A stretch of DNA of 64,000 nucleotides from assembly GCA_017468385.1 (NCBI GenBank), contig JAFUIQ010000009.1, positions 68,614-132,613 of the forward strand, written 5' to 3'. This DNA comes from Clostridia bacterium. GTDB taxonomy: Bacteria; Bacillota; Clostridia; Oscillospirales; CAG-272. Of the stretch, positions 1 through 64,000 are shown in pieces. Made by a program: the position numbers and the translations under genes. Positions within the stretch are counted from its first letter, which is position 1; each line of letters starts with the position of its first letter. The notes beneath the pieces were generated by a model. That model was not told where the DNA came from and ran no database searches. It was given only the letters and a program-made list of their open reading frames with translations.

Positions 1-1
1 G

Positions 2-1855
2 TATTGTCTGGATTGTGAGACGATGGTCAAAGAAAATATAACTTGTACCTTCGACGCGAACACCCATGCGTGCGTTTGCAACGCGGTGGAAACTTTCACA
101 GTTACCTATGTTTATAACGGCGGTAACTGGGGGGGAAGCACCGAGAATGAAGTACGTTCAATTCCGTACGGCTATGAGCTGATTCCGAACGATGGCAGTG
201 GCAGCATTGAGAATGGTCATACAACATGGGTCAGCGGTGTGCAGAAGACCGGATACACTTTTGTGGGCTGGAAGGCGGACACCAATGGCCAGGTTTACGA
301 TCCCACCACGGACACCTACACGGTAACCGGCAATGTGACGTTCACCGCACAGTGGGAGCTCATTCACGTTTGTGCGCTGACTCACGTTCCCGCTGCAGAG
401 GCAACTTGTACTACTGCCGGTCATAAGGCATACTATGTGTGCGAATGCACCAAGGCATACGAAGATGACGCTGCAACCGACCCGATCGAAGATCTGGCGG
501 CATGGAAATCAGCAGGCGGCGACGGTTACATCGCGCCTGACAGCACAAACCACGCCTCCGACAAGGTTAACTACACCAACAACGGCAAGAACCACTCTGC
601 AACGTATGACTGCTGCGGTGCCGTGTATGTAACAAATGAGGCACATACCTACACCAACCACGTCTGCGTCTGCGATGCTGTTGAGAGATTCGTACTGCTC
701 ATGGATGCGACTGGCGGTAAGTTCGGCAACGGCGATTCGCTGTATGCTATTAGTGCCGCGTATGGAGATCCCTTTAACGCAGTTCCTGACGATCCGACGA
801 AGGAAGGCTACAAGTTTGTTGGCTGGAACACTAAGGCTGACGGCACCGGCGATGATATCGATCTTACCCCCGGTAAATATGTTTTCAAGGCTGATCTGAC
901 TGTATATGCGCAGTGGGAAGTTGTCATTCACTCCGGTTGGAATGAGATTGATGGCGAGTGGTATTACTACCTCGACGAACAGACCAAGGCAACTGGCCTG
1001 ACCCGCGTTCCCTATCCTACCGTGGCGATCGATAATGTGACCTACGCACCCAATGCGGACGATCTGGCTTACTACAACAGCCACAAGGATACCTCCAAGT
1101 ACTCCGATGCAACGACCGCTGTGTTCTACTTCGATGAGAACGGCGTGTTCCAGAACGACTACACCGGTCCCGTTGCCAACGGCAGCAGCTACGCTGTCAA
1201 CGGCATGGCTCCTTGGCACGTTGGTATGGTGAAGATCGGTGAGGACTTCTACTACTTCTCCGGCGATAAGGAGAACGGCGGCAACGTGATGGTTACCGGC
1301 AAGGTTTATGCTACCCGCGACTGCGGTACCGGCCTGCGTGTTGGCTCCGGCGTGATCTATATCTTCGACGGAGAAGGCAAACTGGAGAAGAACCAGGGCA
1401 TCGTGGACGGTTACTACTACAACGATGACTACACTCTGGCTATCGGAGCCGGTCTGATTCAGATCGATACCGATTACTACTATGTACGCTCCAACGGCGT
1501 TGTTGTTGTGAACAGAGAGTACTGGGTTGCCAAGACCAACGATCTGGAAGTGGTTGCCGGCCTGTACACCTTCGATGCAGACGGTAAGATGGTAAATCCC
1601 CTGGAGTTCGATGGTGCCGAAGACGGTATTGTAGAGCTGAACGGTGATCTGTACTACATCAAGGACGGCAAGTGCGTAGTTGGTGCCGGCGTTGTGAAAC
1701 TGACCGACGCAGAAGGTGCAACCTTCTACATCTACGTGAAGTCCAGCGGAAAACTGGCTACCGGCAACTACTGGCCTACCAATCTGAACGGCCTGCTTAC
1801 TCCCGGTATGTACAACTGGGGTACGGACGGTAAGTACTACCCCGCAGCAAACTGA
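2..1855 (+). CDS. Cell-surface protein, 5'-truncated at the window edge. It has Cys/His-rich N-terminal modules, two Listeria-Bacteroides-type (Flg_new-like) repeats and C-terminal cell-wall-binding repeats.
   Basis: The frame is open from nt 2 (YCLDCET precedes the first Met at 23). Flg_new-like motifs: GYTFVGWKADTNG...VTFTAQWE and GYKFVGWNTKADGTG...LTVYAQWE. Aromatic repeats (GWNEIDGEWYYYLDEQT, IGEDFYYFSGD, DTDYYYVRSNG, NGDLYYIKDG) are typical of choline/cell-wall-binding repeats. Confidence 0.75.
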   Translation, partial: YCLDCETMVKENITCTFDANTHACVCNAVETFTVTYVYNGGNWGGSTENEVRSIPYGYELIPNDGSGSIENGHTTWVSGVQKTGYTFVGWKADTNGQVYDPTTDTYTVTGNVTFTAQWELIHVCALTHVPAAEATCTTAGHKAYYVCECTKAYEDDAATDPIEDLAAWKSAGGDGYIAPDSTNHASDKVNYTNNGKNHSATYDCCGAVYVTNEAHTYTNHVCVCDAVERFVLLMDATGGKFGNGDSLYAISAAYGDPFNAVPDDPTKEGYKFVGWNTKADGTGDDIDLTPGKYVFKADLTVYAQWEVVIHSGWNEIDGEWYYYLDEQTKATGLTRVPYPTVAIDNVTYAPNADDLAYYNSHKDTSKYSDATTAVFYFDENGVFQNDYTGPVANGSSYAVNGMAPWHVGMVKIGEDFYYFSGDKENGGNVMVTGKVYATRDCGTGLRVGSGVIYIFDGEGKLEKNQGIVDGYYYNDDYTLAIGAGLIQIDTDYYYVRSNGVVVVNREYWVAKTNDLEVVAGLYTFDADGKMVNPLEFDGAEDGIVELNGDLYYIKDGKCVVGAGVVKLTDAEGATFYIYVKSSGKLATGNYWPTNLNGLLTPGMYNWGTDGKYYPAAN

Positions 1856-1868
1856 TTCGATGTTCTTG

Positions 1869-1898
1869 TTGCTGCCAAGCCCCCGGGCTTGGCAGCAA
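1869..1898 (+). terminator. GC-rich hairpin after the surface protein gene
   Basis: ttgctgccaagcc / ggcttggcagcaa inverted repeat. The downstream T-tract is weak. Confidence 0.45.
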
Positions 1899-1924
1899 TA
1901 AGATTATTTTCTTCGAAACATAGC

Positions 1925-1965
1925 AGAATACAGACAATATACATTGTCTGTATTCTATTGTTTTT
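1925..1965 (+). terminator. Rho-independent terminator
   Basis: Perfect 14-bp stem agaatacagacaat / attgtctgtattct followed by attgttttt. Confidence 0.7.
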
Positions 1966-1993
1966 CGGATAGACAAAATGATAGGAGAAGGCA

Positions 1994-3109
1994 ATGAAAG
2001 TCGGAATACTTACCTTTCCCAATTCAACCAGTTATGGCGCTGCTTTGCAGATGTATGCCCTGTATCATACAGTGAAGAAACTCGGCCACGATGCGGAGAT
2101 TATCAACTATCACAATCCCTATATGAAAGCGGGCAAGCATATGACCAAAGCCTACGCCAAGCGCAGTTTGCGGGATAGGGTACGCTTCCGGGCACGGGCG
2201 GTTCTGCATAGACGGCTGGAGAAAAATTTCCGCGATTTTGAAAAACAGAATACGAAGCTGTTTCCGGCGCGGCCGATCACGCATAAGGCCCAACTGTCCT
2301 TGGCGGATACGCGGTACGACGCGATCATCTGCGGAAGCGATCAGGTGTGGAATCCCCGCATTACGGATTCGGACTTGAGTTATTTCCTGGATTTTTGCTC
2401 AGAGAATACCAAGCGCATTGCGTATGCGCCCAGCTTTGGGGTGGACAGCCTGGACGATGCCTTTGCGTCGTCTGTTGCCGGGGAATTGCATCGATTTGCG
2501 GCGCTGTCGGTCCGGGAGCGCGCCGGACAGATTCTGGCGGAGGAAATGACCGGTCGGTCTGTGCCGATTGTGGCGGATCCGTCTATGCTGCTGGATGCGG
2601 GCGAGTGGTCCGGGCAGGAGCAGGAGCATCCCATGGGACGCGGGAAGTATATTTTGTATTATACGGTCAGAACTTCCCCCAGCCTGTTCTCCTACTGCCG
2701 CGTTCTTTCGGAGAAAACCGGGCTGAAGATCGTGGTGATCGGTGGAAATCCACTCAAAAAAATGCGGAATCGGGATCCGAGAGTGCAGTACGCTGTGGAT
2801 GTATCCCCGGCCGAGTGGCTGTATCTGATCCATCATGCGCAGTATGTGGTGACCAATTCGTTCCATGGGACGGCGTTTTCCATCATCTATCGGAAGAATT
2901 TCTATGTGGAGTTCTCCTCGGATACCAATTCGCGGCTGACTCATATCACAGAAATGCTGGGCTTACAGGATCGCGTTGTGAAAAACGGTATGTGCGACGA
3001 CGGTTCTCCCTGTGATTATTCCATGGCCGAGGACAAGCTCCCCGCGCTTTGCGCAGAGTCCATGCGCTATCTGGAAAATGCTCTGCGAGAGGAAGTGAGC
3101 CATGGATAA
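1994..3109 (+). CDS. Polysaccharide pyruvyl transferase family protein
   Basis: N-terminus MKVGILTFPNSTSYGAALQMYAL and the GSDQVWNP motif are typical of the PS_pyruv_trans family. AGGAGAAGG SD precedes the ATG. Confidence 0.85.
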   Translation: MKVGILTFPNSTSYGAALQMYALYHTVKKLGHDAEIINYHNPYMKAGKHMTKAYAKRSLRDRVRFRARAVLHRRLEKNFRDFEKQNTKLFPARPITHKAQLSLADTRYDAIICGSDQVWNPRITDSDLSYFLDFCSENTKRIAYAPSFGVDSLDDAFASSVAGELHRFAALSVRERAGQILAEEMTGRSVPIVADPSMLLDAGEWSGQEQEHPMGRGKYILYYTVRTSPSLFSYCRVLSEKTGLKIVVIGGNPLKKMRNRDPRVQYAVDVSPAEWLYLIHHAQYVVTNSFHGTAFSIIYRKNFYVEFSSDTNSRLTHITEMLGLQDRVVKNGMCDDGSPCDYSMAEDKLPALCAESMRYLENALREEVSHG

Positions 3110-5600
3110 ACGAATACAAAGGGCGAAAATCAACGCGGGATCCACTTTGCTCAGCCAGCTCGTCACTACGGCGGTCGGTGTGGTCATCCCGTGGATGATG
3201 ATCGGCCGATTTGGCTCGGAGGCATACGGCGCTACCACGTCCATCGCTCAGTTCTTGGCCTATATTGCGCTGTTTGAAGGCGGCATAGGCCGTGTGGCCA
3301 GAGGGGCGCTGTACGGACCTCTGGCGGCTGGCGATGAGGGGGAAATCAGCCGTATTTATCTGGCGGTAAAGCGATTCTTCTCCATCATCGGCGCGGCATT
3401 TTTGGGATATACGCTGCTCTTGGCGTTCTTTTATTATGACATCGCCGAGGTGACCGCTTTTTCGCGGGAGTATGTGTTTGGCCTTGTGATCGTCATCGCG
3501 ATCAGCAAATTCGCCGAATACATGTGGGGCATTTCCAACATCACCCTTTTCAACGCGGATCAGCGGCAATACGTGGTCAATTCGGTGACTATCCTGTCCA
3601 ATGTTCTGAATGTGATTGCGATTTCGCTTCTGATTTCATTCGGTGCGGATATCCTTTGGGTAAAACTGGCCAGCAGTCTGGTTTTCATTTTGAAGCCGGT
3701 CATATTTACCCTGTACCTGAAAACCCATTATTCCATCAAAAAATCCAAAACACGGGCGGTGCTGGCGAACAAAGCCACCGGTATTGCCCAGCATATGGCG
3801 TATGTGGTTCAAAATAATACGGATGTTCTGATCCTGACGGTGCTGGCCGATCTGAAAATGGTGGCGGTGTACTCCATCTATCATATGATTACCTTCAGCA
3901 TCCGGAACATCGTAACGTCCTTCACCGGCGGCATGGAAGCGGTCCTGGGCGAGATGATTGCCAAAGGGGAAGAGAAGGCGCTGTGGGCGGCGTACAAGCG
4001 GTACAAAATGCTGCTGAGCATCCTGGTCATTGCCTTTTTCGGTGCTACCGCCATCCTGATTGTGCCGTTTGTGAAGCTGTACACGTTCGGTGTGGCAGAC
4101 GTGGAGTATGCCCGTCCGGTATTTGCCATCCTGATCGTAATGGCGGAGGCCATGAATTGCCTGGTGCTGCCTTGCTTCAATCTGACCATTGCGGCCAACA
4201 AATTGAAAGAAAGCCAGATGGGCGCCTACAGCGAAGCCGCCATCAACGTGATTGTTTCCGTCGCGCTGGTGTTCTGGGATCCGCTGATCGGTGTTGCCTT
4301 GGGAACATTGGTGTCTACACTGGTGAAGTGCATTTTTTACATTGTTTTTTCCGGCAAGCATATTCTGCGGGCCAATGTGTCCCGTATGCTGCTCCGTTTC
4401 GCCGGCGTGATGGGTATTTTGCTGGGCGTTTCTGTCCTCGGAATCATAGGGATTCAGTACGTACCGGTGTACAACTACTGGAGATGGATCCCGGCCGGCT
4501 TCTGCACCTTTTTGATCACCCTGACACTCGGTGCGCTGTCCGGCTGCCTTCTGTATCCGGATATGGCACGGAAGATATCCCTGTTCCGCCGTAAGACGGA
4601 TGGTGGAATCAACCGGAGTGAAATGGCGGATGCAAAGGCGAGCGGCATGTATGAGCCGTACAGCGGCCATGATATTGCGGCCTATGCGGGATACGTAAAC
4701 GACCGCCGGGAACTGATGGAATGTTCCTCCGGTGGAGTGGCCACGGCATTGGCCCGAGCGGTGATCCGCCGAGGCGGATATGTGGCCGGTGTGAGATACA
4801 GCCGCGATTTTATGGAAGCCGAGTATGAGATCATCCATCGGGAAGAGGACATTCCCCGCTTCCGCGGCTCCAAGTATGTGGATGTCCGCAAGGGCAGCGT
4901 GTACAAGGATGTGCAGGCACTTCTGGACGCCGGAGAAACCGTGCTGTTCTTTGGATTGCCCTGCGTGGTGGCGGCCCTTCGTTCCTTTTTGGGACGGGAG
5001 TATGACCGTTTGATCGCGGTGGAACTCATATGCCACGGGCCCACGCTGCCTAAGGTGCATCGCCAGTATGTGGAATATTTGCAGAAGAAATATAACAGCC
5101 GCGTGGTGGACTTTTCCGTAAAGAAAAAGATGGACGCGTGGACACCGGGCTATCTTTATGCGGAATTTGAGAACGGACAGATCTTCCGGGAAGAGTTCTA
5201 TCACACCGAGTACGGATATGCGTTCAGCGTGCTGGCCAAAAAAGCGTGCTGCACCTGTTCCTTCCGCGGCAACAACCGCACCGGCGATCTGATGATCGGC
5301 GATTTCTGGGGCGCTGTGGAGGGGGATGCCTTCTGGAACAAAGACGGCGTGTCCTCTGTTCTGGTCCATACCGAGAAGGGAAGAGATTTGCTGTTGGCAG
5401 CGGAAGGGCTGCAGTTGTATCCGACCACCTTTGAGCGGATTGTCGAAAAGAATCCGAATGTGATCCACCCCCGCCGTGCCCGGCCGGAAACGGCGAAGTT
5501 TGAAAAACTCCTGGCAGAACATGATTTGTTCTATGCAGTCAAGCATTCCAAACGGTTAAAAACGCGACTGAAAGCGTTTGTGAAAACACTGCTGAAGTGA
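3102..5600 (+). CDS. Fusion protein: N-terminal multi-TM Wzx/MOP-type polysaccharide flippase-like domain (about aa 1-490) plus C-terminal FrhB/FdhB-like (coenzyme F420 hydrogenase beta-type) domain (about aa 520-832)
   Basis: About 12 hydrophobic segments lie in the first 490 aa. The C-terminal motifs CSSGGVATALA, FFGLPCVVAAL, ELICHGPT and CCTCSFRGNNRTGDLMIGDFWG are characteristic of FrhB_FdhB N/C domains. The start overlaps the upstream stop by 8 nt. Confidence 0.8.
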   Translation: MDKRIQRAKINAGSTLLSQLVTTAVGVVIPWMMIGRFGSEAYGATTSIAQFLAYIALFEGGIGRVARGALYGPLAAGDEGEISRIYLAVKRFFSIIGAAFLGYTLLLAFFYYDIAEVTAFSREYVFGLVIVIAISKFAEYMWGISNITLFNADQRQYVVNSVTILSNVLNVIAISLLISFGADILWVKLASSLVFILKPVIFTLYLKTHYSIKKSKTRAVLANKATGIAQHMAYVVQNNTDVLILTVLADLKMVAVYSIYHMITFSIRNIVTSFTGGMEAVLGEMIAKGEEKALWAAYKRYKMLLSILVIAFFGATAILIVPFVKLYTFGVADVEYARPVFAILIVMAEAMNCLVLPCFNLTIAANKLKESQMGAYSEAAINVIVSVALVFWDPLIGVALGTLVSTLVKCIFYIVFSGKHILRANVSRMLLRFAGVMGILLGVSVLGIIGIQYVPVYNYWRWIPAGFCTFLITLTLGALSGCLLYPDMARKISLFRRKTDGGINRSEMADAKASGMYEPYSGHDIAAYAGYVNDRRELMECSSGGVATALARAVIRRGGYVAGVRYSRDFMEAEYEIIHREEDIPRFRGSKYVDVRKGSVYKDVQALLDAGETVLFFGLPCVVAALRSFLGREYDRLIAVELICHGPTLPKVHRQYVEYLQKKYNSRVVDFSVKKKMDAWTPGYLYAEFENGQIFREEFYHTEYGYAFSVLAKKACCTCSFRGNNRTGDLMIGDFWGAVEGDAFWNKDGVSSVLVHTEKGRDLLLAAEGLQLYPTTFERIVEKNPNVIHPRRARPETAKFEKLLAEHDLFYAVKHSKRLKTRLKAFVKTLLK

Positions 5601-5614
5601 TTGCAGGCAAAACA

Positions 5615-5653
5615 AAAACTCCCCCTATGGGCAAAGCCCATAGGGGGAGTTTT
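5615..5653. terminator. Bidirectional terminator between convergent genes
   Basis: 17-bp stem aaaactccccctatggg / cccatagggggagtttt with an A-run and a T-run on either side. Confidence 0.75.
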
Positions 5654-5672
5654 ATGTATGAAGTATAGGCAA

Positions 5673-6206
5673 TCAGTAGTTTTCCTTGCGTACTTCGAAG
5701 AAGCTCTGGGGATGTACACATACGGGGCATACGCCGGGAGCCTTCTTGCCGATTACCAAATGTCCGCAGTTGCGGCATTCCCACATGGTCTCCTCCGCCT
5801 TCTCAAATACCTTCTGCATCTCAACGTTGTTCAGAAGAGCGCGATATCTCTCCTCGTGAGACTTCTCGATAGCGGCAACCATGCGGAAACGGGCAGCGAT
5901 GGCCTTAAATCCCTCTTCCTCTGCTTCCTTAGCGAAGGTGGCGTACATATCGGTCCACTCGTAGTTCTCGCCTTCAGCAGCAGCCTTCAGGTTGGCAGCG
6001 GTGTCGCCTAGCTCGCCCAGTTCCTTGAACCACATCTTTGCGTGTTCTTTTTCGTTGTTGGCGGTTGTTTCGAAGATGGCAGCGATCTGCTCAAAACCTT
6101 CTTTTCTTGCTACGGATGCAAAGTAGGTGTACTTATTTCTTGCCTGAGATTCGCCTGCAAATGCGGCCTGAAGATTTTTTTCGGTCTTGCTTCCCTTGAG
6201 TTCCAT
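5673..6206 (-). CDS. rbr: Rubrerythrin
   Basis: Diiron four-helix motifs ([39 protein letters not shown]) plus a C-terminal rubredoxin-like CRNCG...CPVC. Confidence 0.93.
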
Positions 6207-6239
6207 GTGTAGATCTCCTTTAAGTAATAATTTTTAATC

Positions 6240-6617
6240 TTATATGTTTGCCGCAGAAGCGCGGCACTTGGGACAGAGGTGATGCAGTGTCAGATCATAG
6301 GAGTCAATATTCTCCCCGGCATGATCGTGGAGGAATTGGTCAATTCCTTCGATGCGGATATCGCGGATCGCGCCGCAGGCAGAGCATACCATATGATCGT
6401 GGGGGACCAGCATCTTGTCGTATCGATCCGGCTGATCCGCAAAGGTGAGACGGGAGATGATCCCGTTATCGCTGAGATATTTCAGACTGTTGTACACGGT
6501 AGCGAGTGCAATGGTGGGCATCTGCTCTCTTGCGGCCAGATAGATCTCCTCCGCGCTCAGATGAGCATCGCTTCCGCGGACAATGGACAGAATCAGTTCG
6601 CGCTGCTTTGTCATCAT
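6240..6617 (-). CDS. Fur family transcriptional regulator (PerR-like), upstream of and co-oriented with rbr
   Basis: Winged-helix region ATVYNSLKYL, HDHMVC...CxxC (CSACG, CPKC) metal sites, and 34 nt of spacing to rbr. Confidence 0.85.
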   Translation of the reverse strand: MMTKQRELILSIVRGSDAHLSAEEIYLAAREQMPTIALATVYNSLKYLSDNGIISRLTFADQPDRYDKMLVPHDHMVCSACGAIRDIRIEGIDQFLHDHAGENIDSYDLTLHHLCPKCRASAANI

Positions 6618-6627
6618 GCACTCCTTT

Positions 6628-6648
6628 TTAGAATTGGAATAATTCTAA
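6628..6648. promoter_or_regulatory. Candidate Fur/PerR operator (inverted repeat) upstream of the regulator gene
   Basis: TTAGAATT-ggaat-AATTCTAA is a perfect 8-bp inverted repeat just upstream of the start codon. A related half-palindrome, ttagaataattc, lies at 6688-6699. Confidence 0.5.
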
Positions 6649-6711
6649 ATATATTATACACAGAGCAAAGCGCATTGTCAATAGTTTTTAGAATAATTCA
6701 AAAAAATATTT

Positions 6712-9516
6712 TTACGTTTCTGGTAGAGCGGTGCAGGGATCGGGCAGATAGGCCTCGGCCAGAATCCGATCGGACAGATCGAGATACACGGGCCGTTCTT
6801 CCTCCTCGGCGATGTAGCGAATCAGGGGAGAGAGGGCACGGCGGGCAGTTTCCAGATCCTTCAGCGGCGCGTTCTCCAATTCACCGTTGAACAGAATGCG
6901 ATGGATGTATTTCTTCTGCCGCTGGATTTTTTCAATAGAACCCAGCCGGGACAGCATCCGCACCCGACGGGTGAGGATGTCTTCCAGATCCTTGGTGTCC
7001 CCGCGCTCGGCCCGTGCCAGCATCAGCGTAAGCATCTGCTCGTCAAACAGCGCGGCGGCGGGAAGAGTGCCGTCCGGCAGCATCAGCGGTGCGATCTCCT
7101 GGCACAGGATCGTCATATCCCGGGGCGAGAGGGCTTCCATGGCCTCTGCCGTGCGGAAACGATCCACCGCACTCAGATGCCGGCGCACCGCAAAGCTTTC
7201 CCGATCCAATTCTCCGATCCGCCGAACCACATCCCGCACCAGTGTCTCGCGAAGCGGCGCGTCTGCCGCGTGATTCAGCCCCTGCAGGGCGGCAATCAGA
7301 TGCACTTTCCGCATAAACAGACGGATATGAATCGGCGGTACTTCCGCCGCGTCCGGGGAATCCCCGTAACAGAAAGCAGCGAAATTTCCGCACATGTCCA
7401 GCACGTGGAAGAATTCCTTCTCCGGGGCCCGCCGCATACCGCGGCCCAGCATCCGCCAGAATTTGGTGCGGGACGGCGCACGGGTGAAAAACACCAGATT
7501 TTCCACGCAGGGGATGTTCACGCCATCCGTCAGAAGATCGTGGGAGATGGCGATCTGGGGCATGGCGGCGGGATCGGCAAAATCCTCCACCAGCGAACGG
7601 GCGTAATTGGTGTCGGAATCGATGACGCGGCAGAAATGGGGCGGGGTGTCGGGGAACAGCTTGCTCCACATTTCGTAGATCATCTCCGAGTGGGCATGAT
7701 TCTTCGTGAATACAATGGTTTTGGCCAGCATCCCGGTCGTGGGATCCCGTCGGCCGCTGTCATGCAGAAGCGACAGCACCTTTTTCACCGTGTCTTCATT
7801 ATAATATTTGATAAACATATCTGCCGGGCGGATCACCGCCGGGACGTCCTCCGGGGCCGGGAAATGGCCGAGCAGTTCCCGCCGGTCGGCGGCGGACAGT
7901 GTATCCGTGATAAATCCCTCCGCGAAGGAGGTGAGATCCACCGCATGGGCCTCACAGGAGGCCAGCCATCCCTGGGCTACCGCGTCCCGCAAAGGAAAGG
8001 AGAACACAGGACGGCAGGAGACCGTGTCCAGAATATCGCACAAGGCGGGATCGATCTCTTCCTCCGGAACAGAGGTGAGCATCAGGCGGGGCGCATGGAA
8101 GGCGGCAAATACGGTTTCGTATTTCCGGGCCAGCGCTCCATCGGTTTCGTCGCAGATCACCAGATCGAAATGGCCCGCACTCAACAGGTGAATGCCATTC
8201 TCGTCGTGCAGATCGTCCGCTTCCGCCAGAACATCCTCAAAGGTGGCAAATACTACGCTGCTGTCGCCCGCCTTCGGCAGATTGGTGAGGGAGAGGGCGT
8301 CAATTCCACTGAGGGCGGCACATTCCGCCTGGGCCTGATCCGCGAGAAGATCGCTCTCCGTCAGAAACAGGATGTTCTTCGCCTGCCCGCATCGGATCAG
8401 CACCTCCGCTGCCGCCAGGGCGGTGAGGGTCTTGCCCGTGCCGGGGGCCATGGACAGAAATACATTCCGCTCCCGGCGGGTGCAGATGGCCTCGGTCACA
8501 GCGCGCACCGCATCCTTCTGATAGGGACGGTCGGCGATGCAGGAGAGGATGTCCTCCTCCCGGGGGATTCGTGCCGATCGGGCCATTGCCTCCACCCGCG
8601 CCAGATCCGATGGGGAATAGAATCCGCTGATGCGTGCCTCGGGGAGTTTGTCATCGAACCATACCCGCGTGTCAAATCCGTTGGTGAGGAAAATCACGGG
8701 GCGCACGCCGAAGCGGCGCTGCAGTCCGTCGGCATACAACTTTGCCTGCTGGCGGCCGATGGCGGGATCCGTTTCCGCGGACTGCGCCTCCACCAGAGCG
8801 ATGGGCGTTCCGCGATTATCGCACAGGACATAATCCGCATAGCCGACGCCGTTTTCCCCGGGCATCCCATCCACGCGGAATTCGCTGAAGCAGTCCGCGC
8901 CCATTTTCCAGCCCGCGTGAGCCAGGGCGGTTTCGATATACAACCGGCGGGTGTCCGCCTCGGAGAGCGGAGCGCGCTTCTTCGGCTCGGTATCTTTTTC
9001 GCGGGTGTTCAGAATCCGCTTCATCGTCCGGTTTTCCCGGATCAGTCGGCGGATGTCCGCGCTGTCCACCGCTTCCGTTACCAACTCCGCCTCGGGATCC
9101 AGAAGGGACAGATCGTATTCCTGCGAATGACGGCGGGAGCCGTACCGCTCCATCACAAAACAAGCCAAAGCATATAGGGAGCGCAGAGCCAGCTCGGCCT
9201 GCTCCCGGGTTACCGATTCCGGATTGTGGGCGGCGTTGTTGCCGGTCCGGCGGATATAATCCAGGGCGCGGCTCAACTCATGTCCCACCAGGGTGCGGAA
9301 CACGGTGGCACCGATCAGATTGGCCAGCTGATCCCGCCGGGGCTCGGGCAGGGCAGAGTCGGCGGCATACATCCATTTGACGGCCAGCTCCGCCGCACGG
9401 CGTACATTGACCACGCAGGCTGCCGTGTCAATGGCGTATATCTTTTCCGCCGCGGCACAGGCACCGGCGAAGGAGGAAAACTCCCCCCGGCTATACAAAA
9501 AATCGAAGTTGGTCAT
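6712..9516 (-). CDS. Orphan type I restriction HsdR-like / SF2 helicase with an N-terminal DUF4145-like domain
   Basis: DUF4145-like helical N-terminus (MTNFDFLYSRGEF...GNNAAHN). HsdR_N PD-(D/E)xK-type module (GYADYVL...LVEAQS...QQAKLYAD). Helicase motif I APGTGKT and motif II VICDETD. C-terminal EcoEI_R_C-like region. I moved the start to ATG 9516 (GGGGAGA SD) instead of the track start at 9621. Confidence 0.8.
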   Translation of the reverse strand: MTNFDFLYSRGEFSSFAGACAAAEKIYAIDTAACVVNVRRAAELAVKWMYAADSALPEPRRDQLANLIGATVFRTLVGHELSRALDYIRRTGNNAAHNPESVTREQAELALRSLYALACFVMERYGSRRHSQEYDLSLLDPEAELVTEAVDSADIRRLIRENRTMKRILNTREKDTEPKKRAPLSEADTRRLYIETALAHAGWKMGADCFSEFRVDGMPGENGVGYADYVLCDNRGTPIALVEAQSAETDPAIGRQQAKLYADGLQRRFGVRPVIFLTNGFDTRVWFDDKLPEARISGFYSPSDLARVEAMARSARIPREEDILSCIADRPYQKDAVRAVTEAICTRRERNVFLSMAPGTGKTLTALAAAEVLIRCGQAKNILFLTESDLLADQAQAECAALSGIDALSLTNLPKAGDSSVVFATFEDVLAEADDLHDENGIHLLSAGHFDLVICDETDGALARKYETVFAAFHAPRLMLTSVPEEEIDPALCDILDTVSCRPVFSFPLRDAVAQGWLASCEAHAVDLTSFAEGFITDTLSAADRRELLGHFPAPEDVPAVIRPADMFIKYYNEDTVKKVLSLLHDSGRRDPTTGMLAKTIVFTKNHAHSEMIYEMWSKLFPDTPPHFCRVIDSDTNYARSLVEDFADPAAMPQIAISHDLLTDGVNIPCVENLVFFTRAPSRTKFWRMLGRGMRRAPEKEFFHVLDMCGNFAAFCYGDSPDAAEVPPIHIRLFMRKVHLIAALQGLNHAADAPLRETLVRDVVRRIGELDRESFAVRRHLSAVDRFRTAEAMEALSPRDMTILCQEIAPLMLPDGTLPAAALFDEQMLTLMLARAERGDTKDLEDILTRRVRMLSRLGSIEKIQRQKKYIHRILFNGELENAPLKDLETARRALSPLIRYIAEEEERPVYLDLSDRILAEAYLPDPCTALPET

Positions 9517-9615
9517 GTCATCTCCCCGTTCTTCCGCTCGGTTACTACCACCATTATATAATATTCCCGTGATAAAATCCACTATATTTTTTAAATATTG
9601 TTTTACGCTGTATTC

Positions 9616-9644
9616 TTGCAATGTGAGGCCGCATGTGATATAAT
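9616..9644 (+). promoter_or_regulatory. Sigma-A-type promoter for the MutS-domain gene
   Basis: TTGCAA - 17 nt - TATAAT. Confidence 0.5.
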
Positions 9645-9694
9645 TCTTTATATTATACTCTTGGGACGGATAATCCCGGGTGAAAGAGGTAAGT

Positions 9695-11320
9695 ATGGCT
9701 GAAATGATCGATACATCGGATATCAGTCTTTTGTATCCGGATGGAGAAAGTATGCGCCGCGCCGGCCTGGGCGAGAACGGTGCCCGTTTGAGCGACGTTA
9801 CGGCGGAGCAGTTGGAGCTCTATTATCTGATCGATTTGAAAAGCAGCGATATCGGAAGCTTTTTCACCAGCGATATAGAGACCATCCGCTATCGGCAGGA
9901 GACCTTTGCCGACATGGCGGAGAATCCGGATCTGGCCCGGGTGCTTCTGAAGATGCTGCCGCTGCTGGGCGATATCACCGAGCTGCGCCGTATGGGCAGT
10001 GATCACGGTGACTCCACCGAATCCTATCTGTACAGTATCACGGAGGTGGAGTTGTACACTTCTCTGATGGAGCATCTGAAAAACGGGCTATTGCCCATCG
10101 CGGATTCCTTGAAGAGCCGCGCGTTCCGTCGTTTTGCGGAGCGGATCCGCCACTTGACGGAGAGCGAATATTATAAAGAACTGAATGAAAAACTGAATGA
10201 GCTGACCAAGCGTGTCCGTGAGATCAAGAGCATCACCGTGGGCGTGAATCTGGATTCCCAGCTCCGTCCCGAACACGCAGGCGTTCTGTCCATCAATAAC
10301 GAGTATTTCAAATCCGGCGAGATTCTGGATAAGATCCTCCGCTTGGATTTCAAAAACGACGAGATGACCTGCATCGCGTCTTTGGTGCCTTTCCGGCGGA
10401 ACCAGAGCGAGAATCAGCAGATGGCGCTGTCCTTTGCCTTCAATTCCGCCATCAATGAGGTGTTCAAAACCTCCATCCGCTCCTGGCGGAAGGTGGTGCA
10501 GGTGTATGTGCTGGAGAATACGGACTTCCTGATCCGCATGATGCCGGAGATCGAGTTCGTGGTCAAGGCGGCGGAGTTGATGACCCGCCTGCGGAACCAG
10601 GGATGCCGCCTGTGCCGTCCCGAGATCCGTCCCATGGAGGAAAAATGCTTCACCGCCCGCAATCTGGGCAATCCCGTTGTGGCATTGAAGATCGGCGGGG
10701 AAACTGTCCCCAACGATTTCTCCTTCGATGAGGAGGGCATGATCTTCGTGATCACCGGCCCCAACCGCGGCGGTAAATCCGTTATGACATGTGCCGTGGG
10801 ATTGGCCTTTGTGATGGCTCAGTTGGGCTTGTACGTCTGTGCCGAGAGCGCGGTCATCAGCCCCTGTGACTGCATCTATACCCATTTCCCCACGGGATCG
10901 GAGGATACCATCGATAAGGGACGTCTGGGCGAGGAATGTGCCCGCCTGAACAGCATTTTTGAAACGCTGACCGAGTACGGCCTGGCACTGCTGGATGAGT
11001 CCCTTTCCTCCACCGGCTCCTATGAGGCATCCTATATTGCCGGCGAGGTGCTGCAGGGCTTCTCCATGGCCCGGTGCCGCTGCATTTTCTCCACCCACCT
11101 CCACGATCTGGCCGCATCGGTGGATCGGATCAATGGGGAGTGCGTTCCCCGGGGCGGTGTGAAGATTGACAACATGGTGGCCGCCATCGATGAGGGTGAG
11201 CGATCCTTCAAGGTGCGGCGTGCCCGTCCCGACGGAAAGAGCTACGCTCGGGATATCGCCGAGAAATACGGGTTGTCCTTCGAGCGCATCATGACGCGCA
11301 TTGAAGAGAATCGGAAATAA
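9695..11320 (+). CDS. MutS domain V (ABC-type ATPase) family protein lacking the mismatch-recognition domain
   Basis: Walker A GPNRGGKS, LLDESLSSTG and STHLHDL motifs. ATG 9695 is preceded by an AGAGG SD (the track start at 9680 is GTG). Confidence 0.8.
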   Translation: MAEMIDTSDISLLYPDGESMRRAGLGENGARLSDVTAEQLELYYLIDLKSSDIGSFFTSDIETIRYRQETFADMAENPDLARVLLKMLPLLGDITELRRMGSDHGDSTESYLYSITEVELYTSLMEHLKNGLLPIADSLKSRAFRRFAERIRHLTESEYYKELNEKLNELTKRVREIKSITVGVNLDSQLRPEHAGVLSINNEYFKSGEILDKILRLDFKNDEMTCIASLVPFRRNQSENQQMALSFAFNSAINEVFKTSIRSWRKVVQVYVLENTDFLIRMMPEIEFVVKAAELMTRLRNQGCRLCRPEIRPMEEKCFTARNLGNPVVALKIGGETVPNDFSFDEEGMIFVITGPNRGGKSVMTCAVGLAFVMAQLGLYVCAESAVISPCDCIYTHFPTGSEDTIDKGRLGEECARLNSIFETLTEYGLALLDESLSSTGSYEASYIAGEVLQGFSMARCRCIFSTHLHDLAASVDRINGECVPRGGVKIDNMVAAIDEGERSFKVRRARPDGKSYARDIAEKYGLSFERIMTRIEENRK

Positions 11321-11350
11321 GAGTAACCTTACGAAATCGAGGTAAGTAAA

Positions 11351-11827
11351 ATGAATGAAGTATTGAAGCTGTTGGAAGATAACGCACGCCTGAGCGCGGA
11401 TCAGCTGGCTATGATGCTGGGCAAGGAATCAGGCGAGATCCGTGATATGATCGAAAAGTACGAGCAGGATCGGGTGATCCTGGGCTACAAGGCCATCATC
11501 GACTGGGACAAAACGGATAAGGAATCCGTCACCGCCCTGATCGAAGTGAAAATCACCCCCCAAAGAGACCGGGGCTTTGACCGCGTGGCGGAGAAAATCT
11601 ACAACTATCCCGAGGTGGAGAGTTTGTATTTGATGTCCGGCGGATTTGATCTGGCCGTGATGATCGAGGGGAAAACCATGAAAGAGGTGGCTTACTTTGT
11701 GGCTATGAAGCTGGCGCCCATTGAGGACGTTATTTCTACCGCCACCCATTTCGTTCTGCGGAAATACAAGGATAAGGGCGTGGTCTACGGTGCCGGCCCC
11801 GTGGATGAGAGAGGGCAGGTTCTCTGA
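11351..11827 (+). CDS. Lrp/AsnC family transcriptional regulator
   Basis: N-terminal HTH (LKLLEDNARLSADQLAMMLG) plus a C-terminal RAM/AsnC_trans_reg-like domain. The stop overlaps the next start (ATGA). Confidence 0.85.
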   Translation: MNEVLKLLEDNARLSADQLAMMLGKESGEIRDMIEKYEQDRVILGYKAIIDWDKTDKESVTALIEVKITPQRDRGFDRVAEKIYNYPEVESLYLMSGGFDLAVMIEGKTMKEVAYFVAMKLAPIEDVISTATHFVLRKYKDKGVVYGAGPVDERGQVL

Positions 11828-12999
11828 TGATAGACTATTCCTCTTTAATCCCCTCCCACGTACAGGATATCAAACCCTCGGGTATCCGAAAGTTTTTTGA
11901 TCTGGTTTCCAGCAATCCCCGCGCCATCTCCCTCACCGTTGGTGAGCCGGATTTCGTGACGCCATGGCATATCCGTATGGCGGGCATTGAGAGTCTGGAG
12001 AAGGGAAAAACCTACTACACCGCCAACGCAGGCATGGTCGAATTGCGGGAGGAAATCGCTCGCTATCTGGATCGCCGTTTTCAGGTGAAGTACGATCCTC
12101 AAAAGGAAATCATCGTCACCGTGGGCGGAAGCGAAGCCATCGACATTACCTTCCGGGCACTTCTTGAGCCCGGCGATGAGGTGATCATCCCTCTGCCGGC
12201 GTTCGTTTGCTATGAGCCTCTGGCACGCATGGCCGGCGGCACGCCCGTGATCATCGAAACGAAAGAAGAAAACAACTTCAAGCTGACCGCCGACGAATTG
12301 CGTGCGGCCATCACCCCCAAAACCAAACTGCTGGTTATGCCGTACCCCAATAACCCCACCGGTGCCATTATGACCCGGGAGGATCTCACCGCCATCGAGC
12401 AGGTGCTCCGGGGTACCAATATTCTGATTCTATCCGACGAGATCTATGCGGAGTTGACCTATGGCCGGGAGCATTGCTCCTGTGCCGCTGTGCCCGGCCT
12501 TGCGGAGCGGACCATCCTTGCCAGCGGTTTTTCCAAGGCCTATGCCATGACCGGCTGGCGTATGGGATACCTGTGCGCTCCCCGCCCCATCGCGGCGCAG
12601 ATGCTGAAACTTCATCAGTTCGGCATCATGAGCGCGCCCACCACGGCCCAGTTTGCCGCCATTGAGGCTATGCGCAACGGCGACGACGACGTGGCGATGA
12701 TGCGGGCGGAATACAACCGCCGCCGCCGCTATCTTACATCCGGTCTGCGTGCGTTGGGAATGCCCTGCTTTGAGCCGGAGGGCGCGTTCTATGCGTTCCC
12801 CAACGTGTCCGGATTCGGCCTTAGCAGCGAAGAATTCTGTGAGCGGCTTCTCACAGAGTACGATGTGGCCATCGTTCCCGGCGGTGCTTTCGGGGCGTGC
12901 GGCGAGGGCTTTGCCCGCATCTCCTACGCCTATTCTGTGGAGCATATTTCCAAGGCGCTGGACAGAATGGAAGCATTTGTTAAAGAATTGCGCAAATAA
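11827..12999 (+). CDS. Class I/II pyridoxal-phosphate-dependent aminotransferase
   Basis: The SGFSKAYAMTGWRMGY motif contains the PLP-lysine. NPTG and EPDF motifs are present. Translationally coupled to the Lrp gene. Confidence 0.88.
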   Translation: MIDYSSLIPSHVQDIKPSGIRKFFDLVSSNPRAISLTVGEPDFVTPWHIRMAGIESLEKGKTYYTANAGMVELREEIARYLDRRFQVKYDPQKEIIVTVGGSEAIDITFRALLEPGDEVIIPLPAFVCYEPLARMAGGTPVIIETKEENNFKLTADELRAAITPKTKLLVMPYPNNPTGAIMTREDLTAIEQVLRGTNILILSDEIYAELTYGREHCSCAAVPGLAERTILASGFSKAYAMTGWRMGYLCAPRPIAAQMLKLHQFGIMSAPTTAQFAAIEAMRNGDDDVAMMRAEYNRRRRYLTSGLRALGMPCFEPEGAFYAFPNVSGFGLSSEEFCERLLTEYDVAIVPGGAFGACGEGFARISYAYSVEHISKALDRMEAFVKELRK

Positions 13000-13023
13000 T
13001 TGCGAACAAAAATGAAAAAAGGC

Positions 13024-13052
13024 TTGCAATCCATGATTTCTTATGGTATAAT
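13024..13052 (+). promoter_or_regulatory. Consensus sigma-A promoter of rpmB
   Basis: TTGCAA - 17 nt - TATAAT. Confidence 0.6.
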
Positions 13053-13099
13053 AAGCAATGCTGATTGAATAATGATCCTTAAGACGGAGGTAATGATAA

Positions 13100-13285
13100 A
13101 TGGCTAAGTGCAGCATTTGCGGAAAAGGCGTTGTTTTCGGCGCTCAGGTTTCCCATTCTCACCGCTCTACCAACAGAATGTGGAAGCCCAACATCAGAAA
13201 AGTCAAGGTAAATGACAACGGCACGCACAAGACGGTTGCTGTATGCACCCGCTGCCTGCGTTCCGGTAAGGTTAACCGCGCTTAA
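13100..13285 (+). CDS. rpmB: 50S ribosomal protein L28
   Basis: MAKCSICGKGVVFGAQVSHSHRSTNRMWKPNI... is a canonical L28 sequence. GGAGG SD. Confidence 0.95.
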   Translation: MAKCSICGKGVVFGAQVSHSHRSTNRMWKPNIRKVKVNDNGTHKTVAVCTRCLRSGKVNRA

Positions 13286-13323
13286 TCTGATTTTAGCCTG
13301 TGTTTTCACAGCGGCAGAGATAA

Positions 13324-13347
13324 TCCCACCCACGGTGGGATTTTTTG
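13324..13347 (+). terminator. Rho-independent terminator of rpmB
   Basis: tcccac-ccacg-gtggga followed by tttttt. Confidence 0.7.
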
Positions 13348-13371
13348 CTTTTCACCGAAAGGAGGGAAAAC

Positions 13372-14103
13372 ATGCTGAAAAACTGTATTGCCGTGATCGG
13401 ACAGGGAGCTGCTCCGTTTCGGGATGCCCTGGCCGAATTGTGCGGCGGCGTGTTGATTCTGCCGCCCTGTCCGGGCATGGATCCCCGGGTGGCGTCCCAT
13501 CCCGATATGCTGATGATGGCCATCGGGCAGGATGTGGTTGTCCCCCGGTCGTATACCGATCGGGTGGAGGTGCGGCCACTGCTGGAGGAGTGGACCCGCC
13601 GCTGCGGCCTGCGTCTGATCCGATGTGAGCAATCCCCCGGGGAGGCCTATCCGGCGGACGTGCTGTGCAACGGCCTTTTGTACGGCGGGACATTGTACGG
13701 CAAACTATCCGCCCTGGCGCCGGAGATCCTCCGCCTGGCCGCCGAGCGTGGGATGGATGCGGTGGATGTGCATCAGGGATATACCGGATGTAGTGCCCTC
13801 GCTTGCGGTGATATTCTGTTCACCGCCGATCCGTCCATTTGTCAAGCGGTGCTGGCCCGCGGGGGCGATGTGCTGGCCCTTTCCCCCGGCGGGATCGATC
13901 TGCCCGGATACAACACAGGCTTCATCGGCGGTGCCGGCGGCTATGCCGCGAGGCGCGCGGTCTTTTTCGGGGATGTGCGCCGCCATCCCGACGGGGGGCG
14001 GATTACGCAGACGCTGGAGAAACGCGGCATCCGCTGGCATTGCCTGGGTGACGGCCCTCTGACCGATTTCGGCGGCATAAAATTTTTTCCGCTGATGGCG
14101 TAA
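13372..14103 (+). CDS. Conserved hypothetical protein (possibly the DUF6873/GME-fold family; from memory only)
   Basis: GGAGGG SD 5 nt before ATG 13372. High coding-like codon bias. I could not verify any diagnostic catalytic motif. Confidence 0.55.
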   Translation: MLKNCIAVIGQGAAPFRDALAELCGGVLILPPCPGMDPRVASHPDMLMMAIGQDVVVPRSYTDRVEVRPLLEEWTRRCGLRLIRCEQSPGEAYPADVLCNGLLYGGTLYGKLSALAPEILRLAAERGMDAVDVHQGYTGCSALACGDILFTADPSICQAVLARGGDVLALSPGGIDLPGYNTGFIGGAGGYAARRAVFFGDVRRHPDGGRITQTLEKRGIRWHCLGDGPLTDFGGIKFFPLMA

Positions 14104-14181
14104 GTTTTCCCTTTGTTCTTGCAACGGCGGGGCAAATGTGCTACAATGCTTCTATAAAATCGTATAGCAAGGAGATGCCCT

Positions 14182-14994
14182 ATGAAAAACGATGTGATTT
14201 ATCTTCGCCCCGGTGAGGACGATATCACCCTGACCACCTATGTTTCCAACGATGAGCCGGAGCTGCAGGCACCGCCCCGTCCCGCCATTGTGGTGATCCC
14301 CGGCGGCGGCTACCGATTCACATCCGACCGGGAGGCGGAGCCCATTGCCAAGATGTTCCTGGCCGCCGGATTCCAGGCGTTTATTCTCCGCTATTCGGTG
14401 CAGGAGAAGGCGCTGTTCCCCCGCCCGCTGGTGGAGGTATCCCGCGCCGTTGTCCATGTGCGCGAGAACGCCGGAGCGTATAACGTGGATCCCGATAAAG
14501 TGTTCGTGATCGGATTTTCTGCCGGTGCGCACCTGGCCGCGTCCCTTGGAACCTTGTGGCATAAGGATTTCGCCAAGGCATCCCCCGATATGACACCGGG
14601 AGCCAATCGCCCCACCGGCATGATTCTGTCCTATCCCGTCATCAGTGCCGGTCCCTTTGCCCACCGCGGCTCCTTCAATAATATTCTCGGCGAGAAATCT
14701 GCCGACGAGGAAATGCGCCGTGCCTATTCTCTGGAGTTGCAGGTGGATGAAAACACCGTCCCCACTTACATCTGGCACACTTGCACAGATGCTACCGTTC
14801 CCGTGGAGAATACACTGTTGTTCATGAACGCGCTGGCGGCCCACAAAATCCCCTTTGAGGCGCACATTTTCCCGAAAGGCCCTCACGGATTATCCTTGGC
14901 CAATGAGCAGACCAGCTGCGGCAGAGCCGAGTTGGTGGTCTCCGAGGTGGCCCAGTGGATTTACGAAGCCATCGATTGGACGAAGCGAGTGTAA
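14182..14994 (+). CDS. Alpha/beta hydrolase (esterase/lipase-type)
   Basis: The oxyanion region VVIPGGGY and the nucleophile elbow GFSAGAHLA are typical of the acetyl-esterase/lipase family. Confidence 0.85.
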   Translation: MKNDVIYLRPGEDDITLTTYVSNDEPELQAPPRPAIVVIPGGGYRFTSDREAEPIAKMFLAAGFQAFILRYSVQEKALFPRPLVEVSRAVVHVRENAGAYNVDPDKVFVIGFSAGAHLAASLGTLWHKDFAKASPDMTPGANRPTGMILSYPVISAGPFAHRGSFNNILGEKSADEEMRRAYSLELQVDENTVPTYIWHTCTDATVPVENTLLFMNALAAHKIPFEAHIFPKGPHGLSLANEQTSCGRAELVVSEVAQWIYEAIDWTKRV

Positions 14995-15220
14995 ATCCGT
15001 ATTTTTAAGAAATATCCGCTCCATTTTTGTGTAAACTGCGCATAAAATGGAGTGGATTTGTTTTTTATTGGATGAAATGAATAAAAAAATAGGTGACAAA
15101 TTCCATCATTTTGCCGGCGAGATATTTATTGACAGGTAAGGGATTTTATGGTAAAATAAATTTGAAAAGAGCAGGGAGTACGACTGCACTTTTCAAAAAT
15201 TTAATAAGGAGGACTTTTCT

Positions 15221-16042
15221 ATGAAGAAAAGACGACTAACAATTGCAGTACTCGCTTTGCTGACCGCCCTTCTTCTGGTTTCACCGGTCATAGCGGCAAC
15301 CACCTTTGGAAATGTAGATGTTGAAAAGCCCCCCGAGGAAACAGAAACACTTACCACATGTGACCACGATCACGGGAGTGGTACTGTCTCTGCTGCTGTT
15401 TTGCCCGGCCCGAGCACCGGCAAACGGCCTGTTTGTAAGCATGTCGAAATCATCACGTATTTTGACACGGATACAAACGAAAGCGGTTTTCTCTGTCCGA
15501 AATGTGGATACAGCGAAAAATATGAAGATAATAGACTGTCCCGGGATAGTGCGGATATTGTAACATCGGCGGCTGTTCGCAGTGTTTGCAATCACATCTA
15601 TTCCGGTTGGGGGCGGATATCGTCCACTCATCATCAGCGCACATGCACTTTGTGCGGCCACAAACAACCGGCGGAGCATGTACGCATCGATGAAACCTGT
15701 GACACAAATGAATACTGCAGAGACTGTTTGACTGAAGAGGATGATTGGGACAAGAAATTTGGTCACCATATGGTGTGGGAATACGATTGGCTGATGGAGG
15801 AATACGGAGATTATCACGATTACCGTTGCGATAATTCTATTCCCGGTTTTTACTATTGTGGTCATGTTGAGACTGAGGATCAGCCGTGTACATGGAGTAT
15901 CTGGTATTATACGGCTGCCGTGAACGGTGTTCATACAGAGCACAGAGAGTGTGTTCTTTGCGGTATTTGGACTGACTATGAAGAATACCCATGTTCCATT
16001 AACTTAGGTTACTGTTTTTATTGCAGAAATGTGAACTACTAA
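15221..16042 (+). CDS. Secreted Cys/His-rich protein of unknown function
   Basis: Signal peptide MKKRRLTIAVLALLTALLLVSPVIAA. About 20 Cys arranged in CxxC/HxxxC pairs (CPKCGY, HHQRTCTLCGH, YCRDC, HRECVLCG, CFYCRN). Own TTGACA-17-TAAAAT promoter and AGGAGG SD. GC is visibly lower than in the flanks. Confidence 0.7.
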   Translation: MKKRRLTIAVLALLTALLLVSPVIAATTFGNVDVEKPPEETETLTTCDHDHGSGTVSAAVLPGPSTGKRPVCKHVEIITYFDTDTNESGFLCPKCGYSEKYEDNRLSRDSADIVTSAAVRSVCNHIYSGWGRISSTHHQRTCTLCGHKQPAEHVRIDETCDTNEYCRDCLTEEDDWDKKFGHHMVWEYDWLMEEYGDYHDYRCDNSIPGFYYCGHVETEDQPCTWSIWYYTAAVNGVHTEHRECVLCGIWTDYEEYPCSINLGYCFYCRNVNY

Positions 16043-16053
16043 CCTAAAACCAA

Positions 16054-16086
16054 ATCCCCCTCGGATTTCTCCGAGGGGGATATTTT
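16054..16086. terminator. Bidirectional terminator
   Basis: atccccctcgg / ccgagggggat stem followed by atttt. Confidence 0.7.
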
Positions 16087-16089
16087 GCG

Positions 16090-16377
16090 TTATGGTTCGT
16101 TAAGCGGTGCGGCAGAATTTTTCGCCATTCGCCGGCGGCGCCAGTCACCAATGCGGCACAAGACCGCCCAAACGCCTGCACATATTACGAATACAACCAG
16201 AAAAATGCCTGTCTGCACCCGGGGCGGATATCCCATGCCGTAGGCGATCAGGGCGGCTGTCACGGCGGGCAGTGTCCGGGCGGGAGCCGCGTAGGAACGG
16301 CAAAACAGCAGAAGCAGTGCCGCGGCGGCACACATGGCCCACAAAATGGGCATCAGATCCAGCATGGCAAAGTGCAT
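16090..16377 (-). CDS. Small integral membrane protein, unknown function
   Basis: Three hydrophobic segments. GGAGG SD upstream of ATG 16377. Confidence 0.55.
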   Translation of the reverse strand: MHFAMLDLMPILWAMCAAAALLLLFCRSYAAPARTLPAVTAALIAYGMGYPPRVQTGIFLVVFVICAGVWAVLCRIGDWRRRRMAKNSAAPLNEP

Positions 16378-16412
16378 AACAATCCTCCGGGGGATGAGTT
16401 GCAGCCTGCGTA

Positions 16413-17054
16413 TCAGTATCCGATGTGGTCGATCTTCAAAGAGCCGTCCACCGGCACCAGGGTAAACACCAGTACCCGGGCGGCATCGCTGGCCACGTCC
16501 CGGCGGAAGGTGCCGTCGTTTTCATGGATGGCATAGGACACATAATACACATAGCTGTCGCCCGCATCGCCCTCGGTGCGCTCGGCTTCCTCCATCAGAA
16601 TATTGTAGATCTTCTGAGGGGCAAAGCGTTCGTAGGGCAGGGCACTTTTATAGTATGTGTCCGTGAAGCAGGAATTATACATCTGTGCGTCCCCGGTCAG
16701 AATCGCGTCAAAATAGCGGGTAAGGAACTCTACCGCCTCTCCCTGTGCCCGCACCGCTTCCGCCGATTCCAGAGCGATGGTCTCGGGGCCGCGGCGGAGA
16801 TGGATGCGCCGATCCAGTTCCAGATAGGATTCGTCCTCCAGGATGTTGGCGTCATAATCCGGGAAACAAAAGGCGGACGGCGGCAAGTGTCCCGTGTAGA
16901 TGGGGATAGGGCTCTCCGCCTTCGGCGAGGCGGAAAACAAACCCGGGATGCTGAGCAGAATTCCGCTGAGGATGCCCAGCAGTACGGCGATACCGATGCC
17001 GATGAGAATACGGCGTTTTTTCAGCAGATTGTCCTGACGTGAGCTGTTTTGCAT
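16413..17054 (-). CDS. Membrane-anchored hypothetical protein
   Basis: N-terminal TM (ILIGIGIAVLLGILSGILL) and a soluble C-terminal domain. Same strand and tight spacing with its neighbours. Confidence 0.6.
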   Translation of the reverse strand: MQNSSRQDNLLKKRRILIGIGIAVLLGILSGILLSIPGLFSASPKAESPIPIYTGHLPPSAFCFPDYDANILEDESYLELDRRIHLRRGPETIALESAEAVRAQGEAVEFLTRYFDAILTGDAQMYNSCFTDTYYKSALPYERFAPQKIYNILMEEAERTEGDAGDSYVYYVSYAIHENDGTFRRDVASDAARVLVFTLVPVDGSLKIDHIGY

Positions 17055-17073
17055 GCTGTACCCCTCACCGCTG

Positions 17074-17934
17074 TCAGTTTCCGTTTATGTAGGAGAGAAG
17101 GTTGTCCCGCCCCAATTCGATGCCCAGAAGATTGTCCTCCATGCCCTCGAATTCCACGGTGATATAGCCGTCGTATCCCGCTCCCTTCAGCAGTCGGATG
17201 CTCTGGGCGATCTTGGCCTCGCCGTGACCGATGATGGCCCCGCGGAGGTAATTGCCGGCCCGGGTGCGGAACCATCCCTTGCCGGGACTTTGCAGCATGC
17301 CGCTCTTGTAGTGGAAATCTTTTGCGTGTGCATGCACCGCATAGGGGGCCAGGATGGATACGGACAGGGTGGGATCCTCATCGGCGCACATAAAGTTGCC
17401 CAGATCCACCAGCGCGCCGAAATTGGGGTGCGCCACCGTGTTGATCAGCTTTTCCACCCGGGAGGCGTCCTGGGAGAAGTAGCCGTGATTCTCCGTCATG
17501 GTGCCGATGCCTTTCTGCTCGGCATAGGCGGCGATTTCCCGCACCGCCGGGGCGGTGATCTTCAGGGAATCATCGTATCCGCGGCAGATTTTCGTGCCGG
17601 AAAATCCACGGCTGATATCGTGCCGCATGCGGACCGCACCCATCTCCGCCGCCAGATCCACCAGCTTTTTCACCCGTTCGATCTCGGCCTTGGTGTCACC
17701 GCCGCATCCGTTGATGAAATCTGCGCCCACACAGAAGGCGGCCACGTCCAGTCCCCGCTCGGCGGCTTTTTCGCGGATGCGCTTGGCACCGTCTTTTTCC
17801 TCCATCCATTTACCCTCGGTGAATTCGATGGCGGCAAAGCCCATGTCGGCCGCTTTATCGATGATGCCCAGGTAGCCCAGGCGGTCGGGATGGATATAAC
17901 TGCCGAAGCTGTAAGAGGTTACACAGAGTTTCAT
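17074..17934 (-). CDS. Sugar phosphate isomerase/epimerase (xylose isomerase-like TIM barrel)
   Basis: MKLCVTSYSF...GFAAIEF..., a HAKDF motif, and the expected length and pattern for the AP_endonuc_2 family. AAGGAG SD. Confidence 0.8.
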   Translation of the reverse strand: MKLCVTSYSFGSYIHPDRLGYLGIIDKAADMGFAAIEFTEGKWMEEKDGAKRIREKAAERGLDVAAFCVGADFINGCGGDTKAEIERVKKLVDLAAEMGAVRMRHDISRGFSGTKICRGYDDSLKITAPAVREIAAYAEQKGIGTMTENHGYFSQDASRVEKLINTVAHPNFGALVDLGNFMCADEDPTLSVSILAPYAVHAHAKDFHYKSGMLQSPGKGWFRTRAGNYLRGAIIGHGEAKIAQSIRLLKGAGYDGYITVEFEGMEDNLLGIELGRDNLLSYINGN

Positions 17935-18102
17935 AAAAATCTCCTTATTTCGTATATCGAAGGGGGGATTTGCATAGAGTATGTCAGGACAGATGTTGTC
18001 CGGAACCCCGGCTTTCTACTGCTATTATACAGCGCAGGCGGGGAGATTGCAAGGGAATATGGCGTTTTTTTGACCCGGATGCGGGGGAATGCAAAAAAGT
18101 TC

Positions 18103-18131
18103 TTGACAAATCAACATCCGCACCGTATAAT
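18103..18131 (+). promoter_or_regulatory. Consensus sigma-A promoter of the ACP-tagA operon
   Basis: TTGACA - 17 nt - TATAAT, about 90 nt upstream of the ACP start. Confidence 0.6.
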
Positions 18132-18219
18132 GATACTGGTATTTTTTGAAGTTTTTCGTCGGATAAAACCATTATAATTGATAGAATAGGGAACGAAGTC
18201 GTTCCCGGGAGGAAACGAA

Positions 18220-18450
18220 ATGTTTGAAAAGATCAAAAGTCTTCTGGTAGAAGAGTTGTCTGTTAAGGAAGAAGATATTACTATGTCTGCGGAGCTTGTC
18301 AACGATCTGGGCATCAACTCTCTGGAGTTGGCGGATCTGGTTCTTCTGTGTGAGGAAAAGTTCGACATCGAGATTGGTGATGACGACATCCATAAGTTTG
18401 TGACTGTGGGCGACGTTGTGGATTACCTCAGCGCCAAAGCAGACGAATAA
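18220..18450 (+). CDS. Acyl/peptidyl carrier protein (phosphopantetheine-binding)
   Basis: 76 aa and acidic. The LGINSLELADL motif contains the Ser attachment site. GGGAGG SD. Confidence 0.85.
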   Translation: MFEKIKSLLVEELSVKEEDITMSAELVNDLGINSLELADLVLLCEEKFDIEIGDDDIHKFVTVGDVVDYLSAKADE

Positions 18451-18453
18451 TCC

Positions 18454-19203
18454 ATGAACCAAAATCGGATCAATGTGCGTGGCGTGTACTTCGATAACGT
18501 CACGCTGGACGAGGCGGCGCAACTGCTCCGCGCGGCAGCGCGGGAAAACAGAAGCGGCGTCTCTGTTTTTACCCCCAATGCGGAGATTGTGCAGATGTGC
18601 ATCGAGGATGCTGCCCTGTGCGGGAAGATCAATGACGGGGGCTTGGTGGTCCCCGACGGCATCGGTGTCATCAAGGCGGCGCGGATTCTCGGCACGCCTC
18701 TCAAGGAGAAGGTGGCCGGCGTGGATCTGGGCCGACGGGTGATCGCCTTCGCGGCGGAGGACGGATATCCGGTGGCATTGGTGGGCGGCAAGCCCGGCGT
18801 TGCCGAGGATGCAGCGGAGGCTCTGCGGGCGGAATATCCCGGACTGAATGTGTGCCTGACAACGGACGGTTATTTCAAGAAAGACGGCGAGGAAAACGAG
18901 GCTGTTTTGTCCCGCATCCGCGAGAGCGGAGCGCGGATCGTGTATGTGTGCTTCGGCGCCCCCGTGCAGGAGAAATGGATTGCGGCCAACCGGGACAAAC
19001 TGCCCGCGGTCAATATATTCCTCGGTCTGGGCGGTTCGCTGGATGTGTATTCCGGCCACGTGAAACGGGCTCCGAAGATCTTTATCCGTCTGGGGCTGGA
19101 GTGGCTGCATCGCCTTTTGAAGGATCCCAAACGGATTGGCCGTATGATGAGCTTGCCCAAGTTCTATTTCGGCACATGGAAGTACAAGCTGTTCAGCAAA
19201 TAA
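18454..19203 (+). CDS. tagA: WecB/TagA/CpsF family glycosyltransferase
   Basis: VFTPNAEIV, VVPDGIGV and GAPVQEKWI motifs, and about 250 aa in length. The start lies 3 nt after the ACP stop. Confidence 0.85.
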   Translation: MNQNRINVRGVYFDNVTLDEAAQLLRAAARENRSGVSVFTPNAEIVQMCIEDAALCGKINDGGLVVPDGIGVIKAARILGTPLKEKVAGVDLGRRVIAFAAEDGYPVALVGGKPGVAEDAAEALRAEYPGLNVCLTTDGYFKKDGEENEAVLSRIRESGARIVYVCFGAPVQEKWIAANRDKLPAVNIFLGLGGSLDVYSGHVKRAPKIFIRLGLEWLHRLLKDPKRIGRMMSLPKFYFGTWKYKLFSK

Positions 19204-19242
19204 AAAAGGGAGATGCGCGCTGGGCGGCATCTCCTTGTTTTT
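19202..19242. terminator. Bidirectional terminator
   Basis: ggagatgc...gcatctcc stem flanked by an A-run and ttgttttt. Confidence 0.65.
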
Positions 19243-19243
19243 A

Positions 19244-19861
19244 TCAGTCCGGATATACGGTTTTTGCGTATTCCACAATGAAGCGGGCGGCACCGTCCGT
19301 TCCCAGCTTGTCGGTGGAGAGAGACAGATCGTAGTTTTCCACCTTGCCCCATTTGTGGCTGGTGTAGTAGTTGTAATAATTGGCCCGGCGTTTGTCCGTC
19401 TTGACGATTCGCTCCCGGGCTTCCAGCTCGGGAATGGAGTGCTCCGCGCAGATTCGTTTTACACGGGACTCAAAATCGGCATGGACAAATACGCGCACGC
19501 AGCGAGGATGCTCCGCCAGAACGTAGTCCGCACAGCGGCCCACGATGACGCAGCTTTCGCTTTGGGCGATGTCGCGGATGATCTCCGACTGGACGCAGAA
19601 CAGTTTGTCGTTGATCGGCACGTTGAAACGATCCACATTGCTGTGGTACATGTTGGAGCTCATGACCAGCGTGTAGAGCAGACTGCTGGCGGCCTTTTCA
19701 TCGGCGTGATGCAGAGCTTCTTCGCTCAGTCCGCTTTTTTCGGCGGCAAGGGTGATCAGATCCCGGTCGTAGCATTTGATTCCCAGAATCTCAGCGATCT
19801 TATGGCCGACTTCACGTCCTCCGCTTCCGTACTGTCTTGCAATGGTGATGATGGTGTTCAT
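19244..19861 (-). CDS. Cytidylate kinase-like family protein
   Basis: The N-terminus MNTIITIARQYGSGGREVG is typical of the Cytidylate_kin2/AAA_28 family. GGGAGG SD. Confidence 0.8.
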   Translation of the reverse strand: MNTIITIARQYGSGGREVGHKIAEILGIKCYDRDLITLAAEKSGLSEEALHHADEKAASSLLYTLVMSSNMYHSNVDRFNVPINDKLFCVQSEIIRDIAQSESCVIVGRCADYVLAEHPRCVRVFVHADFESRVKRICAEHSIPELEARERIVKTDKRRANYYNYYTSHKWGKVENYDLSLSTDKLGTDGAARFIVEYAKTVYPD

Positions 19862-19989
19862 CGGTCAACCTCCCTGTTTTTTGAGATGTATATTATTATA
19901 CAGACAAAATGGAAATTTGTAAATACTTTTGCACAGATTTTTGCGGATTTTTTTCATAAATCTATCACATTTGTACGAAAGGAGACGCT

Positions 19990-20550
19990 ATGATTTGCCT
20001 GAAAACCGATACGATCCGCCCCGGCGAATCCCAGCACGAGGCGGGCGTCCGCCTGCGGGATGAGATGCTCCGAGTGCTTTGCGGCATCACGTCCCCTTCC
20101 GTCACAGCCGACGCCGGACAAAAGCCCCGGCTTGCCGACCGGCCGGAGATTTCCTTTTCCGTGTCCCACAGCGGGCCGGTGGTGATCTGCGCCCTCAGTT
20201 TTCCCGGCACGGCCCGGATGGATGGCGCCCGCGTCGTCTGTGACTCCCCGGATGCCCCGGAGGTGGGGGCCGATGTGGAACGGGTGCGGGATGCGTCCGA
20301 ATCCCCCCGCCTGCGAAAGATGGCCCGCCGTTTCTTTCCCGAGAGGGAAGCGGCACGGCTGGATGCGCTGCCTGAGGCGGAGTATCCCCGGGCGTTCTGC
20401 GAAATCTGGACCGCCATGGAAAGTTACGTCAAGAGGACGGGGGAGGGCTTCGCCCGCGGATTCGCTCATGTGGATCTCACCCATGTCCGCCTGGTTACGG
20501 ATTCTTTGGAATCGGACGGGGAGACATATATAATTTCGGTTACATTTTAA
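19990..20550 (+). CDS. 4'-phosphopantetheinyl transferase (Sfp-type)
   Basis: FSVSHSG, GADVE and WTAMESYVK(R)TG motifs of the PPTase superfamily. Confidence 0.8.
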   Translation: MICLKTDTIRPGESQHEAGVRLRDEMLRVLCGITSPSVTADAGQKPRLADRPEISFSVSHSGPVVICALSFPGTARMDGARVVCDSPDAPEVGADVERVRDASESPRLRKMARRFFPEREAARLDALPEAEYPRAFCEIWTAMESYVKRTGEGFARGFAHVDLTHVRLVTDSLESDGETYIISVTF

Positions 20551-20633
20551 TATATTTCCCACTCAGCGGAACTTTTCCCCATCGGTGCCGTTTATATAGG
20601 CAGATACACAAAAAACGCTTGGGGTGTGACAAT

Positions 20634-21023
20634 ATGAGAATAGTCAAAAAAGTGATCAAATGGGCGATTCTTGCGTGTATAGCGGCGTTTTTTCTGACAT
20701 GGTGGGGCGCCATGCTGACGAATTATGTCCGTACCGTAAAGTACCGGGACGTGATGGAGAATATGGTGCTTTGTGATTGTGAGAGCAGTGATACGAACGA
20801 GTACGTGTACGAGCGAATCCTGTCCTATTCGGAGGATGAGATCAAAACGTACTTTGTGGTGGATTGCGGCGGGTGGTACTACAACGGCGGAATCGCAGCG
20901 TACTCTCGCCACTCGGACGGTGCGTGGCATATGTATGAACACGTTTCATGGTCCGGGGCGGGTTCGGCGGATGACACGGTCTGGCCGTACTGGCACCATC
21001 ATTATTTCCAGTTTACTAAATAG
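20634..21023 (+). CDS. Membrane-anchored hypothetical protein
   Basis: MRIVKKVIKWAILACIAAFFLTWWGAML is a TM anchor. ATG 20634 is preferred over the track's TTG at 20619. GC is lower than in the flanks. Confidence 0.55.
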   Translation: MRIVKKVIKWAILACIAAFFLTWWGAMLTNYVRTVKYRDVMENMVLCDCESSDTNEYVYERILSYSEDEIKTYFVVDCGGWYYNGGIAAYSRHSDGAWHMYEHVSWSGAGSADDTVWPYWHHHYFQFTK

Positions 21024-21235
21024 GGCTGTGGCAATGTGTCACAGCCTTTTTCGTCAAACAAACGATATGGCAGGATTCGGGCTGTCGTGGGCGCCAGCCC
21101 CTACGAAAAGATGTGGGCGTTACCCTCTGTAGGGGACGGCGCCTTCGACGTCCCGCCAAAAGTGCGGCGTGTCTTTTGTTTCGTTAACAAACGGAATGGC
21201 AAATTGCCACAGCCCTTTTTCGTCAAACAAAACAA
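21024..21235. repeat. Intergenic repeat region: two copies of a ~38-nt hairpin/terminator module flanking a GC-rich ~110-nt insert
   Basis: 21027-21064 (gtggcaatgtgtcacagcctttttcgtcaaacaaacg) versus 21196-21234 (atggcaaattgccacagccctttttcgtcaaacaaaac). aacaaacgNaatggca is also repeated (21056-21072 and 21185-21201). The insert contains the hairpin gggacg...cgtccc. Confidence 0.6.
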
Positions 21236-21277
21236 AAAAATGCACCCCGCAAAAACAAACCTTGACCATATCTGTGA

Positions 21278-21335
21278 TTGAATAAAATCGGGGAATGTGG
21301 TATACTTTTAGTACAAAGGGTTAGTGTATACTAAC
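21278..21335 (+). promoter_or_regulatory. pfl promoter and candidate operator palindrome
   Basis: TTGAAT - 17 nt - TATACT (21278-21306), then the near-perfect 16-bp palindrome GTTAGTGTATACTAAC (21320-21335) between the -10 element and the SD. Confidence 0.4.
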
Positions 21336-21369
21336 TCGGTTGTATGATCTGTTATTTGGAGAGACTGCT

Positions 21370-23481
21370 ATGCAAAAACAATACCCTTACGAAGGCTGGA
21401 GAGGCTTTGAAGGCGGTACGTGGGTGCGGGAAATCAATATCCGCAGCTTCATCCGCCATAACTATACACCCTACGACGGAGACGAAGCGTTTCTGGAGGG
21501 ACCGACACAGGATACACTGGATCTGTGGGCGCAGGTCATGGATCTGACCCGGCAGGAAAGAGAGGCCGGCGGTGTGCTGGATATGGACACCAAGATCATT
21601 TCCACCATCACCTCCCACGGCCCCGGTTATCTGAATAAAGATAAAGAGAAAATCGTGGGCTTCCAGACCGATAAGCCCTTCAAGCGCGCCATGATGCCCT
21701 ACGGCGGTATCCGTATGGCAGAGAAGGCTTGTGCGGACAACGGCTACACCATCGATCCCCAGGTGAAGGAGTTCTTCACCGTTCACCGCAAGACCCACAA
21801 TGCCGGCGTATTTGACGCCTATACCCCCGAGATGCGTGCCTGCCGTTCCAGCCACATCATCACCGGTCTGCCGGATGCCTACGGCCGCGGCCGTATCATC
21901 GGTGACTACCGCCGTGTGGCCCTGTACGGTGTGGATCGCCTGATTGAGGATAAGCAGGAGCAGAAGATCCGTACCCGTTCCGCCATGTATTCCGACGTGA
22001 TCCGCGACCGCGAGGAGCTCTCCGAGCAGATCCGCGCGCTGGAGGATCTGAAGAAGATGGCGGCCTCCTACGGCTACGATATCTCAAAGCCCGCTACCAA
22101 TACCAAGGAAGCGATCCAGTGGCTGTACTTCGGTTATCTGGCCGCGGTCAAGGAGCAGAACGGCGCCGCTATGAGCCTGGGCCGTACCTCCACCTTCCTG
22201 GATATCTATGCAGAGCGCGATCTGAAAGAGGGCACCTTTACCGAGCGTGAGCTGCAGGAGCTGGTGGACCACTTCATCATGAAACTGCGCCTGATCAAGT
22301 TCGCCCGTACTCCCGAGTACAACGCGCTGTTCTCCGGCGATCCCCAGTGGGTCACCGAGTCCATCGGCGGTGTGGGCATCTGCGGCCGTCACTTCGTGAC
22401 CAAGATGTCCTACCGGTATCTGCATACCCTGCACAACCTGGGTCCCGCACCCGAGCCGAATCTGACCGTTCTGTGGTCGGTGAATCTGCCCGAGAACTTC
22501 AAGCGCTTCTGCGCCAAGACGTCCATTGAGACCTCCTCCGTGCAGTACGAGAATGACGATCTGATGCGCTTCACCCACGGTGATGACTACGCCATCGCCT
22601 GCTGCGTGTCCTCCATGCGTATCGGCAAGGAGATGCAGTTCTTCGGCGCCCGCGCCAACCTGGCAAAATGCCTTTTGTACGCCATCAACGGCGGTGTGGA
22701 TGAGATCAGCGGCAAGCAGGTAGGTCCTCAGTACCGCCCCATCACCTCCGAATATCTGGATTACGACGAGGTTATGGCCCGCTACGACGATATGATGCGC
22801 TGGCTGGCCGGTGTGTATGTGAACACCTTGAACATCATCCACTATATGCACGATAAGTACTGCTACGAGAAGATCCAGATGGCACTGCACGATAAGAAGG
22901 TGACCCGCTGGTTCGCTACCGGTATCGCCGGCTTGTCCGTTGTGGCTGACTCTTTGTCCGCCATCAAGTACGCTAAGGTAAAAGTCATCCGTGACGAAAA
23001 GGGCCTGGCCGTGGATTACGAAGTGGAAGGCGACTTCCCCAAGTACGGCAACGACGACGACCGTGTGGATGATATCGCTTACGATATCGTGCACCGCTTC
23101 ATGGAGCACGTCCGCAAGAATCATACTTACCGCGATTCCATCCCCACCACATCCATTCTGACCATCACGTCCAATGTGGTGTACGGTAAGAATACCGGTT
23201 CCACCCCCGACGGACGTAAGCGCGGTGAGGCCTTCGCACCCGGTGCGAATCCCATGCATCGCCGTGATACCCACGGTGCGGTAGCTTCCATGGCATCCGT
23301 TGCCAAGCTGCCCTTCATCGATGCGCAGGACGGTATCTCCAACACCTTCTCCATCATCCCCGGTGCGCTGGGCAAGGATACGCAGGTGTTTGTGGGCGAT
23401 ATCGATGTGGATATCGATTGCGGCATGGGTGCCTGCAACGCTCCCACCCTGTTTGAAGGTCTGGATGACGACGACGAATAA
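21370..23481 (+). CDS. pflB: Formate C-acetyltransferase (pyruvate formate-lyase) large fragment, lacking the C-terminal glycyl-radical domain
   Basis: PFL-like along its whole length. The active-site IACCVS is present. It ends after ...[11 protein letters not shown] plus a 30-aa acidic tail. No RVSGYAV motif occurs in this ORF. ATG 21370 has a GGAGAG SD. Confidence 0.9.
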
Positions 23482-23506
23482 TCCCATTCCATAGGAGGAA
23501 TTTACA

Positions 23507-23749
23507 ATGGCTGTTAATGAGAATCAGGTAGACAATCTGGTGGCCCTGCTGGACGGTTATGTCAAAAAAGGCGGCCATCATCTGAACGTAAATGTGTTCA
23601 CCCGGGAAACCTTGCTGGACGCACAGAAGCATCCCGAGAACTATCCGCAGCTGACCATCCGCGTTAGCGGTTATGCGGTGAACTTTGTAAAGCTGACCAA
23701 GGAGCAGCAGGACGAGGTTATTTCCCGTACCTTCCACGAACAGATCTGA
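23507..23749 (+). CDS. Stand-alone glycyl-radical domain protein (GrcA/YfiD-like), corresponding to the missing PFL C-terminus
   Basis: NLVALLDGY...GGHHLNVNV...[31 protein letters not shown] carries the glycyl radical signature RVSGYAV. AGGAGG SD 7 nt upstream. The reading frame differs from the large ORF. Confidence 0.88.
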
Positions 23750-23750
23750 C

Positions 23751-24503
23751 ATGAACGCATACATTCATTCCACGGAAAGCTTCGGCGCTGTGGATGGCCC
23801 CGGTGTGCGGTTTGTGATTTTCTTTCAGGGATGTCCTATGCGCTGTCAGTACTGCCATAATCCGGATACCTGGAATATGCAGGGCGGGGACGTGCGGGAC
23901 GCCGCATCTCTTATCGAGGAGTATGAGCACAACCGCCCCTTCTATAAAAATGGCGGCATTACCGTCACCGGCGGCGAGCCTCTTCTGCAGATCGATTTTC
24001 TTCTGGAATTGTTCCGCTTGGCCAAGGAAAAAGATATCCATACCTGCATCGATACCTCCGGCGTCACCTATCATCCCGGCGATTCGGCGTACAACCGGAA
24101 ACTGGATGAGCTGATGACCATGACGGATCTGGTGATGCTGGATATCAAGCACATGGATCCGGCGGCACACAAAAAACTGACCGGCCATGACAATGAGGGC
24201 ATTCTGGCCTTCGCCCGTTATCTGGATGAGAAACAGATCCCCATCTGGATCCGCCATGTGGTGGTGCCCGGTGTAACCGATGACGAGGACGCACTGTTTC
24301 GGCTGGGTTGGTTCATCGGCGGGCTTTCCCATGTGAAAGCATTGGATGTACTGCCGTATCACGTGATGGGCGTGGCCAAGTATAAGGAACTGGGTATCCC
24401 CTATCCTCTCGATGGGGTGAAGCCGGCCACGAAAGAACAGGCGGCCCACGCGAAGCAGATCATTCTGAACGCGTACCGTCAGGCGCGTCAGGAGCAAAAA
24501 TAA
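23751..24503 (+). CDS. pflA: Pyruvate formate-lyase activating enzyme (radical SAM)
   Basis: GPGVRFVIFFQGCPMRCQYCHNPDTW contains the CxxxCxxC cluster motif. Starts 1 nt after the upstream stop. Confidence 0.93.
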   Translation: MNAYIHSTESFGAVDGPGVRFVIFFQGCPMRCQYCHNPDTWNMQGGDVRDAASLIEEYEHNRPFYKNGGITVTGGEPLLQIDFLLELFRLAKEKDIHTCIDTSGVTYHPGDSAYNRKLDELMTMTDLVMLDIKHMDPAAHKKLTGHDNEGILAFARYLDEKQIPIWIRHVVVPGVTDDEDALFRLGWFIGGLSHVKALDVLPYHVMGVAKYKELGIPYPLDGVKPATKEQAAHAKQIILNAYRQARQEQK

Positions 24504-24512
24504 ACGATTAAA

Positions 24513-24547
24513 GGGCTGCAGCCATGGGCTGCAGCTCTGTTTTGGTT
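24513..24547 (+). terminator. Terminator of the pfl operon
   Basis: gctgcagc-catgg-gctgcagc stem followed by tctgttttggttt. Confidence 0.6.
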
Positions 24548-24652
24548 TGGGAATAACTGGTGCGGGCGGATCGTTTACAAAATCCCCTTGCTATTGATCG
24601 CAAAAAATGCTACAATAATACAAAATATGCCTATCCTATAAGGAGATCATCC

Positions 24653-25456
24653 ATGGAAGAGAAACGTGAAACCGTGACCGCCCCCGAGGAAGAGCTGACT
24701 TCCGCTTCTGCCCGCATCATGCGCGGCCTGGGATTGGATAAGAAAACCGAGCCGGAGATTGAAGTGGAGCCGGTGGGCTTTTTTGAAAATTACTGGTACC
24801 ATCATAAGTGGAAAACCATCATCATCGGCGTGGCGCTTCTCATCGTTATGATCTGTACCGTGCAGATGTGCGCCAAGGAGACACCGGATGTGTACCTTAT
24901 GTATGCCGGTCCCGGCTTCCTTACCGCCAACGAGGCGCGGGAGGTGCAGAATTCCTTCCGCCAGATCATGGAGGATTACAATGAGGACGGCGAAAAGGGC
25001 GTGCTGCTGACCAGCATCAACTATCTGACCCAGGAACAGATCGATGAGAAACTGGCCATCGCTGAAAAAGAAGGCGTGGATCTGATCATCGACTACGGCG
25101 GAAACAACGACGCCTATGAGCGCTTCAGCCTGGAGGTCCTGGCCGGTGAGTCCGTGATTTGCATTCTGGATCCTTCGTTCTATGCCCAGCTGAAGGCATC
25201 GAATGGGCTGATGGAGCTGCAGGAGGTGCTGGATGAGGTGCCCCCGGAAGCCGTCGATGCATGCGGCGTCCGCTTCCGCGATACGGAGTTCTCCCGGTTC
25301 TTCACGGCTACCCATGTGTTCCCCGAGGATTCCATTCTGTGCATCCGTCGCGTGTCGGTCATGTCCGCCTTCAAGGGACAGGCGAAAACCGAGCGCGCCC
25401 ATGCGTACCATACGGAACTTTTTCGCGCTGTGATGGAATTTTCCATGCCTGAATGA
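24653..25456 (+). CDS. Membrane-anchored hypothetical protein
   Basis: AAGGAG SD before ATG 24653 (the track start at 24560 is unlikely). One TM (WKTIIIGVALLIVMICTV) followed by a soluble domain. Confidence 0.6.
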   Translation: MEEKRETVTAPEEELTSASARIMRGLGLDKKTEPEIEVEPVGFFENYWYHHKWKTIIIGVALLIVMICTVQMCAKETPDVYLMYAGPGFLTANEAREVQNSFRQIMEDYNEDGEKGVLLTSINYLTQEQIDEKLAIAEKEGVDLIIDYGGNNDAYERFSLEVLAGESVICILDPSFYAQLKASNGLMELQEVLDEVPPEAVDACGVRFRDTEFSRFFTATHVFPEDSILCIRRVSVMSAFKGQAKTERAHAYHTELFRAVMEFSMPE

Positions 25457-25467
25457 TCCGTAGATGA

Positions 25468-25516
25468 ATCCCCGTCGGGAGATGCTGCCCTTGCGCATCT
25501 CCCGGCGGATTTTTTG
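25468..25516 (+). terminator. Rho-independent terminator
   Basis: Long imperfect stem atccccgtcgggagatgc / gcatctcccggcggat followed by tttttt. Confidence 0.7.
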
Positions 25517-25557
25517 AAAAAAGCCCCGAATTACCGCATAAATACTGAAAAAATCCC

Positions 25558-25586
25558 TTGACATTCCATTGGCAGAATGCTATAAT
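25558..25586 (+). promoter_or_regulatory. Consensus sigma-A promoter of the rpmG-secE-nusG-rplKA cluster
   Basis: TTGACA - 17 nt - TATAAT. Confidence 0.6.
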
Positions 25587-25698
25587 AGATGTACCTCGCG
25601 CAGAGGGTTCTTTTTTCGTGCAGAAAAATTCCGTCTGCATAATGAGGGAGGTACACGGCGTTATGCCGAATTAAATACTATCAGGAGGTGCCGACAAC

Positions 25699-25848
25699 AT
25701 GAGAGTTAAGATCACTCTCGCCTGCAGCGAATGCAAGCAGCGCAACTACAATACCATGAAGAACAAGAAGAACGATCCGGATCGTCTTGAACTGAACAAG
25801 TATTGCCGCTTCTGCCACAAGCATACTCTCCACAAGGAATCCAAATAA
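25699..25848 (+). CDS. rpmG: 50S ribosomal protein L33 (not in the ORF track; 49 aa)
   Basis: My translation: [57 protein letters not shown] 8 nt upstream. Confidence 0.93.
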
Positions 25849-25868
25849 TTAGGTGAAGGAGAACAGCC

Positions 25869-26156
25869 ATGGCTGAAAACGAAAAGAAGGTCCCCGAAAC
25901 TGCGGAAGTTGCCGATAAGGAAACCAAGGCAGTAAAGAAGGACGCAAAAACCAAAAAGGAAAAGAAGTCCCCGCGCTTCATCGCCTGGCTCCGGACAACC
26001 AAGGCGGAGATGAAAAAAATCGCGTGGACTCCCAAGAAAACGGTGATCAGAAATACTACCATTTCTTTGGTGGGTATGATCGTGCTGGGCGCAGTAATCG
26101 CCCTGCTGGATTACGTTTTCTCCACCGCTTTCGGCGCCCTCAGCATGATTTTCTGA
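25869..26156 (+). CDS. secE: Preprotein translocase subunit SecE
   Basis: Lys-rich N-terminus, then FIAWLRTTKAEMKKIAWTPKKTVIRNT plus a single C-terminal TM. Conserved position before nusG. Confidence 0.9.
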   Translation: MAENEKKVPETAEVADKETKAVKKDAKTKKEKKSPRFIAWLRTTKAEMKKIAWTPKKTVIRNTTISLVGMIVLGAVIALLDYVFSTAFGALSMIF

Positions 26157-26169
26157 GGAGTGACGAGAC

Positions 26170-26721
26170 GTGAGCGATATCAATGAAATGAATGCCGGCC
26201 CCAGATGGTATGTAGCTCATACCTATTCCGGCTATGAAAACAAGGTTAAAATGAACCTTGAGAAAATCGTTGAGAACAGAGGCCTCGGCCATCTGATTTT
26301 CGACGTACGCGTTCCGGTTGAGACCATTGTGGAATCGGACGGAGGCGTAGAGCGCGAGATCGAAAGCAAAATCTTTCCGTCTTATGTGCTCGTAAAGATG
26401 GTCATGACAGACGAAAGCTGGCACGTTGTCCGCAATATCCGCGGTGTGACGGGCTTCGTCGGCCCGGGATCGAGACCCGTTCCCCTGACCGATGAAGAGG
26501 CTGCTGCCATTATCAAAGAGGATGTTACCGTTTCTACGGTTTCCACTCTCGCCGTTGGCGATATGGTGGATATCGTGGAGGGCATCTTCACCGGATACAG
26601 CGGCAAGCTCAGCGAGATCTCCCCGGATGGATCCGAGGTCACCGTTGTCGTGTCTACTGTCGGCCGTGATATGCCGATCAATCTGGACATCAAACATATC
26701 CGTCGCTCGGACAAGGTTTGA
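26170..26721 (+). CDS. nusG: Transcription termination/antitermination factor NusG
   Basis: RWYVAHTYSGYENKV (NGN domain) and a C-terminal KOW (VGDMVDIVEGIFTGYSGKL). GTG start; an alternative ATG lies at 26188. Confidence 0.93.
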   Translation: MSDINEMNAGPRWYVAHTYSGYENKVKMNLEKIVENRGLGHLIFDVRVPVETIVESDGGVEREIESKIFPSYVLVKMVMTDESWHVVRNIRGVTGFVGPGSRPVPLTDEEAAAIIKEDVTVSTVSTLAVGDMVDIVEGIFTGYSGKLSEISPDGSEVTVVVSTVGRDMPINLDIKHIRRSDKV

Positions 26722-26837
26722 TTCCGGTAAAATAATCGGGAGCCGGCATCCCGGGTAAACCGAATTGCCGGATCGTGGGAGGAAGAAAATTTTTCTTACA
26801 TTCTTCCGTCATAAACCACATATGGAGGATTTCTTTT

Positions 26838-27263
26838 ATGGCAAAGAAAATCGTTGGTTACGTTAAACTCCAGCTGCAGGCGGGTAAAGCTACCCCCGCT
26901 CCGCCGGTTGGTCCTGCGCTCAGCCAGTATGGTATCGCAATTCCCAACTTCACCAAGGAATTCAACGAGCGCACCAAGAATGATATCGGTTTGATCATTC
27001 CCGTTGTTATCACTGTATACGCAGACCGTTCTTTCACGTTCATCACCAAGACTCCGCCGGCAGCCGTTCTGATCAAGAAGGCTTGCGGCATCGAGACCGC
27101 TTCTGCTACCCCCAACAAGACCAAGGTTGCTAAGCTGACCCTGGAGCAGGTTAAGCAGATCGCTGAGACCAAGATGCCTGACTTGAACGCAGCATCCCTG
27201 GAAGCAGCTATGAGCATGGTGAAGGGCACCGCCCGTTCCATGGGTATCACGGTGGAAGAGTAA
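26838..27263 (+). CDS. rplK: 50S ribosomal protein L11
   Basis: [33 protein letters not shown] is canonical L11. GGAGG SD. The track start at 26775 is rejected. Confidence 0.95.
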
Positions 27264-27276
27264 GGAGGACGCAGAG

Positions 27277-27966
27277 ATGAAAAAGGGAAAGAAATATATT
27301 GACAGCGTAAAGCTGCTTGAGAAGGCAAAGCTCTACGAGCCCCTTGAGGCACTGGATCTGGTTTGCAAGACTTCCAAGGCTAAGTTCGATGAGACCATCG
27401 AGCTTCACGTACGTCTGGGTGTTGACTCCCGCCACGCTGACCAGCAGGTTCGCGGCGCCGTAGTTCTCCCCAACGGTACCGGTAAGACCGTTCGCACCCT
27501 GGTATTCGCTAAGGGCGATCGCGCTAAGGAAGCCGCTGAGGCTGGTGCTGACTATGTAGGTGAGGCTGATCTCGTTGAGAAGATCACCAAGGAGAACTGG
27601 TTCGAGTTCGACGTTGTTATCGCTACCCCCGACATGATGGGTACCATCGGTCGTCTGGGTAAGGTCCTCGGTCCTAAGGGACTTATGCCTAACCCCAAGG
27701 CCGGCACCGTTACTATGGACGTTGCCCGCGCTGTTCAGGAGGCTAAGGCCGGTAAGATCGAGTATCGTCTGGACAAGACCAACATCATCCACTGCCCCAT
27801 CGGCAAGGCATCCTTCGGTGTTGAGAAGCTCTCCGAGAACTTCAATGCTCTCATGGGCGCGATCATCAAGGCAAAGCCGGCTTCTGCTAAGGGCCAGTAC
27901 ATCAAGAGCTGCGTTATCGCATCCACGATGGGCCCCGGTATCCCTGTAAACGGATCCAAGCTGTAA
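27277..27966 (+). CDS. rplA: 50S ribosomal protein L1
   Basis: Canonical L1 sequence ([24 protein letters not shown]..., [15 protein letters not shown]). Confidence 0.95.
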
Positions 27967-27991
27967 TCGGTAATCGATTTCATTTGAATAA

Positions 27992-28025
27992 AACCGGAAG
28001 GCAATCGCCTTCCGGTTTTTGTTTT
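27992..28025 (+). terminator. Terminator after rplA
   Basis: aaccggaagg-caatcg-ccttccggtt followed by tttttgtttt. Confidence 0.8.
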
Positions 28026-28106
28026 GTCCATCATATAAGAAGTGCAGCGAAACTTACCGAAAAGTCCCGCTGCACTTTGTTTGTATAAAGTTTTCTTTAA
28101 AGGGTA

Positions 28107-28138
28107 CGGGGAAACCTCTTTGCAAAGAGGTTTCCCCG
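28107..28138 (-). terminator. Hairpin downstream of gdhA
   Basis: 14-bp stem cggggaaacctctt / aagaggtttccccg located 10 nt after the gdhA stop. Confidence 0.6.
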
Positions 28139-28148
28139 CTTGTATGTA

Positions 28149-29507
28149 TTAGTACGCTACACCCTGCCACTTCATGGCGGTAGCCACCTTCAGGAAGCCG
28201 GCGATGTTGGCACCTGCCACCAGGTCGCCTTCCATACCGTATTCCTTGGCAGCATCCAGAGATGCCTGATAGATGTTCTTCATGATGGTGCGAAGCTTTT
28301 CGTCCACTTCCTCCGCGCTCCAGCTGAGACGCATGGAGTTCTGGGTCATTTCCAGACCGGAAACGGCTACACCGCCGGCGTTAACAGCCTTGGAGGGAGC
28401 AACGACTACGCCGTTCTCCTTCAGATAAGCGATGGCCTCGTTGGTGGTGGGCATGTTGGAAACTTCCACGTAGTACTTCACGCCGTTTTCCACGATCTTC
28501 TTCGCGTCTTCCAGATGTACTTCGTTCTGGGTAGCGCAGGGCATGAGGATGTCTGCCTTAACGCCCCAGGGCTTCTGACCGGCGAAGAAGGGAACACCGA
28601 ACTTATCAGCATAATCCTGTACCTTGTTGCGGCCGGAAGAACGCATCTCCAGCATGTAATTGATCTTCTCGGGGGTGTTTACGCCGTTCTCGTCGTAGAT
28701 ATAGCCGTCGGGACCGGAGATAACAACAACCTTACCACCCAGCTCGGTGATCTTGGAAACGGTACCCCATGCTACGTTGCCGAAGCCGGAAACGACAAAG
28801 GTCTTGCCCTTGATTTCCTCGCCGAGAGTCTTCAGCATTTCTACGGTGTAGTATACAGCGCCGTAGCCGGTCGCCTCGGGACGGATCAGAGAGCCGCCGC
28901 TGGAGCGATCCTTACCGGTGAGCACGCCGCCGGAATACTCGTCGCGCAGTCTTCTGTACTGGCCCATCATGTAGCCGATCTCGCGAGAGCCAACGCCCAG
29001 GTCACCGGCGGGAACGTCGGTGTTGGGACCGATGTGCTTCTGCAGCTCGGTCATGAAGCTCTGGCAGAACCGCATGATTTCCTTATCGCTCTTACCGTTG
29101 GGATCAAAGTCGGCACCGCCCTTACCACCGCCCATAGGCAGGGAGGTCAGGGAGTTCTTGAAGGTCTGCTCGAAGCCCAGGAACTTCATGATAGACAGAT
29201 TTACGTTGGGTGCGAAACGGATACCGCCCTTGTAGGGACCGATGGCGGAGTTGAACTGTACGCGGTAGCCGCGGTTGACCTGCACCTTGCCGGCGTCGTC
29301 TACCCAGCTTACGCGGAACATAATAACGCGCTCGGGCTCAACCATGCGATCGAACACACCGGCCTCAATCAGGTCGGGACGTACATCAGCTACGGGAGAG
29401 AGGGATTCCAGCACCTCGGCTACGGTCTGAAGAAACTCCGGCTCGCCGGGGTTGCGTGCAGCCGTTCTCTCATACAAATTTGCAAGATATTCATTACGAA
29501 TTTTCAT
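28149..29507 (-). CDS. gdhA: NADP-specific glutamate dehydrogenase
   Basis: Glu/Leu/Phe/Val dehydrogenase motifs (LPMGGGKGGADFDP; GFGNVAW dinucleotide fold). 452 aa. Confidence 0.93.
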   Translation of the reverse strand: MKIRNEYLANLYERTAARNPGEPEFLQTVAEVLESLSPVADVRPDLIEAGVFDRMVEPERVIMFRVSWVDDAGKVQVNRGYRVQFNSAIGPYKGGIRFAPNVNLSIMKFLGFEQTFKNSLTSLPMGGGKGGADFDPNGKSDKEIMRFCQSFMTELQKHIGPNTDVPAGDLGVGSREIGYMMGQYRRLRDEYSGGVLTGKDRSSGGSLIRPEATGYGAVYYTVEMLKTLGEEIKGKTFVVSGFGNVAWGTVSKITELGGKVVVISGPDGYIYDENGVNTPEKINYMLEMRSSGRNKVQDYADKFGVPFFAGQKPWGVKADILMPCATQNEVHLEDAKKIVENGVKYYVEVSNMPTTNEAIAYLKENGVVVAPSKAVNAGGVAVSGLEMTQNSMRLSWSAEEVDEKLRTIMKNIYQASLDAAKEYGMEGDLVAGANIAGFLKVATAMKWQGVAY

Positions 29508-29809
29508 TTTTTCTGACTCCTTTCAGGATTTACTGGATTATTGTAGCACATTCTGAAAAAAAGTGCAATAGAGAATTGAGAATTTTGCATGAGATGAGGA
29601 AAATTTTTTCAAATTTTCAAAACGATTATCTCCTTTTGTGGAGAAATCTGTCATGCAAAAAAACAGAAAATAATTGGCTGTGCTATTGAAAATGTCTATG
29701 CCGTATTGTATAATAATAGTACATATGCTTATATAGACGGCGGCACCGGATCGTGCCGTCGTTTACATACATTTTTAGTCTTTCACTCCGGTGAAAAGAA
29801 TGGATCGAT

Positions 29810-31057
29810 ATGCCGAATTCAAACAATAAACATACTATACAGAGCCGGAAAAAAGCCGAGGAACAAAAACAGTCGCGCATGATTGTCATCACCGTCCTGG
29901 CGGCGTGCATTGCGCTGGCCTGGTGTCTGGTGGAGTTTCGCGGTGTGCTGTTCCGTCCGGCAGACGGACAGGACACGTCGGGTACCGCGCCCAAGGATAG
30001 TTATATCATAGAAAGCGGTGTTCCTGTGCCGCCGGATACTCCCGCCGATACATCGACGGATCCCGCGACGGATACGCCAGCTGTCCCAGATCACACCACG
30101 GAATCCGATCCGGATACATCTTTCCCCTTCGATACGGATCCTCTGGTGACGACGGATCCTCTGGTGACGACCGAACCTCCGGTAACGAATCCTCCGGCGA
30201 CGGAGCCACCGGCGACGGAGCCGCCGGTAACGAATCCACCGGCGACGGAGCCGCCGCAGACGGAACCTCCGGTAACCAATCCACCGGCAACGGAGCCGCC
30301 GCAGACAGAGCCTCCGGTAACCAATCCACCGGCAACGGAGCCACCGCAGACGGAGTCGCCGGTAACGAATCCTCCGGCAACGGAGCCACCGCAGACGGAG
30401 CCTCCGGTAACGAATCCTCCGGAAACCGAACCGCCGCAGATATTCCACCCGGTAAGAGTGCCTGAGTGCGAGACGGTGGACGACAACTTCTTCGCTGATG
30501 CTGTGTTTATCGGTGACTCGAGAACGGTTGGTCTGTCGCTGTGGTCTGGCCTGAAATCCAACTATTATTCCGAGGTTGGCCTGAACGTGTCCAGCGTACA
30601 GAAAAGAGCGTACGTGCCGTCGGGCGACAGCAAGCTTACCCTGGCCGAGGCATTGGCGCAGAGCCGTTTCACGAAGGTGTATCTGTCCTTCGGCATCAAT
30701 GAAATCGGCTGGTCGTCTACCAAGGCGTTTATCAGCACCTATACCAATCTGGTGAATCTGGTGAAGGAAAAACTGCCGGACGCGGACATCTATGTGCAGG
30801 CGATTCTGCCCATGTCGAAGAAAACCGCGGAATCCGATACATACAGCCCCATGGGCGGCAACGATAAGATTGCCGAGTACAACGAGGCACTGCTGGATTT
30901 GTGTGAATCCGAGGGCTTGTACTTTGTGGATCTATACGAGGTGTTTGCGGACGAAAACGGTGATCTGAATGCCACGGACAGCGGTGACGGCATCCACCTG
31001 GGCAGCAAATCCTACCATCGGTGGGCGGATTATCTCCGCACCCATGTTGTGAAGTAA
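29810..31057 (+). CDS. Membrane-anchored SGNH/GDSL hydrolase with a Pro/Thr-rich repetitive linker
   Basis: N-terminal TM (MIVITVLAACIALAWCLV). Linker of (PVTNPPATEPPQTEP)n. C-terminal blocks FIGDSRTVG, GINEIGW and DGIHL of the SGNH family. Confidence 0.85.
   Translation: MPNSNNKHTIQSRKKAEEQKQSRMIVITVLAACIALAWCLVEFRGVLFRPADGQDTSGTAPKDSYIIESGVPVPPDTPADTSTDPATDTPAVPDHTTESDPDTSFPFDTDPLVTTDPLVTTEPPVTNPPATEPPATEPPVTNPPATEPPQTEPPVTNPPATEPPQTEPPVTNPPATEPPQTESPVTNPPATEPPQTEPPVTNPPETEPPQIFHPVRVPECETVDDNFFADAVFIGDSRTVGLSLWSGLKSNYYSEVGLNVSSVQKRAYVPSGDSKLTLAEALAQSRFTKVYLSFGINEIGWSSTKAFISTYTNLVNLVKEKLPDADIYVQAILPMSKKTAESDTYSPMGGNDKIAEYNEALLDLCESEGLYFVDLYEVFADENGDLNATDSGDGIHLGSKSYHRWADYLRTHVVK
30133..30440 (+). 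repeat. In-frame tandem repeats inside the SGNH hydrolase gene
   Basis: 2 x 18 nt (acggatcctctggtgacg), then about 5.5 x 45 nt units (ccggtaacSaatccWccggcRacggagccRccgcagacRgaRcct) with point variants. Confidence 0.9.
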
Positions 31058-31089
31058 ACGATATTTTTCTGGAAAGGGAATCTGTATAC

Positions 31090-31611
31090 ATGCGCAATTA
31101 CGTGAGACTCGGCGCACTTTTGCTGATCGTTGTTCCCCTTTTGCTTGTGTTTTCCGGATGCGAGCAAGGCCCCGATACGGTGGATATCGCCTCTGTGAAT
31201 ATGAACGATATTACCCTGTCTGCCCCGGATCTGGCAAAGCATATGCTGGATACGCTGACCTTCGACGACGCTCTTGTGCCGGTGGATCCGGCCGTGGCGG
31301 AGCATATTTACTATGTGGCAGGGAAGTATACCGACATCGCCGCTTACAGCAGTACGGGCGCTACCGCGGAAGCTATTCTGGTGCTCCGTTGTGAAAGTGC
31401 ATCCGCTGCAGAAACAGCCGCCGCATCCGTGGAAAAATACCGCACGGAAATGGCGGAGGTGTACGCCGGCTACAACAAGAAGGAGTCCGGGAAGCTGACC
31501 GACGCCCTGCTGGTCTGCGACGGAAGGTACGTGGTGTTCTGCGTGTGTCCCGATACAGCGGCGGCCATGGATGCCTATCACGCCTACGTGGTGGCACAAG
31601 CGCAGAAGTAA
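31090..31611 (+). CDS. Lipoprotein (DUF4358-like by recollection)
   Basis: Signal peptide with lipobox LLLVFSGC. ATG 31090 is preferred over the track start at 31021. Confidence 0.7.
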   Translation: MRNYVRLGALLLIVVPLLLVFSGCEQGPDTVDIASVNMNDITLSAPDLAKHMLDTLTFDDALVPVDPAVAEHIYYVAGKYTDIAAYSSTGATAEAILVLRCESASAAETAAASVEKYRTEMAEVYAGYNKKESGKLTDALLVCDGRYVVFCVCPDTAAAMDAYHAYVVAQAQK

Positions 31612-31736
31612 ATACGTGAAAAATCCTGTAAAATCCGCATTTATGCTTGCATATGTGCGGATTTTGTGGTATACTTACCTTTGTGGGAATGTTTTGCTTC
31701 GTAAAGCAGGATTTCCCCTCAAATGAAGAACAAATT

Positions 31737-31981
31737 GCTGTGATGAAGTCCGCGATTTCGCGTGAGACCGACCCAGAGAGGATGGCCTTGGCTGTGAGCC
31801 GTCTGTCGGTTGCGGAAGAGCATTTCGCTTCGGAGCTTTCGGGATGAAGATGTTTGGTAGTCTCGGACGGGCGTTCCCGTTACAGAACGATTGAGTGTTG
31901 GCTCTTGCCGGAAATCGGGTGGTACCGCGGTGCGAATTTTCGCCTCGTCCCGTTTGTCGGCAGGGCTTATTTTATTTTTTT
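31737..31981 (+). promoter_or_regulatory. T-box leader (tRNA-Phe responsive, specifier UUC) with terminator
   Basis: Promoter TTGCAT-17-TATACT at 31647-31675. Stem I base with GA/K-turn GCUGUGAUGAAG (31737-48) pairs with CUUCGGAGC. AGAGAG box at 31775-80. By analogy with the glyQS architecture (GAA-codon-purine-CUUC), the specifier is UUC at 31824-26. T-box core AAAUCGGGUGGUACCGCG at 31912-29. Hairpin 31942-66 plus a long U-tract reaching 31981. Confidence 0.8.
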
Positions 31982-31992
31982 GGAGAGACGGT

Positions 31993-32736
31993 ATGCGCGT
32001 TTTGATCATTCGTCACGGCGATCCCTACTATCCCACGGATTCCCTGACGGAAAAAGGGCAGAGAGAGGCAAAGCTTCTTTCGGATCGGTTGGTGAAGGAA
32101 AACATCACCCACGCCTATGTTTCCCCCCTTGGACGTGCCAAGCTGACAGCGGCTCCCACCCTGGAGCGGCTCGGCATGGAGGCTACGGAATTGGAATGGC
32201 TGCGGGAATTCCCCGCCTTCCTGGAGGAGGAATTTGCCTATAAGATCCGGATGTTTTCCCAAAAAGTCCGGTGTCCCTGGAATATGCCGCCCCAGATCTG
32301 GGCAGACGTTCCAGGCATCAGTGATGCGGATGGATGGCGGGATGCACCCTTCTATCGGGACGGACGGATCCAGGCCCGGTACGATCTGGTGTGCCGCGGC
32401 TGGGACGATCTTCTCGCCGAGCACGGATACACCCGGGAGGGAAGTGTGTACCGCATTGCCGACGGCTGGGAGGAAAAGCACGAAACCATCGCACTGTTCT
32501 GCCATCTGGGGCTGGGCACGGCACTGCTGTCTCACATTATGCATTTGTCCCTCACCGCCATCTGGCATACGCTGTTTATGCCCACCTCGTCCGTTACCAC
32601 TGTGTTTATGGAGCGGCACCTGGACGATATTCCCTACGCCCACGCCCGGCTGATTTCCGTGGGTGACATATCCCATTTGTACGCCGGTGGAGAACCTATG
32701 TCCACCAGCGGACTGTTGACTGATTCGATTTTGTAA
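31993..32736 (+). CDS. Histidine phosphatase family protein (phosphoglycerate mutase-like)
   Basis: The N-terminal [10 protein letters not shown] is the RHG catalytic motif. GGAGAG SD. The track start at 31891 lies inside the T-box leader and is rejected. Confidence 0.8.
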
Positions 32737-32759
32737 ATCCAAATAAGGAGTTTATCATA

Positions 32760-33773
32760 ATGAAGGAAACACTTCTGAAAATGAAAGAAGAAGCCCTGGC
32801 GGCGCTGGCCGCGCCGGACGCAGATCTGGAAGCACTCCGCATCCGTTATCTGGGTAAAAAGGGTGAATTGACCGCCGTTCTGCGCGGCATGGGCAAGTTG
32901 AGCGCCGAGGAGCGTCCCGTGATCGGTCAGATCGCCAACGAAGTCCGTGAGGCCATCGAGAACGAACTGACCGCCCGTGCGCAGCAGCAGAAGACTGCCG
33001 CTCTGGCCGCCCGGCTGGCTGCGGAGAAGCTGGACGTAACCGTTCCCGGCACGGTGCCGGAGATCGGCCATATCCATCCTCTGGATCGCGTACAGCGGGA
33101 CATGGAGGAGATCTTCATCGGTATGGGATTCGATATCGTGGAAGGCCCGGAGGTGGAGTATGACTATTACAACTTCCAGGCGCTGAACATTCCGCCGGAT
33201 CACCCCGCCCGGGATACTCAGGATACGTTCTACATCACGGATAATATCCTGCTCCGCTCCCAGACATCCCCCGTGCAGGCCCGTACCATGGAGAAGCGCA
33301 AGCCCCCGATCCGCATCATCTCCCCCGGCCGCGTGTATCGCTCCGACGCCATGGATGCGACTCACTCCCCTTTGTTCCATCAGATGGAAGGCCTGGTTGT
33401 GGATAAGAACGTGACCATGGGTGATCTCAAGGGAACGCTGGAGATGTTCGCCAAGAAGATGTTCGGCGAGGAGACCAAGGTTCGTTTCCGTCCTCACCAC
33501 TTCCCGTTCACCGAGCCGTCCGCGGAGGTAGACGTGTCCTGCTTCGCCTGCGGCGGCAAGGGATGCCGTCTGTGCAAGGGTGAGGGCTGGATCGAGATTC
33601 TCGGCGCCGGCATGGTGCATCCCAACGTACTGCGTATGTGCGGCATCGATCCCGATGAGTACAGCGGATTTGCCTTCGGTATGGGCGTAGAGCGCGTCAC
33701 CATGCTGAAGTACCACATCGACGACATCCGCCATCTGTATGAGAACGATGTGCGGTTCCTGTCCCAGTTCTGA
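32760..33773 (+). CDS. pheS: Phenylalanine--tRNA ligase alpha subunit
   Basis: Canonical PheS class II motifs ([32 protein letters not shown]). Confidence 0.95.
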
Positions 33774-33793
33774 TCGGTAAGGAGGAGATACCT

Positions 33794-36214
33794 ATGAAAC
33801 TTTCTATGAAATGGCTGGCGGATTACACCGACGTCAGCGATATTGATATCAAAGCCTATTGCGACCGCATGACGGATACCGGCTCCAAGGTAGAGGGGTA
33901 CGACGTCCTGGCGGAGGATATTGAGAACGTGGTGGTGGGCAAGATCGTTTCCATCACCAAGCATGAGAATTCCGATCACTTGCAGATCTGCCAGCTGGAT
34001 TGCGGCGAGGGCGAGTTGCGCCAGATCGTAACCGGCGCGCAGAATGTGTTTGAGGGCGCCGTTGTTCCCGTGGCCAAGGCTCCCGCCAAAGTGCCCGGCG
34101 GCGTCACCATCAAGGCGGGCAAACTCCGCGGCGTGGCCTCCGACGGCATGCTTTGCTCCATAGCGGAGCTGGGTCTGACTACCCATGATATGCCCGGTGC
34201 CATCGAGGACGGTATTCTGATCCTGAACGACGTGGGCATGGCCGACGCCGAGATCGGTGCCGATATCCGCGATGTGCTGATGCTGAAGGATACGGTGGTG
34301 GAGTTTGAGATCACCTCCAACCGCCCCGATTGCCTGTCCATGATCGGTCTGGCAAGAGAGTCTGCGGTCAGCTTTGACCGTGCGTGGACACTGCCCACAC
34401 CGAAAAAGCCTTCTGTCAAGAACGACGGCGATTCCATCGATCGCTATCTGAATGTGGAAATCCGTGAGCCGGAATTGTGCTACCGCTACAGCGCCCGCGT
34501 GGTCAAGAACGTGAAGATCGCGCCCTCGCCTTTGTGGCTGCGGATGCGCCTGCGCGCGGCCGGCGTGCGCCCCATCAATAATATCGTAGATATTACCAAC
34601 TACGTTATGCTGGAGTATGGCCAGCCTATGCATGCCTTCGACTACGCCTGCCTGGACGGCAGCCGTATCATCGTTCGCTGTGCGGCAGAGGGCGATGAAT
34701 TCGTATCCCTGGATAATATTCCTCATACTCTGGACAACACCATGCTGGTCATCGCCGACGAGAAGAAGCCGGTGGCATTGGCCGGTGTTATGGGCGGTCT
34801 GAACAGCGAGATCACCGACGGCACAGCGACGGTCGTGTTCGAGAGTGCTATGTTCAAGGGTCCCAGCGTCCGCGTTTCCGGCAAGAAACTGGGTATGCGC
34901 ACCGAATCCTCCTCCCGCTTTGAGAAGGGACTGGATCGGGAAAATACCATGCCCGCACTGGATCGTGCCTGCGAACTGGTGGAACTGCTGGGCGCCGGTG
35001 AAGTGGTAGACGGCACCATCGATCAGTACCCCACCAAGGCGGAGCCCTACTCCCTGCCTCTGGAAACCGAGCGGATCAACCGCTTCCTGGGCGTGGATCT
35101 GAGCGAGGAATATATGGCCGAGATTCTCACCAAGCTGGAGTGCAAAGTGGAAAACGGCATCATCACCGTGCCCACCTTCCGTGACGATCTCCGCTGCCTG
35201 AACGATATCGCTGAGGAAGTGCTCCGCATCTACGGCTACACCAAGATCGAGTCCACCCCCCTGTCCGGCACCACCACCCAGGGCGGCCGCACCCCCCGTC
35301 AGCAGTACGATGTGCTTCTGCGGGATACCCTCTGCGGTATGGGCATGAGCGAAGCGGAGACCTTCTCCTTCATCAGCCCCAAGTATTACGATAAGATCCG
35401 CATGGCCGAGGACGATCCCCGCCGCGTGAGCGTGGTGATCTCCAATCCTCTCGGCGAGGATACCTCCGTGATGCGTACCACGGCCATCCCCTCCATGCTG
35501 GAGATGCTGCACAACAACTTCGCCGTCCGCAACAAGGACGTGAAGCTCTTCGAGATGGCCAGCATCTATATCCCTCATGCCAACGCGGAGGAGCTGCCCG
35601 ATGAAATGAAGCGCCTGGTGATCGGCTTCTACCTCAGCGATGCTAAGGATGCCTCCGGCTTCTACCGTATGAAAGGATATATCGAGGCACTTCTGGCAGT
35701 CGGCCATACCACCGGCGCGGAATATGCTCCCTGCACCACGGAAAACGTGTTCCATCCCGGCCGCTGCGCCACCGTTTCCGTGAACGGTGTGCAGATCGGT
35801 ATTTTCGGTGAGGTGCATCCCGAGGTTGCCGCCAATTACGGCATCGGCGCGCCCACCTATGTGGCACAGCTGGATTTTGATGCTATGTTTGAAGCACGCA
35901 TCGAGGTAGTGGAGTATGCGCCCCTGCCCAAGTATCCTGCCCTGGAGCGTGACTTCTCCTTCGTGTGCGATGAGGAAACTCCTGTGGCACAGCTGGAATC
36001 CTGCATGAAGCGGGCCGGCGGCGCTATGCTGGAGTCTGTGCGGTTGTTCGATATCTACCGCGGTCCCCAGATCGGCGAGGGCAAGAAGAGCGTGTCCTTT
36101 GCGGCTATGCTCCGTGCTGCTGAACGTACCCTTACCGATGAGGAAGCGGACGGCGCCGTCAAGAAGATTCTGAAGCGTCTGGAAGCCGAATGCGGCGCAG
36201 TTCTCAGAAGCTGA
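33794..36214 (+). CDS. pheT: Phenylalanine--tRNA ligase beta subunit
   Basis: 806 aa. N-terminal tRNA-binding domain (MKLSMKWLADY...), then B3/4, B5 and FDX-ACB-like regions. Confidence 0.95.
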   Translation: MKLSMKWLADYTDVSDIDIKAYCDRMTDTGSKVEGYDVLAEDIENVVVGKIVSITKHENSDHLQICQLDCGEGELRQIVTGAQNVFEGAVVPVAKAPAKVPGGVTIKAGKLRGVASDGMLCSIAELGLTTHDMPGAIEDGILILNDVGMADAEIGADIRDVLMLKDTVVEFEITSNRPDCLSMIGLARESAVSFDRAWTLPTPKKPSVKNDGDSIDRYLNVEIREPELCYRYSARVVKNVKIAPSPLWLRMRLRAAGVRPINNIVDITNYVMLEYGQPMHAFDYACLDGSRIIVRCAAEGDEFVSLDNIPHTLDNTMLVIADEKKPVALAGVMGGLNSEITDGTATVVFESAMFKGPSVRVSGKKLGMRTESSSRFEKGLDRENTMPALDRACELVELLGAGEVVDGTIDQYPTKAEPYSLPLETERINRFLGVDLSEEYMAEILTKLECKVENGIITVPTFRDDLRCLNDIAEEVLRIYGYTKIESTPLSGTTTQGGRTPRQQYDVLLRDTLCGMGMSEAETFSFISPKYYDKIRMAEDDPRRVSVVISNPLGEDTSVMRTTAIPSMLEMLHNNFAVRNKDVKLFEMASIYIPHANAEELPDEMKRLVIGFYLSDAKDASGFYRMKGYIEALLAVGHTTGAEYAPCTTENVFHPGRCATVSVNGVQIGIFGEVHPEVAANYGIGAPTYVAQLDFDAMFEARIEVVEYAPLPKYPALERDFSFVCDEETPVAQLESCMKRAGGAMLESVRLFDIYRGPQIGEGKKSVSFAAMLRAAERTLTDEEADGAVKKILKRLEAECGAVLRS

Positions 36215-36238
36215 AATAAAGGAAAGAAGGATGACAGT

Positions 36239-36811
36239 ATGAAAGCGTATGAAATGACTATTGCTGGGCTGAAGCGGGCTTTGCCCCTTTGCCCCATTGC
36301 AGAAGATTTGTACATCGGCGCATTCATCATCTTTGGTGATCCGGAACTGACCACGGCCTGCGCCAACGCGCTCCTGGCCAAGGCACCGGAATACGATTAC
36401 ATGATTACGGCGGAGGCCAAGGGCATTCCGCTGATCCATGAGATGGCGCGCCTGGCGGGCAATCAGAAGTATTTCATTGCTCGCAAAAAGGAGAAGCTGT
36501 ACATGCGGGATGTGTTCGCGGTGACCGTGAACTCCATCACTACCGAGGGTGAGCAGAAGCTGTACCTGGACGGCGCAGATGCGGAGCTCATGAAGGGTAA
36601 GCGCATTTTGGTGGTGGATGATGTGATCTCCACCGGCGAGTCCCTGGCCGCACTGGAGAAACTGGTGGCGGCCGCCGGCGGCAACATCGTCGGTCGTATG
36701 GCTATTCTGGCAGAGGGTGATGCCCAGGTCCGCGAGGATCTTACCTATCTGGAGAAACTGCCCCTGTTCCATGCCGACGGATCCATCGTGGCCGGCAGTG
36801 TCCACGAATAA
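36239..36811 (+). CDS. Phosphoribosyltransferase family protein (adenine PRTase-like)
   Basis: PRPP-binding motif ILVVDDVISTGESL. Confidence 0.8.
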   Translation: MKAYEMTIAGLKRALPLCPIAEDLYIGAFIIFGDPELTTACANALLAKAPEYDYMITAEAKGIPLIHEMARLAGNQKYFIARKKEKLYMRDVFAVTVNSITTEGEQKLYLDGADAELMKGKRILVVDDVISTGESLAALEKLVAAAGGNIVGRMAILAEGDAQVREDLTYLEKLPLFHADGSIVAGSVHE

Positions 36812-36828
36812 TATTTCCTGAAGAAAAA

Positions 36829-36867
36829 GGGGCTGTTGCAAGTAGATGCAACAGCCCCGAATTTTTA
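36829..36867 (+). terminator. Terminator of the pheST-PRTase operon
   Basis: 12-bp stem ggggctgttgca / tgcaacagcccc followed by gaattttt. Confidence 0.75.
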
Positions 36868-36978
36868 CGTTCGCGATGTAAAAATTCGAAATTTCGCAGA
36901 AATTTGTGGCGAGATTGCCCGTGTTTTTGCCCATGTCGGGCAAAAAATGGCCGCATCAGCGGCCAAGGGAAAGCTCGC

Positions 36979-37015
36979 GGAGGTGACGCATTGCTAAATG
37001 CGACACCTCCTTTTT
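36979..37015 (+). terminator. Second, orphan plus-strand terminator-like hairpin
   Basis: ggaggtgacgcatt-gcta-aatgcgacacctcc followed by ttttt. It lies 110 nt after the previous terminator and 15 nt from the stop of the convergent gene. Confidence 0.5.
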
Positions 37016-37029
37016 GTATGCTTGAAGTA

Positions 37030-37548
37030 TCAGGATACCTTGGCGATATCGGTGATGGTGATTTCCACCCGGATGAAACTGCTGCGCATGACGATATGCT
37101 TGTTCGGAGCCAGCGCGGTGGTGCCGTCCAGAAGGAATCCGTTGTCGCTCATGTAACCGGTTACGCGCAAAGTACCGGTCATATCGATGCGGGTAGCATC
37201 GCCGTTTTCGGGGGCATACGCCTGGGTGTATTTGCCGTTGGCATCTTCAAACATGAACAGCGCGGGAGTAACGGATACCGCGTCGGAGATTTCTCCCAGA
37301 TACTGCCCGGTGGTGTCCAGATAGAATTTCTCACCGGGGGCAAAATACTCCGTGGAAGAGTTTCGGATGTTCTCCACCTTGAAGGATACCACATATTCTT
37401 CCATGGTGATGGTACCGCCCAGAGAATTGCCCTCGCTTCCGATGAAGGTGCGAAGGGCCGCGCCCGCTATGCAAAGAACGACAGCAACAAGGATAAAGTA
37501 GTCAATGGCGTTCAGCTTTTTCTTTGTTTTGGTAGGATTGGAAGTCAT
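37030..37548 (-). CDS. DUF4330-like membrane-anchored protein (paralog A)
   Basis: MTSNPTKTKKKLNAIDYFILVAVVLCIAGAAL is a TM anchor followed by a beta-rich domain. Architecture and sequence resemble 39604..40095. ATG 37548. Confidence 0.65.
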   Translation of the reverse strand: MTSNPTKTKKKLNAIDYFILVAVVLCIAGAALRTFIGSEGNSLGGTITMEEYVVSFKVENIRNSSTEYFAPGEKFYLDTTGQYLGEISDAVSVTPALFMFEDANGKYTQAYAPENGDATRIDMTGTLRVTGYMSDNGFLLDGTTALAPNKHIVMRSSFIRVEITITDIAKVS

Positions 37549-37561
37549 GATCGGATTCCTT

Positions 37562-38416
37562 TCACGTAGTTGGTATGGCAAAGATCGACTCGTCAAAGCC
37601 GGAAATATCGGTCAGCACCGATGTGGTCTGCATCAGATAATGGGGGGCGTCGGCATCGGGCAGATAGGAATAGGCGGATACGATGATGCCGTAGTCCGGA
37701 ATGACCTCAAAAGTTTCTCTGATACCGCTGATGGTGTCTGTGAAGGTGGCGCGGATGCAGGGGGTGTTCAGTAGGGTTTCCAGAGAAAGCGTGTATTTCC
37801 CCTCATCGGCCTGCGCAATCATCCTCTGCATACGGGCAAGGGAGGGGAGACCCAACTCGCCCTCCGGCGTAAAGTCGGAGGCTTTACTGCGGGAGAAGTG
37901 ACGGGAGGTGGTTCCTTCACGGATAAAGAACGTGTCGGCGTCCGCTGTCAGCTGTTTCGGCAGCAGAGTGGGCGAGAACACCTCCGCGTGGATGCGCGAT
38001 CCGGATACCAGATAGTAAATTTGCACCGAGGTGAAGTGGTCCTCTTCATCCGCCCATGTGACGGATGCGGTTTGATAATAGGATGCCACCGGTTCGGCAG
38101 ACAAAAGGATTTCCTTCAGTGATGCGGGCGACAGATCCAGCAGTTTGTCATCGGAATCTTCCAGCAAGGGGGCGTGGCCGGTGAGGGAGGACAAAAACTC
38201 CTCGGAAAATCCGTCACCCGGATCCTCCGCGTTCTCCGGTGTGAAGAATCCCTGCAGGAAGGCCGGAGGGGTCAGAATCTGCGCCTGATACAGAACGGCC
38301 ATCAGAATCATAAAGGCCAGAAGAAGGCCGCCGGCAATAATCAGCGTGCCCGGAATGATGGGCAGGGTGGTCACATCGGTGTGGGAGGAGGTGCGGTTCT
38401 TTTTCATACGCATCAT
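37562..38416 (-). CDS. Membrane-anchored hypothetical protein
   Basis: One N-terminal TM (IIPGTLIIAGGLLLAFMILMAVL). The start overlaps the stop of the upstream WecA-like gene. Confidence 0.6.
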   Translation of the reverse strand: MMRMKKNRTSSHTDVTTLPIIPGTLIIAGGLLLAFMILMAVLYQAQILTPPAFLQGFFTPENAEDPGDGFSEEFLSSLTGHAPLLEDSDDKLLDLSPASLKEILLSAEPVASYYQTASVTWADEEDHFTSVQIYYLVSGSRIHAEVFSPTLLPKQLTADADTFFIREGTTSRHFSRSKASDFTPEGELGLPSLARMQRMIAQADEGKYTLSLETLLNTPCIRATFTDTISGIRETFEVIPDYGIIVSAYSYLPDADAPHYLMQTTSVLTDISGFDESIFAIPTT

Positions 38417-39567
38417 TCCTCTCCGGATTCCGCGTCCGAAGCGGCTTCATTCTCGGCGATTTCCGCCTTTTTGTTGGGGGAAAGCTGTTCCGGCGGAATG
38501 TCGGAGGGATCAAATATGCCGGACAGATACCGGGCGGAGGGATTTTTCATAATCAGGAAGTTGATGGCGAAGATGGCAATCGCAGCCGCCACCAGAAGCA
38601 GGGATTTGATGAATCGCGTTTCCTTGAACATGGTGTCGGTGAAGGTCAGCGCCACCAGTCCCAGCAGGCCGCAGATGGCGTATATGATGCCCACCGCTTC
38701 CTTCTGGGTGAATCCCAGATCGATCAGCTTGTGATGGAGATGACCGCGATCGGGAGAGAAGGGGCTTTTGCCATGGAGCAGCCGGCGGAAAATCGCCCAG
38801 CTGGTGTCCAGGATCGGCAAAGCGAAAATGGACAGCGGAATGATAAAGGAGAGCAGGGTGTGCAGCTTGAACAATCCCTCCACGGAGATGATGGCCAGCG
38901 TGTATCCCAGAAACAACGCGCCGGTGTCGCCCATAAAGATGCGGGCGGGGTGTTTGTTGAAGGGAAGGAATCCCACACAGGATCCGGCCAGAATGGCCGT
39001 GATCAGGGCGGCGGAAAAGTCGCCCATCAGGAGGGTGACACCTAGAATGGAGAAGGAACAGATGGCGGAAACGCCGCAGGCCAGGCCGTCCAGTCCGTCG
39101 ATCAGATTGATGGCGTTGGTCAGACCGGTGATCCACAGAATGGACAGAGGGATGCTCCATCCGCCCAGGGATACGATGGTATCCCCGAAGGTGATGAAGT
39201 TGATCACCGCTCCGTTCAGAACAGCAAAGGTGGCCGCCGCCAGCTGTACCAGCAGCTTCACCAGCCAGTGCAGGCGGTAGATATCGTCCAGCGTGCCCAG
39301 CGCACACAGCAGCATACCGCCGAGACAGATGGAAACAACGGTGGAGGACGGCTCACAGAAAATCAGTGATGTGAGGATGAAACTGGCGAAGATGGCCAGT
39401 CCGCCCAGACGGGGAATGGGTTTTTTATGCATTCTTCGCGCATCTGCGGGGATATCGATAGCACCGATCTTATAGGCCAGAACCCGGATCGGCGGCGTTA
39501 TGGTGTACGCCAGCAGTGCCGCGCATATTACGGCAACCAGACCGTAAATCAGCGAAATGTAATTCAT
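38413..39567 (-). CDS. Undecaprenyl-phosphate N-acetylhexosamine-1-phosphate transferase (WecA/TagO, MraY-like GT4 family) with an acidic C-terminal tail
   Basis: Polytopic. Motifs PRLGGLAIF, LGTLDDIYRL, NAINLIDGLDGLA and FMGDTGALFLG. Confidence 0.88.
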   Translation of the reverse strand: MNYISLIYGLVAVICAALLAYTITPPIRVLAYKIGAIDIPADARRMHKKPIPRLGGLAIFASFILTSLIFCEPSSTVVSICLGGMLLCALGTLDDIYRLHWLVKLLVQLAAATFAVLNGAVINFITFGDTIVSLGGWSIPLSILWITGLTNAINLIDGLDGLACGVSAICSFSILGVTLLMGDFSAALITAILAGSCVGFLPFNKHPARIFMGDTGALFLGYTLAIISVEGLFKLHTLLSFIIPLSIFALPILDTSWAIFRRLLHGKSPFSPDRGHLHHKLIDLGFTQKEAVGIIYAICGLLGLVALTFTDTMFKETRFIKSLLLVAAAIAIFAINFLIMKNPSARYLSGIFDPSDIPPEQLSPNKKAEIAENEAASDAESGEE

Positions 39568-39603
39568 AAACAGCGTGGGGAGATCCTTTCCGACGCGGGA
39601 GCG

Positions 39604-40095
39604 TCAAGATTGTGTTTCCAGCGAGATGCAGTAGCCTACACCGACGAAGTGCGGCAGGGACATGTTTACCTGTTCGCCCACATAGATGGTGTAGCCGCCG
39701 ATGTTGTAGGAGATGCCGCTCAGCACGGCGTCTGCTTCCACGGTCACATAGATGGTGGATTTGCCCTCCACGGTGGTCAGTTCCATGGTGCCGGTGGTCA
39801 GATTCTTGCCCAGATATACATAAGGCTGGGATTCTACGGCAACGATGGTGCCGATGTTCATCTTCTTGGAGGAGTCGATCAGCGTCTCACCTACGGAGAT
39901 TTTGTCGGCATACATATCGTCCACGCCGGCGATTTCAACCACATAGGTTACTTTTGTGGCCGCACTTCCCGACAGGGAGTCCACAGGCGTGTCCTCACTG
40001 AGGACAAAGACGTACAAAAGAACCGCGGCCACGGCAAGAATACCGAGGAGGATCAACACGTCCATAATATTGAATTTCATTTTTACTTTACGCAT
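39604..40095 (-). CDS. DUF4330-like membrane-anchored protein (paralog B)
   Basis: MRKVKMKFNIMDVLILLGILAVAAVLLYVFVL is a TM anchor. AAGGAG SD. ATG 40095 overlaps the upstream stop by 8 nt. Confidence 0.65.
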   Translation of the reverse strand: MRKVKMKFNIMDVLILLGILAVAAVLLYVFVLSEDTPVDSLSGSAATKVTYVVEIAGVDDMYADKISVGETLIDSSKKMNIGTIVAVESQPYVYLGKNLTTGTMELTTVEGKSTIYVTVEADAVLSGISYNIGGYTIYVGEQVNMSLPHFVGVGYCISLETQS

Positions 40096-42175
40096 GGCGG
40101 GAGGCTCCTTTTTTAGTAATTTGGTTCTCGCGGGGGCGGAGGGGGACATCCAGATCGGCTTCCGTCTTGCTGGCAGGCGCATAGGCGGTCTTATCCTGCA
40201 GGCGGGAGAGATCGGCTTGTCCGCAGCGGATATAGGCCGCGCTCAACGCGGCAGTCAGCCAGAACATTAGGTACACGCGGTAATTGTACCAGGTGTAATC
40301 CGTAAAGCTCTGCACCAGCACAGCAAAGATGCCGCACAAGGGCGCGGCGGCCTCCATGCGGAGCTTGGTGATCCGCTGATGAACGGCGATATCCATTGCC
40401 TGCGTGCGGTTTGCCGCCGAGGCAGGAAGTGTGTTCTGGGGCCGGACGGTGGCGGCAATGGTTTGCCGCATATCCTCCAGCTTGCGGTAGAAGGTGAAGT
40501 TGTACCGGACAAGAAGCAGGATGAAAATGAGGAACAGAAGCAGTCCCACGATGCCGCACTCCACGGTGATCTGCAGATACAGATTGTGGGCGTGGGGCGC
40601 TGTTTCGATGGCGGCCAGCGAGTAGCGGGGATATACCGTATCCCATGCCGCCTCACCGATGCCGATACCGCATCCCCAGTAATCTGCCAGCATGCGCATG
40701 GTACCGCGCCAGATGTTCACCCGATAGGACGTGGAGGTGTCCGCCAGATTGCCGATGCTGGTGAAGCGGGAAATGATAGACGAAGGAAGTACCAGCGGCA
40801 AAAACGGAATGGCGGCCACGCCGGCGAACAGCAGATACATGGTGCGGCGATTCCAGATAAGCAGGAAGATGATGCCGGCAAACAGCAGTCCCAGCCATGC
40901 GCCGCGGCTCCATGTGAGGATGATGCACAGCCCGCACATGGCACAGGCCACGAGAGAGCATCCCTTCTGGCTCGCGCTGCCCTTGGTGACAAGCAGGGCG
41001 GCGGCCATGGGGAAGAGCATGATCAGATACTCCGCCAGCATATTGGGGTTTTCCAGAGTGGATACTACCCGGGCGGAAATGTTATCAAACATGGTGGAGT
41101 CCAGCCACGCACCCGCATCGGCAATGGACCCGAAGAAATACTGATAAATGCCGTAGGCGGACACCAGCGTGGCGGCGGTAACGGCCGCCCAGGTGCACCG
41201 CTTCAGCCATTCCCGCGTGCGGATCAGAGACACGGTCAGAAGGTATCCGCACAGGAAGCAGATCAGCACCAAAGCCGGCTTGCGGGAACCGGTGGAGAAG
41301 GAGAACACGCCGGAGAATCCGAGACAGATGGCGAAGGCCACGGCCGCCGCATCAACCGGAAGCAGGTGGAATTCCCGCTTGCCCAAAAGCAGTTTGACGG
41401 CGTAGCACAGTGCCGTGTAGCATACAAGAGCCAACAGTACCATGGTGGGCAAAAACGGCATGGTGAAGAACAAAGCAACCACACCCAACTCCGGGGTGAC
41501 GAACACACGGTACGCAAAGAAGATGCCGATGATTCCGCCGGCCACGTACAGCGTGGGCACAAACAGCGTCAGAGAACCGAGCAGCATACCGGCGATAAAA
41601 GCCAGATTGGACCGGCCCACCTCCCCCTCCGCCCGCAGGGATTCCCGACGGATGCCGAAGAAGGACGCGATTCGTAAAACGAAAGCGGACTGGAGTATGG
41701 CGGTAGACAGAGTCATGCGGGACAGGAGCAAGGGAATGGATGCGCCAATACAGCACAGCGCCGTAATAAATCCGCCCACAGAGGGGGTTCCGTCCGCTCC
41801 CAGGACTGTCAGAATAAAGGTGGCGGCGGCATAGATGCCGAAGGTGAGCAGAAATGTGCCGTACACGCGCAGGCGGCACCGCAGAAGATAGTCCATCAGG
41901 CGACGGGTCAGATTGACGGTGCAGCACTGATCCAGACGGCGGGACACCATACGGCGAAGGGGTGTGATGACGTAGCGGGAGATCCGTCCCGCCGGGTATT
42001 CCCGTGTATCGGCTGTATCCTCATCGGAATAGGCGGAAAAAGCCGTGCCGAACAGGCCTGTCTTGAGCCAGAAGTATATTTTTTGGGAGAAGCGATCGAT
42101 GGCGGACAAGATCACGCTGCCGCGAATAAAATCGATTGCCTTTCGTTTTTTCTGTGTTTTTTTGCTTTGGGCCAA
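40088..42175 (-). CDS. O-antigen ligase/polymerase (Wzy_C) family membrane protein
   Basis: More than 12 TM segments and the signature ILTWSRGAWLGLLFAG. TTG start with a GGAGG SD 9 nt upstream. Confidence 0.8.
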   Translation of the reverse strand: MAQSKKTQKKRKAIDFIRGSVILSAIDRFSQKIYFWLKTGLFGTAFSAYSDEDTADTREYPAGRISRYVITPLRRMVSRRLDQCCTVNLTRRLMDYLLRCRLRVYGTFLLTFGIYAAATFILTVLGADGTPSVGGFITALCCIGASIPLLLSRMTLSTAILQSAFVLRIASFFGIRRESLRAEGEVGRSNLAFIAGMLLGSLTLFVPTLYVAGGIIGIFFAYRVFVTPELGVVALFFTMPFLPTMVLLALVCYTALCYAVKLLLGKREFHLLPVDAAAVAFAICLGFSGVFSFSTGSRKPALVLICFLCGYLLTVSLIRTREWLKRCTWAAVTAATLVSAYGIYQYFFGSIADAGAWLDSTMFDNISARVVSTLENPNMLAEYLIMLFPMAAALLVTKGSASQKGCSLVACAMCGLCIILTWSRGAWLGLLFAGIIFLLIWNRRTMYLLFAGVAAIPFLPLVLPSSIISRFTSIGNLADTSTSYRVNIWRGTMRMLADYWGCGIGIGEAAWDTVYPRYSLAAIETAPHAHNLYLQITVECGIVGLLLFLIFILLLVRYNFTFYRKLEDMRQTIAATVRPQNTLPASAANRTQAMDIAVHQRITKLRMEAAAPLCGIFAVLVQSFTDYTWYNYRVYLMFWLTAALSAAYIRCGQADLSRLQDKTAYAPASKTEADLDVPLRPRENQITKKGASRHA

Positions 42176-42302
42176 GGAGTAATGCCTCCTCTCCGTTTAG
42201 AAATATATATACATCTTATATTATACCGCACAATTGTGTACAATTCAACGGAAAAACAGAATCTGCTTCCCGGAATTGTCATGAAATTGGGCAAAAAACC
42301 AC

Positions 42303-42350
42303 AAAAAAGAAATCCGAAGCGGCCGCCCGGTGCGACTGCTTCGGATTTTT
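42303..42350. terminator. Bidirectional terminator at the 3' end of the aromatic operon
   Basis: aatccgaagc...gcttcggatt stem with an A-run and a T-run on either side. Confidence 0.7.
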
Positions 42351-42351
42351 A

Positions 42352-42783
42352 TCACGAAAGGATCTCTTTCAGATGGACAAGGCCCATGCGGTAGCCGTCA
42401 AAGCCGCATCCCGCAATGGTTTTCTTCGCTGCCAGAGAGACAAAGGAGTGACGGCGGAATTCCTCCCGCTCGTTCACATCGGAGATGTGTACCTCCACCG
42501 TGGGGATGGACACCGCCTTCAGCGCATCCAGAATGGCCACGCTGGTGTGGGTATAGGCTGCCGGGTTGATCAGGATGCCGTCAAAGACGCCGTAGGCGGC
42601 TTGAATTGTATCCACAATCGCGCCCTCGTGGTTGGATTGGAACAACTCCACATCCAAACCCATTTCGCCGGCCCAGGCGGTGATCTTCCGGCACAGATCG
42701 GCATAGGTGCCGCTGCCGTAGATGTCCGGTTCCCGGATGCCCAGCATATTCAGATTGGGTCCGTTGATAACAAGAATTTTCAT
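42352..42783 (-). CDS. aroQ: Type II 3-dehydroquinate dehydratase
   Basis: MKILVINGPNLNMLGIREPDIYG is canonical. The ATG overlaps the upstream stop (ATGA). The track start at 42885 is rejected. Confidence 0.93.
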   Translation of the reverse strand: MKILVINGPNLNMLGIREPDIYGSGTYADLCRKITAWAGEMGLDVELFQSNHEGAIVDTIQAAYGVFDGILINPAAYTHTSVAILDALKAVSIPTVEVHISDVNEREEFRRHSFVSLAAKKTIAGCGFDGYRMGLVHLKEILS

Positions 42784-44084
42784 GTGGAACCTCCCGTTGT
42801 TTCTTCGTTTTTCCGGAGTGCTGCCAGAATCCCGGCGGCGGTCTGTGCCGGATTTTCCAGACATGCCGCCCGGACATCCGCCCATGCCTCGTACAGAGGC
42901 AGTCGTTTTTCATACAGCGCCTGCACCCCCTGTGCCTGACTGAGGGGCCGGCCGGCGGAGGACAACTCATCCACCGGGCGGGTGAGAAATACCAGTGTGC
43001 CGTTCTGGGACAAGGGAGCATAGTTTTCCCGACGGGTAACGATGCCGCCGCCGGTGGCAATCACGCAGCCGCTCCTTTTGCCCAGATTCATGGCCGCTTC
43101 GTGCTCGATCCGGCGGAAGGCGTCCTCCCCGTCCTCCCGGATGATCTCCGCCGGGGTGCGCCCGCTGATCTGCACGATTTCCTCGTCCGTGTCCGCGAAA
43201 TCAAAACCGATGGCTTCGGCCAGTGCCCGTCCCGCGGTGGATTTGCCGCAGCCCGGCATGCCGATGAGAACGATGTTCTCCTTGGCCGCCCGCACGGTGC
43301 GGGTCACCTCTTCGATCACTGAATCGGGCAGTGACCGATCGAAGAACAGCTCGCTGGCCCGTTTGGCCTGGGCCACCAGCATGACAAGACCGCTGACCGC
43401 GGGGATGCCGCGGACCAGGGCGTCCTGGATCAGCTTCGTGCGGCAGGGATTGTAGATCATATCCACCACGCCGCTCAGATGATCAAACACCGCCAGATCC
43501 ACGGGCGACACGCCGTTGTTCGGGTACATCCCCACCGGTGTGGTGTTGATGATCACATCCGCATCCGCGTGGCGGGCGATGTTTCCGTAATGGTTCTCCC
43601 CGGAGCGGGAGATGACGACGGGGGTGCCCCCCCGATCCGTCACCACGGCGATGGCTGTCATGGAGGCCCCACCGGAGCCGAGGATCAGGCATTTTTTGCC
43701 CGACACATGGATGCCCGCCGTGTCCAGCATATGGGCAAATCCGTAGTAATCCGTGTTGTCTCCCCGCAGACCGCCGCCGGGCCGATGGGTGATGGTGTTC
43801 ACCGATCCGATCTTTTTGGCCGCGTCGGAGATCTCGGTGAGATAAGGAATCACGGTTTTCTTATAAGGGATGGTTACGTTGATGGCTTCAAACCGATCGG
43901 AGGCGAGAAAGGCGGGGACAGCCGCCTCCTCCATCTCAAACAGGCGATATTCGTAATCGCCCAGCGCGGCATGGATCTCCGGGGAGTAGCTGTGGGACAG
44001 CCGCTCCCCCAGAAGACCGTAGATTTTCTTTTCCACGTCAGCCGATGGATTCCGCGTAGGTGCCGAGGTACTTAAAGTCTTCAC
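42780..44084 (-). CDS. aroE/aroK: Bifunctional shikimate dehydrogenase / shikimate kinase fusion
   Basis: N-terminal AroE (IYGLLGERLSHSYSPEIH, NVTIPYK, NTDYYGF, GSGGA) and C-terminal AroK (IVLIGMPGCGKST P-loop, DTDEEI). The start is uncertain: GTG 44084 overlaps pheA by 47 nt, and an alternative GTG lies at 44036. Confidence 0.88.
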   Translation of the reverse strand: MKTLSTSAPTRNPSADVEKKIYGLLGERLSHSYSPEIHAALGDYEYRLFEMEEAAVPAFLASDRFEAINVTIPYKKTVIPYLTEISDAAKKIGSVNTITHRPGGGLRGDNTDYYGFAHMLDTAGIHVSGKKCLILGSGGASMTAIAVVTDRGGTPVVISRSGENHYGNIARHADADVIINTTPVGMYPNNGVSPVDLAVFDHLSGVVDMIYNPCRTKLIQDALVRGIPAVSGLVMLVAQAKRASELFFDRSLPDSVIEEVTRTVRAAKENIVLIGMPGCGKSTAGRALAEAIGFDFADTDEEIVQISGRTPAEIIREDGEDAFRRIEHEAAMNLGKRSGCVIATGGGIVTRRENYAPLSQNGTLVFLTRPVDELSSAGRPLSQAQGVQALYEKRLPLYEAWADVRAACLENPAQTAAGILAALRKNEETTGGST

Positions 44085-45183
44085 TGCCGGATTCCAACTC
44101 GGAGATCAGCTCCAGAAGCTCCGGCGAGTAGGCGGAGGCTTCAATGTCGAAATAGAACATGAACTCAAATTCCCGCTCAGGCAGAGGACGGGATTCCAGC
44201 TTCAGCAGGTTCAGACCCAGAGCGTTGATTTTGGCCAGAATGTTGTACAGCGCACCGGGCTTGTGGGCCGTAACCAGCATGATGCTGGTGCGGTCCGCAC
44301 CGGGGTAAATCTGGGGATTCTTGGCCACGCAGATGAAGCGGGTGTAGTTGTTGCTCTTATCCTGAACGGAGTCGGCCAGGGATTCCAGCTCATACAACTC
44401 CGCGCAGGCGCGGGCGGACAGTGCCGCCACATCCCGTCTGTCGGATTCTGCCACCATGCGGGCGGCTACGGCGGTGTTGGGGCAAACGGTCACTTTCACA
44501 TCCTTGAAGGTGCGCAGGAAGGCCGCGCACTGATCGATGGCCTGCTCGTGAGAGAAGATCTCCTTGATGTCGCTGATCTTGGTGCCGGGCTTGGCCAGCA
44601 GATGATGATCGATCTTCACCCGCATGGAGCGAACCACGTACAGATTGTGATCCACCATCAGATCGTATACCCGCTTTACGGAGCCGGCGGTGCTGTTCTC
44701 GATGGGCAATACACCGTACTCGCACATGCCGGATTCGATGGCGGCGAACACGCCGTCGAAAGAGGAGAAATACAGGATGGAGGGAATCTTGAACATCTTG
44801 GACGCGGCGATCTGGGAATAGGCGCCCTCCACGCCCTGGCAGGCTACCCGCGCCTGCTCGGGGAACAGCTTGGCGGTGGTTTCCAGCGCGTTTTCGATGA
44901 TGGCACCGTATTTGCTCTCGGGAGAGAGTTTCTTGTGCTGATAGGAGCGGCTCAGGGACAGAATGGTGGAATAGAGCACGATGGCGTACTCGTCCAGGTC
45001 CTCACCGGCTTTCTGGGCCACGCCCGCCAGCAATTCCCGCTCTCTGGCCGCATCCAATACGGGCAGACTGTTCTGACGCTTGTATTCCGCGATATCGCTG
45101 GATACCTGCATACGCCGCAGGAACAGCTCCAGCATGTCGCTGTCAATTTGATTGATTTGTTCTCTCAAAGTGGAAAGATCCAT
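44038..45183 (-). CDS. pheA: Bifunctional chorismate mutase / prephenate dehydratase
   Basis: CM_2 N-terminus (LREQINQIDSDMLELFLRRMQVS), a PDT domain, and an ACT domain with LESRP. Confidence 0.92.
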   Translation of the reverse strand: MDLSTLREQINQIDSDMLELFLRRMQVSSDIAEYKRQNSLPVLDAARERELLAGVAQKAGEDLDEYAIVLYSTILSLSRSYQHKKLSPESKYGAIIENALETTAKLFPEQARVACQGVEGAYSQIAASKMFKIPSILYFSSFDGVFAAIESGMCEYGVLPIENSTAGSVKRVYDLMVDHNLYVVRSMRVKIDHHLLAKPGTKISDIKEIFSHEQAIDQCAAFLRTFKDVKVTVCPNTAVAARMVAESDRRDVAALSARACAELYELESLADSVQDKSNNYTRFICVAKNPQIYPGADRTSIMLVTAHKPGALYNILAKINALGLNLLKLESRPLPEREFEFMFYFDIEASAYSPELLELISELESGSEDFKYLGTYAESIG

Positions 45184-45202
45184 GATATGTTACCTCGATT
45201 AT

Positions 45203-46291
45203 TTATAAAAGTGCCGGATCCAGCAGCGCGTCCAGAACGGCCAGGGCTGCGGCGGCTTCGATGACGGGAACAGCGCGGACGGGGATGCAGGGATCGTGGC
45301 GTCCGCCGATGGTCAGTTTGGTGTTTTCCATCCGGGACAAGCTCACGCTGTCCTGTTCTTTCGCGATGGAGGGGGTGGGCTTCATGGCACAGCGGAAGGT
45401 GAGGGGCATGCCGTTGGTCATACCGCCCTGAATGCCGCCGCTGTGATTGGATGTGGTGAAGATCCTCTCTCCGTCGGTGGCAAAGGGATCGTTGGCGTCG
45501 GAGCCCCGCATTTTGGTGATCTCGAATCCCGCACCGAATTCAATGCCCTTGACTCCGGGCACGCCGAAGATCAAGTGGGAGATGCGGTTTTCCATACCCC
45601 AGAACATGTGCTCACCGAGGCCCGGCTTCAGGCCGGTCACGGCACATTCGATGACGCCGCCGATGGAGTCGCCCTCGGCGCGCATCCGGGCGATCAGGGA
45701 TTGCATCCGCTCCCCGGCCGCGGGATCCATCACGGGGAAGTCGTGGGATAAAACCACCTCAAAATCGGCAGCCGACACGTGAAGGGGATCAAAGGGGATG
45801 TCCTGCACATCGCCCACCGAGGCGATGTGGGCACCGATGCGGATGCCCAACCGGGCAAGAATCTGCAAAGCGATTCCGCCGACGATGCACAAGGGTGCGG
45901 TCAGACGGCCGGAGTAGTGGCCGCCGCCCCGCAGATCCACACAGTGACCGTATTTCATAATGGCGGCATAGTCCGCATGGGAGGGGCGGGGTACGTCCGG
46001 GATGGCGGGGTAATCCCCGGAGCGCATATTGGTGTTGTAGATAACGGCTTCCAGCAGCTCACCGTCGGTGGTGTCATCCACTACGCCGCTGAGGAAATGG
46101 GGCGTGTCCGGTTCCTTGCGCTGGGTTCCGTATTTGGTGGAGCCGGGCGCGCGGCGGGCCAGAAAAGTCTGGAGGGCATCCCGGTCGATCTTTTCCCCTG
46201 CGGGGATACCGCTTGCGCGGACGCCGATCTTTTCATCGAGGGATCCGCCGTAGATTTCCAGGTGCAGATTCCGCAAAAAGGTATTTTCCAT
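45203..46291 (-). CDS. aroC: Chorismate synthase (atypical N-terminal signature)
   Basis: RPSHADY, GGRHDPC and SIGGVIEC motifs. ATG 46291 overlaps the aroA stop (ATGA). The N-terminal motif reads GGSLDE where G-E/D-S-H-G is expected. Confidence 0.88.
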   Translation of the reverse strand: MENTFLRNLHLEIYGGSLDEKIGVRASGIPAGEKIDRDALQTFLARRAPGSTKYGTQRKEPDTPHFLSGVVDDTTDGELLEAVIYNTNMRSGDYPAIPDVPRPSHADYAAIMKYGHCVDLRGGGHYSGRLTAPLCIVGGIALQILARLGIRIGAHIASVGDVQDIPFDPLHVSAADFEVVLSHDFPVMDPAAGERMQSLIARMRAEGDSIGGVIECAVTGLKPGLGEHMFWGMENRISHLIFGVPGVKGIEFGAGFEITKMRGSDANDPFATDGERIFTTSNHSGGIQGGMTNGMPLTFRCAMKPTPSIAKEQDSVSLSRMENTKLTIGGRHDPCIPVRAVPVIEAAAALAVLDALLDPALL

Positions 46292-47583
46292 CAGGTGTCC
46301 TCCTCTTCGGTGAATGTGCCGCCCAAGGCGGCGATGTCGGCTGTGAAGCCAGGATAGGATTTGGCAATGGCCTGGGCATCGGTGACGGAGATATCTCCCT
46401 CCGCGTACAGAGATGCCACAAAGGCGCACATCACCAGACGGTGATCGCGGAACGAGGATACGGTGCCGCCGTACAAGGGGCGGCCGCCCCGGATCACGAT
46501 GCGGGTCTCATCGGACGTGATGTCCGCGCCCAGCGTGCGAAGCACTTCGGTAACGGATGCCACCCGATCGCTTTCCTTAATGCGCAGGCGGGCAATGCCG
46601 GTGATGACGGTTTCACCCTCCGCCCGTGCCGCCACCGCGGCGATCACAGGCACCAGATCGGGAATCTGGGAAGCATCCAGCGAGATGCCGTGCAGGGGGG
46701 CAGGGGATACGGTGACAGCATCGCCGTCCACGGTAACGTCCGCGCCGAACTGGCGGATTACGTCCACGATCCGCCGATCCCCCTGGGGGGAGTGGATGTC
46801 CACGCCCGTCACGGTGACGGGATGCTGTCCCACCGCGCCCGCCGCCAGCCAGATGGCGGCATTGGACCAGTCGCCCTCCACGGAAATTTCACCGGGAGAG
46901 CGGTATACACAGGGAATCAGCGAATAACGCCGTTCATCGGGGGAGACATCCACGTGCATGCCGAAACGGTCCATGACCGATGTGGTGATGCGAATATAAT
47001 CCGCGGATTCAATATTGCCCGTCAAGGACAGCGTGCATCGGGCGTAACTCAAAGGAAAGGCCATCAAAAGACCGCTGATGAATTGGGAAGATACATTGGC
47101 TGCCAATGTATACTCTCCGGCGGTGATGGGACCTCCCACCGGCAGGGGCTCTGTGTGGGGATCCCGGGGCAGACGGGCACCGTGGCGCAGGAGTTCCTCG
47201 TACAATGGGGAGAGGGGTCGCTGTGCCAGACGGCCGCGGCGTACAAAGTGAGCAGTACCCATGGGGCCGTGCGCCAAGTATGCGGCGATGGGCAGAAGAA
47301 ACCGCAGGGTGGAGCCGCTCTCGCCGCAATCCAAGACGGGATCGACAGGCCATGGCGAATCCGCCGGTGTGACATGAAATCCGCTCTCTGTGCGGGTGAT
47401 ATCGGCACCCAAAGCACGCAGACAGCGGGCGGTGGCGTCGATGTCCTCGCTGGTGGCATGGCATCGGAGAAACGTGGGCCGATCCGCAAAGGCGGCGCAG
47501 ATCAGCATCCGGTGCGCTACCGATTTAGAGGGGATGGCACCGATCCTGCCACCCCGGATGGGGGTGTGAAAGGTCAGGGTCAT
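46291..47583 (-). CDS. aroA: 3-phosphoshikimate 1-carboxyvinyltransferase (EPSP synthase)
   Basis: 430 aa with EPSP synthase pattern (PSKSVAHR-like IPSKSVAHRMLI, LRIKESDR). Confidence 0.93.
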   Translation of the reverse strand: MTLTFHTPIRGGRIGAIPSKSVAHRMLICAAFADRPTFLRCHATSEDIDATARCLRALGADITRTESGFHVTPADSPWPVDPVLDCGESGSTLRFLLPIAAYLAHGPMGTAHFVRRGRLAQRPLSPLYEELLRHGARLPRDPHTEPLPVGGPITAGEYTLAANVSSQFISGLLMAFPLSYARCTLSLTGNIESADYIRITTSVMDRFGMHVDVSPDERRYSLIPCVYRSPGEISVEGDWSNAAIWLAAGAVGQHPVTVTGVDIHSPQGDRRIVDVIRQFGADVTVDGDAVTVSPAPLHGISLDASQIPDLVPVIAAVAARAEGETVITGIARLRIKESDRVASVTEVLRTLGADITSDETRIVIRGGRPLYGGTVSSFRDHRLVMCAFVASLYAEGDISVTDAQAIAKSYPGFTADIAALGGTFTEEEDT

Positions 47584-48632
47584 GAGCGGCCTCCCCTGAG
47601 GAAGTCCGGCAATTCCGCAACGGGAATCCGCTGCAGCATGCAGCCGCCGATGCCGGTAGGCAGCACCACATCGATGTGGCCGCCCTCCCGTTTTTTGTCG
47701 TGGGTGGCCGCCTCGTACAGATCGTCCACGGCGTATTCCGTCTCCGTGGGCAAATCGTATTGCGTCAAAAGTTTACTCAGAGCCGGCAGAACCTGGGCGG
47801 GGCAGATGCCCCGGCGGATGGCGTATTCGGTGGCGATCCGCATGCCGATGGCCACGCCGTGGCCATGCATCAGGGAGAAGTTTGAGCGCAGTTCAATAGC
47901 ATGTCCCGCGGTGTGGCCGAAGTTCAGATGCTTCCTGACGCCGTGATCCGTTTCGTCCTCCTCCACGATCCGCGCTTTCTGGGCGATACAGCGGGCGATG
48001 ACCGTGGCCATATCCATGGTGTCGGGATTGCTCAGCATGTCAAACAGCACTGCGTCGCCGATGACGGCGTATTTGATCACTTCCGCGAAGCCGTCGGCGC
48101 GTACCTCCGGCGTCAGCGTCTGCAGTGTATCGGGATCGCACAGCACCAGGGACGGATGATGGAACGCGCCGGCCAGATTCTTGCCGGCCGCCAGATCCAC
48201 CGCGGTCTTACCGCCCACGGAGGAATCCACGCAGGAGAGAACTGTGGTGGGAATGCCCACATACCGGATGCCGCGGAGGTAGACCGCGGCGGCAAATCCT
48301 GCCAGATCGCCTACCACGCCGCCGCCCAGGGCACAGACGATGTCGGTGCGGGTGAAGGCGTTTTCCGCCAGAGCGTTCAGAAGGGCGATCAGGGACGTGG
48401 TGTTCTTGGATGCCTCCCCGTGGGGAATGACGAACTCCGCCGTGTCCAGTCCCGCGCTATGCAGGGAGCGGGACAGCGTGTCCCCGTACAAAGCGCGGAC
48501 CGTGTCGTCGGTGACGATCATCACGCGGCACGCACCCATCGTATCTTTAATGTACTCTCCCGCCCGGGCCAGAATGCCCGATTCGATGTGAATATCGTAG
48601 GGGCGGGATACATGTACCGTAATCGTTTTCAT
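47580..48632 (-). CDS. aroB: 3-dehydroquinate synthase
   Basis: GGGVVGDLAGFAAAVYLRGI, metal-binding His residues (FGHTAGHAIE...HGHGVAIG). Confidence 0.93.
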   Translation of the reverse strand: MKTITVHVSRPYDIHIESGILARAGEYIKDTMGACRVMIVTDDTVRALYGDTLSRSLHSAGLDTAEFVIPHGEASKNTTSLIALLNALAENAFTRTDIVCALGGGVVGDLAGFAAAVYLRGIRYVGIPTTVLSCVDSSVGGKTAVDLAAGKNLAGAFHHPSLVLCDPDTLQTLTPEVRADGFAEVIKYAVIGDAVLFDMLSNPDTMDMATVIARCIAQKARIVEEDETDHGVRKHLNFGHTAGHAIELRSNFSLMHGHGVAIGMRIATEYAIRRGICPAQVLPALSKLLTQYDLPTETEYAVDDLYEAATHDKKREGGHIDVVLPTGIGGCMLQRIPVAELPDFLRGGRS

Positions 48633-48643
48633 GGGAATCTTCC

Positions 48644-49480
48644 TTATTTTCCGTCAATGGATTCTTTGGCCTCGCGGCCGTCTTTCAAAAGGACGCGGGT
48701 GGCTTCCGTGTCCCCGTCCCGGATGGCATCCCGGTATTCGGTGAGGGACGCGATCAGCGTGTTAAGTTCCGACACCAGATGTTCCTTGTTCTCCACGAAC
48801 AACTCGCTCCACATCTGCTCGTTCAGACGGGCGACGCGGGTCAGGTCCTTGTAGGATCCGGCGGAGAATCCCTTGTGGGAGCGGGCGGTGGGGGATTTCA
48901 CATACGCATTGGATACCACGTGAGCCAACTGGGAGGTGAAGGCGATCATCTCGTCGTGCTGATCCGCCGTGGTCACGGTCATGCGGCCGAATCCCGCCGG
49001 GGCCAGGGCCTTTTTCACCCGATCCAAGAGAAAGATATCGTCAAAAGTGGGAGGCACCAGCACCATGGAGGCGCCGTTGAACAGATTCTCTCTGGCGTGC
49101 TTGAAGCCGGAGTATTGCAGGCCCGCCATGGGATGGCCGCCCACGAAGGTGAAGCCGTATTCTTTGGCCAGTGCAAATCCCACCTCGCAGATGGTCCGCT
49201 TGGTGCCGCACAGATCGATCACCAGGGCATCCTTCGAAATCCGGGGCGCGATGTCCTTCAGATAATCGATGGCCGCCTGGGGATAGAGCGCGATCAGCAA
49301 AAGATCGCAGGAGGGGATATCCTCCCGGGTCAATTCCCCGTCGATCGCGCCGCGCAGGCGGGCGTATTCCACGATGGTGTGATCCCGATCCGCCCCCAGT
49401 ACGCAGGCGTCGCTGTTTTGCTTGTATGCTTTTGCCATCGATCCGCCAATCAGACCGAGGCCGATGATTCCGACTTTCAT
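48644..49480 (-). CDS. tyrA: Prephenate dehydrogenase
   Basis: NAD fold MKVGIIGLGLIGGSMA and a PDH domain. Confidence 0.9.
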   Translation of the reverse strand: MKVGIIGLGLIGGSMAKAYKQNSDACVLGADRDHTIVEYARLRGAIDGELTREDIPSCDLLLIALYPQAAIDYLKDIAPRISKDALVIDLCGTKRTICEVGFALAKEYGFTFVGGHPMAGLQYSGFKHARENLFNGASMVLVPPTFDDIFLLDRVKKALAPAGFGRMTVTTADQHDEMIAFTSQLAHVVSNAYVKSPTARSHKGFSAGSYKDLTRVARLNEQMWSELFVENKEHLVSELNTLIASLTEYRDAIRDGDTEATRVLLKDGREAKESIDGK

Positions 49481-50481
49481 GCCCGTGCCACTTCCAGAAT
49501 CCGGGCAACGCCCTGGGCTACCTCACCGAACTGCTCGGGGGTCAGGGACTGGGGACCGTCGCACAGCGCGTGCTTGGGATCGTTGTGTACTTCAATCATA
49601 AGCCCGGCGGCACCGCAGGCGGCGGCCGCATAGGCCATGGGCTTTACATAACGGGCTACGCCGGTGGCGTGGCTGGGATCCACGATCACGGGAAGGTGGG
49701 TCAGCTCCTTCAATACCGATACGGCAGACAGATCCAGCGTGTTGCGGGTGTATGTTTCAAAAGTACGGATGCCGCGCTCGCACAAAATTACGTTCTCGTT
49801 GCCGCCGGCCATGATGTATTCCGCGCTCATCAGCCATTCTTTCATGGTGTTGGCCAGACCCCGCTTCAGAAGGATGGGCTTGCGGGTCTTGCCCAGTTCC
49901 TTCAGAAGCTCAAAGTTTTGCATGTTGCGCGCTCCCACCTGGATCACGTCCACATCCTCAAACAGGGGCAGGTGATTGGCGTTCATGATTTCGGTAACGA
50001 TGGGCAGACCGGTTTCCTTTTTCGCTTCCACAAGAAGATCAATTCCCTCGGCCTTCAGTCCCTGGAAATCGTAGGGAGAGGTGCGGGGCTTGAATGCGCC
50101 GCCGCGAAGCATAGTTGCGCCCAGACGCTTGACTTCCCGTGCGATGCCGATGAGCTGCTCCTCACTTTCCACGGAGCAGGGACCGGCGATGAAGGTAAAA
50201 ATATCGCCGCCTACGGATGTATCGCCCACGTGGACGATCGTATCATCGGGATGGAATTTGCGGTTGGCACTCTTGAAGGGCTCACTGATGCGGGTGACGG
50301 ATTCCACCACTTCCAGACCGGCCAGAAGATCGCCGTCGATTTTGGCGGTATCGCCGATCAGACCGAGAACCGTCTGATATTCACCACGGGAAATGTGTAC
50401 ATCCAGTCCGACAGAGCGGATCCAGTCCACGATGCTCTGAATTTGCGAATCGGTGGCGGTATTTTTCAAAACGGCTATCAT
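49477..50481 (-). CDS. aroF: 3-deoxy-7-phosphoheptulonate (DAHP) synthase, type I-beta, with an N-terminal ferredoxin/ACT-like regulatory domain
   Basis: LRGGAFKPRTSPYDFQG and the catalytic core. A ~70-aa N-terminal extension (MIAVLKNTATDSQIQSIVDWIRSVGLDVHISRG) resembles Thermotoga-type regulated enzymes. GGAGG SD. Confidence 0.9.
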   Translation of the reverse strand: MIAVLKNTATDSQIQSIVDWIRSVGLDVHISRGEYQTVLGLIGDTAKIDGDLLAGLEVVESVTRISEPFKSANRKFHPDDTIVHVGDTSVGGDIFTFIAGPCSVESEEQLIGIAREVKRLGATMLRGGAFKPRTSPYDFQGLKAEGIDLLVEAKKETGLPIVTEIMNANHLPLFEDVDVIQVGARNMQNFELLKELGKTRKPILLKRGLANTMKEWLMSAEYIMAGGNENVILCERGIRTFETYTRNTLDLSAVSVLKELTHLPVIVDPSHATGVARYVKPMAYAAAACGAAGLMIEVHNDPKHALCDGPQSLTPEQFGEVAQGVARILEVARA

Positions 50482-50525
50482 AATTGTTCCTCCGGTAAGG
50501 TATAATAATTTTGTGTAAGGTATGG

Positions 50526-50566
50526 GATAAAAAATGAAGCCTCACAGCGCTTTCACTGTGAGGCTT
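50526..50566 (-). terminator. Intrinsic terminator inside the 5' leader of the aromatic operon (attenuator)
   Basis: On the minus strand: AAGCCUCACAG-ugaaagcg-CUGUGAGGCUU followed by CAUUUUUUA. It sits 45 nt upstream of the aroF ATG and about 170 nt downstream of the promoter. Confidence 0.8.
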
Positions 50567-50630
50567 TCCCAAAAACGGAATCGGTGGGATGACCTTATAT
50601 TCGCAGTAAAAATTACGCAGCAAATTACTC

Positions 50631-50693
50631 TTACTTTCTTACAATGTAATAAAAGTAAAAGTAATAAAATGCGTATGCGAATACGTTTCTCAT
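50631..50693 (-). CDS. Leader peptide of the aromatic operon: MRNVFAYAFYYFYFYYIVRK (20 aa; 4 Phe and 6 Tyr)
   Basis: My translation of the minus strand: atg aga aac gta ttc gca tac gca ttt tat tac ttt tac ttt tat tac att gta aga aag taa. GGAGAG lies 11 nt upstream. It sits between a consensus promoter and a terminator. Confidence 0.7.
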   Translation of the reverse strand: MRNVFAYAFYYFYFYYIVRK

Positions 50694-50738
50694 CTTTACT
50701 ACGACTCTCCGTGTAAATATTTACCCTATGGTGATTCC

Positions 50739-50767
50739 ATTATAGCACTGGGACAGGTGGCTGTCAA
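50739..50767 (-). promoter_or_regulatory. Consensus sigma-A promoter of the aromatic operon
   Basis: On the minus strand: TTGACA (50767-62) - 17 nt - TATAAT (50744-39). Confidence 0.7.
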
Positions 50768-50947
50768 GGCATTAGGCAAAAAAAAGAGAGCGTAAACAAA
50801 AAACATCCACAAGGATTGAATTTTTATACAATCCTGCAAATGGTTGCGTTTACAATAAATTTAAAATTGTTGTGTTGACAATAATTTCATGCCGTGATAT
50901 ACTGTTGAAAATAATGTATAGGATCATCCAACAAATGGAGGCTTGTA

Positions 50948-52633
50948 ATGGCTGAACTGGTTTACAATGTACGGGATATTCTTACGTTCCGGGATCTGAT
51001 CGGCGGTAGTGCCGAATTATACGGCGATTTGTGCGCGTTCACCTTTCGGGAAGGCGACGGCATCCGTGAGGTAACGTATCGGGAGGCCTACGACGATGTC
51101 CGTGCCTTTGCCGCCTATCTCAATTCTTTGGGACTGAGTGGCAAAAAGGTGGGCGTCATGGGCAAAAACGGCTATCCCTGGGCGCTGACCTATCTGGCCG
51201 TCACCTGCGGGGTGGGCGTGATCGTGCCCATCGACCGGGAGTTGAAGCCGGACGAACTCCAGCACGTGGTGGATCATTCCGAATTGTCCGCCATCGTGCA
51301 TCTGCCCGACGCGGCGGAGAAGGTGGAGGCTCTGGCGGGAGATTTTCTGCGTCTGAATACGGCATCTCTTGCGGAATATATTGCCGCGGGAGAAACGCTC
51401 CGTGCCATGGGCGACACGTCCTATGAGAATCATCATGTGGATCCCCACGGGTTGGGCATCCTTTTGTATACATCCGGCACCACCGGATTGGCCAAGGGCG
51501 TCATGCTGTCCCAGTACAACATCTGCTCCAATATCATGAATGTGCTTCGCATGGTGTCCGTGGGGGTAGAAGATCGGGTTTTGTCCATCCTGCCTCTGCA
51601 TCACACCTACGAGTGCATGGCGGGATTCCTTGCCCCCCTCTACGCCGGCGCCAGCATTGCCTATAACGATTCCCTCCGCCGCCTGACGGAGGATTTCAAG
51701 CTGTTTTCTCCCACCGTTCTGATCGCCGTTCCCCTGGTGCTGGAAACCTTGCGCAACAACATCATCAAGCGATACGGCAAGATCAAGGGCGGTAATGCAC
51801 TTTTGGCCGTCCAGCGGCGGGTGTCCGACGCGGCCCGTGCCCTCAATCCCGATGCGGGCCGAAAAATTTTCTCTACGGTGGCAAATGCTTTTGGCGGACG
51901 GCTGACACGGATCCTCTCCGGTGCGGCTCTGCTTCCCGAGCATGTCCATCGGGATATGGAGCGGTTCGGATTCAAGGTGTATATCGGCTACGGACTGACG
52001 GAAACCTCCCCCGTCTGCCTGATGCATAACGATTTCTACCGGGCCCCCGACGATATCGGATTCCCCATCGTAGGCGGCCAGGCGAAATTGGTGGATCCCG
52101 ACGAGAACGGCTTGGGTGAGTTGGCCTACCGGGGCGCCAATGTGATGCTGGGATATTATAAGAATCCCGAGGAAACCGCAAAAGTTCTGCGGGACGGGTG
52201 GTTCCACACAGGCGATCTTGCCCGGGTAAAAGAGAACGGCGCGTACCAGATCACGGGACGCAAAAAGAGCATGATCGTTACCCAGAACGGCAAGAAGATC
52301 TTCCCCGAGGAATTGGAGTTCTATTTGGATCAGAGCGAGTATGTAGCGGAGTGCATGGTATACGGCGAGGAGGGCGAGCATGACGTGATTGTCACCGCCG
52401 CCGTGTTCCCCAACTATCCCGTCATTGAGGAGCGTCTGGCCGGGGAGGGAATTCATCCCGGAGACGATCATTTTGACAGCCGTGTGCGGGAGATCATCAC
52501 CAAAGCCGTGAAAGAGGTGAACGAAAAGCTCCCCTCCTTCCGCCGCATCATGAAGATCTGCATCCGCAAAACGGAGTTTGTGAAAACTACCACCCGCAAG
52601 ATCAAGCGCACCGACGAAAACCGGGGCGAGTGA
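50948..52633 (+). CDS. AMP-dependent synthetase/ligase (long-chain acyl-CoA synthetase-like)
   Basis: AMP-binding motifs LLYTSGTTGLAKGVML, YGLTETS and TGDLARV. Own TTGACA-17-TATACT promoter. Confidence 0.88.
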   Translation: MAELVYNVRDILTFRDLIGGSAELYGDLCAFTFREGDGIREVTYREAYDDVRAFAAYLNSLGLSGKKVGVMGKNGYPWALTYLAVTCGVGVIVPIDRELKPDELQHVVDHSELSAIVHLPDAAEKVEALAGDFLRLNTASLAEYIAAGETLRAMGDTSYENHHVDPHGLGILLYTSGTTGLAKGVMLSQYNICSNIMNVLRMVSVGVEDRVLSILPLHHTYECMAGFLAPLYAGASIAYNDSLRRLTEDFKLFSPTVLIAVPLVLETLRNNIIKRYGKIKGGNALLAVQRRVSDAARALNPDAGRKIFSTVANAFGGRLTRILSGAALLPEHVHRDMERFGFKVYIGYGLTETSPVCLMHNDFYRAPDDIGFPIVGGQAKLVDPDENGLGELAYRGANVMLGYYKNPEETAKVLRDGWFHTGDLARVKENGAYQITGRKKSMIVTQNGKKIFPEELEFYLDQSEYVAECMVYGEEGEHDVIVTAAVFPNYPVIEERLAGEGIHPGDDHFDSRVREIITKAVKEVNEKLPSFRRIMKICIRKTEFVKTTTRKIKRTDENRGE

Positions 52634-52647
52634 GAGGGAAATCATAT

Positions 52648-52676
52648 AGGGGCGTGCATGGCACGTCCCTTTTTTG
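52648..52676 (+). terminator. Rho-independent terminator
   Basis: aggggcgtgc-atg-gcacgtccct followed by tttttt. Confidence 0.75.
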
Positions 52677-52818
52677 TATGTCTGGCACTTTTGTCTGATA
52701 TTGTGCTGCGGGAATCCTTGTGATACAATGTAGATAATTTTTATTTTTATTGAACCTTTTTGCGGCGAAAAGCAACATAGGATGTGAAACCGGTTTTAAT
52801 AACTCGAAAGGAGGACGT

Positions 52819-54114
52819 ATGGAGCAAAAAGTATCTTTTGAAATGCTGCTGGCCCAGCACCGCATCGTTGTGGAACGATATATCAATTTCCGCTTGCCCA
52901 CCCGCTTTGATGCGGATGATGTGATTCAGGAAACGTACTACGCGGCGTACCTTGGATATGAGAAATTGCGCAAAAAAGATTTGTTCAAACCTTGGATTTT
53001 GGCAATTGCAAAAAACCAATGCAATCTTTGGTTCCGCAAAAAATATGGCAGTGACGTAATTTCGTTGGATACAGTGCCGGAGATGGTGGACAGTATTATG
53101 CCGGAGGACAATTCCGTATGGGATATATTGGGCCGACTTCCCAGGGAATCCGCCCAACTGCTGCGACTGACCATTCAAGGGTATAAACAAAGCGAAATAG
53201 CACAGCGGATGGGCATTCCCATCGGCACCGTAAAGAGCCGTCTGCATTATGCGAAAAAACAGTTTCGTTCTATATGTACCTCTGAACAGATTTCCATGTT
53301 TGAGAAAGGAAGAAAACTTATGCCGAAAAAGGACTATACCTGCGGATTCCCCGCGGAAATGCCGGTGCTGGTGATCAAGGGATCCAACCGCCCATTCCCT
53401 GAAGTAAAATGTGCGGAGGAATCTTTTATTATCCCGATCATCGGAAACAAAAATTCCGAGGGCACCTACCGGTATCCGAACAAGAAACTGGCACTGGTAT
53501 CCACCTGTTATGTTCCCAAAGCGACCGTAATTCACGGTGTGTCCGGTGTGAAGGTGTGCCGGGACACCTACAACGTCAAAGCCGGAAAGCTTTATAAAAA
53601 CGAATGTGTTTGGTTTTCTCAGCTGACCGATGAGTATATCCGGGATCTGGGGACGATTGCCTGCGATTCTGACGCGGACGATGATTATCCTACGGCAATC
53701 TATACTTTTTTGGAAGAGGATTACGATGTGGCCGTCAACGGAAACGATCGGGTTCACGGCAGACCTTTGCTGATCAAGGAAAATCCCCCCAAAGTGGTCG
53801 GAGACAAAATTTTCGTGGATGAATATAACATCCGTTATACCATGGGAACCTTCGATGTGACTATCGGGGATAGAACCTTTGAAACCATCAAATTTATCAA
53901 TGTGCAAAATAATACTCTGGTAACAGAAAATTATGTGGATATAAGCGGCAGGCTTGTTTTTCTGCGTTGGTATGAGTCGGTTGCCTGTATTGAGCAGACG
54001 GAATGGTATACCGACGAGTGGAAACAAAGCATTTTGCATCAGAATCCCAAACTGATTGTCAACGATAGGGAATACCGCCTGCTCGAAGACCGAATCAGCG
54101 AATACGCACTGTAA
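52819..54114 (+). CDS. ECF-type sigma-70 factor fused to a ~260-aa C-terminal soluble domain of unknown function
   Basis: Region 2 (DADDVIQETYYAAYLGYEKLRKKDLFKPWILAIAKNQ) and region 4 (YKQSEIAQRMGIPIGTVKSRLHYAKKQF) lie in the first ~170 aa. The remaining ~260 aa have no TM and no motif I recognise. AGGAGG SD at ATG 52819. GC is lower than in the flanks. Confidence 0.8.
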   Translation: MEQKVSFEMLLAQHRIVVERYINFRLPTRFDADDVIQETYYAAYLGYEKLRKKDLFKPWILAIAKNQCNLWFRKKYGSDVISLDTVPEMVDSIMPEDNSVWDILGRLPRESAQLLRLTIQGYKQSEIAQRMGIPIGTVKSRLHYAKKQFRSICTSEQISMFEKGRKLMPKKDYTCGFPAEMPVLVIKGSNRPFPEVKCAEESFIIPIIGNKNSEGTYRYPNKKLALVSTCYVPKATVIHGVSGVKVCRDTYNVKAGKLYKNECVWFSQLTDEYIRDLGTIACDSDADDDYPTAIYTFLEEDYDVAVNGNDRVHGRPLLIKENPPKVVGDKIFVDEYNIRYTMGTFDVTIGDRTFETIKFINVQNNTLVTENYVDISGRLVFLRWYESVACIEQTEWYTDEWKQSILHQNPKLIVNDREYRLLEDRISEYAL

Positions 54115-54121
54115 CCCCACG

Positions 54122-54146
54122 CCCCGCCCTCGTGCGGGGTTTTTTG
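54122..54146 (+). terminator. Rho-independent terminator
   Basis: ccccgc-cctcgt-gcgggg followed by ttttttg. Confidence 0.75.
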
Positions 54147-54186
54147 TTATGGTACGTAAAAGGCCTTTTTGCTCCGTGCTTTTTTC

Positions 54187-54215
54187 TTGACAACCTCCGC
54201 GTTCTTTGCTATAAT
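54187..54215 (+). promoter_or_regulatory. Consensus sigma-A promoter
   Basis: TTGACA - 17 nt - TATAAT. Confidence 0.6.
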
Positions 54216-54235
54216 GTATGCGAAAGGAGGCCCCC

Positions 54236-54358
54236 GTGCGAAGAAAGATATATACTGCTATGAATCCAAGAAAACGGTTTGACTCTTGCCGAAAGCAGGA
54301 GCCGGTGTGCGTTTTTCTTGGCTTTTTGTTTTATATGCGTTCTTTGCACTTTCCGTAG
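54236..54358 (+). CDS. Candidate small protein (40 aa; GTG start), not in the ORF track
   Basis: AAAGGAGG SD 5 nt before GTG 54236, which is 20 nt downstream of the -10 element. Translation: (M)RRKIYTAMNPRKRFDSCRKQEPVCVFLGFLFYMRSLHFP, a basic N-terminus and a hydrophobic C-terminus. Confidence 0.3.
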   Translation: MRRKIYTAMNPRKRFDSCRKQEPVCVFLGFLFYMRSLHFP

Positions 54359-54433
54359 GTTTCGTATTGTGTATATTCGTTTTTGCCCGAGGAAGAAATC
54401 GATTGTATTATGAAACAATATGGAGGAGAATGA

Positions 54434-55348
54434 ATGAAACATACGAACTACAGAATAGGTAAGGCAACCCAGGTCCAGCGGGAGGGAATATTGAAACATT
54501 TTCCCAAAATGAGTGAGGAGTTTCACAAAAACGTCGTGATTCATGTGGCTGTGGATGATCAGGAGCAAGTAATCGGCCGCATTATGGTCACAGAAGGAGA
54601 TGTGCCGTCACCGATCGGGGGCAAATGCTGGTGCATTAGCAATGTTTTTGTTCATCCGGATCACAGGCGGGAGGGGATCGCCTCCGCGCTGGTCAACCTT
54701 GTCAAAACGCAGGCAGAGGCGGACGGTATTGTTTACCTCCACGGTTCTGCCAATGCTTCCGTGGAGGCGACTATGTTTTGGCTCAATCAGGGATTTACGC
54801 TGAACGCGTACGGACGGAAGGGGGAAGATCCGCAAAATCCCCTGCTTTACGGGAATTATCACCACATGATGAGTTATCGCATGGACCGCACCCCCCTGTT
54901 CGTGGCCGATGCATCGGTGGTTATCCGCCCGGTTTCGGGGGACGGTATTCCCGGATTGATTGAGACGTACACCTACGACGTGAAGAAAAAAGAATTCTTG
55001 CTGAATAGGAAAGAGAATCTTTTCGGATTTGAAGCTGTCGGAGATAGTGGCGAGCGGAAGGGAGTTATCCTTGCCTGTCCGGACAGTATGCAGGCACCGC
55101 TGGACAGCACCCGATGGTGGATATTTTTGTTTGTGGAGCCGCCGTACCGAAGACAAGGCATAGGCCGCTCTCTGGTGCGGCATCTGTATCAATATGCACA
55201 GGGGAGAGATGTAATCCAGCTGTCCAACATAGATCAAACGGAAGAGCATATCGGATTCTGGTATGAGATCGGATTTGATATTTTCTTCTGGGATAAGAAT
55301 GCGCAGACGGGAAGACGGGCGACTACCGCCATGCTCCGTGTGAACTGA
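54434..55348 (+). CDS. Tandem-domain GNAT family N-acetyltransferase
   Basis: Two acetyl-CoA-binding motifs: VHPDHRREGIASALV and VEPPYRRQGIGRSLV. Confidence 0.85.
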   Translation: MKHTNYRIGKATQVQREGILKHFPKMSEEFHKNVVIHVAVDDQEQVIGRIMVTEGDVPSPIGGKCWCISNVFVHPDHRREGIASALVNLVKTQAEADGIVYLHGSANASVEATMFWLNQGFTLNAYGRKGEDPQNPLLYGNYHHMMSYRMDRTPLFVADASVVIRPVSGDGIPGLIETYTYDVKKKEFLLNRKENLFGFEAVGDSGERKGVILACPDSMQAPLDSTRWWIFLFVEPPYRRQGIGRSLVRHLYQYAQGRDVIQLSNIDQTEEHIGFWYEIGFDIFFWDKNAQTGRRATTAMLRVN

Positions 55349-55385
55349 AAAAAGCCGTGTGCTCCCCGGAGCACACGGCTTTTCT
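55349..55385. terminator. Bidirectional terminator between the GNAT gene and copA
   Basis: 13-bp stem agccgtgtgctcc / ggagcacacggct flanked by aaaaa and ttttc. Confidence 0.75.
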
Positions 55386-55386
55386 A

Positions 55387-57894
55387 TCAAATCACCTTAT
55401 ATCCGGCGGCTTCGATGATCTCCTTCAGCTTCGCGTCGGAGATGTCCTCCTTCAAGGTCAGCACCGCGGTGCCGCTTTCGTGGCTGACCAGGGCGGATTC
55501 TACCTCCGGCAGCTCTTCCAGCGTCTTCTTTACCCGTGCCTCGCAGTGGGGGCACATCATACCTTCGATTTTCAACGTCTTTTCCATAACCGTATCTTCC
55601 TTTCGAATTTGTTTTGCCTTGTTTTGACGGATCTTTCGATCCCGATCAGAGCGGCGGATGTTGACCAGATTCAGCCGCAGGGCATTGGTCACCACGCAGA
55701 AACTGGACAAACTCATGGCGGCGGCGCCGAACATGGGATTCAGCTGCCACCCAAACGCGTGAATGAACACGCCGGCCGCCAGGGGGATGCCGATGGCGTT
55801 GTAAAAGAACGCCCAGAACAGATTCTCGCGGATATTCGTGAGGGTTGCCCGGCTCAGCCGGATGGCGGCGGGAACATCGGACAATCGGCTCTTCATCAGC
55901 ACCACGTCTGCCGCATCGATGGCGATATCCGTGCCCGCCCCGATGGCGATGCCGGTGTCCGCCCGGGTCAGGGCGGGGGCATCGTTGATGCCGTCGCCCA
56001 CCATGGCCACCTTGCCTTCCTCGGTGAGGGAGCGGATCACCGCTTCCTTGCCGTCCGGCATGACGGAGGCGATCACCTCATCCACACCCGCCTCGGCCGC
56101 AATGGCGCGGGCGGTTTTTTCGTTATCTCCCGTCAGCATGATCACGCGGATGCCCATGTTCTGCATCTCGCGGATGGCCTGCGGGCTGTCTTCCTTGATT
56201 ACATCCGCCACGGCGATCACGCCCAGCAGGCGATCCTCACGGGCGAAGAACAGCGGGGTTTTGCCCGATTCGGAGAGGACATTGGCCGCATCCCGCATCG
56301 AGGGGGATATGGATGCCGTTTCTCCAATAAAGGCGGCGTTTCCGCCCAAAAGGGGGTGTCCGTCCAGCACGGCGGTCAGCCCCCGGCCAGGTAGGGCAGC
56401 GAAGTCCGATACATCCTCCAGCGGGAGATTCCGTGCGGCGGCTTCCTCCAGCACAGCCCGGGAGAGGGGATGCTCGCTTTTTGCTTCCAGAGAGGCCGCG
56501 GCGGTGAGCAGATCGTTTTCGCTCACCCCATCGGCTGCGAGAATGTCCGTCACCTTCGGCTCGCCGGAGGTGATGGTGCCGGTCTTGTCCAGTACGACGA
56601 TCTGTGTCCGGCCGGTCGCTTCCAGGGAGGCGGCAGTTTTGAAGAGGATGCCGTTTTTCGCACCCACGCCGTTGCCCACCATGATGGCTACGGGGGTGGC
56701 CAGTCCCAAAGCACAGGGACAGCTGATAACCAAAACGGATATGCCCCGTGCCAGGGCGAATCCCACGGATTCACCCACGAAAAGCCAGACGATTACGGTC
56801 ACGGCGGCGATGGCCATCACCACCGGCACGAAAATGCCGGAAACGGTGTCGGCGATTTTGGCGATGGGGGCCTTGGTGGCCGCCGCGTCGCTGACCATCT
56901 GAATGATGCGGGAGAGGGTGGTGTCCTCCCCCACCTCCGTGGCCTCGCACGTAAGAAATCCCGATTGATTGATGGTGCCGGCGGATACCTTATCCCCTGC
57001 GGATTTGTCTACGGGGATGCTCTCGCCGGTCAGGGCCGATTCATTCACGGCGCTCTCGCCTGCCCGGATCACCCCATCCACGGGAATGCTCTCGCCGGGG
57101 CGGACTACGAATATATCCCCCCGCACAACATCGCCCACCGCAACGGATACCTCCGCCCCGTCCCGGATCAATGTGGCGGTTTGCGGCGCCAGATTCATCA
57201 GTCCCTTCAGGGCATCGGTGGTCTTGCCTTTGGAGCGGGCCTCCAGCATCTTGCCCACGGTGATCAGCGTCAGAATCATGGCCGCGGATTCAAAATAGAA
57301 CTCGTGCAGATAGTGCATGGCCTGGGCGGCATCCCCCTGCGTCTGGGCGTGGGACATGGCGAACAGGGCATAGGTGCTGTATCCGAAGGCGGCGGCGGAG
57401 CCCAGCGCCACCAGCGTATCCATGTTGGGGGATCGGTGGAGCAGACCGCGGAAGCCGCTTATAAAGAATTTCTGATTGATGACCATCACGGCGGCGGTGA
57501 GGAGCAGCTGGCACAGTCCGATGGCCACGGGATTTTCTGCCAGGGCGGCGGGCAGGGGCCAGCCCCACATGGTGTGCCCCATGGAGATGTACATCAGGAT
57601 GGCAAGGAACGCAAGAGAGGAGATCAGCCGCCGCTTCAGAGCCGGCGTTTCCGTATCGGCGGGACTTTCGGGCGCGGCGGTTTTCTTGCCGCCCTCTCCC
57701 TTGGGGGATGCACCGTATCCCGCATCCCGCACCGCGGCGAGGATCGCCTCATCGGAGGCAGTGCCACGGACGCCCATGGAATTGGTCAGCAGATTGACCG
57801 CACATTCCTCCACACCGGGAACGGTGCGCACGGCCTTTTCCACCCGGGTACTGCAGGCCGCACAGCTCATGCCGGTGACGGAATATTGCTTCAT
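55387..57894 (-). CDS. copA: Copper-translocating P1B-type ATPase with HMA domains at both termini
   Basis: N-terminal GMSCAAC, TM CPC motif (SCPCALG), DKTGTIT and GDGINDAP. An extra C-terminal HMA follows (MEKTLKIEGMMCPHCEARVKK...). ATG 57894 has a GGGGGA SD. Confidence 0.92.
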   Translation of the reverse strand: MKQYSVTGMSCAACSTRVEKAVRTVPGVEECAVNLLTNSMGVRGTASDEAILAAVRDAGYGASPKGEGGKKTAAPESPADTETPALKRRLISSLAFLAILMYISMGHTMWGWPLPAALAENPVAIGLCQLLLTAAVMVINQKFFISGFRGLLHRSPNMDTLVALGSAAAFGYSTYALFAMSHAQTQGDAAQAMHYLHEFYFESAAMILTLITVGKMLEARSKGKTTDALKGLMNLAPQTATLIRDGAEVSVAVGDVVRGDIFVVRPGESIPVDGVIRAGESAVNESALTGESIPVDKSAGDKVSAGTINQSGFLTCEATEVGEDTTLSRIIQMVSDAAATKAPIAKIADTVSGIFVPVVMAIAAVTVIVWLFVGESVGFALARGISVLVISCPCALGLATPVAIMVGNGVGAKNGILFKTAASLEATGRTQIVVLDKTGTITSGEPKVTDILAADGVSENDLLTAAASLEAKSEHPLSRAVLEEAAARNLPLEDVSDFAALPGRGLTAVLDGHPLLGGNAAFIGETASISPSMRDAANVLSESGKTPLFFAREDRLLGVIAVADVIKEDSPQAIREMQNMGIRVIMLTGDNEKTARAIAAEAGVDEVIASVMPDGKEAVIRSLTEEGKVAMVGDGINDAPALTRADTGIAIGAGTDIAIDAADVVLMKSRLSDVPAAIRLSRATLTNIRENLFWAFFYNAIGIPLAAGVFIHAFGWQLNPMFGAAAMSLSSFCVVTNALRLNLVNIRRSDRDRKIRQNKAKQIRKEDTVMEKTLKIEGMMCPHCEARVKKTLEELPEVESALVSHESGTAVLTLKEDISDAKLKEIIEAAGYKVI

Positions 57895-57942
57895 ATATAA
57901 GCATCCCCCTTTCGTTGGGTGTAGTGTATTTCTTTCCCCATA

Positions 57943-57971
57943 ATTATATACCCGCGCCGCGGATTTTGCAA
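57943..57971 (-). promoter_or_regulatory. Consensus sigma-A promoter of copA
   Basis: On the minus strand: TTGCAA - 17 nt - TATAAT. Confidence 0.55.
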
Positions 57972-58057
57972 GAGGATGGGAAAAAGATTGCCGTATACGC
58001 CCCTTGACACTCCATGGGGGGATGTGATACAATAATGGTGCTTTTTATGACCCATAC

Positions 58058-58140
58058 GCTCCTGTGGTGGAATTGGCAGACACGCTGGATTTAGGATCCA
58101 GTGCGCAAGCGTGCAGGTTCGACCCCTGTCAGGAGCACCA
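58058..58140 (+). tRNA. tRNA-Leu (anticodon UAG), with encoded CCA
   Basis: Acceptor stem gctcctg/caggagc. D-arm gtggaattggcagacac. Anticodon stem ctgga/tccag with loop tt-TAG-ga. Long variable arm. T-arm gcaggttcgacccctgt. Discriminator A plus CCA. Confidence 0.9.
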
Positions 58141-58420
58141 TGCCGGCAGTGCCGGCTCCCAAACATCGGGTGGCGGCAGCGAAAGACTGAACTTCATCTC
58201 GCGAGGATGGAGTTTTGTTTTTGTCTTTATTCACTGCACCATGCCGGCAGTGCCGGCTCCCAAGAATCGGGTGGCGGCAGCAAAAAACCGAACTTCATCC
58301 CACGAGGGTGGAGTTTTGTTTTTATCAACCGCACCAGACCGGCAGTGCCGGCTCCCAAACATCGGATGGCGGCAGCAAAAAACCGAACTTCATCCCACGA
58401 GGATGGAGTTTTGTTTTTTA
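58135..58420 (+). repeat. Three tandem ~95-101-nt repeats, each starting with GCACCA (the tRNA 3' end) and ending in an intrinsic terminator
   Basis: Units start at 58135, 58236 and 58331. Each contains the GCCGGC-agt-GCCGGC hairpin, ctcccaaRMatcggRtggcggcagc, then cttcatcY...GGRTGGAG followed by TTTTGTTTTT. Confidence 0.85.
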
Positions 58421-58440
58421 TACCGTGTTGTCATGTAAAC

Positions 58441-58467
58441 AAAAACCTCGCCGCAGGCGAGGTTTTT
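58441..58467. terminator. Bidirectional terminator
   Basis: aaaaa-cctcgc-cgcag-gcgagg-ttttt. Confidence 0.7.
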
Positions 58468-58472
58468 CTATA

Positions 58473-59351
58473 TCACAAACTAAGGAACACCAGCGCCGCC
58501 GCGCCTATGCTCAACCCGATACCTTCTCTGAGACGGATTTTCTCTCCCATAAAGATCACGGAGATCAGCGTGGTCAGAATGAATCCGCCCGTGGCCTGGC
58601 CTGGATAGATAACGGAGGGCGACAGAGTAGTGGAGGCCAAAAAAATCACGAACAAATTCATCAGCGCGCTGCTCAGCCCCGCCGCCGCGGGATAGTACCA
58701 GGAATCCCGCACAATCTCCCGCCACCGCGGCGTGGGATTTTTTCGCGAGAGCAGGGCGCACAGACCCACCGACAATACCGACGCGGCCAGCATCATGGCA
58801 CTGCCATACTGTCCGTCAAAGGCCATTTGCTGGTATTTCTGGATAATGGAGCATCCCGCGTTTCCCGCGATCAGCACAAGCACATACAGCACCCACCGTC
58901 CAGTGACGCGCCGCGGAGAATTTTGCACATGTTTCTCCTTGGCAAGAAAGCACAGGTACAAGGACACAGCCAGCAGCAAAAGACCGATGACGGTAAACGA
59001 AGTGATCTTCACCCGCCAGAACACGAAGCCCCACAGGGATACGCAGATGAGGGACAATTGCTTGGCGAAGGCGGTGAGGGGCACGGGGCCGTGCTTCAAA
59101 GCACCGATCAGGCCGCAGATCGCCATAGTGAAGCACACGCCGTAACCGATGGAATACAGCAGGGCAGCGGGATGGAAGGACGGGTTTATCAGCGTGATCA
59201 CCGCCCAGGTGAGAGCGGCACTGCAGGCCACAAGAATATTGTATATGCCGTTGGCGTTTTGCCGCGCGGCATTTTTTCTATTGAAGCGCGTGCCCAGCAG
59301 ATTCAGCGCGGCGGAGCAGATCATGGCACAGGCAAGATACAGATACGGCAT
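58473..59351 (-). CDS. DMT superfamily (EamA-like) transporter
   Basis: Ten TM segments in two five-TM halves, with a C-terminal GEKIRLREGIGLSIGAAALVFLS-type EamA ending. Confidence 0.7.
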   Translation of the reverse strand: MPYLYLACAMICSAALNLLGTRFNRKNAARQNANGIYNILVACSAALTWAVITLINPSFHPAALLYSIGYGVCFTMAICGLIGALKHGPVPLTAFAKQLSLICVSLWGFVFWRVKITSFTVIGLLLLAVSLYLCFLAKEKHVQNSPRRVTGRWVLYVLVLIAGNAGCSIIQKYQQMAFDGQYGSAMMLAASVLSVGLCALLSRKNPTPRWREIVRDSWYYPAAAGLSSALMNLFVIFLASTTLSPSVIYPGQATGGFILTTLISVIFMGEKIRLREGIGLSIGAAALVFLSL

Positions 59352-59463
59352 GGGAACCCTCGGCGTTTTTTCTTCATTCTAACACAGAAGGGTGCGGATT
59401 GCAAGCGGGGAAATCTCCGGCAATTGATACAAAACGGACAAAAAGGTGTGCCATATTGTCCAT

Positions 59464-59630
59464 TTACAGCGGGTTCTTTTGTGTGGTATAATGTACACAG
59501 CATCCGGTGAACCGGACTTTTATGCTAACTTGCTGTGTACGCGAGCCTGCCGCGATGACGGGAACGTCATCGTTTCGCCTGCGGCGACATGCCGGCAGTC
59601 TCCAAGGTAAAACACAATGGAGGAATCTGT
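59464..59630 (+). promoter_or_regulatory. Promoter plus a ~138-nt structured 5' leader
   Basis: TTACAG-17-TATAAT (59464-92). Closing stem gtacacagca/tgctgtgtac (59493-502 and 59531-40) around tccgg-tgaa-ccgga. Hairpin gatgacg-ggaa-cgtcatc. ctgccg...cggcag. CUCCA (59600-04) is complementary to the UGGAG of the SD (59618-22). Confidence 0.4.
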
Positions 59631-60167
59631 ATGAAAAAGATTTTGTGGAATATTACGCTGGCATCGGCCGCCACTTTGGCTGCGTATATTGGGCTATTTA
59701 TTGTATGGGGCGCTATTTTGAGCGGTGTGGAGAACGAAACGCTGAGATTGTTCCTCATCTGCCTCATGACCAGCGCGGCGTGCGGATTTTTCCTTTTGTA
59801 TTTTCTGAAAATCCGAAATTCCGATGGGGAAAAGGAAGTGCTCGCGGATTATAAAGAATGTGCGTACAAATCTTTTTTCGACGATTTGAAGCGGATTCTG
59901 CGGCGGGAAGCGAAAACGCTGATCTCCCTCGCGGCCATCGTCATGCTTTGTTTTGCTGTCAATGCGATTACGGAACTGATCACCAAAAAGCCCACCGGAT
60001 CGCCTTTGACGTTTATTTATGTTTCCTTGTGTATCTTCAGCGCGATTCTCGGGGAATCCTTCATCGGCTACTTCCTGAGCGCGGTGATCACCTGCCTGTG
60101 CTATTTGATCGCGTTGCTTCTGTGGAGACGAAAGACGTATAACTACTGGATGAAAAACAAATCCTGA
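59631..60167 (+). CDS. Four-TM membrane protein, unknown function
   Basis: GGAGG SD before ATG 59631. Hydrophobic segments. Low GC. Confidence 0.6.
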   Translation: MKKILWNITLASAATLAAYIGLFIVWGAILSGVENETLRLFLICLMTSAACGFFLLYFLKIRNSDGEKEVLADYKECAYKSFFDDLKRILRREAKTLISLAAIVMLCFAVNAITELITKKPTGSPLTFIYVSLCIFSAILGESFIGYFLSAVITCLCYLIALLLWRRKTYNYWMKNKS

Positions 60168-60174
60168 GGTGGAT

Positions 60175-61239
60175 ATGGAACTGAAAGACAAACTGAAAGA
60201 ATTGCGCCTGTCCCGCAAGATGACCCAGGAGACGGCGGCGGAGCATTTGGGGGTCACCTCCCAGACCGTATCCAAATGGGAGCGGGGACTGCTCTCACCG
60301 GATATCGCCCTGCTGCCCAAAATTGCTTTGCTGTACCGCTGCTCCATCGATTCTCTTTTTTCCATGGATACGGTGTGGGGGATTGAGCACCGGGAGGAAT
60401 TTTTGAAGAAGATCAGCGCGTATAAGCAGCGCAACGACTGGGCCGGCGAATACGATGCATGGATGCGGGAGATCGAATTGAATCCGGATCACTACGAAAA
60501 CTATGTCGAAGTGATGCTGGCGGTGGTGCTGCGGAAAGATTTTTCCGACGATAAGGTAAACAAGATGCTGTCGCTGGCGGAACGGGTGGAGAAATGCTGT
60601 ACCGACGATACGCTCCGCAACGAAATGTACCGGGTTATGGTGGCGATCTGCGCCGAGTCGCAGGATGAGGAAATCAAGAAAAAAGCGGAATATTATTACA
60701 ACAAATTACCCTTTTTTATCCACAGTCGGGAAATGTACGCCCGCTATGTGATGGAAGGGGAGCCGTATTATCGCCAGGTGAAGGAGACGCTGACCTACAT
60801 GGTCAGCCAGGCGGAGGTGTCTGTGCGCCAACTGATCACGCCGGATATGCCGCCTCGGGAAAAGTTGTTTTATTACCAAAAGGCCGCCGGGCTGTACGAA
60901 GTTCTTCTGGACGGTCGGTACGGCGGTATATGGGAAGGAGCGCTTCTGTGGGATTATATGCACTGTGCCTCCTTGCTTGTGGAAATGGATCGGCTGGCAG
61001 AGGCCGACGCCTACATGGAGAAGATCTTTGCCGCGTGGGAAGGGCATTTGAACGCGAGGAAAAGTATACAGATATCGGATCTGTTATTCCTCAAAGGATA
61101 TCCCAAAATAAATCACCCGGGGATCAGTTTCACTCAGCAAATGCAGAAAATGCTGGAAGAACCCCGTCTGGCCCCGTATCACGAAAAAATCCAAGACTAC
61201 CTTGCCCGGTATTCCGAATATTTCAAGATCAAGATATAA
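60175..61239 (+). CDS. XRE-family HTH regulator with a ~290-aa helical (TPR-like) C-terminal domain
   Basis: LRLSRKMTQETAAEHLGVTSQTVSKWERG is an HTH_3 motif. Starts 8 nt after the upstream stop. Confidence 0.8.
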   Translation: MELKDKLKELRLSRKMTQETAAEHLGVTSQTVSKWERGLLSPDIALLPKIALLYRCSIDSLFSMDTVWGIEHREEFLKKISAYKQRNDWAGEYDAWMREIELNPDHYENYVEVMLAVVLRKDFSDDKVNKMLSLAERVEKCCTDDTLRNEMYRVMVAICAESQDEEIKKKAEYYYNKLPFFIHSREMYARYVMEGEPYYRQVKETLTYMVSQAEVSVRQLITPDMPPREKLFYYQKAAGLYEVLLDGRYGGIWEGALLWDYMHCASLLVEMDRLAEADAYMEKIFAAWEGHLNARKSIQISDLLFLKGYPKINHPGISFTQQMQKMLEEPRLAPYHEKIQDYLARYSEYFKIKI

Positions 61240-61242
61240 CGA

Positions 61243-61269
61243 AAAAAGCACCTCGCAAGAGGTGCTTTT
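61243..61269. repeat. 27-nt hairpin repeat, copy 1 (also a bidirectional terminator)
   Basis: aaaaagcacctcgcaagaggtgctttt is identical to 62675-62701. Confidence 0.85.
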
Positions 61270-61279
61270 CTTATGCCAT

Positions 61280-62584
61280 TCAAACGCCGAAGAACAGCCA
61301 GATGAAGATGTATGCGGGGATGATGGCCGCCAGCGTGAAGGGGATACCGATGCGGAAGAAGTCGCTGTTTTTGACCTCGTATCCTTCCTTCCGGAGGATG
61401 CCGATGCCGGCGATGTTGGCCGATGCGCCGATGGGGGTGATGTTGCCGCCCAGGGTAGCGCCGGATAGAAGTCCGAAATACAGAGGAACGGCGGCTGTGG
61501 CGGCATCCACGCCCAGGCCGGGAGCCATCTGCTGTGCCAGAACAGCGATAACCGGCAGCATGGTGGCCACGTAGGGGATGTTATCAATAAACGCGGAAAT
61601 CAGAACGGATGCCCATACGATGATGGTGTACATGAGGAACATATTGCCGCCGCCCAGATTAGCAAGCAGCTGACCCAGTGCCGCGATCACGCCGGTGTGC
61701 TTCATACCGCCGATCATGAGGAACAAACCTACAAGAAGTCCCAGCGTCTCAAAGTCGATATCTTTCAAAGGCTCGCCGATGGCGGCGAAATCCTTCTTTT
61801 TGATCAGGCTGTAGATCAGACCGATGGCCAGAACGGCACAGCAGATAAGACCGTTGATCTCATCCGGCAGGTTCCAGGTGTCGGGAGCGAAGGAGGCACA
61901 GATCAAAAGACCGATGGTGCCCACCAGCAGAGCGGTGGGAACATAGTCCGTAACCTGGGTACGCTCAGACGCTTTGGGGATGGGCGCCTTTTCCCTGCGG
62001 AACAAGAATGCCAGAATCAGTGCGGAGATCACCGCGCCCAATTCCACGGCAAAGAACATGCCGGGCTTGCCCTTGTACCAGAAGAAATCCATGAAACTCA
62101 TGCCGAGTTCCGATCCCAGCATGATGGCGGTGGTGTCGCCTACCAGCGTAGCCGCGCCCTGCAGATTGGAGGACACTGCGATACCGATCAGGAAGGGAAC
62201 GGGATTGGTTTTCAGCTTGCGGCAGATCTCCAGCGCCACGGGTGCTACCATGAGAACGGTGGCCACGTTGTCCACAAAAGCGGAGATCACGCCGGCGAAC
62301 AGAGCCAGGCACACGGCCGCCATCTGGACGTTGGGTACTTTTTCCATAATCAGATCCGCCAGCAGAGCGGGCATTTTGCTTTCAATAAACAATGCCACCA
62401 GGCCCATGGTGCCTGCTATCATCAGAAGCACATTGAAATCCAGCTCGCCGATCACGTTGCCCAGAGGAAGCATACCGGTGACGATGAAGATCACGCCGGA
62501 TGCCAGGGCAATCCACGGGCGGTACTTGCTGAAGGTCAGCATGAGGACATAAGTAATGGCAAACAGTATAATAGCCGGTAACAT
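61280..62584 (-). CDS. ArsB/NhaD (CitMHS-like) family anion/ion permease
   Basis: 434 aa, polytopic. Repeated motifs such as FLSAFIDNIP-like (VISAFVDNVATV / LISAFIDNIPYV) are typical of the ArsB_NhaD permease superfamily. Confidence 0.75.
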   Translation of the reverse strand: MLPAIILFAITYVLMLTFSKYRPWIALASGVIFIVTGMLPLGNVIGELDFNVLLMIAGTMGLVALFIESKMPALLADLIMEKVPNVQMAAVCLALFAGVISAFVDNVATVLMVAPVALEICRKLKTNPVPFLIGIAVSSNLQGAATLVGDTTAIMLGSELGMSFMDFFWYKGKPGMFFAVELGAVISALILAFLFRREKAPIPKASERTQVTDYVPTALLVGTIGLLICASFAPDTWNLPDEINGLICCAVLAIGLIYSLIKKKDFAAIGEPLKDIDFETLGLLVGLFLMIGGMKHTGVIAALGQLLANLGGGNMFLMYTIIVWASVLISAFIDNIPYVATMLPVIAVLAQQMAPGLGVDAATAAVPLYFGLLSGATLGGNITPIGASANIAGIGILRKEGYEVKNSDFFRIGIPFTLAAIIPAYIFIWLFFGV

Positions 62585-62674
62585 AAAAAAATCCTTTCTT
62601 GTCGGAAGGGTTGTTTATATCAGTATACCGCATAAAGGCATCTTTTGTCAATTCCTGACGACTATCGGGGAAAG

Positions 62675-62701
62675 AAAAAGCACCTCGCAAGAGGTGCTTT
62701 T
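62675..62701. repeat. 27-nt hairpin repeat, copy 2 (terminator of the DUF1622 gene)
   Basis: aaaaagcacctcgcaagaggtgctttt is identical to 61243-61269. Confidence 0.85.
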
Positions 62702-62703
62702 TG

Positions 62704-63021
62704 TCAGGATTTATGCTTCATCTCAAAATGGATCAAGAAGGAGAGCAGGGCGCGCAAAACGATCACGATGGCCAGAACGGTCAACTCCTCAAAATCCCGT
62801 ACCTGTACGGTTTTCAGAATCTCCGCCGCCATTTTGAACTCCAGACTGAGTGCCAGACCGTTGGCCAGCTGGAATTTGATGTCGTACCCATCCTTTTTGA
62901 TCAGGCCGTACAGATAATGCAGAAATGCGCCGATGGCGGATACCGCCACCACAAAGATACCGATCAGCTCACACAAGGGGATCAGTATGCCGAGAATAAT
63001 ACTTACAATATGTTCCAACAT
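62704..63021 (-). CDS. DUF1622-like small membrane protein
   Basis: 105 aa with three TM segments. The FQLANGLALSLEFKMAAEILKTV motif is recalled from the DUF1622 family. Confidence 0.65.
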   Translation of the reverse strand: MLEHIVSIILGILIPLCELIGIFVVAVSAIGAFLHYLYGLIKKDGYDIKFQLANGLALSLEFKMAAEILKTVQVRDFEELTVLAIVIVLRALLSFLIHFEMKHKS

Positions 63022-63280
63022 AGTTATTCACCTCATGATTTTTGTAAAAGGGATGCGAAAACCGTTGAACTATCTGTATTATAGCATAGTGACGGCTCTT
63101 TTGCAAGAGGGGCCTCTACTTTGCGTTGTATCAACGGCAGGTTGAGTGGGCCGCGCCATCGGAGGCGGCGAGGGAGCCGGCGGGCGGGAAAAATAAACGA
63201 TGCGGTTATTGGATTTTGCCACACAATATGCTACAATACTATCAGGATATCCTATAACTTTTGTTTCAAGGATGAGAATT

Positions 63281-64000
63281 ATGAGCGGATTTGAAAATTT
63301 TCAGTATATCATCGCCGAAGAACGCCGCCGTGCCAAATTGACCCAGGAGGCTCTGGCCCGCATCCTGGGCGTGACCCCGCAGGCGGTGTCCAAATGGGAG
63401 AACGGCATCGGATATCCCGATGTAACACTTTTTCCTGCTATTGCACGGGCGCTGGATGTGCCGATCGAGCGGCTGTTCGGGGAGGAACGGAGCGGTATTC
63501 AGGAGAAAGATCCACCGTCAGAGTACGCGGGAATGCCCCTTGTCTGCCGATGGAAAGCCACTCTCTGCTATTCTTCCAAGCAGGCAGTGTCCATTGACGA
63601 GCAGAATGGCAAGGTGGAATTCGCCGACGGCAGTACGGCGGATCTTCCCGAGGGCTGTGTGATCAACTGCGGCGAGGGAGAGGTGCGTATTTTTCGGGCG
63701 GAGGAAATCATATCGGAGGCCGGCGGCACGAGCATGGATGTTCCCTTCGACGCATCGCAGATCGATTCCTTCGAGGAGATAAAGATGAGCTTGGGCTGGC
63801 CTTGTACCGTAAAAATTTGCAAGCCAGACGGCGGCGGACGCCGCGTTCTTGCACAGGGAAGCGAGGGATTCATCCGCGCCTTGAAAGTGAACACGTCAGA
63901 AGGACGGCTGACGGTGGAGATATCCAATCACCACGGTAATATCCCCAGATCTGAAAAAGATTGCAACAGCCTCACGGTTTATACCGAGTTTGCCCGGGGG
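63281..64000 (+). CDS. XRE-family HTH regulator, 3'-truncated by the window edge (not in the ORF track)
   Basis: ATG 63281. My translation: MSGFENFQYIIAEERRRAKLTQEALARILGVTPQAVSKWENGIGYPDVTLFPAIARALDVPIERLF... The frame stays open to nt 64000. Promoter TTGGAT-17-TACAAT lies upstream. Confidence 0.75.
   Translation, partial: MSGFENFQYIIAEERRRAKLTQEALARILGVTPQAVSKWENGIGYPDVTLFPAIARALDVPIERLFGEERSGIQEKDPPSEYAGMPLVCRWKATLCYSSKQAVSIDEQNGKVEFADGSTADLPEGCVINCGEGEVRIFRAEEIISEAGGTSMDVPFDASQIDSFEEIKMSLGWPCTVKICKPDGGGRRVLAQGSEGFIRALKVNTSEGRLTVEISNHHGNIPRSEKDCNSLTVYTEFARG

Follow-up and report, generated by a model that had tools for sequence, protein, structure and literature searches.

On the plus strand of the window (the whole 64-kb stretch of DNA that was analyzed), a locus of three genes in three different reading frames was found (Table 1). 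A large ORF for pyruvate formate-lyase (PFL) is followed after an intergenic gap of 25 nt by an 80-aa ORF, and pflA, encoding the cognate radical-SAM activase, begins 1 nt past the stop of the small ORF. The first-pass annotation had described a large ORF with an IACCVS motif, the 25-nt gap, an AGGAGG sequence, the 80-aa ORF and pflA at a distance of 1 nt; we re-derived these coordinates, and all of them hold. Only the length of the large ORF had to be corrected, from 704 to 703 aa, because the earlier count included the stop codon. For the start of the large ORF, the N-termini of homologues favor the ATG at 21370 over the TTG at 21340. Rfam and tRNA scans of the window gave nothing relevant to the operon, and no second PFL or radical domain was found in the 64 kb.

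Table 1. Positions of the genes and sequence features of the PFL locus
Feature	Position	Strand	Details
Promoter-like site upstream of the operon	21278..21306	+	TTGAAT-17-TATACT, with TG; consensus scan only, the number of promoter-like matches in the region being not above the shuffled expectation
PFL large subunit, 703 aa	21370..23481	+	ATG 21370, TAA 23479-23481; without the glycyl-radical loop
Catalytic Cys411-Cys412	22600..22605	+	Equivalent to E. coli C418-C419 by alignment; IACCVS motif
Conserved acidic Cys-pair tail, 34 aa	23377..23478	+	Cys codons 23419-23421 and 23434-23436
Shine-Dalgarno sequence AGGAGG of the small subunit	23493..23498	+	8 nt before ATG 23507
Glycyl-radical small subunit, GrcA3 family, 80 aa	23507..23749	+	Gly55 codon 23669-23671
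PflA, PFL-activating enzyme, radical SAM, 250 aa	23751..24503	+	TIGR02493, 301.8 bits (cut-off 231.75)
Terminator-like hairpin closing the three-gene unit	24512..24548	+	12 bp, 8 GC, then T-tract; consensus scan

The division of PFL between two ORFs

The large ORF matched the Pfam model PF02901 with 752.8 bits and scored above the PFL equivalog cut-off of TIGR01255 (1106.9 bits against 994.2) over profile positions 2-668 of 744. Besides the Cys pair of the active site, the substrate arginines are kept, R175 and R428 being aligned with R176 and R435 of E. coli PflB. The large ORF ends where E. coli PflB reaches approximately residue 680, and the RVSGYAV loop is not located at the C-terminus of the large polypeptide but is carried by the separate 80-aa ORF. 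When the core of the large ORF and the small ORF were aligned together with E. coli PflB, the identity was 64%. The Pfam Gly_radical model (PF01228) is likewise divided, with positions 1-51 of 106 in the large ORF and positions 50-106 in the small one.

The small ORF is free-standing, with an AGGAGG and an ATG of its own and the radical-glycine motif. It aligns to residues 681-757 of E. coli PflB, and its G55 corresponds to PflB G734 within RVSGYAV. It also aligns to residues 68-126 of GrcA, with just 19 residues preceding the aligned region, and its score is below the GrcA/YfiD equivalog cut-off of TIGR04365 (95.3 versus 170 bits). The novelty of the small ORF had been overstated in the first-pass annotation: it is a full-length member (167.9 bits, cut-off 158, profile positions 1-78 of 78) of the curated NCBIfam family NF038360, under which this protein is already known as "autonomous glycyl radical cofactor GrcA3". 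The exact proteins of the window are already present in GenBank on several contigs, the small one on 206; there the small protein is annotated as GrcA, and its relatives are annotated as GrcA3 or GrcA. A full-text search of the literature, mainly of papers available without subscription, yielded no description of a natural split PFL and no paper using the name GrcA3. Phage contigs carrying the small subunit alone also exist and hint at a viral source of the radical part for host enzymes.

Conservation of the split and of an acidic Cys-pair tail

Relatives of the small ORF occur in at least 595 species genomes. Among the best 80 of the related loci, each from a different genome, 78 are split, and an SD-like sequence lies upstream of the small ORF in 79. 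The upstream gene was readable in 69 loci, and in every one of them the free-standing small ORF comes after a truncated PFL. The carriers belong to the Oscillospiraceae, Acutalibacteraceae, Ruminococcus, Lachnospiraceae and Erysipelotrichaceae and include isolates and one complete genome; an independent assembly has the same gene order as the window. Within two-gene loci, the spacing of the two ORFs ranges from a 17-nt overlap through 3 nt to a gap of 120 nt, and the frame is not conserved. The best 120 clusters of large subunits gave the same picture from the other side, for none of the 120 has a radical domain and 118 are 698-716 aa long, the remaining two (P0153 and P0162) being longer as a result of internal assembly duplications. 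Both genes are under purifying selection, with a dN/dS of approximately 0.07-0.08 (large core 0.081, small ORF 0.067, dS being saturated in both cases). Collectively, this evidence strongly supports the two-piece architecture proposed in the first-pass annotation: the split is real, under selection and common to hundreds of species.

The C-terminal end of the large ORF had previously been regarded as an unrelated acidic tail of 30 aa. Comparison with homologues did not bear this out. The tail consists of a near-invariant Cys pair and PTLFEGLD followed by an acidic end (pI 4.05), and its motif was found in 133 of 135 truncated homologues. The Cys-pair module is present in 65 of 69 split loci versus none of 117 fused relatives, and in some split loci it resides on a separate third ORF. 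The dN/dS of the tail was 0.13-0.20 in two comparisons, dS again being saturated. In the three-gene variants, the C-terminus of the third ORF is homologous to the tail of the window (hhalign 96.6%, E 5.7e-10), and the third ORF reproduces the helix and strand at the N-terminus of the radical domain (hhalign 90.5%, E 1.3e-6). A MAFFT alignment suggested that the tail might be a degenerate copy of the Gly loop; this was rejected, as hhalign found no similarity between the tail and GrcA3. A search of the 34-aa tail against 1.84 billion representative proteins returned seven matches, all of them fragments or chimeric gene calls of truncated-PFL C-termini, and the motif was not found there in any other protein context. 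Profiles of the tail and of the third ORF gave nothing in PDB, Pfam and NCBIfam beyond weak GrcA3/Gly_radical matches to the third ORF.

Since the tail occurs only in split forms, it may help to recruit, retain or gate the separate radical subunit, and it could serve as the docking element suggested in the first-pass annotation. We tentatively put forward a more specific reading, in which the Cys-pair module would be an undescribed accessory element of glycyl radical enzymes, fused to the large chain here and forming a third subunit of about 70 aa elsewhere, that acts as a redox- or metal-sensitive latch gating how a diffusible radical subunit is loaded, retained, released or quenched. If this were true, this PFL would be a machine of three modules whose exchangeable radical cofactor is under regulation. 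An AlphaFold2 model of the concatenated large and small subunits, built on a 42-row alignment, was uninformative on the packing of the tail and GrcA3 (mean pLDDT 57.6, tail below 50). With every homologue in it at least 75% identical, the alignment was too shallow, and MAFFT also aligned the tail with the first helix of fused relatives; the model served solely as a PDB query.

A predicted two-piece enzyme and competing explanations

We consider it likely that the locus encodes a functional two-polypeptide PFL with the radical installed on the small subunit. The barrel of PFL, with Cys411-Cys412 and the substrate arginines, would come from the 703-aa subunit, which lacks the last helix, strand beta10, the Gly loop and the C-terminal helix; exactly these missing elements, the equivalent of E. 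coli residues 681-759, would be provided by GrcA3, for which this operon has a separate SD and ATG. On this scheme, PflA would abstract the H atom of Gly55 from GrcA3, the putative glycyl radical carrier, and from docked GrcA3 the radical would move on to Cys412 and Cys411 in the manner of canonical PFL. The large and small subunits are expected to assemble into an active enzyme, which would convert pyruvate and CoA into acetyl-CoA and formate. GrcA3 may be the sole radical source for the large subunit, and the dependence may be obligate. The radical subunit may be exchangeable, and damage by O2, which cleaves the chain at the radical glycine, could then be mended cheaply by swapping the 80-aa piece. 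O2 also yields sulfinyl and peroxyl species in PFL, according to a review that covers multi-subunit glycyl radical enzymes as well (PMC13450708), so that a large subunit that has itself been damaged may stay impaired when only the small one is replaced.

Split genes in MAG assemblies are often artefacts, and assembly duplications are present in some related records (the two long clusters mentioned above), which might point to a sequencing or assembly error or to a recent pseudogene, a continuous pflB having been broken by an indel. The junction is not a frameshift, however; relative to canonical pflB, it contains an insertion of approximately 120-130 nt in which the coding sequence of the conserved tail is followed by a stop, an SD and a start, and the same layout recurs in an independent assembly, in isolates and in hundreds of species. 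With 78 of 80 loci split and a radical domain lacking from all 120 large clusters, the artefact reading is refuted, and we give it practically no credence. It is nearly as improbable that the two ORFs are joined into a single chain by programmed frameshifting, readthrough or protein trans-splicing through a split intein, although they are adjacent and in different frames and the tail contains Cys residues. Past the stop of the large ORF, a TAG lies in the frame of the small ORF 12 nt upstream of its ATG; the spacing varies among loci with no conservation of frame, while the SD and ATG are conserved. A domain search found no intein/Hint domain, and the nine residues before the conserved helix of GrcA3, which contains no Cys, are far too few for a C-intein. 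A somewhat better case, still an unlikely one, can be made for GrcA3 as merely a spare part for an intact PFL encoded elsewhere, the truncated large ORF being a decaying remnant or having another role. The NCBIfam and GenBank naming ("autonomous glycyl radical cofactor", model name "rad_fix") favors this, and E. coli GrcA and phage T4 Y06I act in this way. Yet the truncated large subunit is constrained by purifying selection no less strongly than the small ORF, exceeds the PFL equivalog cut-off and has a conserved tail of its own. Moreover, the truncated PFL is the upstream neighbor of GrcA3 in every readable locus, the best 80 loci all come from different genomes, and a second PFL is absent from the window.

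The most serious alternative accepts the same architecture and differs in the selective reason for it. The benefit could lie in easier activation or regulation instead of O2 repair, with the free 80-aa domain serving as an accessible substrate of PflA and the tail (or third ORF) as a placeholder, filling or shielding the empty site ahead of the arrival of a radical-bearing subunit. In intact PFL, the buried glycyl radical domain has to open out before PflA reaches the glycine, which speaks for such a benefit. The resemblance of the third ORF to the N-terminal helix and strand of that domain is what one would expect of a placeholder, and most carriers are strict anaerobes of the gut and rumen. 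Against this, the tail of the window has no detectable similarity to GrcA3, and transient O2 does reach gut and rumen anaerobes. We regard this explanation as possible, if doubtful.

Among glycyl radical enzymes, PFL is the most widespread, and its reaction is central to fermentation in Clostridia of the gut and rumen. The textbook picture, a 2026 review included, recognizes PFL only as a single chain, with a spare part for emergencies in facultative anaerobes. If PFL is routinely made as a body and a separate radical subunit, as the favored two-polypeptide reading has it, this design would be common to hundreds of species representatives. It would offer a natural system in which the docking, activation and exchange of a glycyl radical domain can be studied, and it would suggest how oxygen hits might be made less costly to strict anaerobes. 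Annotation would be affected too, since thousands of entries now named "GrcA" or "formate C-acetyltransferase" would each be half of a single enzyme.

Comparison with known systems

The locus most resembles the systems of E. coli PflB with GrcA (YfiD) and of phage T4 Y06I, in which a small free protein with RVSGYAV is activated by PflA and serves in trans as the source of the radical for the Cys pair of a PFL body. In E. coli, however, PflB is full-length (759 aa) and GrcA acts only after damage or mutation, its partner being a PFL that has lost the radical domain by O2 cleavage; here a radical domain is never part of the large chain, the partner in cis being genetically truncated, as in all 69 readable loci, and this chain bears a Cys-pair tail. 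Moreover, GrcA has a disordered N-terminal half of about 60 aa that is needed for binding (PMC8683613), whereas the 80-aa protein lacks this part and starts at the equivalent of PflB residue 681. The name of NF038360 implies a repair part, and the family information that we found states neither a partner PFL without a radical domain nor the tail.

Complementation in trans has precedent in E. coli. PflB-G734A is rescued in vivo by GrcA (PMC12338860), and tPFL(1-695) with YfiD has wild-type-like activity once activated (Andorfer et al. 2021, PMC8683613). Since binding of YfiD to this truncated PFL was undetectable and activation was 32-fold lower (PMC8683613), efficient assembly in the present system would need further features. 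The E. coli pair is artificial, whereas the natural system is cut approximately 15 residues earlier and adds the conserved tail.

Compared by sequence, the closest solved chains to the large subunit are PDB 38la and 38lb, "Formate acetyltransferase" (1145 and 1172 bits). Both lack a radical domain, as judged from the failure of the small ORF to match them, and 38lb runs on past ALGK with ...SGNVMFGECDMCEMKELD, which also contains a Cys pair. The tail of these chains differs in sequence from the one described here, and the PTLFEGLD profile finds nothing in them.

Large catalytic subunits combined with small Cys-rich accessory subunits are also found in benzylsuccinate synthase (alpha-beta-gamma) and 4-hydroxyphenylacetate decarboxylase. 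In these enzymes, the large subunit retains the radical glycine, and Fe-S clusters are bound by the small ones. At the present locus, unlike in both, the radical glycine is on the small subunit.

Organization and authenticity of the split locus

The ORF map and the raw sequence agreed with all coordinates proposed for the split pyruvate formate-lyase (PFL) locus in the first-pass annotation, although its length of 704 aa for the large ORF counted the stop codon; the correct figure is 703 aa. The large ORF, the small ORF and pflA each occupy a different frame, and 25 nt separate the first two. Compared with canonical pflB, the junction consists of an inserted coding tail, a stop codon, a Shine-Dalgarno (SD) sequence and a start codon. 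Many gene callers place the large-ORF start at TTG 21340, giving 713 aa (e.g. cluster representative P0367); the N-termini of homologues support ATG 21370 as the likely start. One hypothetical gene (24560-25456) stands between the PFL operon and a conserved rpmG-secE-nusG-rplK cluster (25699-27263) downstream, and the related assembly L081 shares this neighbourhood. No second PFL or radical domain was found within the 64-kb window.

Features of the split PFL locus in the window, with positions in related loci and viral contigs
Feature	Position	Strand	Remark
Promoter-like site	21278-21306	+	consensus match only; 5' of the three-gene unit
Large ORF (PFL body)	ATG 21370 to TAA 23479-23481	+	703 aa; ORF map and raw sequence
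SD AGGAGG for small ORF	23493-23498	+	8 nt before ATG 23507
Small ORF (GrcA3)	23507-23749	+	80 aa, ends TGA
pflA start	ATG 23751	+	1 nt past the TGA of the small ORF
Strong terminator-like hairpin	24512-24538	+	consensus match only; 3' of the three-gene unit
Three-gene variant loci	~3700-4000 (locus positions)		L032, L033, L037, L045, L047, L051, L057, L058, L060, L061
Three-gene variant loci, remainder	~3700-4000 (locus positions)		L063, L066-L070, L072, L077, L080
Viral GrcA3-like genes, examples	L088 4992-5225; L084 4989-5225; L086 4998-5231		

Pfam assigned to the large ORF a PFL-like domain (752.8 bits) and only positions 1-51 of the 106-position Gly_radical model, the second half of which (positions 50-106) was matched by the small ORF. 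The large ORF alone passed the NCBIfam PFL equivalog TIGR01255 (1106.9 bits vs a cut-off of 994.2), its match ending at profile position 668 of 744, and the small ORF covered 663-743. In the alignment of the two ORFs with E. coli PflB (64% identity), the break point fell at about residue 680/681; C411/C412 of the large ORF corresponded to C418/C419, R176 and R435 of the E. coli enzyme were kept, and G55 of the small ORF corresponded to G734. The small ORF is a full-length, above-cut-off member of NF038360, 'autonomous glycyl radical cofactor GrcA3'. It falls outside the GrcA/YfiD family, for which it scored 95.3 bits against a required 170, and it lacks a long N-terminal region.

The split itself was borne out. 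An independent metagenome assembly encodes a large subunit 98% identical to that of the window in the same gene order: large subunit (704 aa), 80-aa ORF, pflA, hypothetical gene, rpmG, secE, nusG, rplK and rplA. The window's proteins are exactly GenBank MBQ7939158.1 ('formate C-acetyltransferase') and MBQ7939159.1 ('autonomous glycyl radical cofactor GrcA'), and the exact 80-aa sequence is on record from 206 contigs. Searching proteins with the small ORF gave >120 clusters, nearly all of exactly 80 aa (86-99% identity) and some found on hundreds of contigs. The radical domain was absent from all 120 clusters listed for the large ORF; 118 measured 698-716 aa, and the two longer ones were internal assembly duplications, not fusions. 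A one-genome-per-species scan gave at least 595 relatives of the small ORF; among the best 80 loci, 78 carried a free-standing ORF of ~80 aa and 2 a normal fused PFL. The gene 5' of the small ORF was a truncated PFL in all 69 loci with a readable upstream gene, and an SD-like sequence preceded the small ORF in 79 of 80. Carriers include Oscillospiraceae, Acutalibacteraceae, Ruminococcus (isolate YE71), Lachnospiraceae (Sellimonas caecigallum, complete genome) and Erysipelotrichaceae (Beduini massiliensis), among others. Assembly artefacts were also met in the databases: P0153 and P0162 are 'long' PFLs (805 and 821 aa) with internal tandem duplications, and several small 'proteins' of the P0359, P0362 and P0363 set are chimeras of unrelated N-termini and a PFL tail.

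The junction is an insertion and not a frameshift. Recoding into a single chain is ruled out, because the intergenic gap in two-gene loci ranges from a 17-nt overlap through 3 nt to 120 nt without conservation of frame, and because in the window a TAG in the frame of the small ORF stands between the two genes. With dS saturated, comparison with the window gave dN/dS values of 0.067 (small ORF), 0.081 (large core) and 0.13-0.20 (tail). The earlier interpretation, an obligately two-piece enzyme with an exchangeable radical module, was supported in part, with the addition that the two-piece architecture is widespread and under selection.

The Cys-pair module

The acidic tail of the large ORF, previously regarded as unrelated, proved to be a conserved module. 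Its motif, D[DN]x[IV]F[AVM]GD[IL][DE][VI][DE][LI]… followed by acidic residues, occurred in 133 of 135 truncated homologues, and its Cys pair, spaced by 2 to 4 residues, is near-invariant. The window's tail contains 10 D/E and no K/R (pI 4.05), and its alternating hydrophobic/acidic run looks like an amphipathic strand. The tail showed no similarity to GrcA3, its profile had no match in the PDB, and a search of 1.84 billion representative proteins recovered only fragments of the same truncated-PFL proteins.

About one quarter of the related loci have a large ORF that stops sooner (…GDLDI[DE]…), with a third ORF of ~70-85 aa ahead of GrcA3. Homology by hhalign links the N-terminal half of the third ORF to the first helix and strand of GrcA3 (90.5%, E 1.3e-6) and its C-terminal half to the window's tail (96.6%, E 5.7e-10), including the Cys-pair/PT motif and the acidic end; neither Pfam nor NCBIfam yielded a dedicated family for it. 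At some loci the third ORF has no obvious ATG or overlaps the large-ORF end in a different frame, and the copies in L070 and L080 are interrupted.

Counting the tail and third-ORF forms together, the module was present in 65 of 69 split loci and absent from all 117 fused relatives, which have no Cys in their linker. So strict a link with the split state is the chief reason to think that the module serves the trans arrangement of the radical subunit. A disulfide tether between tail and GrcA3 is impossible, since GrcA3 contains no cysteine. The split loci L050 and L054 have no module (large-ORF ends …AGDALNVDGMKLD and …GDLDIDALAK), while their close relative L055 retains it, so some lineages may have lost the module recently or be able to do without it.

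Origin of the split and relatives outside it

A neighbour-joining tree of 655-aa PFL cores was rooted with E. coli PflB. Fused Lachnospiraceae-type PFLs nested inside the split forms. None of 60 bootstrap replicates recovered the split forms as a clade; all 60 recovered the fused PFLs as one, and 53 placed that clade as sister to one split clade. The split could alternatively have arisen repeatedly. Given that the tail module is common to the split clades, one old split with later re-fusion seems the most economical reading, tentatively so, as it rests on neighbour joining with a single distant outgroup. The fused PFLs (L040, L062 and proteins P0241-P0358; 741-747 aa, Lachnospiraceae-type genomes) have radical domains 83-87% identical to the window's small ORF.

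Ten IMG/VR viral contigs (L083-L092), several of 100-330 kb, carry free-standing GrcA3-like genes (77-82 aa, 72-83% identical), which recall Y06I of phage T4; no PFL large subunit was found near them. The L088 gene is flanked by a 729-aa ORF, read from its N-terminus as nrdD-like, and by a 169-aa ORF that weakly matches the window's PflA and whose N-terminus is NrdG-like. Split PFLs of the hosts may receive their radical subunit from phages. In the split-PFL operon of L027, a second glycyl radical enzyme of different type (5147-7690, 847 aa, VRVAGYS loop, PFL2/dehydratase-like) lies ~150 nt downstream of the expected pflA end and has its own intact radical domain.

Proposed working and comparison with known systems

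The split-PFL components are already named in databases and evidently under structural study. By sequence match, PDB 38lb (739 aa) and 38la (687 aa) are the closest solved chains, each titled 'Formate acetyltransferase'. The small ORF matches neither, so they lack the radical domain, and they are recent, since a structure library ending 2026-04-08 does not contain them. The 38la chain ends at about ALGK; 38lb runs past it with SGNVMFGECDMCEMKELD…, another Cys pair, and its Cys-containing tail includes …FGECDMCEMKELD…. This suggests that a naturally truncated PFL was solved with and without its tail. No account of a natural split PFL turned up in our full-text literature searches. A glycyl radical enzyme review of June 2026 treats spare-part proteins only (PMC13450708), and nothing in the literature searched presents a PFL that comes in two (sometimes three) pieces as standard and has a dedicated Cys-pair module.

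Homology to E. coli PFL assigns the barrel and the Cys pair to the large subunit, and the helix, beta10 strand, Gly loop and C-terminal helix to GrcA3; PflA would make the radical on G55 of GrcA3, from which it would move to C412 and C411. This mechanism is the most likely one. An AlphaFold model of the split PFL, with a pLDDT of 57.6, was too poor to be informative. GrcA3 would then be the sole radical source for the window's large subunit and could be exchanged following O2 cleavage, which may be the selective advantage of the split. Alternatively, the split may have been favoured because it eases activation or regulation; the tail or the third ORF would then be a placeholder. Function in trans has been seen experimentally before: in E. 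coli, GrcA rescues PflB-G734A in vivo (PMC12338860), and PFL(1-695) with YfiD shows wild-type-like activity once activated, although binding and activation are poor (PMC8683613). Recognition there involves residues 696-733 of cleaved PFL and the disordered YfiD N-terminus (PMC8683613). Both elements are absent from the natural split system, and we propose that the conserved tail is their functional substitute.

Follow-up and report, generated by a model that had tools for sequence, protein, structure and literature searches.

T-box leaders are the usual Firmicute solution for coupling amino acid genes to amino acid supply: by binding uncharged tRNA directly, with no need for translation, they read its charging state and govern an intrinsic terminator located in the 5' leader. 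In Bacillus, an aromatic pathway is controlled by an RNA-binding regulator, TRAP. The leader-peptide attenuators of Proteobacteria (E. coli pheL-pheA, the Rfam family Phe_leader, together with trpL and hisL) follow a logic of helices 1:2, 2:3, and 3:4, in which tandem regulatory codons are combined with a stop codon placed so that the terminating ribosome blocks region 2, and in which the antiterminator is weaker than the terminator and the decision kinetic. "Regular" leader peptides also occur in place of T-boxes within the Firmicutes, as His leaders in the Bacillus cereus group, C. difficile, and Erysipelotrichales (PMC2965389, PMC9413887) and as the Leu-rich ilv-leu attenuator of S. aureus (PMC5794164). 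Two described systems lie upstream of aroF itself. In Corynebacterium glutamicum, a Phe-Tyr-Phe leader 5' of aroF (aroR) was first noted in PMC4046766 and is described in PMC11802643; in the account of Neshat et al. (2014) given in the latter, Phe limitation had an effect and Tyr limitation had none. In Acholeplasma, attenuation by the speed of Phe incorporation has been proposed for uORFC-13-1, a Phe-encoding upstream ORF 5' of aroF whose 24 examples come only from Acholeplasma and unassigned environmental sequences (Brewer et al. 2021, PMC8632094).

The element considered here precedes aroF in a 64-kb stretch of clostridial DNA (the window, by which we mean the whole stretch analyzed). Comparison with relatives and folding models indicate that it is very probably a ribosome-mediated (leader-peptide) transcription attenuator that senses the supply of charged tRNA-Phe and tRNA-Tyr. 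Ribosome stalling at a Phe/Tyr leader had been proposed in a sequence-only reading of the window; the comparison supports that proposal, and the refutation tests that were run computationally all came out in its favor. The attenuation logic itself is textbook and involves no new mechanism.

The promoter, the GGAGAG motif, and the 20-codon Phe/Tyr ORF are all present on the minus strand where the sequence-only reading had placed them (Table 1), and transcription would begin near 50732. No other small ORF on either strand of the window has at least 6 aromatic codons in 8, and we propose the eight-codon run of this ORF as the candidate site of ribosome stalling.

Table 1. Coordinates of the leader, the operon downstream, and the pheST T-box in the window
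Feature	Position	Strand	Details
Sigma-70-type promoter, TTGACA-17 nt-TATAAT	50767-50739	minus	12/12 matches
-35 element, TTGACA	50767-50762	minus	promoter element
TG-extended -10 element, TATAAT	50744-50739	minus	TG precedes hexamer
Leader ORF Shine-Dalgarno, GGAGAG	50710-50705	minus	11 nt 5' of ATG at 50693
Leader ORF, 20 codons + UAA	50693-50631	minus	MRNVFAYAFYYFYFYYIVRK; 4 Phe + 6 Tyr
Region 1, 5' strand of 1:2 hairpin (MFE)	50682-50646	minus	codons 4-16; GUAUUCGCAUACGCA-UUUU-AUUACUUUUACUUUUAUUAC
Codon run (candidate stalling site)	50669-50646	minus	UUU UAU UAC UUU UAC UUU UAU UAC (F Y Y F Y F Y Y)
Region 2, 3' strand of 1:2 hairpin	50642-50597	minus	GUAAGAAAGUAAGAGUAAU-UUGC-UGCGUA-AUUUUUAC-UGCGAAUAU; holds leader stop codon
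Candidate antiterminator strand	50624-50600	minus	pairs with 50562-50541; RNAduplex -17.4 kcal/mol
Intrinsic terminator stem (regions 3 + 4)	50566-50537	minus	13 bp, AAGCCUCACAGUG/CGCUGUGAGGCUU, loop AAAG; -21.8 kcal/mol
U6 tract (after stem and CA)	50534-50529	minus	terminator in total 50566-50529
aroF Shine-Dalgarno, GGAGG	50493-50489	minus	
aroF start codon, ATG	50481-50479	minus	
Operon aroF, tyrA, aroB, aroA, aroC, pheA (CM-PDT), aroE-aroK, aroQ	50481-42352	minus	eight genes
Weak terminator-like site past operon	42330-42314	minus	
T-box (RF00230)	31731-31955	plus	

The MFE fold of 50735-50482 agrees with the hairpin previously drawn over the aromatic codons, with the leader stop in its 3' arm. 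An inner hairpin pairs AUUACUUUUACUUUU.UUAC with GUAAGAAAGUAAGAGUAAU, including the UAA stop, around a loop of AUU, and two further outer helices (UACGCA/UGCGUA and GUAUUCGCA/UGCGAAUAU) extend it to a 1:2 hairpin of -30.0 kcal/mol. The fold as a whole has an energy of -81.3 kcal/mol versus -45.6 +/- 4.8 kcal/mol for shuffled sequences (z = -7.5), with 0 of 200 shuffles as stable. The same MFE fold pairs the 5' UTR and Shine-Dalgarno region with 50592-50575, an interaction that we set aside, since a ribosome initiating on the leader would break it at any level of amino acid supply. The terminator and its U6 tract are likewise present, with a stem of 13 bp and not the 11 bp first counted. One element of the original drawing did not survive: the proposed alternative hairpin of AGUAAGAGUAAU with GUAAUUUUUACU (50635-50605) has an energy of only -3.6 kcal/mol, is not conserved, and is not the antiterminator of the family.

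Pfam assignments confirm that the eight genes downstream form an aromatic operon without trp genes, encoding DAHP synthase (with a ferredoxin-like N-domain), prephenate dehydrogenase, DHQ synthase, EPSP synthase, chorismate synthase, CM-PDT, shikimate dehydrogenase-kinase, and type II dehydroquinase in overlapping or closely spaced genes. Since this operon makes Phe and Tyr and includes no trp genes, it matches a leader that is rich in Phe and Tyr codons and has none for Trp. The leader is AT-rich intergenic DNA in a genome of 60% GC.

Searches against Rfam place the leader in no known family. The T-box model (RF00230) has no match in 50300-51000 at E <= 10, in agreement with the earlier observation that the leader lacks a T-box core, and the leader contains neither the T-box sequence nor a stem I. 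At the same threshold, this interval yields only four chance-level matches (dfrA-dnaX, a trypanosomatid snoRNA, sR084, and RefA1), leaving the region assigned to no known ligand- or tRNA-binding RNA; the covariance models of Phe_leader, Trp_leader, His_leader, the leu/phe leader, and all other Rfam 15 families do not match the aro leader, and gathering-level matches are absent from 20 related loci. The Phe T-box that had been assigned to pheST does exist elsewhere in the window, on the plus strand; a default Rfam scan missed it because its 91.9 bits fall just below the gathering score of 93. A His_Phos_1 ORF intervenes between this T-box and pheS (32760) and pheT (33794).

The same element occurs at 68 of 80 related aroF loci, where the ORF, the Phe/Tyr run, the placement of the stop, and the terminator are all retained. 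All of these loci belong to Clostridia, and the carriers include three cultured Oscillospiraceae (Sporobacter termitidis DSM 10068, Hominicoprocola fusiformis CLA-AA-H269, and Pseudoflavonifractor sp. AF19-9AC). Under a strict rule, leader and intrinsic terminator are both present in 63 of 81 regions (window counted), and a covariance model finds six loci beyond the strict-rule set. This model (R1) was built on 58 relatives, the window not among them, and matches the window over its full length with 92 bits and E = 2.3e-16 (50690-50528 on the minus strand, model positions 1-149 of 149). No other match in the window is significant, the next best having an E value of 0.76. Phe/Tyr-dense small ORFs are concentrated at the same position: 65 lie within 300 nt 5' of aroF (80 loci, 23.8 kb), and only 5 lie in the remaining 973 kb of these loci, an enrichment of ~530-fold.

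Helices 1:2, 2:3 (the antiterminator), and 3:4 (the terminator) are mutually exclusive, and all three covary on a structure-blind MAFFT alignment. Helix 1:2 is paired in 75.8% of cells (43-51% in slid controls), with a covariation of 0.251 versus <=0.143 in shuffles; the corresponding values are 72.0% (34-59%) and 0.241 versus <=0.151 for helix 2:3 and 81.3% (38-56%) and 0.506 versus <=0.161 for helix 3:4. For each helix, none of 500 shuffles reached the observed covariation.

That the leader is read as codons, and only in the Phe/Tyr frame, is supported by comparison of the leader sequences. An ATG with a Shine-Dalgarno motif opens the Phe/Tyr frame in 59 of 62 leaders and neither of the other two frames (FTFT and LLLL, 0 of 62 each). 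The start codon is ATG in 61 of 62 leaders and lies 8-9 codons from the run in 43 of the 62, and the stop is conserved, in frame, and located inside or right after region 2. Family-wide, the leaders are composed of 19% Phe, 16% Tyr, and 0.2% Trp, with codon totals of 261 TTT, 151 TAC, 111 TAT, 47 TTC, and 4 TGG. These features bear on the view that the leader is a protein- or ligand-binding attenuator (TRAP- or riboswitch-like), in which the UUUUAC/UAUUAC hexamers are the binding site and the ORF is untranslated and incidental. In favor of this view are the repeat itself, which is near perfect, the strong structure of the leader, and the common use of RNA-binding regulators for Firmicute aromatic pathways. 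Such a mechanism is nonetheless very unlikely given an ATG and Shine-Dalgarno kept in exactly one frame, an in-frame stop conserved in or just past region 2, substitutions within the run that preserve Phe or Tyr, codons that vary with the gene downstream (a stretch of six Tyr ahead of tyrA), and no Rfam match.

The coding strand of helix 1:2 is near-invariant save for U or A at codon position 2, the change from Phe to Tyr, which is compensated in region 2 (at pair 54-92: UA 21, UG 17, and AU 9). Phe/Tyr order and run length differ freely among species, and this variability argues against a TnaC-like arrest peptide that would detect aromatic amino acids in free form, or some other small molecule, in the ribosome tunnel rather than charged tRNA. 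An arrest peptide would also act with the wrong sign, because stalling at high amino acid levels would induce biosynthesis amid plenty. We regard this explanation as highly improbable, despite the unusually aromatic peptide and the moderate conservation of its N-terminal part (M-K/R-N-x-F-A-A), in which the conserved F-A-A codons are accounted for by their pairing with GCUGCAA in region 2.

It is scarcely credible that the element is a translation-coupled attenuator reporting a general slow-down or some other amino acid: Leu might be suggested by the +2 frame of the run (UUA CUU UUA), which encodes LLLLLLLH in the window, but the Leu frame has no ATG with Shine-Dalgarno in 62 of 62 leaders, and all the regulated operons concern aromatic amino acids. 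A chance ORF beside an ordinary constitutive or leaky terminator, without regulatory role, is effectively refuted, for although TTT and TAT triplets are common in the AT-rich intergenic DNA of this 60% GC genome, this ORF is the sole one of its kind in the window (128 kb with both strands counted), ORFs of this type are strongly enriched 5' of aroF in relatives, the covariance model matches at E = 2.3e-16, and all three helices covary.

As a leader-peptide attenuator, the element would operate as follows. The operon would be transcribed from the promoter in Table 1, and a ribosome would translate the 20-codon leader. With ample Phe and Tyr, this ribosome would pass the eight Phe/Tyr codons and reach the UAA within region 2, which would then be covered by the ribosome or re-paired with region 1 (-30 kcal/mol); the terminator with its U6 tract could form, and RNA polymerase would halt ~45 nt short of aroF. 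Under a shortage of either amino acid, the ribosome would stall on the run and hold region 1, freeing region 2 to pair with the terminator's distal 5' arm and loop as these emerge. The terminator would then be blocked, and the eight genes of the common pathway and the Phe and Tyr branches would be transcribed. We infer leader translation, termination at the U tract, read-through upon starvation, and which of Phe and Tyr matters in vivo; sensing of both is not guaranteed, since only Phe limitation acted in the aroR system of C. glutamicum, in the part of the literature represented by PMC11802643.

The sequence-only reading had left the full antiterminator pairing open, and the comparison resolves it at the level of the family: GUGAUUUGUGCUGCA in region 2 pairs with the distal 5' arm of the terminator, its loop, and the first bases of its 3' arm (UGCAGUGAAAUCAC). 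In an equilibrium fold of the full-length leader with ribosome masks, the terminator has a probability of ~0.96 in every state, so the switch depends on kinetics, that is, on the order of synthesis, and equilibrium folding was dropped as a test of it. The decision of the E. coli trp attenuator is likewise kinetic. In a model that folds only the nascent RNA 3' of the ribosome, as far as 7 nt beyond the terminator loop, upstream sequence is predicted to sequester region 3 with a median probability of 0.02 with the leader free, 0.67 with the ribosome stalled, and 0.02 with the ribosome at the stop (63 loci). Sequestration exceeds 0.5 at 47 of the 63 loci in the stalled state, at 6 in the free state, and at 4 with the ribosome at the stop; the other 16 family members (about one-quarter) stay below 0.5 when stalled.

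Other versions of the model were rejected. Cutting the nascent transcript at the end of the terminator 5' arm produced a small effect that did not clearly exceed a shuffled-arm control (0.42 to 0.53; p = 0.05); this cut removed the terminator loop, which is part of the antiterminator. A 29-nt footprint mask alone gave an intermediate result and still allowed helices that enclose the ribosome, which is sterically implausible, and no information came from its shuffled region-3 control, in which the competing top of the terminator is lost as well.

The case for attenuation is weakest at the antiterminator of the window itself, which the models predict to be weaker than in most relatives. Region-3 sequestration in the nascent-transcript model is 0.04 free, only 0.28 stalled, and 0.49 at the stop, a weak result shared by two near-identical relatives of the window (L069 and L200). 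The window fits 8 of the 14 consensus 2:3 pairs in the register of the alignment (AGUAAUUU/GCUGCG) and ~11 of 14 when shifted by hand. The candidate antiterminator strand (Table 1) would pair with a terminator segment that runs from the distal 5' arm through the loop into the beginning of the 3' arm, and it would be incompletely covered by a ribosome at the stop codon.

Set against described systems, the element would share with the T-box the sensing of tRNA charging and the control of an intrinsic terminator, and would differ from it in its requirement for translation. With pheL, trpL, and hisL it shares the helical logic, the tandem codons, the stop placement, and a decision predicted to be kinetic, yet it has no sequence or covariance-model similarity to them even at E <= 10, and it is distinguished by mixed Phe/Tyr codons, by its occurrence in a high-GC Clostridium (Oscillospiraceae group), and by its position ahead of a complete common-pathway, Phe, and Tyr operon. 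The His and Leu leaders of Firmicutes respond to other amino acids in other taxa and have no sequence relationship to it. Like C. glutamicum aroR, with which it was compared by description, it is a probable leader attenuator before a DAHP synthase gene with mixed Phe/Tyr codons, at which stalling would relieve termination; aroR, however, is actinobacterial, has 3 aromatic codons versus 6-10 here, and is a single locus rather than a multi-operon set. The uORFC-13-1 motif, from a Firmicutes-related lineage, resembles it in having a promoter, ribosome-binding site, start codon, and Phe codons directly before an intrinsic terminator and aroF, and differs in that its U run encodes at least one Phe, with no alternating Tyr/Phe run; this comparison is also by description, and the two may belong to the same family. 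The window sequence does not detect uORFC-13-1 in Rfam 15 (E <= 10), and no consensus for it was found in the text or supplement of PMC8632094. As for the novelty suggested earlier, we found no description of a clostridial Phe/Tyr leader in the literature searched, outside of which many subscription-journal papers lie; leader peptides for His and Leu in Firmicutes and the Phe-Tyr-Phe leader were, however, already known. The clostridial family is new to Rfam, and mixed Phe/Tyr leaders of aroF are already known in Corynebacterium.

Full-length copies of the element (45-105 bits in the covariance model) also precede other genes on metagenome contigs: pheA-aroB, tyrA, aroE-aroK, a PF04392-type ABC importer, and a paaK-ior operon. 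Two leaders 5' of tyrA alone have six consecutive Tyr codons, those ahead of the common pathway mix Phe and Tyr, and an occasional Trp codon appears in leaders before aroE-aroK and pheA-aroB. The metagenomes were surveyed by an exact DNA pattern that matches 13 of the 80 loci and thus gives a biased sample, in which 39 of 120 matches are one identical sequence; an initial pattern, which matched just 6 of the 80 loci, was discarded. We consider it reasonably likely that the Phe/Tyr leader is the cis-regulator of the whole aromatic regulon in Oscillospiraceae-type gut Clostridia, in the role otherwise taken by T-boxes and with its codons tuned to each operon.

The element represents a well-supported cis-regulatory family, not included in Rfam 15, in dominant bacteria of the human and ruminant gut that are genetically hard to work with, and it is a probable clostridial case of a leader peptide outside Proteobacteria and Actinobacteria. 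A single genome here appears to place pheST under a T-box and Phe/Tyr synthesis under a leader peptide, which makes it a case for asking what decides the choice of sensor. If the leader does regulate the whole aromatic regulon, it could serve to assign functions to the genes that it precedes, namely Phe/Tyr import for the PF04392-type ABC system and, for the paaK-ior operon, synthesis of Phe from phenylacetate by reductive carboxylation. The element would then mark the genes that respond to Phe/Tyr hunger and should allow better prediction of aromatic auxotrophy and cross-feeding in gut communities.

All the features that the sequence-only reading listed ahead of aroF (promoter, GGAGAG, leader ORF, and hairpin with T6) are present on the minus strand between 50900 and 50400, and Pfam confirms each of its eight aromatic-pathway genes, in order DAHP synthase with a ferredoxin-like N-domain, prephenate dehydrogenase, DHQ synthase, EPSP synthase, chorismate synthase, chorismate mutase-prephenate dehydratase, shikimate dehydrogenase-kinase, and type II dehydroquinase. 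The observation is confirmed. Its interpretation as a putative attenuator, in which a 1:2 hairpin, a 2:3 antiterminator, and a 3:4 terminator exclude one another (region 1 being the aromatic-codon strand, region 2 its 3' partner, and regions 3 and 4 the terminator arms), is supported by strong comparative evidence.

Features of the window and of related leaders, with coordinates
Feature	Coordinates	Strand	Basis
Promoter TTGACA-17-TATAAT, 12/12 matches, TG before -10 hexamer	50767-50739	minus	sequence
Leader Shine-Dalgarno GGAGAG, 11 nt before leader ATG	50710-50705	minus	sequence
Leader ORF (ATG at 50693, end at 50631), encoding MRNVFAYAFYYFYFYYIVRK	50693-50631	minus	sequence
Terminator: GC-rich 13-bp hairpin, then CA and T6	50566-50537; T6 at 50534-50529	minus	sequence
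aroF Shine-Dalgarno GGAGG; aroF ATG	50493-50489; 50481	minus	sequence
Eight-gene operon	50481 down to 42352	minus	Pfam
T-box RF00230	31731-31955	plus	91.9 bits
ORFs 3' of T-box: His_Phos_1, pheS, pheT	31891-32736, 32760-33773, 33794-36214	plus	
Leader and terminator before ABC operon	L084/L092 (about 39 identical contigs), L085, L087, L122, L149, L152, L177, L180		
Leader before PaaK-type phenylacetate-CoA ligase, then IorA-like 2-oxoacid:ferredoxin oxidoreductase	L181:3311-3448	minus	105 bits
Leaders before tyrA alone, MTNLFATNSYYYYYYFNN and MTKSFVAISYYYYYYFEN	L153:83-210, L198:1664-1788		

The leader ORF (ATG AGA AAC GTA TTC GCA TAC GCA TTT TAT TAC TTT TAC TTT TAT TAC ATT GTA AGA AAG TAA) is the only small ORF on either strand of the window in which 6 or more of 8 codons are aromatic, and the leader has a GC content of 37%, versus about 60% in coding DNA. 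Folding of 50735-50482 yields -81.3 kcal/mol, compared with -45.6 +/- 4.8 kcal/mol for dinucleotide shuffles (z = -7.5), none of 200 being as stable. As had been read by eye, the aromatic codons pair with GUAAGAAAGUAAGAGUAAU in this fold, and with the outer helices UACGCA/UGCGUA and GUAUUCGCA/UGCGAAUAU the 1:2 hairpin spans codons 4-20; the alternative hairpin proposed alongside it reaches only -3.6 kcal/mol in the window and is not the conserved antiterminator. Just upstream of the aro promoter is an AT-rich inverted repeat (AGGATTG..CAATCCT) with a T run (50834-50790, minus), at a place where the minus strand has no gene for it to terminate, and a divergent promoter close to consensus (TTGACA-17-TATACT with TG; 50875-50903, plus), at a distance of 108 nt from that of the aro operon, faces an AMP-binding (acyl-CoA ligase-like) gene (50948-52633, plus).

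Comparison with Rfam, suggested along with the sequence-only reading, rules out that the leader is a T-box, a riboswitch, or a member of any curated leader family: Rfam 15 at gathering thresholds returned only a tRNA across the whole window (58058-58137, plus; 54.9 bits), a permissive scan of 50300-51000 (E ≤ 10) returned four chance-level matches, and 20 related loci returned neither a T-box nor any other match. The Phe T-box previously ascribed to pheST is essentially right, having been missed in the default scan because its score falls just under the RF00230 gathering score of 93. Its specifier loop appears to present UUC (Phe), and a histidine-phosphatase-family ORF intervenes between it and pheS-pheT. 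In one genome, pheST would thus be under a T-box and Phe/Tyr synthesis under a leader peptide.

Conservation was assessed in the 80 best loci from an AroF protein scan, restricted to one genome per species (65-95% identity to the window AroF). Nearly all are labeled as Clostridia or Eubacteriales MAGs, and they include the Oscillospiraceae Sporobacter termitidis DSM 10068, Pseudoflavonifractor sp. AF19-9AC, and Hominicoprocola fusiformis. In 65 of the 80, the 300 nt ahead of aroF contain a Phe/Tyr-dense small ORF on the same strand (e.g., MKHTSFATAYYFYFYFNRKK, MNKLFATAYYYYFFSREKR, and MRNVLFTASYYFYFYFYWDEVRAIDAAKSAI); the remaining 973 kb of these loci hold only five such ORFs, both strands counted. 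By a strict rule, both a leader and an intrinsic terminator precede aroF in 63 of 81 regions (the window and the 80 loci), with medians of 21 amino acids and -19.6 kcal/mol, respectively. Phe makes up 19%, Tyr 16%, and Trp 0.2% of the residues in these leaders (codon counts of 261 TTT, 151 TAC, 111 TAT, 47 TTC, and 4 TGG). Two loci (L008 and L010) have longer leaders upstream of aroF (40-47 amino acids, ..EYFFYFFNFFFQGFYFFS..) that satisfy the aromatic-ORF rule and are unmatched by our covariance model R1 at E ≤ 0.01; they may represent a diverged subfamily with different structures. In two others (L026 and L072), the coding sequence directly before aroF resembles the final part of a gene for prephenate dehydratase, such that aroF is not the first gene and any leader would lie further upstream, which accounts for some of the "leaderless" loci.

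The 62 leaders aligned by plain MAFFT, with no structure imposed (alignment A1), share four conserved blocks corresponding to regions 1 through 4: UUUGCAGCnGAA-UAYUUUUACUUUUAC, coding F-A-A-E-Y-F-Y-F; GUAAAAGUGAUUUGUGCUGCAA; and, for regions 3 and 4, ..YUGCAGUGAAAUCACUGCAR.. followed by a U run. The sequence of a terminator stem is not normally conserved; here, the stem top and loop are conserved because they are complementary to region 2, whose GUGAUUU...GCUGCA matches UGCAG...AAAUCAC of the terminator (the distal 5' arm and loop, plus the start of the 3' arm). Pair counts in A1 support all three alternative helices, with 75.8% of cells paired in helix 1:2 (43-51% in slid controls), 72.0% in helix 2:3 (34-59%), and 81.3% in helix 3:4 (38-56%); covariation was 0.251, 0.241, and 0.506, against best slid values of 0.143, 0.151, and 0.161, respectively. 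None of 500 shuffles reached the observed values.

In 59 of 62 leaders, the Phe/Tyr frame is opened upstream by an ATG with a Shine-Dalgarno sequence; neither other frame has one in any of the 62. The start codon is ATG in 61/62, the distance from start to aromatic run is 8-9 codons in 43/62, and the stop codon lies either 10-25 nt upstream or 5-40 nt downstream of the GCUGC core of region 2. The coding strand of helix 1:2 is nearly invariant except for U/A at codon position 2 (Phe <-> Tyr), swaps that are compensated on the noncoding strand (pair 54-92: UA 21, UG 17, AU 9), where most other variation also falls, via G-U pairs. This is the pattern expected of a strand that would both encode aromatic residues and pair. 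The other two frames of the run, UUUUACUUUUAC, read FTFT and LLLL. The poly-Leu +2 frame (UUA CUU UUA...; 50669-50646, minus), which keeps Leu under Phe/Tyr swaps and has no start codon in any leader, seems to arise as a side effect of the repeat.

In equilibrium folding, the terminator forms in the complete leader in every case, as it does in classical attenuators, in which the decision is kinetic. For this reason, we folded nascent transcripts that extend 7 nt beyond the terminator loop, with only RNA 3' of the ribosome free to fold, and scored in 63 loci the probability that the distal 5' arm and loop pair with upstream sequence. The median probability was 0.02 with no ribosome (above 0.5 in 6 loci), 0.67 with a ribosome on the aromatic codons (47 loci), and 0.02 with one at the stop codon (4 loci), with p ~1e-11 in paired tests. 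Earlier, cruder nascent-transcript models gave weaker or intermediate results.

R1, built on alignment A2 of 58 relatives that excluded the window and its close relative L069, matches 50690-50528 full-length (92 bits, E = 2.3e-16; next match in the window, E = 0.76), which makes the window leader a family member. The main weak point of the window case is its own predicted antiterminator. In the lineage of the window, L069, and L200, an extra segment (GUAAUUUUUACUGCGAAUAU) lengthens the 1:2 hairpin to -30 kcal/mol, and helix 2:3 departs from its consensus (8/14 consensus pairs kept in the alignment register, ~11/14 when shifted by hand). The best duplex between regions 2 and 3 in the window (50624-50600 with 50562-50541), which makes use of the extra segment, has -17.4 kcal/mol versus -21.8 for the terminator. 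The three-state model gives only a weak switch for this sequence, with probabilities of 0.04 without a ribosome, 0.28 with one stalled on the aromatic codons, and 0.49 with one at the stop; part of 50624-50600 stays exposed when the ribosome sits at the UAA.

Scanning metagenomes with a narrow pattern that covers regions 1 and 2 (hence a pattern-biased sample, small for some classes) recovered 120 contigs with 55 distinct leaders, only 36 contigs having aroF directly downstream. Other contexts are pheA-aroB, aroE-aroK, tyrA alone, a phenylacetate-CoA ligase operon, and, in several distinct species, an ABC operon (PF04392 substrate-binding lipoprotein, BPD_transp_2 permease, and ABC ATPase), one leader sequence of which was seen 39 times; for all context representatives, the match to the aroF-derived model is full-length and takes in the terminator (45-105 bits). 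The ABC operon is a candidate Phe/Tyr importer, and the ligase context would fit Phe synthesis from phenylacetate, switched on at Phe/Tyr hunger. The two leaders before tyrA alone read ...SYYYYYYF.., with six Tyr codons in a row and just two for Phe, and a single Trp occurs in leaders before aroE-aroK and in 2/3 before pheA-aroB; the two tyrA cases hint that codon content is tuned to the operon. All contexts concern aromatic amino acid supply, a pattern hardly to be expected of an element that does not sense it.

The proposed mechanism is that of Escherichia coli pheL, trpL, and hisL. Leader peptides are rare in Firmicutes but already known, as leaders for His (PMC2965389, PMC9413887) and, in Staphylococcus aureus, as a Leu-rich attenuator (PMC5794164), and a mixed Phe-Tyr-Phe leader upstream of aroF is established in Corynebacterium glutamicum (aroR), where Phe limitation, not Tyr limitation, raises transcription (PMC4046766, PMC11802643). 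For Acholeplasma and unassigned environmental sequences, Brewer et al. (2021) put forward motif uORFC-13-1, a proposed Phe uORF that precedes aroF together with a terminator (PMC8632094); compared by description only, it could be the same family. Full-text searches of a collection thin in subscription journals turned up no account of a Phe/Tyr leader from Clostridia. For the specialist, the result is solid and useful, the mechanism itself being unsurprising: as judged from comparative sequence data, the leader family is a widespread addition to a known kind of regulator, with a useful extension at the level of the regulon.
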